Positions 1-13,502 are shown, counted from the stretch's first letter. The stretch: DNA of 13,502 nt from Candidatus Micrarchaeota archaeon (GCA_040754495.1 JBFMCO010000037.1:1-13502); one strand, 5' to 3'. The notes: a model not told the origin generated them from the sequence alone. Made by a program: numbers and translations.

Positions 1-1024
1 AGTAGGCCGAGGCGCAATCCAGGCTCGTCCCGCACTCGAAAGGCGCCGGAGTCGGTATGCCGGCAAACGACTCGAGCCCCTCGCTCAGCTCCTTCTCGTA
101 TATGAGGTTAAGGAAGTTCGAGTAGAATACCTTGTCGAACTGCGTGTGCTCGAAAGAGACGGATACGTACTGCGGGAAGTCTTCGCCGTAGTCTATGCCG
201 TCTGCCGTCCGCCGCACCGGGTAATAGCGGTAGTCCGGCATGGACGCGCCGTCATAGGTCGGCCCGCGGAAAGGCGAGACCTCGTCCTTGAGGCAGAAGC
301 TCTCGTTCTGGACGCGCTCGTCGGGCTTGTCGTATGCCGCGCCGGAGTATTTCTGCCCGAACTCGTCGGGCGAGATGAGGTAGTTCATGTACCGCTCCTT
401 GGCCCCGGCGACGGGGTTCGAGTTGCAGTTCAGGTCGCTGAGCGGGAAGAACCAGCGGTAGTGGTCGAACTCCTCGAACGAGCTGCCGACGCCGAGGCGG
501 AAGGTGTTGATGAAGCTTCCCTTGGAGTTCTTCAGGAAGTTGAGCAGGAGGTCGTCGGTGCGGTACATGCGGCACGTCGTCCCGTACAGGCCGACCGGGC
601 TCTCCTTCCTGATTTCGTCGGCTGCCGCCACCTTGCCCGTGTCGCGGGCCTCGGACTCGAATTTCTGCGAGTCGCGGTAGCTCGGGATGGGCGTGGGGTT
701 GTACTTCAGGCTGCCGCACAGCTGCGCGATGCAGTCGCCCTGCAGGCAGCCGCCGCTCGCGTTGCTGCAGATGGGCACGGACACGTCGGATGTGTTCTCT
801 GCGGTGCCCACCGTCACCTTGATGCTGACGTTGCAAATGGTCGCGGTCGTGTTGCACGAGTTCGTGCCGAGGAAGGTCGTCTCGGGGCCGGAATCCTTGA
901 GGCCGTCGCACTGCTCGGTCGTTTCGTTGTAGATGCAGCATCCGATGGAAACCGGCTTCTTCATCGTGCAGCCTGCTATCAGGAGCACGAAGGCGACCGA
1001 CAGGATGACGAGGAGCTTGTTCAT
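1..1024 (-). CDS. Cys-rich secreted lipoprotein (partial, C-terminus beyond window start; 341 codons visible)
   Basis: Own translation: ATG at 1024 directly follows the M6 TAG (TAGATG) with GGTGG upstream. The frame is open to base 1. It begins MNKLLVILSVAFVLLIAG-C (lipobox, Cys19) and has 15 Cys, 6 N-x-S/T sequons and host-like C/G-ending codons. Absent from the ORF track. Confidence 0.88.
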   Translation of the reverse strand, partial: MNKLLVILSVAFVLLIAGCTMKKPVSIGCCIYNETTEQCDGLKDSGPETTFLGTNSCNTTATICNVSIKVTVGTAENTSDVSVPICSNASGGCLQGDCIAQLCGSLKYNPTPIPSYRDSQKFESEARDTGKVAAADEIRKESPVGLYGTTCRMYRTDDLLLNFLKNSKGSFINTFRLGVGSSFEEFDHYRWFFPLSDLNCNSNPVAGAKERYMNYLISPDEFGQKYSGAAYDKPDERVQNESFCLKDEVSPFRGPTYDGASMPDYRYYPVRRTADGIDYGEDFPQYVSVSFEHTQFDKVFYSNFLNLIYEKELSEGLESFAGIPTPAPFECGTSLDCASAY

Positions 1025-2092
1025 CTAGACCACCTTCCCCATCGCCCGGAGCAGGTCCATCGAATCGCCGCCCAGGACAGTTATCATGTACCTTATAAGG
1101 ACTATGGTGAGGGCGAACGCTATGAAAGGCTGCAGGAGCACGGACGAATAGACCGACGAGACGTCGCTGCGGAGCTGGTCCAGCGACAGCTTGGACGAGC
1201 CGCTGCTTGATGTCGCGGTGCTCCCGAAGGTCGAGTATATGGAGTACGAGAGGCCGCTGAAGGTCGGGAAGCAGAGCGGCGCGTCGAAGCCGGCCGGCTT
1301 GGCGGGGGCCTGGTATGCCGGCTTCACGAAGCCCGGGTCGGTTATGATATAGACCACCGGGTAGATGTAATAGAACCCGAGGGCCATCGCGATGAGGAAC
1401 GCGCCCACTCCGCGCGTGAAGAAGAAGGAGCGCAGCAGGAGGCCGATGGGGAGGAAGAAGCTGAGCATGTTGTTCTTCACGTAATCCGCGGTTATGATGA
1501 TTGTGTTGAGGCCGATCAGGAGGACGGTCATGAGCTGGTTCAGCAGGCGGTAGGTCTCCGCATCCTTGTACCACGACGATACGTACTGGCCGCTGAAGAC
1601 CGGGACCCCTATCAGGCTGATGTAGAGGTTGAGCAGGTTGAGCGGCACGGCTGCCGCGTCCGTGACCTCCCCCTGGATGTCGGCGAACGCGTTCGCCTTG
1701 TCGGCAAGGCGGCATTTGAGCAGGTCGATGGAGTTCGTGAGCTTCTCTATCGTTATGTACTCGCCGCCGCATTCGAAGGCAGGGCAGTTGATGCCGCTGC
1801 ATATGAAATACTGGAGCATGAACTCCTCGACGGAGTTCAGCATCATTATCAGGAACGACACCATGAGGATGGTCGCGAAGCTGTTCAGGAGCTCCGCCTT
1901 GGCGAAGCGCTCGGTCTCCTGGGAATTGAACGCCCTCGCGATGGCCAGCACGCCGGCGTATATTATTATGATTGCCACGCACGCGACGATCGTCATCGGC
2001 AGGAACTGGAGGTTCGGCGGGAGCATGCTGTACACCCCGCCGAGGGACGCATCCGAGTTGAACCCTATCAGGTATCCGGAGACCTCTGCCAT
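1025..2092 (-). CDS. M6: multi-pass membrane protein, paralogue 6 of tandem array (355 aa)
   Basis: Family motifs RFAKAELLNSFATI, FLPIGLLLRSFFFTRGVGAFLIAMALG and C-terminal VLGGD. The start lies 1 nt after the M5 stop, with GTGAT upstream. Confidence 0.92.
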   Translation of the reverse strand: MAEVSGYLIGFNSDASLGGVYSMLPPNLQFLPMTIVACVAIIIIYAGVLAIARAFNSQETERFAKAELLNSFATILMVSFLIMMLNSVEEFMLQYFICSGINCPAFECGGEYITIEKLTNSIDLLKCRLADKANAFADIQGEVTDAAAVPLNLLNLYISLIGVPVFSGQYVSSWYKDAETYRLLNQLMTVLLIGLNTIIITADYVKNNMLSFFLPIGLLLRSFFFTRGVGAFLIAMALGFYYIYPVVYIITDPGFVKPAYQAPAKPAGFDAPLCFPTFSGLSYSIYSTFGSTATSSSGSSKLSLDQLRSDVSSVYSSVLLQPFIAFALTIVLIRYMITVLGGDSMDLLRAMGKVV

Positions 2093-2093
2093 A

Positions 2094-3161
2094 TCACATC
2101 AGCTGCACTATCCTGGAGAGGTCAATTTCCTCTCCCAGGAAACGATTTATGTAACCGACCGCCGCCGCGGCCCCGAGGAGGGCCAGCGAAGGGATGAAAA
2201 CGCCCACGATGAATGCATTCCCTGAGAGCTTTATAACCTCTAGCGTCTGGTCCCCGCCGTCGTCGAAGACGTCGTCGCTGAGGTCGCCGTCGAACACGTT
2301 GCTGAGGTCCACCTTGTCGCCTATGTCCTCGTCCGCGTAATTGAACGCCGCCGAGCCGGTGGGCGCGAGTATGCGCGCCGCCTTGAAGTCTATGTAGAAT
2401 GCCGCCAGTATGAACGGATAGACGATGAGGAACGAGATGGCGACGGACATGAGGAGGGACCCCAGCGTGCGCAGGTACGGCAGGGCCCGGAGGAAGATGC
2501 CCAGGGGGAGGAAGAAGAGGACGAAGCCGCTGAACACGAAGCGGAGGATGAACAGGTAGTTCAGGATGGAAAGATAGGACAGCATGAGGGAGTTGAAGGC
2601 CGCGCCGAGGGCAGATGAAAGCAGGCCGTAGCCGGAGTTGGGCGCGTTCGTGATGCTGACGGCACCGGCGCCGCCTGCGGGGCTCGGCAGGATGGGGCCG
2701 AAGAGGCAGAAGAGCCATGAAGGTCCGACGTCCTCGCACTCGTTGCGGCCGAATGCCTGGAGGATGTTGTACGCCCCCATGTGGTAGCGGGCCACATGCA
2801 GGAGGTCGTGCACCCATATGCCGGACTCCGTGAGGTAGCTGTTCGCGGCGTCGAAGACGGTGAGCCCGGCCGGGACGCCGCTCGCCCCCACGTCCAGCAG
2901 CTCGTAGATGGAGCCGACATCCAGCACGCAGAAGGTGCTTATCCCGCCAAGCATGATGCCGACCGCGACCATCGAGATGATGAGCTGGAAGAACTCGGTC
3001 TTGGCCCACAGCGTGATGCGCGGATTCGACAGCGCGTTCCCGGCCATGTAGCTCATGCCGATGACCATGGTCGTGACGATCGCCGAGACGGCCGTCAGCG
3101 GATAGACTATGCCCTGTATGATTTCGTTCGCGTCCGCCGAGCATATTGTTTCTATCGCCAT
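2094..3161 (-). CDS. M5: multi-pass membrane protein, paralogue 5 (355 aa; alternative ATG at 3167)
   Basis: Motifs LWAKTEFFQLIISM, FLPLGIFLRALPYLRTLGSLLMS and FLGEEIDL. Start trimmed from the ORF track (3227) to the ATG after GTGAT at the M4 stop. Confidence 0.9.
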   Translation of the reverse strand: MAIETICSADANEIIQGIVYPLTAVSAIVTTMVIGMSYMAGNALSNPRITLWAKTEFFQLIISMVAVGIMLGGISTFCVLDVGSIYELLDVGASGVPAGLTVFDAANSYLTESGIWVHDLLHVARYHMGAYNILQAFGRNECEDVGPSWLFCLFGPILPSPAGGAGAVSITNAPNSGYGLLSSALGAAFNSLMLSYLSILNYLFILRFVFSGFVLFFLPLGIFLRALPYLRTLGSLLMSVAISFLIVYPFILAAFYIDFKAARILAPTGSAAFNYADEDIGDKVDLSNVFDGDLSDDVFDDGGDQTLEVIKLSGNAFIVGVFIPSLALLGAAAAVGYINRFLGEEIDLSRIVQLM

Positions 3162-3166
3162 AAGCA

Positions 3167-4123
3167 TCACGATATCTTCATCAGCGCCGAGACGTCGACC
3201 TCGGCCCCGGCCAGCTTCGAGAGCCACCTGAATGCCGCGAAGAAAGCGAGCAGGGAGACGATGGTCTGCATCGTGCCCCGGACAAGGAATATGAAGAGGA
3301 ACCCGTCCACCGTGCCGAGCATGGTGTCGAAATTGCTTATGGCCTCGTCCGCGTTCCCGTAGGAGAAGCCGGCTTCGGTGGAGAAGTCATGGACGTCGCA
3401 GTCCGGCTCGGGCAGGCTCATGCTCGCCACGCTCGGCGCCCCCGTGGAGGTGAGCTCGTCCATGAATATCACGGCCAGGGGAAGGAACAGATAGAGCGAG
3501 ACGGCAAGGCCGATGAACAGGGCCCCGGCCCCCCTCGTGAAGCGGAACGTTCGGAGGAGTATCCCTATCGGGAGCAGAAGGGTGAATGCGTAGGTGTCGC
3601 CGAAGCTGGCCAGCGTCCGCAATGAGCTAAGCTCGGCTATGGACAGGCTCAGGGCCTGCAGCGAGAGGGTGAGCGGGGGGATGAGGGCCGAGAACGAGCC
3701 GCACGGGGCTACGCTGAACCCGGCCCCGCTTATGCCGCAGTACATGGATTTCGTGGATTGCGGCACGAGCTCTATCATGTAGCCCCTTATGAGGTTGAAA
3801 ACGTCCGCGTGCGTCTGCAATGATGCGTCTATCTTGCTCAGGCTGGCTGCCTGCATGTCCGGCGCTATCGAGGAGAACATCTCGTTGAGGGCGGCCTCCG
3901 CGGAAAACAGCAGGGCTATCATGAATGCCGTCGCGATGAGCTGGTACAGCTCTTCCGTGGATAGGAACTTCAGGTCGTTCAGGCTGAACGCGATTGCGAC
4001 CATGTAGAGGACGCCAAGGAGCAGGAGCGATGTCGCTATGGCGACCATGGCGACGGTCTCCCAGGGCTGGTGGGCCGCGAAGGCGAGCGGGACGAGCAGC
4101 AGCAGTATCAGCAGTCGCTTCAT
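3167..4123 (-). CDS. M4: multi-pass membrane protein with signal peptide, paralogue 4 (318 aa)
   Basis: MKRLLILLLLVPLAFAA signal peptide. Motifs FLSTEELYQLIATA, LLPIGILLRTFRFTRGAGALFIG and LAGAEVDV. ATGA overlap with the M3 stop, GAGGA upstream. Confidence 0.92.
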   Translation of the reverse strand: MKRLLILLLLVPLAFAAHQPWETVAMVAIATSLLLLGVLYMVAIAFSLNDLKFLSTEELYQLIATAFMIALLFSAEAALNEMFSSIAPDMQAASLSKIDASLQTHADVFNLIRGYMIELVPQSTKSMYCGISGAGFSVAPCGSFSALIPPLTLSLQALSLSIAELSSLRTLASFGDTYAFTLLLPIGILLRTFRFTRGAGALFIGLAVSLYLFLPLAVIFMDELTSTGAPSVASMSLPEPDCDVHDFSTEAGFSYGNADEAISNFDTMLGTVDGFLFIFLVRGTMQTIVSLLAFFAAFRWLSKLAGAEVDVSALMKIS

Positions 4124-5880
4124 AGTATCCTCGTCAGGCCTGGTATCTCGATGTCCCCGCCTATTATCTGCGAGAACGAGCGGATGAATATCAGCGTTAC
4201 TACTATGTTCAGGATGGGCAGGACGTACGCCGGCAGCATGAGCGCGGACACGGCCTTTATCTCCTCCTTGCCCACCATGCCCTCCTGGGAGCGCCTGCTG
4301 AACTCGCCCGGGGAAATCTTCGGCGGCCCGGTGGGCGAGGGGTTGCACAGGTCGGCGCAGGAGAGGTAAATCGGAGGCCCGTAGGTATATTGCTGGGGAA
4401 CGAAGTTGCAGGCGTCGCACTCGTGCGCATCGACGTCCTCCTTGCTCGGGAGCACCCACACGCACGACTGCGTCGCGTCAAGGTTCGCGGGGCAATTCAG
4501 CGCCGCATCCCCGCTGCATCCTGCCGGCCGCTCCATTTCAGGCCTGCGGGCGAACTTGCAGAAGTCGCTGCCCGATACGCAGCCGCCTGCCGAGCAGTCG
4601 CCTTTCAGCGGCGGGACGCTCCTGCACTTTTCCGGGCATTCGCCGTTCGCCATGCTCCCGTCGTTGTAGATGTCGCTGTTCCCGCCGCCGGGGTTCACGT
4701 AGCGTATCATCTTGCAGCGGGAATCGAGTGCGGCGCATGCCGATATGGCCTCGGGCACGTTGCACTCGGGCACGAGCGGATAGGGCAGGTCCCTGCATGA
4801 GAGCGGGCAGTCCGTCGCCTGGCAGCCGTAGATGGTCACGCTCCCGAACGTCCTGCTGGAGGCGCTCCCGGAATCAAGGGCCGCCACCCCTGATGTCACC
4901 GATTCTTCGCTCTGCCCCTGGCTCTCCAGGTAATCGATGAGGTCGGTGCGCGAGAAGAACTGCGTCCCGCCGTCGTTGTAGAAGCGGGGCGGGGGAATCA
5001 TGCAGGCGGCTGGGCACGGCTGGAGGTTCGGTTCTATGCTCGATGCCCCGAACATTGTTATGTTTAGCGTCAGCCAGTCGAAGACGTACATGAGGGGGAA
5101 GACGTACATCACACCGATTCCGACCGCGATGAGGAGCCCGCCCATCTTGCGCGTGAAGAAGAACGAGCGCGCGATTATGCCTATCACGAGGATTATGGGG
5201 GCGAGCTTGAAGGAGATTTCCTTCACGAAGAACTCCTGCGCGTAGAGCGAGGAGAGCATGTTGCCGAGGTACTCGAGGACCGTATTCCTGCGCTCGACGT
5301 CCATGAGGCGGCCCGCGGTGAATGTGAACGACGTCGAGGCCTGGAGGAGCGGGATGAGCATCGGCGTCGAGAGGCCGAAGCGGGTATACGCCCATTTGGC
5401 CGCGCTCGCAGCCTCGACGACGTTGTCGCGCGCCTGCTTCTCGGCCGACTCGGTGATTCCGGCAAGGTACTGCTCGCTGACCGTGACGGCGCAGTTCGTG
5501 CTCCCGGAGCACGAGAAGCCCAAATTCGAGTTCTGCACGATGGTCTCGAGGTAAGCGTCCAGCAGGAGGGCCGTGAATGTGAATGCGACGACGATTATCG
5601 CGCTCACGAAGACCTGCACCATCTCGTTCTGCGCCCATGCCTTGATTTCCGGCATCTCGAATGCGTGGCCCAGCATGTACCCTATCGCGACCAGCAGGAT
5701 GGACAGCATGATGGCGCCGATGGCGAGGGCGCGCCAGTCCTCTGCGATGCCTATGTTGCTGGCCTCTGCGGTCTCCTCGATGGACGCAGTGGCGTAGGCG
5801 AGATACGGAAGCGCGAGAATCAAGGCGAGGAGCAGGAGCCCGAGCTTCCTGCGGAGTCCGGTTTTTCCTTCATCCCTCAT
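4120..5880 (-). CDS. M3: multi-pass membrane protein with large 20-Cys extracellular insert, paralogue 3 (586 aa)
   Basis: Signal-peptide-like N-terminus (RKLGLLLLALILALPYLAYA). Motifs AWAQNEMVQVFVSA, IGIIARSFFFTRKMGGLLIAVGIG and IIGGDIEI. ATGA overlap with the M2 stop. The track's 890 aa ORF is over-extended into M2. Confidence 0.92.
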   Translation of the reverse strand: MRDEGKTGLRRKLGLLLLALILALPYLAYATASIEETAEASNIGIAEDWRALAIGAIMLSILLVAIGYMLGHAFEMPEIKAWAQNEMVQVFVSAIIVVAFTFTALLLDAYLETIVQNSNLGFSCSGSTNCAVTVSEQYLAGITESAEKQARDNVVEAASAAKWAYTRFGLSTPMLIPLLQASTSFTFTAGRLMDVERRNTVLEYLGNMLSSLYAQEFFVKEISFKLAPIILVIGIIARSFFFTRKMGGLLIAVGIGVMYVFPLMYVFDWLTLNITMFGASSIEPNLQPCPAACMIPPPRFYNDGGTQFFSRTDLIDYLESQGQSEESVTSGVAALDSGSASSRTFGSVTIYGCQATDCPLSCRDLPYPLVPECNVPEAISACAALDSRCKMIRYVNPGGGNSDIYNDGSMANGECPEKCRSVPPLKGDCSAGGCVSGSDFCKFARRPEMERPAGCSGDAALNCPANLDATQSCVWVLPSKEDVDAHECDACNFVPQQYTYGPPIYLSCADLCNPSPTGPPKISPGEFSRRSQEGMVGKEEIKAVSALMLPAYVLPILNIVVTLIFIRSFSQIIGGDIEIPGLTRIL

Positions 5881-6845
5881 CCGACCACCTTGAGCGCCTT
5901 GTTTATGCCGCCGAGGAACGTGATTGTGAGGGCGAGCGTCAGGTTCGGCAGGAAGAACGCCTGCGGTATGGCCCGTGCCACCTTCCAGAAGCTCGTCTCC
6001 GAGTCGCAGCCGCCCATGATCTGGTCGTTGATGACGCTGGCGTACATGCTGCAGTCCGAGAAAACGACCTGGTCCATCGCGCCGTTCAGGGCATAAAGCG
6101 TGGGGACTATGACGTAGAGGCCGACTGTTATCGCTATGAGCATGTTGCCCATGTTGCGCGCAAACGGCAGCACGCGGAGCAGGAGGGCAACAGGCAGGAG
6201 CCATTTCAGCAGGTCGGTGGAGAACCCCAGCACGAGCGTCTGCAGGTTCAGGCTTATGAGGGCCGGAAGGGCGAAGTTGAGGGCTATCATGTCGAACTGC
6301 ATCGCATACGCCTTCCTGTACGCGCCGAGGGGGACGGATACGCCTCCGGTGATGGGGTTGTACAGCGAGAATATGAGCGTGGAGTCCATCTCGTTGCCGA
6401 CGGCTTCCTTTATCATCCTCTTGACCGTGCTGTCGGTCTGCTTCGTGATGGTCTTCATGTAGCAGGTGGCGATGGCCTGGGGCGCCTCGGCGCCGGTGTA
6501 GCACCCGTTCGGGCTCATCAGGCCGAGCCCGTTCGGGCCGAGCACGAAATCGAGGAAGCTCGTCAGGGTGTTGCACGAGAAGAAGAGCACTCCGCTTATG
6601 GCCACGATGAGAATCGCGGAGAACATCAGGTGGTAGAGCTCGTCCTTGGCCAAAACAAGCATGTTGGCGTTGTTCATAGACGAGCCGATGGCGTAGATTA
6701 TCCCGATGACAAGGATTGTGAGCGAGACCGCGATGCCGATGTTGATTCCTGCCTCGCCGGTGATGACGTTGTCGAAAAGGCTCTGCGCGCACTGGGCCGC
6801 AAAGGATGCCGAGACAAGCATGAGGAGGAGCAGGGGGAAGCGCAT
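5877..6845 (-). CDS. M2: multi-pass membrane protein with signal peptide, paralogue 2 (322 aa)
   Basis: MRFPLLLLMLVSASFAA signal peptide. Motifs VLAKDELYHLMFSA and LLPVALLLRVLPFARNMGNMLIA. TGATG overlap with the M1 stop. Confidence 0.92.
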   Translation of the reverse strand: MRFPLLLLMLVSASFAAQCAQSLFDNVITGEAGINIGIAVSLTILVIGIIYAIGSSMNNANMLVLAKDELYHLMFSAILIVAISGVLFFSCNTLTSFLDFVLGPNGLGLMSPNGCYTGAEAPQAIATCYMKTITKQTDSTVKRMIKEAVGNEMDSTLIFSLYNPITGGVSVPLGAYRKAYAMQFDMIALNFALPALISLNLQTLVLGFSTDLLKWLLPVALLLRVLPFARNMGNMLIAITVGLYVIVPTLYALNGAMDQVVFSDCSMYASVINDQIMGGCDSETSFWKVARAIPQAFFLPNLTLALTITFLGGINKALKVVG

Positions 6846-8020
6846 CAGACCAGCCTCTGTATGCCCGGCATCAGGTACTCGCCTCCGAGGGCGGCCGATA
6901 TGCTCTTCGTGCCTACTATGGTGATTATGGCCACCAGGATGGTGTCGACATATGTCACAACGACCAGGTTGTTGATGGCCTTGAGGAATGGGAGGAAGGC
7001 GTCGAAATCCTCGCCTATGTCGGGCGTGAGGAAGGTCGAGAACGCCAGCATGAGCCCCCATGTTATCGGTATTATGATTTGCATGATTATCGGATAGACC
7101 ACCTTGGTCAGTATCTCCCAGCACGGCTGGAAGCCCGCCCCGAGGGTGGCTATGGCCACGATGATGCATGGCGGGAGGGCGAAGCCGATTTCCCCGAAGA
7201 GTCCGACGAGGATGCGGACGTACCACTCGCCGCAGATGAACGTGGCTCCTGGCGGGATTACGAATTCCAGGGCCTCGAGGGCGGAGTCCGGCAGGTCGGG
7301 CGACGGCACGGTTATTACGTTGTGCGAATAGTCCAGCATGAACAGGGAGAACGGGAAGATTACGTATGCGCCTATCACCATCGCGATGAGCGTGTTGCCC
7401 ATCTGGCGCGTGAACGGGATTATCCTGAAGATGAATGCCAAGTAAATCAGCTTGTCCCCGACCGCGAGGAAGAAGTCGAGCAGGACCTTGAGGGCCTTGT
7501 AGATGAATATGGTGTTCGTGAGGCCGGTTGTCGCCTGGTTAAAGAATATCATGAACGATGAGTAGCCGGACGAGGGTACGCCCCCCGTAGAGGCGAAGAC
7601 GTAATAGCCCGCGACGAGGTTGGTCGAGAACCCGGTCCTCATGGAGACGGCGTGGTAGGCGTATATCATGTCCCTGTAGGCGTCGGTCGCGCGCGTTATC
7701 ATGCCGTCTATGGTCGCCAGCGCGTCTGCCTTGTAGTCGCTCTTGCCCGAGATTATCTCCACGGCCGGCTTGTCCCCGTGGAATAAGCCTATCACGGCCA
7801 CGAAGAGTATGAGCGCCACGATGAGCTCGCGCAGCTCCTGCTTCACCCACGCCTTCAGCTGCTGGGCGTTGATGGATTCGGCCACCATGTAGCAGGCCGC
7901 CAGGATTATCACGACGAGGACCGCGACGACGCCGAGCGCAGGGGCCAGGCTGTCGAGCATAGTCGCTGCGCTGGAGAGCGAGAGCGCCGCGAGGAGGAAT
8001 AATGCGACTTTCGGTCCCAC
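6845..8020 (-). CDS. M1: multi-pass membrane protein with signal peptide, first gene of array (391 aa, GTG start inferred)
   Basis: Motifs AWVKQELRELIVA, FIFRIIPFTRQMGNTLIAMVIG and ALGGEYLM. GTG at 8020 gives MGPKVALFLLAALSLSSAA and lies 21 nt below TTTATAAA. Alternative starts are GTG 8035 or an internal ATG. Confidence 0.88.
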   Translation of the reverse strand: MGPKVALFLLAALSLSSAATMLDSLAPALGVVAVLVVIILAACYMVAESINAQQLKAWVKQELRELIVALILFVAVIGLFHGDKPAVEIISGKSDYKADALATIDGMITRATDAYRDMIYAYHAVSMRTGFSTNLVAGYYVFASTGGVPSSGYSSFMIFFNQATTGLTNTIFIYKALKVLLDFFLAVGDKLIYLAFIFRIIPFTRQMGNTLIAMVIGAYVIFPFSLFMLDYSHNVITVPSPDLPDSALEALEFVIPPGATFICGEWYVRILVGLFGEIGFALPPCIIVAIATLGAGFQPCWEILTKVVYPIIMQIIIPITWGLMLAFSTFLTPDIGEDFDAFLPFLKAINNLVVVTYVDTILVAIITIVGTKSISAALGGEYLMPGIQRLV

Positions 8021-8035
8021 GCTCGGAATATCCAC

Positions 8036-8056
8036 ACTATATTTATAAAGTATAGT
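8036..8056 (-). promoter_or_regulatory. TATA box (TTTATAAA, 8042-8049) of the membrane-array operon, embedded in an ACTATA-N9-TATAGT inverted repeat
   Basis: Consensus archaeal TATA at leaderless distance from GTG 8020. The flanking 6-bp dyad is seen directly. Confidence 0.65.
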
Positions 8057-8126
8057 CAGGCGCGATGGCCAGGCCTGCCGCGCCGGGGAGCCGTTTTTGG
8101 CGCAAACCGCAGCATTCCGCAACTTA

Positions 8127-8134
8127 TTTATTAA
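8127..8134 (+). promoter_or_regulatory. TATA box (TTTATTAA) of the ArsR-type regulator
   Basis: 20 nt upstream of ATG 8155, consistent with a leaderless transcript. Confidence 0.6.
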
Positions 8135-8154
8135 GGCCCGGACATGATTTTTGC

Positions 8155-8829
8155 ATGGAGGAGGACAAAATCGTCCTCGACCGCAGGAGCTTCGAGGCGC
8201 TCGCGGTCGACAGCAGGGTGAAGATTCTCAAATCCCTCAAGGAGAGGAGGAAGACGCTCTCAGAGATAGCCAAGGAGCAGGGGATGTCGGTTTCCGGCGT
8301 CAAGGAGCACCTGGAGACCCTGGAGAAGGTCGGCCTTATAGAGAAGAGGGACGACGGCCACAAGTGGAAATACTACGAGCTGACCAGGAAGGGGAGCGAC
8401 ATCGTCGCTCCGCGGGAGCTGCGCGTCTGGATACTTCTTTCGATATCCATGGTCGCCCTTGTCGCCTCCATGGTCGCGATATTCTCGCCTCCCCAGCTCG
8501 CCGCGGATGCGCTGGCGCCAGAGGCTCCGGCTCCGGAAGCCCCCCTGCTGGCAATGAACGCGGAGACGGCAGCTCCGGCAGAGGCCGATGCCGCAGGCGC
8601 AGTCCCGGCCCCTGAAGCGGCGGGCGCTGCAGAGCCCGCGGAAGGGCTCAGGGCAATGGCAGTGGAGAAAACTACCCGGGACGCAGAGGCGGGCGGCGAG
8701 GAGGCCGCTTCGGAGCCGGCAGGGCCTGACATGACGGTCCCCGTGGCGGTTTCCGCGGTGAGCGCGCTGACTCTTTTCGCATGCGCAGCCGTGCTAATCA
8801 GGAACAGGATGAAGCCCATATCGCTCTGA
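8155..8829 (+). CDS. ArsR-family winged-HTH transcriptional regulator with two C-terminal hydrophobic helices (224 aa)
   Basis: FEALAVDSRVKILKSL...TLSEIAKEQGMSVSGVKEHLETLEKVGLI...KYYELTRKG is an ArsR-like wHTH, followed by TM (VWILLSISMVALVASMVAIF), an Ala/Pro/Glu linker and a second TM. Start trimmed from 8065 to 8155. Confidence 0.88.
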   Translation: MEEDKIVLDRRSFEALAVDSRVKILKSLKERRKTLSEIAKEQGMSVSGVKEHLETLEKVGLIEKRDDGHKWKYYELTRKGSDIVAPRELRVWILLSISMVALVASMVAIFSPPQLAADALAPEAPAPEAPLLAMNAETAAPAEADAAGAVPAPEAAGAAEPAEGLRAMAVEKTTRDAEAGGEEAASEPAGPDMTVPVAVSAVSALTLFACAAVLIRNRMKPISL

Positions 8830-8919
8830 GCGGCCGGTTTCCGGCCTCCTGCATCCAGCACTTTCAAAACGCAAAACCCGCAACCCGAAACCGGCTGCCC
8901 GATGCAGGAAACTGGCGGC

Positions 8920-8962
8920 CTACTTGGGCCGGAACGCCAGGCCGGTGACGCTCAGGAAGATC
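8920..8962 (-). pseudogene. Orphan 3' fragment of the BofA-like gene (IFLSVTGLAFRPK*), left repeat of the islet
   Basis: 35/43 nt identical to 11315-11357, including a perfect 17-bp core (8942-8958 = 11337-11353) and an aligned TAG. No start or 5' part. Confidence 0.85.
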
Positions 8963-8997
8963 GGAATTACACGGATAAAACGAGCTATAAGACGTAG

Positions 8998-9633
8998 TCA
9001 GAGTAAATCTTTCACAAAATCCACCGCTTCCCGCATATTTTTACAAACGCCGTCCGCTTTGGAAAAATCCTGCCGGAGTGAAAATTCGGTAGGTATTGCG
9101 ACGGTGAATATTCCCGCATCCTTCGCTGCCGTAACACCGCTCGATGTGTCCTCAAAAACAAGCGCCTTGCTGGCTTCGATGTTCAGGGTTTTGAGGGCTT
9201 TCAGGTATAAATCCGGGGCAGGTTTGCCCCTGATGGACCCGTGAACCCCTAGAACAACGTCAAAGTAATCAGTCAGATTTGCTTTCTTTATTTTTAATTC
9301 GGCTTCTTTCTGTGTGCTTCCTGAGATAGCGCCAAGTTTTTTTGAACGGAGAAATTCGAGAGATTCTTTCACATAGGGCAGCGTATCGATCCTGTGCGAA
9401 TCGAACAAATCAAGCATCACCTGTTTTTTCTTAATTGAGATTCCGGCTTCTAGACCGTATTTTGACCTGAGAATTTTTTCGATCTCTTCCGAGGGCTTGC
9501 CGGCGTACTGGGTATATTCTTCTTTTGTTATCCGGACATCGTATGGTTTTAGAACTTCGACCCAGCCCAGAAACTGAAAGCGTTCTGTGTCAAGCAAGGT
9601 CCCATCTACATCGAAAAAAACCGCTTTTAGCAT
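8998..9633 (-). CDS. HAD-superfamily phosphatase, beta-phosphoglucomutase/CbbY-like subfamily IA (211 aa)
   Basis: Motif I FFDVDGTLLDTE, motif III GKPAPDLY, motif IV VFEDTSSGVTAAKDAG. Confidence 0.93.
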   Translation of the reverse strand: MLKAVFFDVDGTLLDTERFQFLGWVEVLKPYDVRITKEEYTQYAGKPSEEIEKILRSKYGLEAGISIKKKQVMLDLFDSHRIDTLPYVKESLEFLRSKKLGAISGSTQKEAELKIKKANLTDYFDVVLGVHGSIRGKPAPDLYLKALKTLNIEASKALVFEDTSSGVTAAKDAGIFTVAIPTEFSLRQDFSKADGVCKNMREAVDFVKDLL

Positions 9634-10454
9634 CTCATATCCCTCACGAGGCGATTGATTAAAAGTACCGCTTCCTCCATAGTTTTAACCGCTATGAGAG
9701 GATCTTTTACATCATGAGGAGGATCGTAGCAGATTGGGAAGACTGCAGCGCCCGAATCGTATCCAAGAAATCCCATCAGCTTGGCCGGACTGTCATCGAT
9801 CAAGAAAACAAGATCGCCCGATGCGACAGATTGATCCGAGAGGATTTTTTTCCAGGTTTCCGGATCTTTCTTCAGCCCCCACCCTTCGCCGCTGACGTAG
9901 CATGCGTTACCGGCAGTTCTCGATGCCAGAACGCGGTATTTTACGGGAGGCAGATCGTACCTTTCAAACATAGTCTCAAGAGCGGGTCCAAATGCAGCCA
10001 AGAAAAGACGCGGGTGATTATCGGTAACAACGCTGAGTATTGTGCCATCCGGAAGATTTTTCAAAGCCTGGAAAGACCGGGGGTTCATTGATTCAAGGGC
10101 GACCGGTCCGAGCGGGACAGAAAGGTATTCGAAAAATCTTTCGCGGGATTGTTCCGCAACCACTCTGATCAAAGCATCCGGATCAGCACCGCAAACAAGG
10201 GACAGGGAAAATGCCAGCCGGTTTATGTCGTCGTATGGGTCCAGCTCGCTTTGTTTCAGCCGTTCTTTTGCCTCTTGATAAAGGGAACGGAAATCACCCT
10301 CCTTTATCCTGCGGACCGAAGGGACCGATGTTGCCATATCATGAAGAACCCTTGACCGCAGCGCAGCGCCAAGAGAAACGTCTCTTCTAGCTCGCTCCAC
10401 TTTTTTATCGCACATCAGCGGTCCGCCAAGATCAACGAAAACGTATGCTCGCAT
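9627..10454 (-). CDS. Divergent HAD-superfamily hydrolase (275 aa)
   Basis: Start trimmed to MRAYVFVDLGGPL (GTGAT upstream). Motif II VVTDN, motif III KKDPETWK, motif IV LIDDS. Overlaps the next start by 7 nt. Confidence 0.72.
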   Translation of the reverse strand: MRAYVFVDLGGPLMCDKKVERARRDVSLGAALRSRVLHDMATSVPSVRRIKEGDFRSLYQEAKERLKQSELDPYDDINRLAFSLSLVCGADPDALIRVVAEQSRERFFEYLSVPLGPVALESMNPRSFQALKNLPDGTILSVVTDNHPRLFLAAFGPALETMFERYDLPPVKYRVLASRTAGNACYVSGEGWGLKKDPETWKKILSDQSVASGDLVFLIDDSPAKLMGFLGYDSGAAVFPICYDPPHDVKDPLIAVKTMEEAVLLINRLVRDMRC

Positions 10455-10458
10455 TTCA

Positions 10459-11238
10459 TCACTTCGTGCGGGCAAGCAAAAGATCCGCAATCTTTTCCGC
10501 CGCCTCTGCGCGGATTGCCGAAAATGACGGCCAGTCATTGACGTCCACGAAATAGAACTCGTTTCTAGAAGTATATATGAAATCTCCGCCAAAAACATCC
10601 AAATCAAGGCAGCGCGCCATGCCTCTCGCATAATCGGCAAGCTCGGCTATCTTGGGTTTAGACGCGGCATCGGCAAATGCAAGCGGGAAAATTTCATTCC
10701 CGATACCGTAAAATTTGAAGGTCCTGCCTCCAATCAACTCTTGCACTAGGTAAAAAGAATCGTCAATTTCCCTGATTAATGCCGGGAGGGCCGCAATATC
10801 CTCTTTTGAAGAGATCAGCAACGTATCCCGGCTCTTTCCATGAGTTGCTGTCCTTTTGAGAACAAACGGGGGAACGAGCCCCAGCACTTCATGTTCTTTG
10901 AAGACTCTTGTTTCGGGGAATGGTATGCCTGCTTTGGCCATGGTGTCATGGAGATTGGATCGCCTGAGACAGGATTGGACGGCTGCCGGAGTATTTACGA
11001 CAGGGGCATGGGCGGCCGCACAGGATAACACGCTGAGGGCATCCGGACCCCGTGCCATGGAGAATATAAGCTGCGGGTACGGGAAATCCAGTCGCAGGCC
11101 TTCGCTTCTCATCATTTCGACGGTTTCAACCAGAGGTTTTCTCCTGAGGGCGTTTCCCACCGCATCAGCTATCTGATTGTCTGCTTCGGGCTTGCCGGCC
11201 AATTTTTTCTCTCTGTAAAGTCCCAGTATCCGCACCAT
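10459..11238 (-). CDS. ATP-grasp fold enzyme (RimK/ITPK1-like, 259 aa)
   Basis: ATP-grasp motifs PFVLKR..THG, YLVQELIGG, FGGDFI and YFVDVNDWPSF. GGTGG SD upstream of the ATG. Confidence 0.85.
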   Translation of the reverse strand: MVRILGLYREKKLAGKPEADNQIADAVGNALRRKPLVETVEMMRSEGLRLDFPYPQLIFSMARGPDALSVLSCAAAHAPVVNTPAAVQSCLRRSNLHDTMAKAGIPFPETRVFKEHEVLGLVPPFVLKRTATHGKSRDTLLISSKEDIAALPALIREIDDSFYLVQELIGGRTFKFYGIGNEIFPLAFADAASKPKIAELADYARGMARCLDLDVFGGDFIYTSRNEFYFVDVNDWPSFSAIRAEAAEKIADLLLARTK

Positions 11239-11275
11239 AATCCACCCGTTTTTAAAGAGATATTGGTTGCTTCAT

Positions 11276-11283
11276 ATTATAAT
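11276..11283 (-). promoter_or_regulatory. Candidate TATA box (ATTATAAT) for the islet operon
   Basis: AT-rich box 37 nt upstream of ATG 11238, leaving room for a short leader with the GGTGG SD. Confidence 0.35.
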
Positions 11284-11297
11284 GTGATAGGTTATAG

Positions 11298-11304
11298 AAA
11301 AAAA
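11298..11304 (-). terminator. Oligo-T (T7) archaeal terminator candidate after the BofA-like gene
   Basis: TTTTTTT on the minus strand 10 nt downstream of the TAG at 11315. Confidence 0.5.
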
Positions 11305-11314
11305 TGATACGGGA

Positions 11315-11357
11315 CTACTTCCCCTTGAACGCGAGCCCGGTGACGCTCAGGAATATC
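11315..11357. repeat. Right copy of the 43-bp imperfect direct repeat (3' end of the intact BofA-like gene)
   Basis: Direct alignment with 8920-8962 gives 8 mismatches; 17-bp identical core CCGGTGACGCTCAGGAA. Confidence 0.9.
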
Positions 11358-11572
11358 AGTATGAGCAGCCCGGCCACGCCGCCTATCAGGACTATCAGCA
11401 GGCTCCAGACATTGACTTCTGTCTTCACGCCCAGCCAGCCGACGACCTTCAGCGCCACAAGCGCGATAATGGTGTTGATTAGCAGCGGCACGGGCCCCCA
11501 GGCGCTCCACACGGCAACGAAAAGCAGGAGGGCCGCGATTATCAGGAGGACGTTCAGCAGCGTCTTGAGCAT
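11315..11572 (-). CDS. Small membrane protein, pro-sigmaK processing inhibitor BofA-like family (85 aa)
   Basis: MLKTLLNVLLIIAALLL...EVNVWSLLIVLIGGVAGLLILIFL has three hydrophobic segments and the N-x-x-S/T-L...G-x-x-G ending I recognise from BofA-like proteins. The track's 312 aa ORF is over-extended antisense to the redoxin. Confidence 0.75.
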   Translation of the reverse strand: MLKTLLNVLLIIAALLLFVAVWSAWGPVPLLINTIIALVALKVVGWLGVKTEVNVWSLLIVLIGGVAGLLILIFLSVTGLAFKGK

Positions 11573-11578
11573 GCAGCC

Positions 11579-11602
11579 ATAATCCGGGGCAAGGATTATA
11601 TC
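11579..11602. promoter_or_regulatory. Shared TATA-like element (ATTATATC / GATATAAT) between divergent genes, overlapped by an ATAATCC-N7-GGATTAT dyad
   Basis: Centred about 26 nt from both ATG 11572 (-) and ATG 11624 (+). The 7-7-7 inverted repeat at 11579-11599 is seen directly. Confidence 0.5.
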
Positions 11603-11623
11603 GTTTCCCGGAGTGTTGATGCC

Positions 11624-12526
11624 ATGCTCGACAATGTTTTCAAGGCGAGGATAAAGGCTCCCGAATTCGCTGGCATTAAGGCGTGGCTCAACTCCAAGCC
11701 CCTCAGGATGGAAAAGCTGAAGGGGAAGGTCGTTCTGGTCGATTTCTGGACGTACACCTGCATAAACTGCATGCGGACGCTCCCGTACCTGAAGAGGTGG
11801 CACGGGAAATACGCGAAAAAGGGCCTCGTCATAGTCGGCGTGCACTCGCCCGAGTTCGAATTCGAGAAAGGCGCCGATAAGGTGAAGGAGGCCGTGAAGA
11901 AATTCGGGATAAAGTACCCGGTCGCGGTGGACAGCGGCATGCAGACGTGGCGGGCGTTCGACAACCACTACTGGCCGGCCAAGTTCCTCGTGGACAGGGA
12001 GGGATTCATCTCGTACGTTCATTTCGGGGAGGGCAACTACGCCCAGACCGAGATGGCAATCCAGATGCAGCTCGGGCTGAAGGCGAAGCTGGAGAAGGAG
12101 GCGTTCCCGGGCTACATGTTCGACCAGAGCCCTGAAACCTACACCGGCTTCGCCAGGAACTTTGGCCTCGGCTCCGGCCTGGTCTGCGACCAGAGCGGCT
12201 GCAACGTCTATGTGGACCCGGGCAACCACGCGATGAACATCGTCTATCCACACGGCCAGTGGGTCCAGGAGAAGGAGTATCTCGAGCTGAAGAAGGCGCC
12301 GGGCCGCATCTCCTACCGGTTCAACGCCAGGGAAGCGAACATCGTCATGTCCCCGGTGGGGAAGCAGTGCAAGGCCGAGATATACATAGACGAGAAGAAG
12401 ACCGGCGAGATTACGATAGGCGGACCGGACATGTACAAGGTCTTCCAGGACAAGAAATACGGCGACAGGGAGCTCGCCATCATGTTCAGCGGGAAGGTCC
12501 GGGTGTACGCATTCACGTTCGGTTGA
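11624..12526 (+). CDS. Thioredoxin-fold redoxin resembling the DipZ C-terminal region (300 aa)
   Basis: WLNSKPL...KGKVVLVDFWTYTCINCMRTLPY...GVHSPEFEFEK...NHYWPAKFL...HFGEGNY, and C-terminal VYAFTFG. Confidence 0.9.
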   Translation: MLDNVFKARIKAPEFAGIKAWLNSKPLRMEKLKGKVVLVDFWTYTCINCMRTLPYLKRWHGKYAKKGLVIVGVHSPEFEFEKGADKVKEAVKKFGIKYPVAVDSGMQTWRAFDNHYWPAKFLVDREGFISYVHFGEGNYAQTEMAIQMQLGLKAKLEKEAFPGYMFDQSPETYTGFARNFGLGSGLVCDQSGCNVYVDPGNHAMNIVYPHGQWVQEKEYLELKKAPGRISYRFNAREANIVMSPVGKQCKAEIYIDEKKTGEITIGGPDMYKVFQDKKYGDRELAIMFSGKVRVYAFTFG

Positions 12527-12532
12527 GCGTTC

Positions 12533-12546
12533 GGAAAATATAAAAA
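12533..12546 (+). promoter_or_regulatory. BRE + TATA (GGAAAA-TATAAAAA)
   Basis: Purine-rich BRE directly before a TATA box, 23 nt upstream of ATG 12570. Confidence 0.6.
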
Positions 12547-12569
12547 CACTAAGCTAGAGATTTAATCAC

Positions 12570-13202
12570 ATGATTCCAGGCCCCATCAGGAGAGCAAAGC
12601 CCATAGACCTTCCGCTGACCGCAGACGCATTCTGGAGGTTCAAGGACCGGCTGGAGATGGAGGGGTTCCGGATGCTGGACGTGGGCCGGGCGGACCGTCT
12701 GATGGAGGCACGGCGCGATTTTCGCTCATACCGGCTCAAGGTCGCCGTCGCGCTCTCTTTGGCTGACGGCCCGGCAATGTTCGGAAGCCATCCCGTCAAG
12801 GCAGAGGCGAAGTTCATATGCATGGACCCGGGCGGCGGGCCTGCGAAATCGAACCTGGCCGGCGACCTCATCTCCAGGGCATTCCCTTACGTGCGCCACG
12901 GCAATATCGCGCTCAGATACGAGGAGCTTGCTCCGCAAGGGCCGCTCCCGGCGGCAGGCCCGTACAGGGGTGGCGAAGGCCCTGCGGTATCGGATGAGAT
13001 AGACATCATTCATTTGCTCAGGGCAGGCGAGGAGCTGATGAAGGCAAGGGAAGAGGCGGCCCGGATCGTTCGCGCGGTGCTTTCGGCAGCAGAAGGGGCA
13101 GGCCGGCTGGAGGCGGGCGCCGCCATGGGCGAAATAACCAGCCGGATCAAAGAGAGCAGGCTCATTGCTTCCGCGATAGAGGAGCATGTTCCTGGTGTGT
13201 AG
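12570..13202 (+). CDS. Hypothetical protein (210 aa)
   Basis: Fills the space between the redoxin and the phosphatidyltransferase and has a good promoter at leaderless distance. No family recognised. Confidence 0.65.
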   Translation: MIPGPIRRAKPIDLPLTADAFWRFKDRLEMEGFRMLDVGRADRLMEARRDFRSYRLKVAVALSLADGPAMFGSHPVKAEAKFICMDPGGGPAKSNLAGDLISRAFPYVRHGNIALRYEELAPQGPLPAAGPYRGGEGPAVSDEIDIIHLLRAGEELMKAREEAARIVRAVLSAAEGAGRLEAGAAMGEITSRIKESRLIASAIEEHVPGV

Positions 13203-13502
13203 CGTTCTTCGCAACCGCAACCAGCCTCTGCAGGATTGTTATTGCAGAGAGAGCAATCGCGAGAACTACGGCATAAACGAAATACTCCATCGAGACGGCA
13301 AGCCCGGCCCCGAGGCCGATGAGGATTATGAGAAGCCTCTCGCTCCGCTCAAAGATTCCGCCGAGCGCGAGCGCCTTCCCCCTGCTCACCGCACCCTTGT
13401 GGTCCGCGTAAGCCCGGATGAAGGAGGGCATGCACGTTCCCAGGAATATGAGCAATGCGAGCCAGATTTTCGCGTCGATGACAATCAGCGGGAGCGGTAT
13501 GA
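13162..13502 (-). CDS. CDP-alcohol phosphatidyltransferase family protein (partial, N-terminus beyond window end)
   Basis: The frame is open to the window edge. Hydrophobic helices and MPSFIRAYADHKG...GGIFERSERLLII match the C-terminal S(Y/F)xRA...G.xER.ER pattern of PgsA/archaetidylinositol-phosphate-synthase-type enzymes. The catalytic DG..AR motif lies outside the window. Confidence 0.75.
   Translation of the reverse strand, partial: IPLPLIVIDAKIWLALLIFLGTCMPSFIRAYADHKGAVSRGKALALGGIFERSERLLIILIGLGAGLAVSMEYFVYAVVLAIALSAITILQRLVAVAKNATHQEHAPLSRKQ

Follow-up and report, generated by a model that had tools for sequence, protein, structure and literature searches.

In R388, the VirB6/TrbL protein TrwI forms a homo-pentamer with VirB5. 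Tandem VirB6 paralogues are found in Rickettsiales and amplified trw genes in Bartonella, and both are thought to diversify surface contacts in these host-dependent cells. In archaea, CedA of the Ced DNA-import system of Sulfolobales and TedA of Thermoproteales are VirB6-like channel proteins, and the N-terminal hairpin of CedA resembles a pilin (Beltran et al. 2023, PMC9905601); CedE and CedD have been reported as well (PMC11823120). In bacteria, the Patescibacteria (CPR) carry a chromosomal type IV secretion system (T4SS) with VirB4, VirB3-like and VirB6 components that is widely kept in these ultra-small episymbionts, virB6 having been reported as essential for epibiotic growth in one strain, and the same work also mentions that surface components of T4SS have been amplified in tandem (PMC12102498). 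How DPANN archaea attach to their hosts and obtain material from them or exchange it with them is still being worked out; cryo-tomography of the micrarchaeon ARM-1 has shown contact structures, including a 21-nm barrel-like docking platform, to which no genes have been assigned (PMC11329633).

The locus analysed here gives concrete gene candidates for this question. It lies in a window, meaning the whole 13,502-nt stretch of DNA under study, from a DPANN archaeon (Micrarchaeota/Microcaldota), as the initial annotation had supposed from the sequence, and it encodes six paralogues that are probably the non-identical CedA/VirB6-like channel subunits of a chromosomal T4SS/Ced-like machine present across Micrarchaeota. 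No published description of a six-paralogue system with a split VirB4 was found in the literature.

The array consists of six co-directional, head-to-tail ORFs on the minus strand (1025–8008), which we number as positions 1 to 6 in the order of transcription, the same order as M1–M6 of the initial annotation. The latter had described six tandem paralogues of an unnamed multi-pass membrane protein, with sizes of 318–586 aa, and both the ORFs and their shared family profile bear out this description. Position 1 (6845–8008) encodes 387 aa, or 391 aa if an alternative GTG start at 8020 is used, and position 2 (5877–6845) encodes 322 aa, these proteins being recovered by the family profile at E 3.5e-89 and E 4.3e-99, respectively. 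Position 3 (4120–5880; 586 aa) carries an insert of ~300 aa and 22 Cys in the loop preceding the last helix, and is followed by position 4 (3167–4123; 318 aa), the member nearest to CedA/CedE, position 5 (2094–3167; 357 aa) and position 6 (1025–2092; 355 aa), the most conserved of all. In a MAFFT alignment of the six paralogues, pairwise identity to position 6 was 16–22%. Their paralogy is not a matter of chance, because a profile built from the six recovered each of them at E values of 1e-89 to 1e-131. Pfam yielded no meaningful family for the six proteins, for the lipoprotein encoded next to them or for 35 family members. The orthologues of position 6, with 34–96% identity, were named only 'hypothetical protein, Candidatus Micrarchaeota', and the family search of representative sequences listed the best 150 of 3,316 matches.

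The three motifs that had been noted were recovered in the same alignment, and the invariant residues fell within them: E67 in motif 1 and L214, R221, R227, G230 and P245 in motif 2, together with LGG[ED] at the C-terminus, a motif that position 2 lacks and that has degenerated in positions 4 and 5, just as had been observed. Moreover, E67, R221, R227, G230 and P245 were invariant among 33–35 family members. Each paralogue is predicted to have five helices, its N-terminus facing outward and its C-terminus inward, and the invariant charged residues E67, R221 and R227 fall in predicted cytoplasmic turns, outside the membrane. The cysteines (4, 6, 22, 3, 4 and 6 in positions 1 to 6) are mostly located within two predicted outer loops, and position 3 is the long Cys-rich member in other arrays too (697 aa with 36 Cys; 760 aa with 26 Cys). 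At the DNA level, the one repeat common to most genes was a 37-nt stretch encoding motif 2, 62–78% identical in five of the six genes. Since this shared repeat is short and of low identity, the duplication is old, and the ancient expansion without evident DNA-level repeats that had been proposed thus holds, save for this stretch. A sixth match to the 37-nt stretch and other short, low-identity DNA matches were scattered.

The sequence comparison with Ced revealed that the position 4 protein matched the NCBIfam models of CedE (E 4.5e-4) and CedA (E 1.5e-3) over residues 137–229, which comprise helix 3 and motif 2, and that it was the best match of both models in the whole genome. Position 5 provided the only other CedA match in the genome (E 0.034), and when the entire 1.63-Mb genome was searched in all six frames at E<=10, CedA/CedE matches came up at these two positions only. 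The scores of 18–22 bits were far under the curated cut-offs of 330–400 bits (NF041796, NF053657), and therefore these proteins are not equivalogs of CedA or CedE. It is also the case that membrane helices attract spurious profile matches. Since the matches were the sole ones in the genome and fell in the same profile region (~positions 103–200), the sequences point to a distant relationship of the family to CedA/CedE. Among 33 family members, the four most often matched NCBIfam families were CedE, CedA, the VirB2-type pilin TrwL and an unrelated septation protein, the fifth being the Mbov_0395 pilin-like family. This Mbov_0395 pilin-like conjugal transfer protein was weakly matched (E 0.011) by the N-terminal hairpin of position 1 (residues 17–76), a likeness shared with the pilin-like hairpin of CedA, and an Atlas lead to CedA1 (PF27251; score 0.88) stands as a candidate; the pilin likeness as a whole is weak and confined to the N-terminal hairpins of family members.

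The search for classical VirB6 proteins gave a different outcome. The Pfam TrbL/VirB6 model (PF04610) had no match in the six proteins, in the 35 family members (E<=10) or in the six frames of the whole genome (E<=10), and the hhalign comparison of the family (98 sequences) with TrwI (45 sequences) gave a probability of 1.4% and a P of 0.037, out of register and similar to reversed controls, with a TrwI profile that is narrow (at least 51% identity) and leaves room for a distant relationship. Because neither the TrbL model nor the TrwI profile finds anything, the family is, as judged by its sequences, not a classical VirB6 nor a member of VirB6/TrbL. A family-profile search of PDB sequences returned no T4SS protein and nothing relevant.

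A likeness to VirB6 was suggested by the fold. The AF2 model of position 6, of middling confidence (pLDDT 66.5), had TrwI/VirB6 of R388 as its best match among 48,161 solved chains (Z 8.7, 226/261 residues, rmsd 5.8), and DotA of the Legionella T4SS as the runner-up (Z 7.7). Both matches spanned the whole protein, whereas lower-ranked ones spanned a helical hairpin only, and three TrwI entries (PDB 7O3V, 8RT9 and 8RTD) gave Z values of 8.4–8.7, with ~85% of the TrwI chain aligned. The Z of 8.7 exceeds that of a designed helical repeat by only 1.4, and in helical bundles a Z of this size can come from a common helix arrangement. Foldseek searches of the PDB with the same model found nothing at E<=0.001, TrwI chains appearing only at E ~6–7. 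The family resembles TrwI in being made of multi-helix membrane proteins encoded with VirB3/VirB4-type components, and differs from it in comprising six distinct paralogues, in having no VirB5 here and in its lack of sequence or profile similarity.

These VirB3/VirB4-type components make up a motor in separate parts. The best models for the ATPase were CedB (94.7 bits) and the VirB4-like CD1110, and it aligned to the C-domain of TrwK at E 3e-7. The p264 protein is a two-helix hairpin followed by a VirB4-N-domain-like domain; its model (pLDDT 90) matched residues 219–376 of TrwK/VirB4 with a Z of 12.2 and an rmsd of 3.2, the next unrelated chain reaching 7.3, and its top 11 Foldseek matches were all TrwK (E 6.3e-4). 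The VirB3-like membrane anchor and the VirB4 N-terminal domain were thus both found in p264, and one or two p264-type genes preceded the ATPase in 37 of the 40 loci. As in Ced, in which CedA/CedE accompany CedB, archaeal, chromosomal, polytopic proteins accompany here a VirB4-like ATPase whose best model is CedB itself, whereas VirB4 in the present system is split into N-domain proteins and a separate ATPase. In this genome the motor is encoded on contigs C32 and C71, away from the array in the window, and C32 also holds a seventh family member, 4 kb from the ATPase. A CedD-like ATPase is encoded elsewhere in the genome, on contig C14. Around the arrays and the motors, no separate gene for a pilin could be recognised, nor could any pilin among the conserved small membrane proteins up- and downstream of the motor operon, and in this respect the system differs from Ced and Ted, whose CedA1/TedC-type pilin was not found here; Ced, moreover, is a DNA-import system, whereas DNA is here one candidate substrate. 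To our knowledge, monoderm T4SS lack pili, and a pilin is therefore not obligatory.

The linkage of the family to VirB4/HerA-like ATPases, proposed in the initial annotation as a check, was examined in Micrarchaeota. The family and the CedB/VirB4-like ATPase were both present in 76 of the 81 sampled Micrarchaeota genomes and both missing from the same five, which represent three families, so that, the genomes being related, the co-occurrence is not independent evidence. In 20 of the 40 ATPase loci, two p264-type genes and the ATPase gene were immediately preceded, on the same strand, by family genes in a tandem run; there were six genes in 14 of these runs and three to five in the others, some of which were cut by the end of the fetched stretch. 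In five further loci a single family gene took the place of the run, and ten loci elsewhere had no family gene within 9 kb of the motor. The VirB4-family ATPase of a T4SS/Ced-like system was found in this way, by co-occurrence and linkage across Micrarchaeota. The initial annotation would have been contradicted by homologues occurring mostly as singletons or by the lack of a co-occurring ATPase anywhere; in fact, sets of six occur, and the ATPase accompanies the family in all 76 family-bearing genomes. Regarding the VirB6/CedA likeness that it had put forward, what stands is the top fold match to TrwI, the weak but genome-specific CedA/CedE matches and the strict co-occurrence and often-seen co-linearity with a VirB4/CedB-type ATPase and VirB4-N-domain proteins; by sequence, the family is no member of VirB6/TrbL.

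Two further six-gene arrays were found in this genome, on contigs C31 and C1, and no ATPase lay beside any of the three. Positions 1 to 6 of the window are one-to-one orthologues of positions 1 to 6 in the C31 and Hainich arrays (support 98–100), as exemplified by position 1 (SH-aLRT 100) and position 2 (support 100). Position 6 formed one clade across all arrays tested (support 95), with a singleton clade at support 99, and in the same tree no clades were recovered for the deep orthology of positions 1–4 between the arrays of this order and the motor-linked arrays of other orders. Whole six-gene arrays were duplicated as blocks; gene order is conserved, and the one-to-one orthology of the arrays broadly follows relatedness. 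Contamination was considered as the source of the third array and rejected, since an orthologue of every one of the three array types occurs in a genome of the same genus.

The array is followed by the gene of a giant Cys-rich lipoprotein (2–1024, minus strand), of which the N-terminal 341 aa, with the lipobox LIAGC, are present before the contig end cuts it. This fragment was 35% identical to a 1444-aa protein encoded after the Hainich array (E 3e-68) and 31% identical to a 1283-aa protein encoded after the C31 array (E 1e-29), and its orthologue in genome G050 has ~1471 aa and 56 Cys. On the other side of the array, a plus-strand gene (11624–12526) encodes a protein with Pfam matches to Redoxin and Thioredoxin_10. 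It is syntenic with the array, since a 67% identical gene lies upstream of the orthologous array in G050, and a paralogue with DsbD_TM lies beside the seventh family member on C32. This protein is probably a helper for the disulfide-rich outer parts.

In the machine that we propose, the membrane channel and the surface-exposed part are probably built from the six paralogues together with the giant lipoprotein, and the motor would be a split VirB4, composed of one or two membrane-anchored p264-type proteins and a separate 524-aa ATPase similar to the VirB4 C-terminal domain. Array and motor form one operon in many Micrarchaeota and have separated in this organism's order, in which block duplication has produced three diverged versions of the array (the window, C31 and C1). 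The cytoplasmic motifs (E67; R221/R227/G230 at the helix 3–4 turn; the LGGE tail) may be docking sites for the motor, and the variable Cys-rich outer loops, together with the lipoprotein, might contact the cell envelope or a partner cell. The six paralogues, each present once, would give a pseudo-sixfold ring beneath a hexameric ATPase, a possibility to which the constant set of six, the one-to-one orthology and the block duplication lend indirect support. The machine might carry DNA, as Ced does, or else protein or some other kind of macromolecule, and may be a route by which material is exchanged with other cells. The inner channel of T4SS would gain a new architecture if the fixed hetero-hexameric VirB6 ring is real, and the system would extend domesticated archaeal conjugation machinery beyond the Ced and Ted systems of Crenarchaeota (PMC9905601). 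It differs from Ced in its six fixed paralogues, as against one or two, and in its large Cys-rich outer loops and giant lipoprotein partner. Diverged VirB6-like genes placed side by side with variable hydrophilic extensions are a trait shared with Rickettsiales; the Rickettsiales and Bartonella systems, however, are bacterial, with clear PF04610 membership and variable copy number, whereas the present array is an ancient, block-duplicated set of six in fixed order. Similarly, the T4SS of Patescibacteria is chromosomal and widely kept in equally small organisms, the present conjugation-like chromosomal system being kept in so many of the sampled genomes of organisms with ~1-Mb genomes, but the former is bacterial, belongs to the monoderm conjugation type, and has VirB4 in one piece and no array of six paralogues.

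A bolder version of this proposal, which we regard as speculative and rather unlikely in its full extent, is that the six-paralogue ring and the lipoprotein are the structure by which Micrarchaeota dock to their hosts and exchange macromolecules with them, the barrel-like platform of ARM-1 (PMC11329633) being a candidate for it, and that the three arrays are alternative surface modules which set partner specificity on shared split-VirB4 motors.

The separation of all three arrays of this genome from every VirB4-like ATPase is what would be expected if the six paralogues and the lipoprotein were a separate envelope complex (e.g., one anchoring, exporting or folding disulfide-rich surface proteins), tied only loosely or historically to the VirB4-like motor and working without it here; arrays I and II are, in addition, tightly joined to the giant Cys-rich lipoprotein and near thioredoxin/DsbD-type genes, and profile-level similarity to VirB6 is lacking. 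We consider such a complex an improbable alternative to the channel proposal, as the presence and absence of the family match those of the ATPase perfectly in the 81 genomes, half of the loci examined have the array, two p264 genes and the ATPase gene in direct succession, the CedA/CedE models match only array genes in the genome, and TrwI tops the fold matches. Far less probable is that a mobile element, either an integrated conjugative element or the remnant of a plasmid, carries the array as cargo, to serve its own transfer and not the cell. T4SS-like genes are typically mobile, the genome has three diverged arrays, and a stretch of the window (9000–11000) has a lower GC content (47–50% vs ~60%); the GC of the array itself, however, equals that of the genome, the family occurs throughout the phylum in conserved order and with orthology that tracks relatedness, the neighbouring genes scanned in the window, on C31, C1, C32 and C71 and in the Hainich locus included no relaxase, coupling protein or integrase, and no relaxase, coupling protein or pilin was identified beside the arrays. 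Finally, it is very unlikely that these polytopic proteins, in spite of their invariant charged residues, belong as subunits to a small-molecule transporter or a membrane enzyme that has nothing to do with secretion, since neither sequence nor fold comparisons with Pfam, NCBIfam and PDB gave a match to any such family (a structural match of that kind being what the initial annotation had named as refuting its view), those residues are predicted to lie outside the membrane, and transporters do not typically come in constant sets of six that bear giant ectodomains.

The channel array may also have its own regulator. An ArsR-type HTH protein (PF01022 HTH_5, E 7.6e-11), with an Ala/Pro/Glu-rich linker and a C-terminal membrane helix, is encoded on the plus strand (8065–8829, with a likely true start ATG at 8155), divergently from the array, and its position makes it a possible regulator of these genes. 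In the Hainich locus, a PadR gene occupies the corresponding place.

Six minus-strand ORFs follow one another closely in the window (neighbours overlap or are separated by 4 bases at most) and are numbered in the order of transcription (M1–M6 in the initial annotation) as position 1 (6845–8008, 387 aa), position 2 (5877–6845, 322 aa), position 3 (4120–5880, 586 aa), position 4 (3167–4123, 318 aa), position 5 (2094–3167, 357 aa) and position 6 (1025–2092, 355 aa). The window spans all of contig C37 in a genome bin of 1.63 Mb (72 contigs, 80% complete), and the homologues are named Candidatus Micrarchaeota (now Microcaldota), which bears out the DPANN origin first proposed. The initial annotation had described six diverged paralogues with common motifs, and this was confirmed by their 16–22% identity over full-length alignment and by the invariant residues E67 (motif 1), R221, R227 and G230 (motif 2) and P245, which remained invariant among 33–35 family members. 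A profile of the six sequences recovered every one of them at E 1e-89 or better. The C-terminal LGG[ED] was also distributed as claimed: positions 1, 3 and 6 carry it, positions 4 and 5 have a degenerate form, and position 2 lacks it. The only DNA repeat common to most array genes was the stretch encoding motif 2 (62–78% identity over 37 nt, five genes), the other DNA-level matches being short and of low identity; therefore the duplication is old, as had been supposed. Hydropathy and the AF2 model indicated five membrane helices, an N-terminus devoid of Lys and Arg placed outside, a cytoplasmic C-terminal tail, and motifs 1 and 2 located in short basic cytoplasmic turns. Two outer loops, both with Cys, were predicted after helices 2 and 4, and the second of them in position 3 holds an insert of about 300 aa with 22 Cys. 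No Pfam family was matched by positions 1–6.

The family profile revealed a second six-gene array in the same genome (contig C31, 34548–41854), followed by a 1283-aa lipoprotein, a third one (contig C1, 92–7893) and a lone copy on contig C32. In the tree, window positions 1–6 were one-to-one orthologous to positions 1–6 of both the C31 array and an array from a groundwater Micrarchaeota contig (Hainich), with support of 98–100, and the window array was nearer to that of the other species than to the C31 array. The C1 array is far more diverged. Genomes of the same genus hold orthologues of all three array types (55–67% identity), indicating that the arrays are old block duplications. Contamination as a source of arrays was rejected, since every array type has an orthologue in same-genus genomes.

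The initial annotation had also linked these proteins to VirB6 and CedA. Among 48,161 solved chains, the best match of the position-6 model (pLDDT 66.5) was TrwI, the VirB6 of plasmid R388 (Z 8.7, 226 of 261 residues), with a small margin over unrelated helical proteins; DotA of the Legionella T4SS came second (Z 7.7), and both matches extended over the whole protein. At the sequence level, position 4 was matched by the CedE (E 4.5e-4) and CedA (E 1.5e-3) models on helix 3 and motif 2, and a six-frame search of the whole genome with the CedA/CedE models (E≤10) matched only positions 4 and 5 of the window. Among 33 family members, the four most often matched NCBIfam families included CedE, CedA and the pilin TrwL, the remaining one being an unrelated septation protein and the fifth a mycoplasma pilin-like conjugal protein; the pilin-type matches fit the published resemblance of the CedA N-terminus to pilin (PMC9905601). 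Nevertheless, the CedA/CedE scores were far under the curated cut-offs, PF04610 (TrbL/VirB6) matched neither family members nor the whole genome, and profile–profile comparison of the family with the TrwI alignment gave a probability of 1.4%. On this balance, the family is classed as a remote CedA/VirB6-like relative because of its fold, a weak signal in sequence and the motor context described below; it is neither a PF04610 member nor a CedA equivalog.

That context was provided by contig C32, where the family singleton is followed by the gene for a 264-aa protein (p264) and, past an inserted reverse gene, by that for an ATPase of 524 aa. The ATPase presented DUF87/AAA_10/TrwB matches, had CedB and a VirB4-like conjugal ATPase as best NCBIfam models, and aligned with the C-terminal domain of TrwK, the VirB4 of R388 (E 3e-7). 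In turn, p264 combines a hairpin of two helices with a soluble domain; its model, folded with 63 homologues (pLDDT 90.3), retrieved TrwK/VirB4 as all of the top 11 Foldseek matches (best E 6.3e-4), and VIA-align placed residues 68–254 on TrwK 219–376 (Z 12.2, rmsd 3.2; next unrelated chain 7.3). The motor is therefore a VirB4 in two pieces, an N-domain protein anchored in the membrane and an ATPase corresponding to the C-domain. A further contig, C71, begins with the end of a p264-like gene, followed by a second such ATPase. The reverse gene on C32 (locus L014, 10253–13036, minus strand) encodes 927 aa of no known family; in the same-genus genome G050, the p264 and ATPase genes are about 30 bases apart. 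Family f1 includes several genomes (among them G066:C32, G074:C1 and G064:C1) where a second paralogue of the ATPase occurs as two adjacent pieces (residues 1–164 and 207–522), separated in some cases by an in-frame TGA or TAG; this could reflect a frameshift, read-through or one more split.

A survey of 81 genomes of the phylum (the unpublished G029 entering the tallies only) found the family in 76 and the ATPase (E≤1e-40) in 76, both missing from the same 5 genomes, of three families; thus, the co-occurring ATPase whose absence the initial annotation would have counted against it was present. Genomes of other orders had 6–8 family matches and one ATPase, while those of the window organism's order mostly had 11–16 and one to three, respectively, the window genome itself reaching 21. 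The 9 kb flanking the ATPase on either side were compared for 40 loci in 38 genomes. Half of the loci (20) presented a contiguous same-strand succession of a tandem family run (six genes long in 14 of them and three to five in the other 6), two p264 genes and the ATPase. Five others had a single family gene before p264 and the ATPase, 10 had p264 and the ATPase but no family gene in the stretch covered, 3 had neither family gene nor p264 upstream, and 2 were interrupted upstream of the ATPase by a contig end. Three genes downstream of the ATPase were conserved in 35–39 of 42 compared loci. One encodes a zinc-ribbon membrane protein (about 150 aa, N-terminal CxxC, 2–3 membrane helices), another a soluble product of about 244 aa, and the remaining one a protein of about 800 aa that has membrane helices at either end; none had a family assignment, and they are probably further machine parts. 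In this genome they lie at 1880–5806 of the C71 locus L017. Directly upstream of motor-linked arrays, a protein of about 245 aa with 6–7 membrane helices and no family match was conserved in two complete genomes (L064, G016:C1, 10771–11502; L065, G038:C1, 10619–11368).

The observations thus comprise a fixed set of six paralogues in a conserved order, duplicated as blocks, which co-occur and are often co-linear with the split VirB4. The probable working of the machine is a proposal. One copy of each paralogue would form a putative pseudo-sixfold ring matching a hexameric ATPase, with the invariant cytoplasmic residues docking onto the p264 proteins or the ATPase. The giant lipoprotein would make up the outer part together with the Cys-rich loops and the ectodomain of position 3, their folding possibly helped by nearby thioredoxin/DsbD-type genes. 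Beside the arrays, neither pilin, relaxase nor coupling protein was found. The main rival, a separate envelope complex that no longer depends on the motor in the window organism's order, was judged rather improbable. The near-universal, syntenic and relaxase-free distribution makes a mobile conjugative element unlikely. A transporter or enzyme found no support.

Full-text literature searches returned no paper in which a VirB6, CedA or type IV secretion machine is described for Micrarchaeota, and the docking structure reported from cryo-tomography of the micrarchaeon ARM-1, which is barrel-like, has had no genes assigned to it. The window adds the genome-wide confinement of CedA/CedE matches to two array positions, three diverged arrays in one genome, of types common across its genus, and the strict both-or-neither pattern of family and ATPase.

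Regarding the neighbouring genes, the array is followed by the N-terminal part of a lipoprotein (2–1024, minus strand; lipobox LIAGC), truncated at the contig end. It was 35% identical to a 1444-aa protein that comes after the orthologous six genes on the groundwater contig and 31% identical to the 1283-aa protein after the C31 array, and its same-genus orthologue has about 1471 aa and 56 Cys. Downstream of the C31 array and lipoprotein lies a gene (L011, 3057–4787, minus strand) whose 576-aa product has the C-terminal proteolytic domain of Lon protease, an arrangement also kept in G059 (49% identity). Upstream of the window array, a divergent gene (8065–8829, plus strand) encodes an ArsR-type HTH protein; with its long Ala/Pro/Glu-rich linker and a membrane helix at the C-terminus, it may be a membrane-tethered regulator. 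In the Hainich locus, a PadR gene takes its place. A Redoxin/Thioredoxin_10 gene (11624–12526, plus strand), syntenic in a same-genus genome, is a paralogue of the one on C32, where DsbD_TM and Redoxin/Thioredoxin_10 genes (L014, 6503–8315) lie directly upstream of the seventh family member, and the Hainich array is adjoined by a DsbA/Thioredoxin_4 gene; thus, disulfide-handling genes recur beside these Cys-rich systems. Finally, the stretch 9000–11000 of the window, with a GC content of 47–50% against about 60% for the remaining contig and genome, may be acquired DNA; it contains a HAD hydrolase gene (8998–9633, minus strand) and two minus-strand ORFs with no Pfam match (9627–10640 and 10459–11238).
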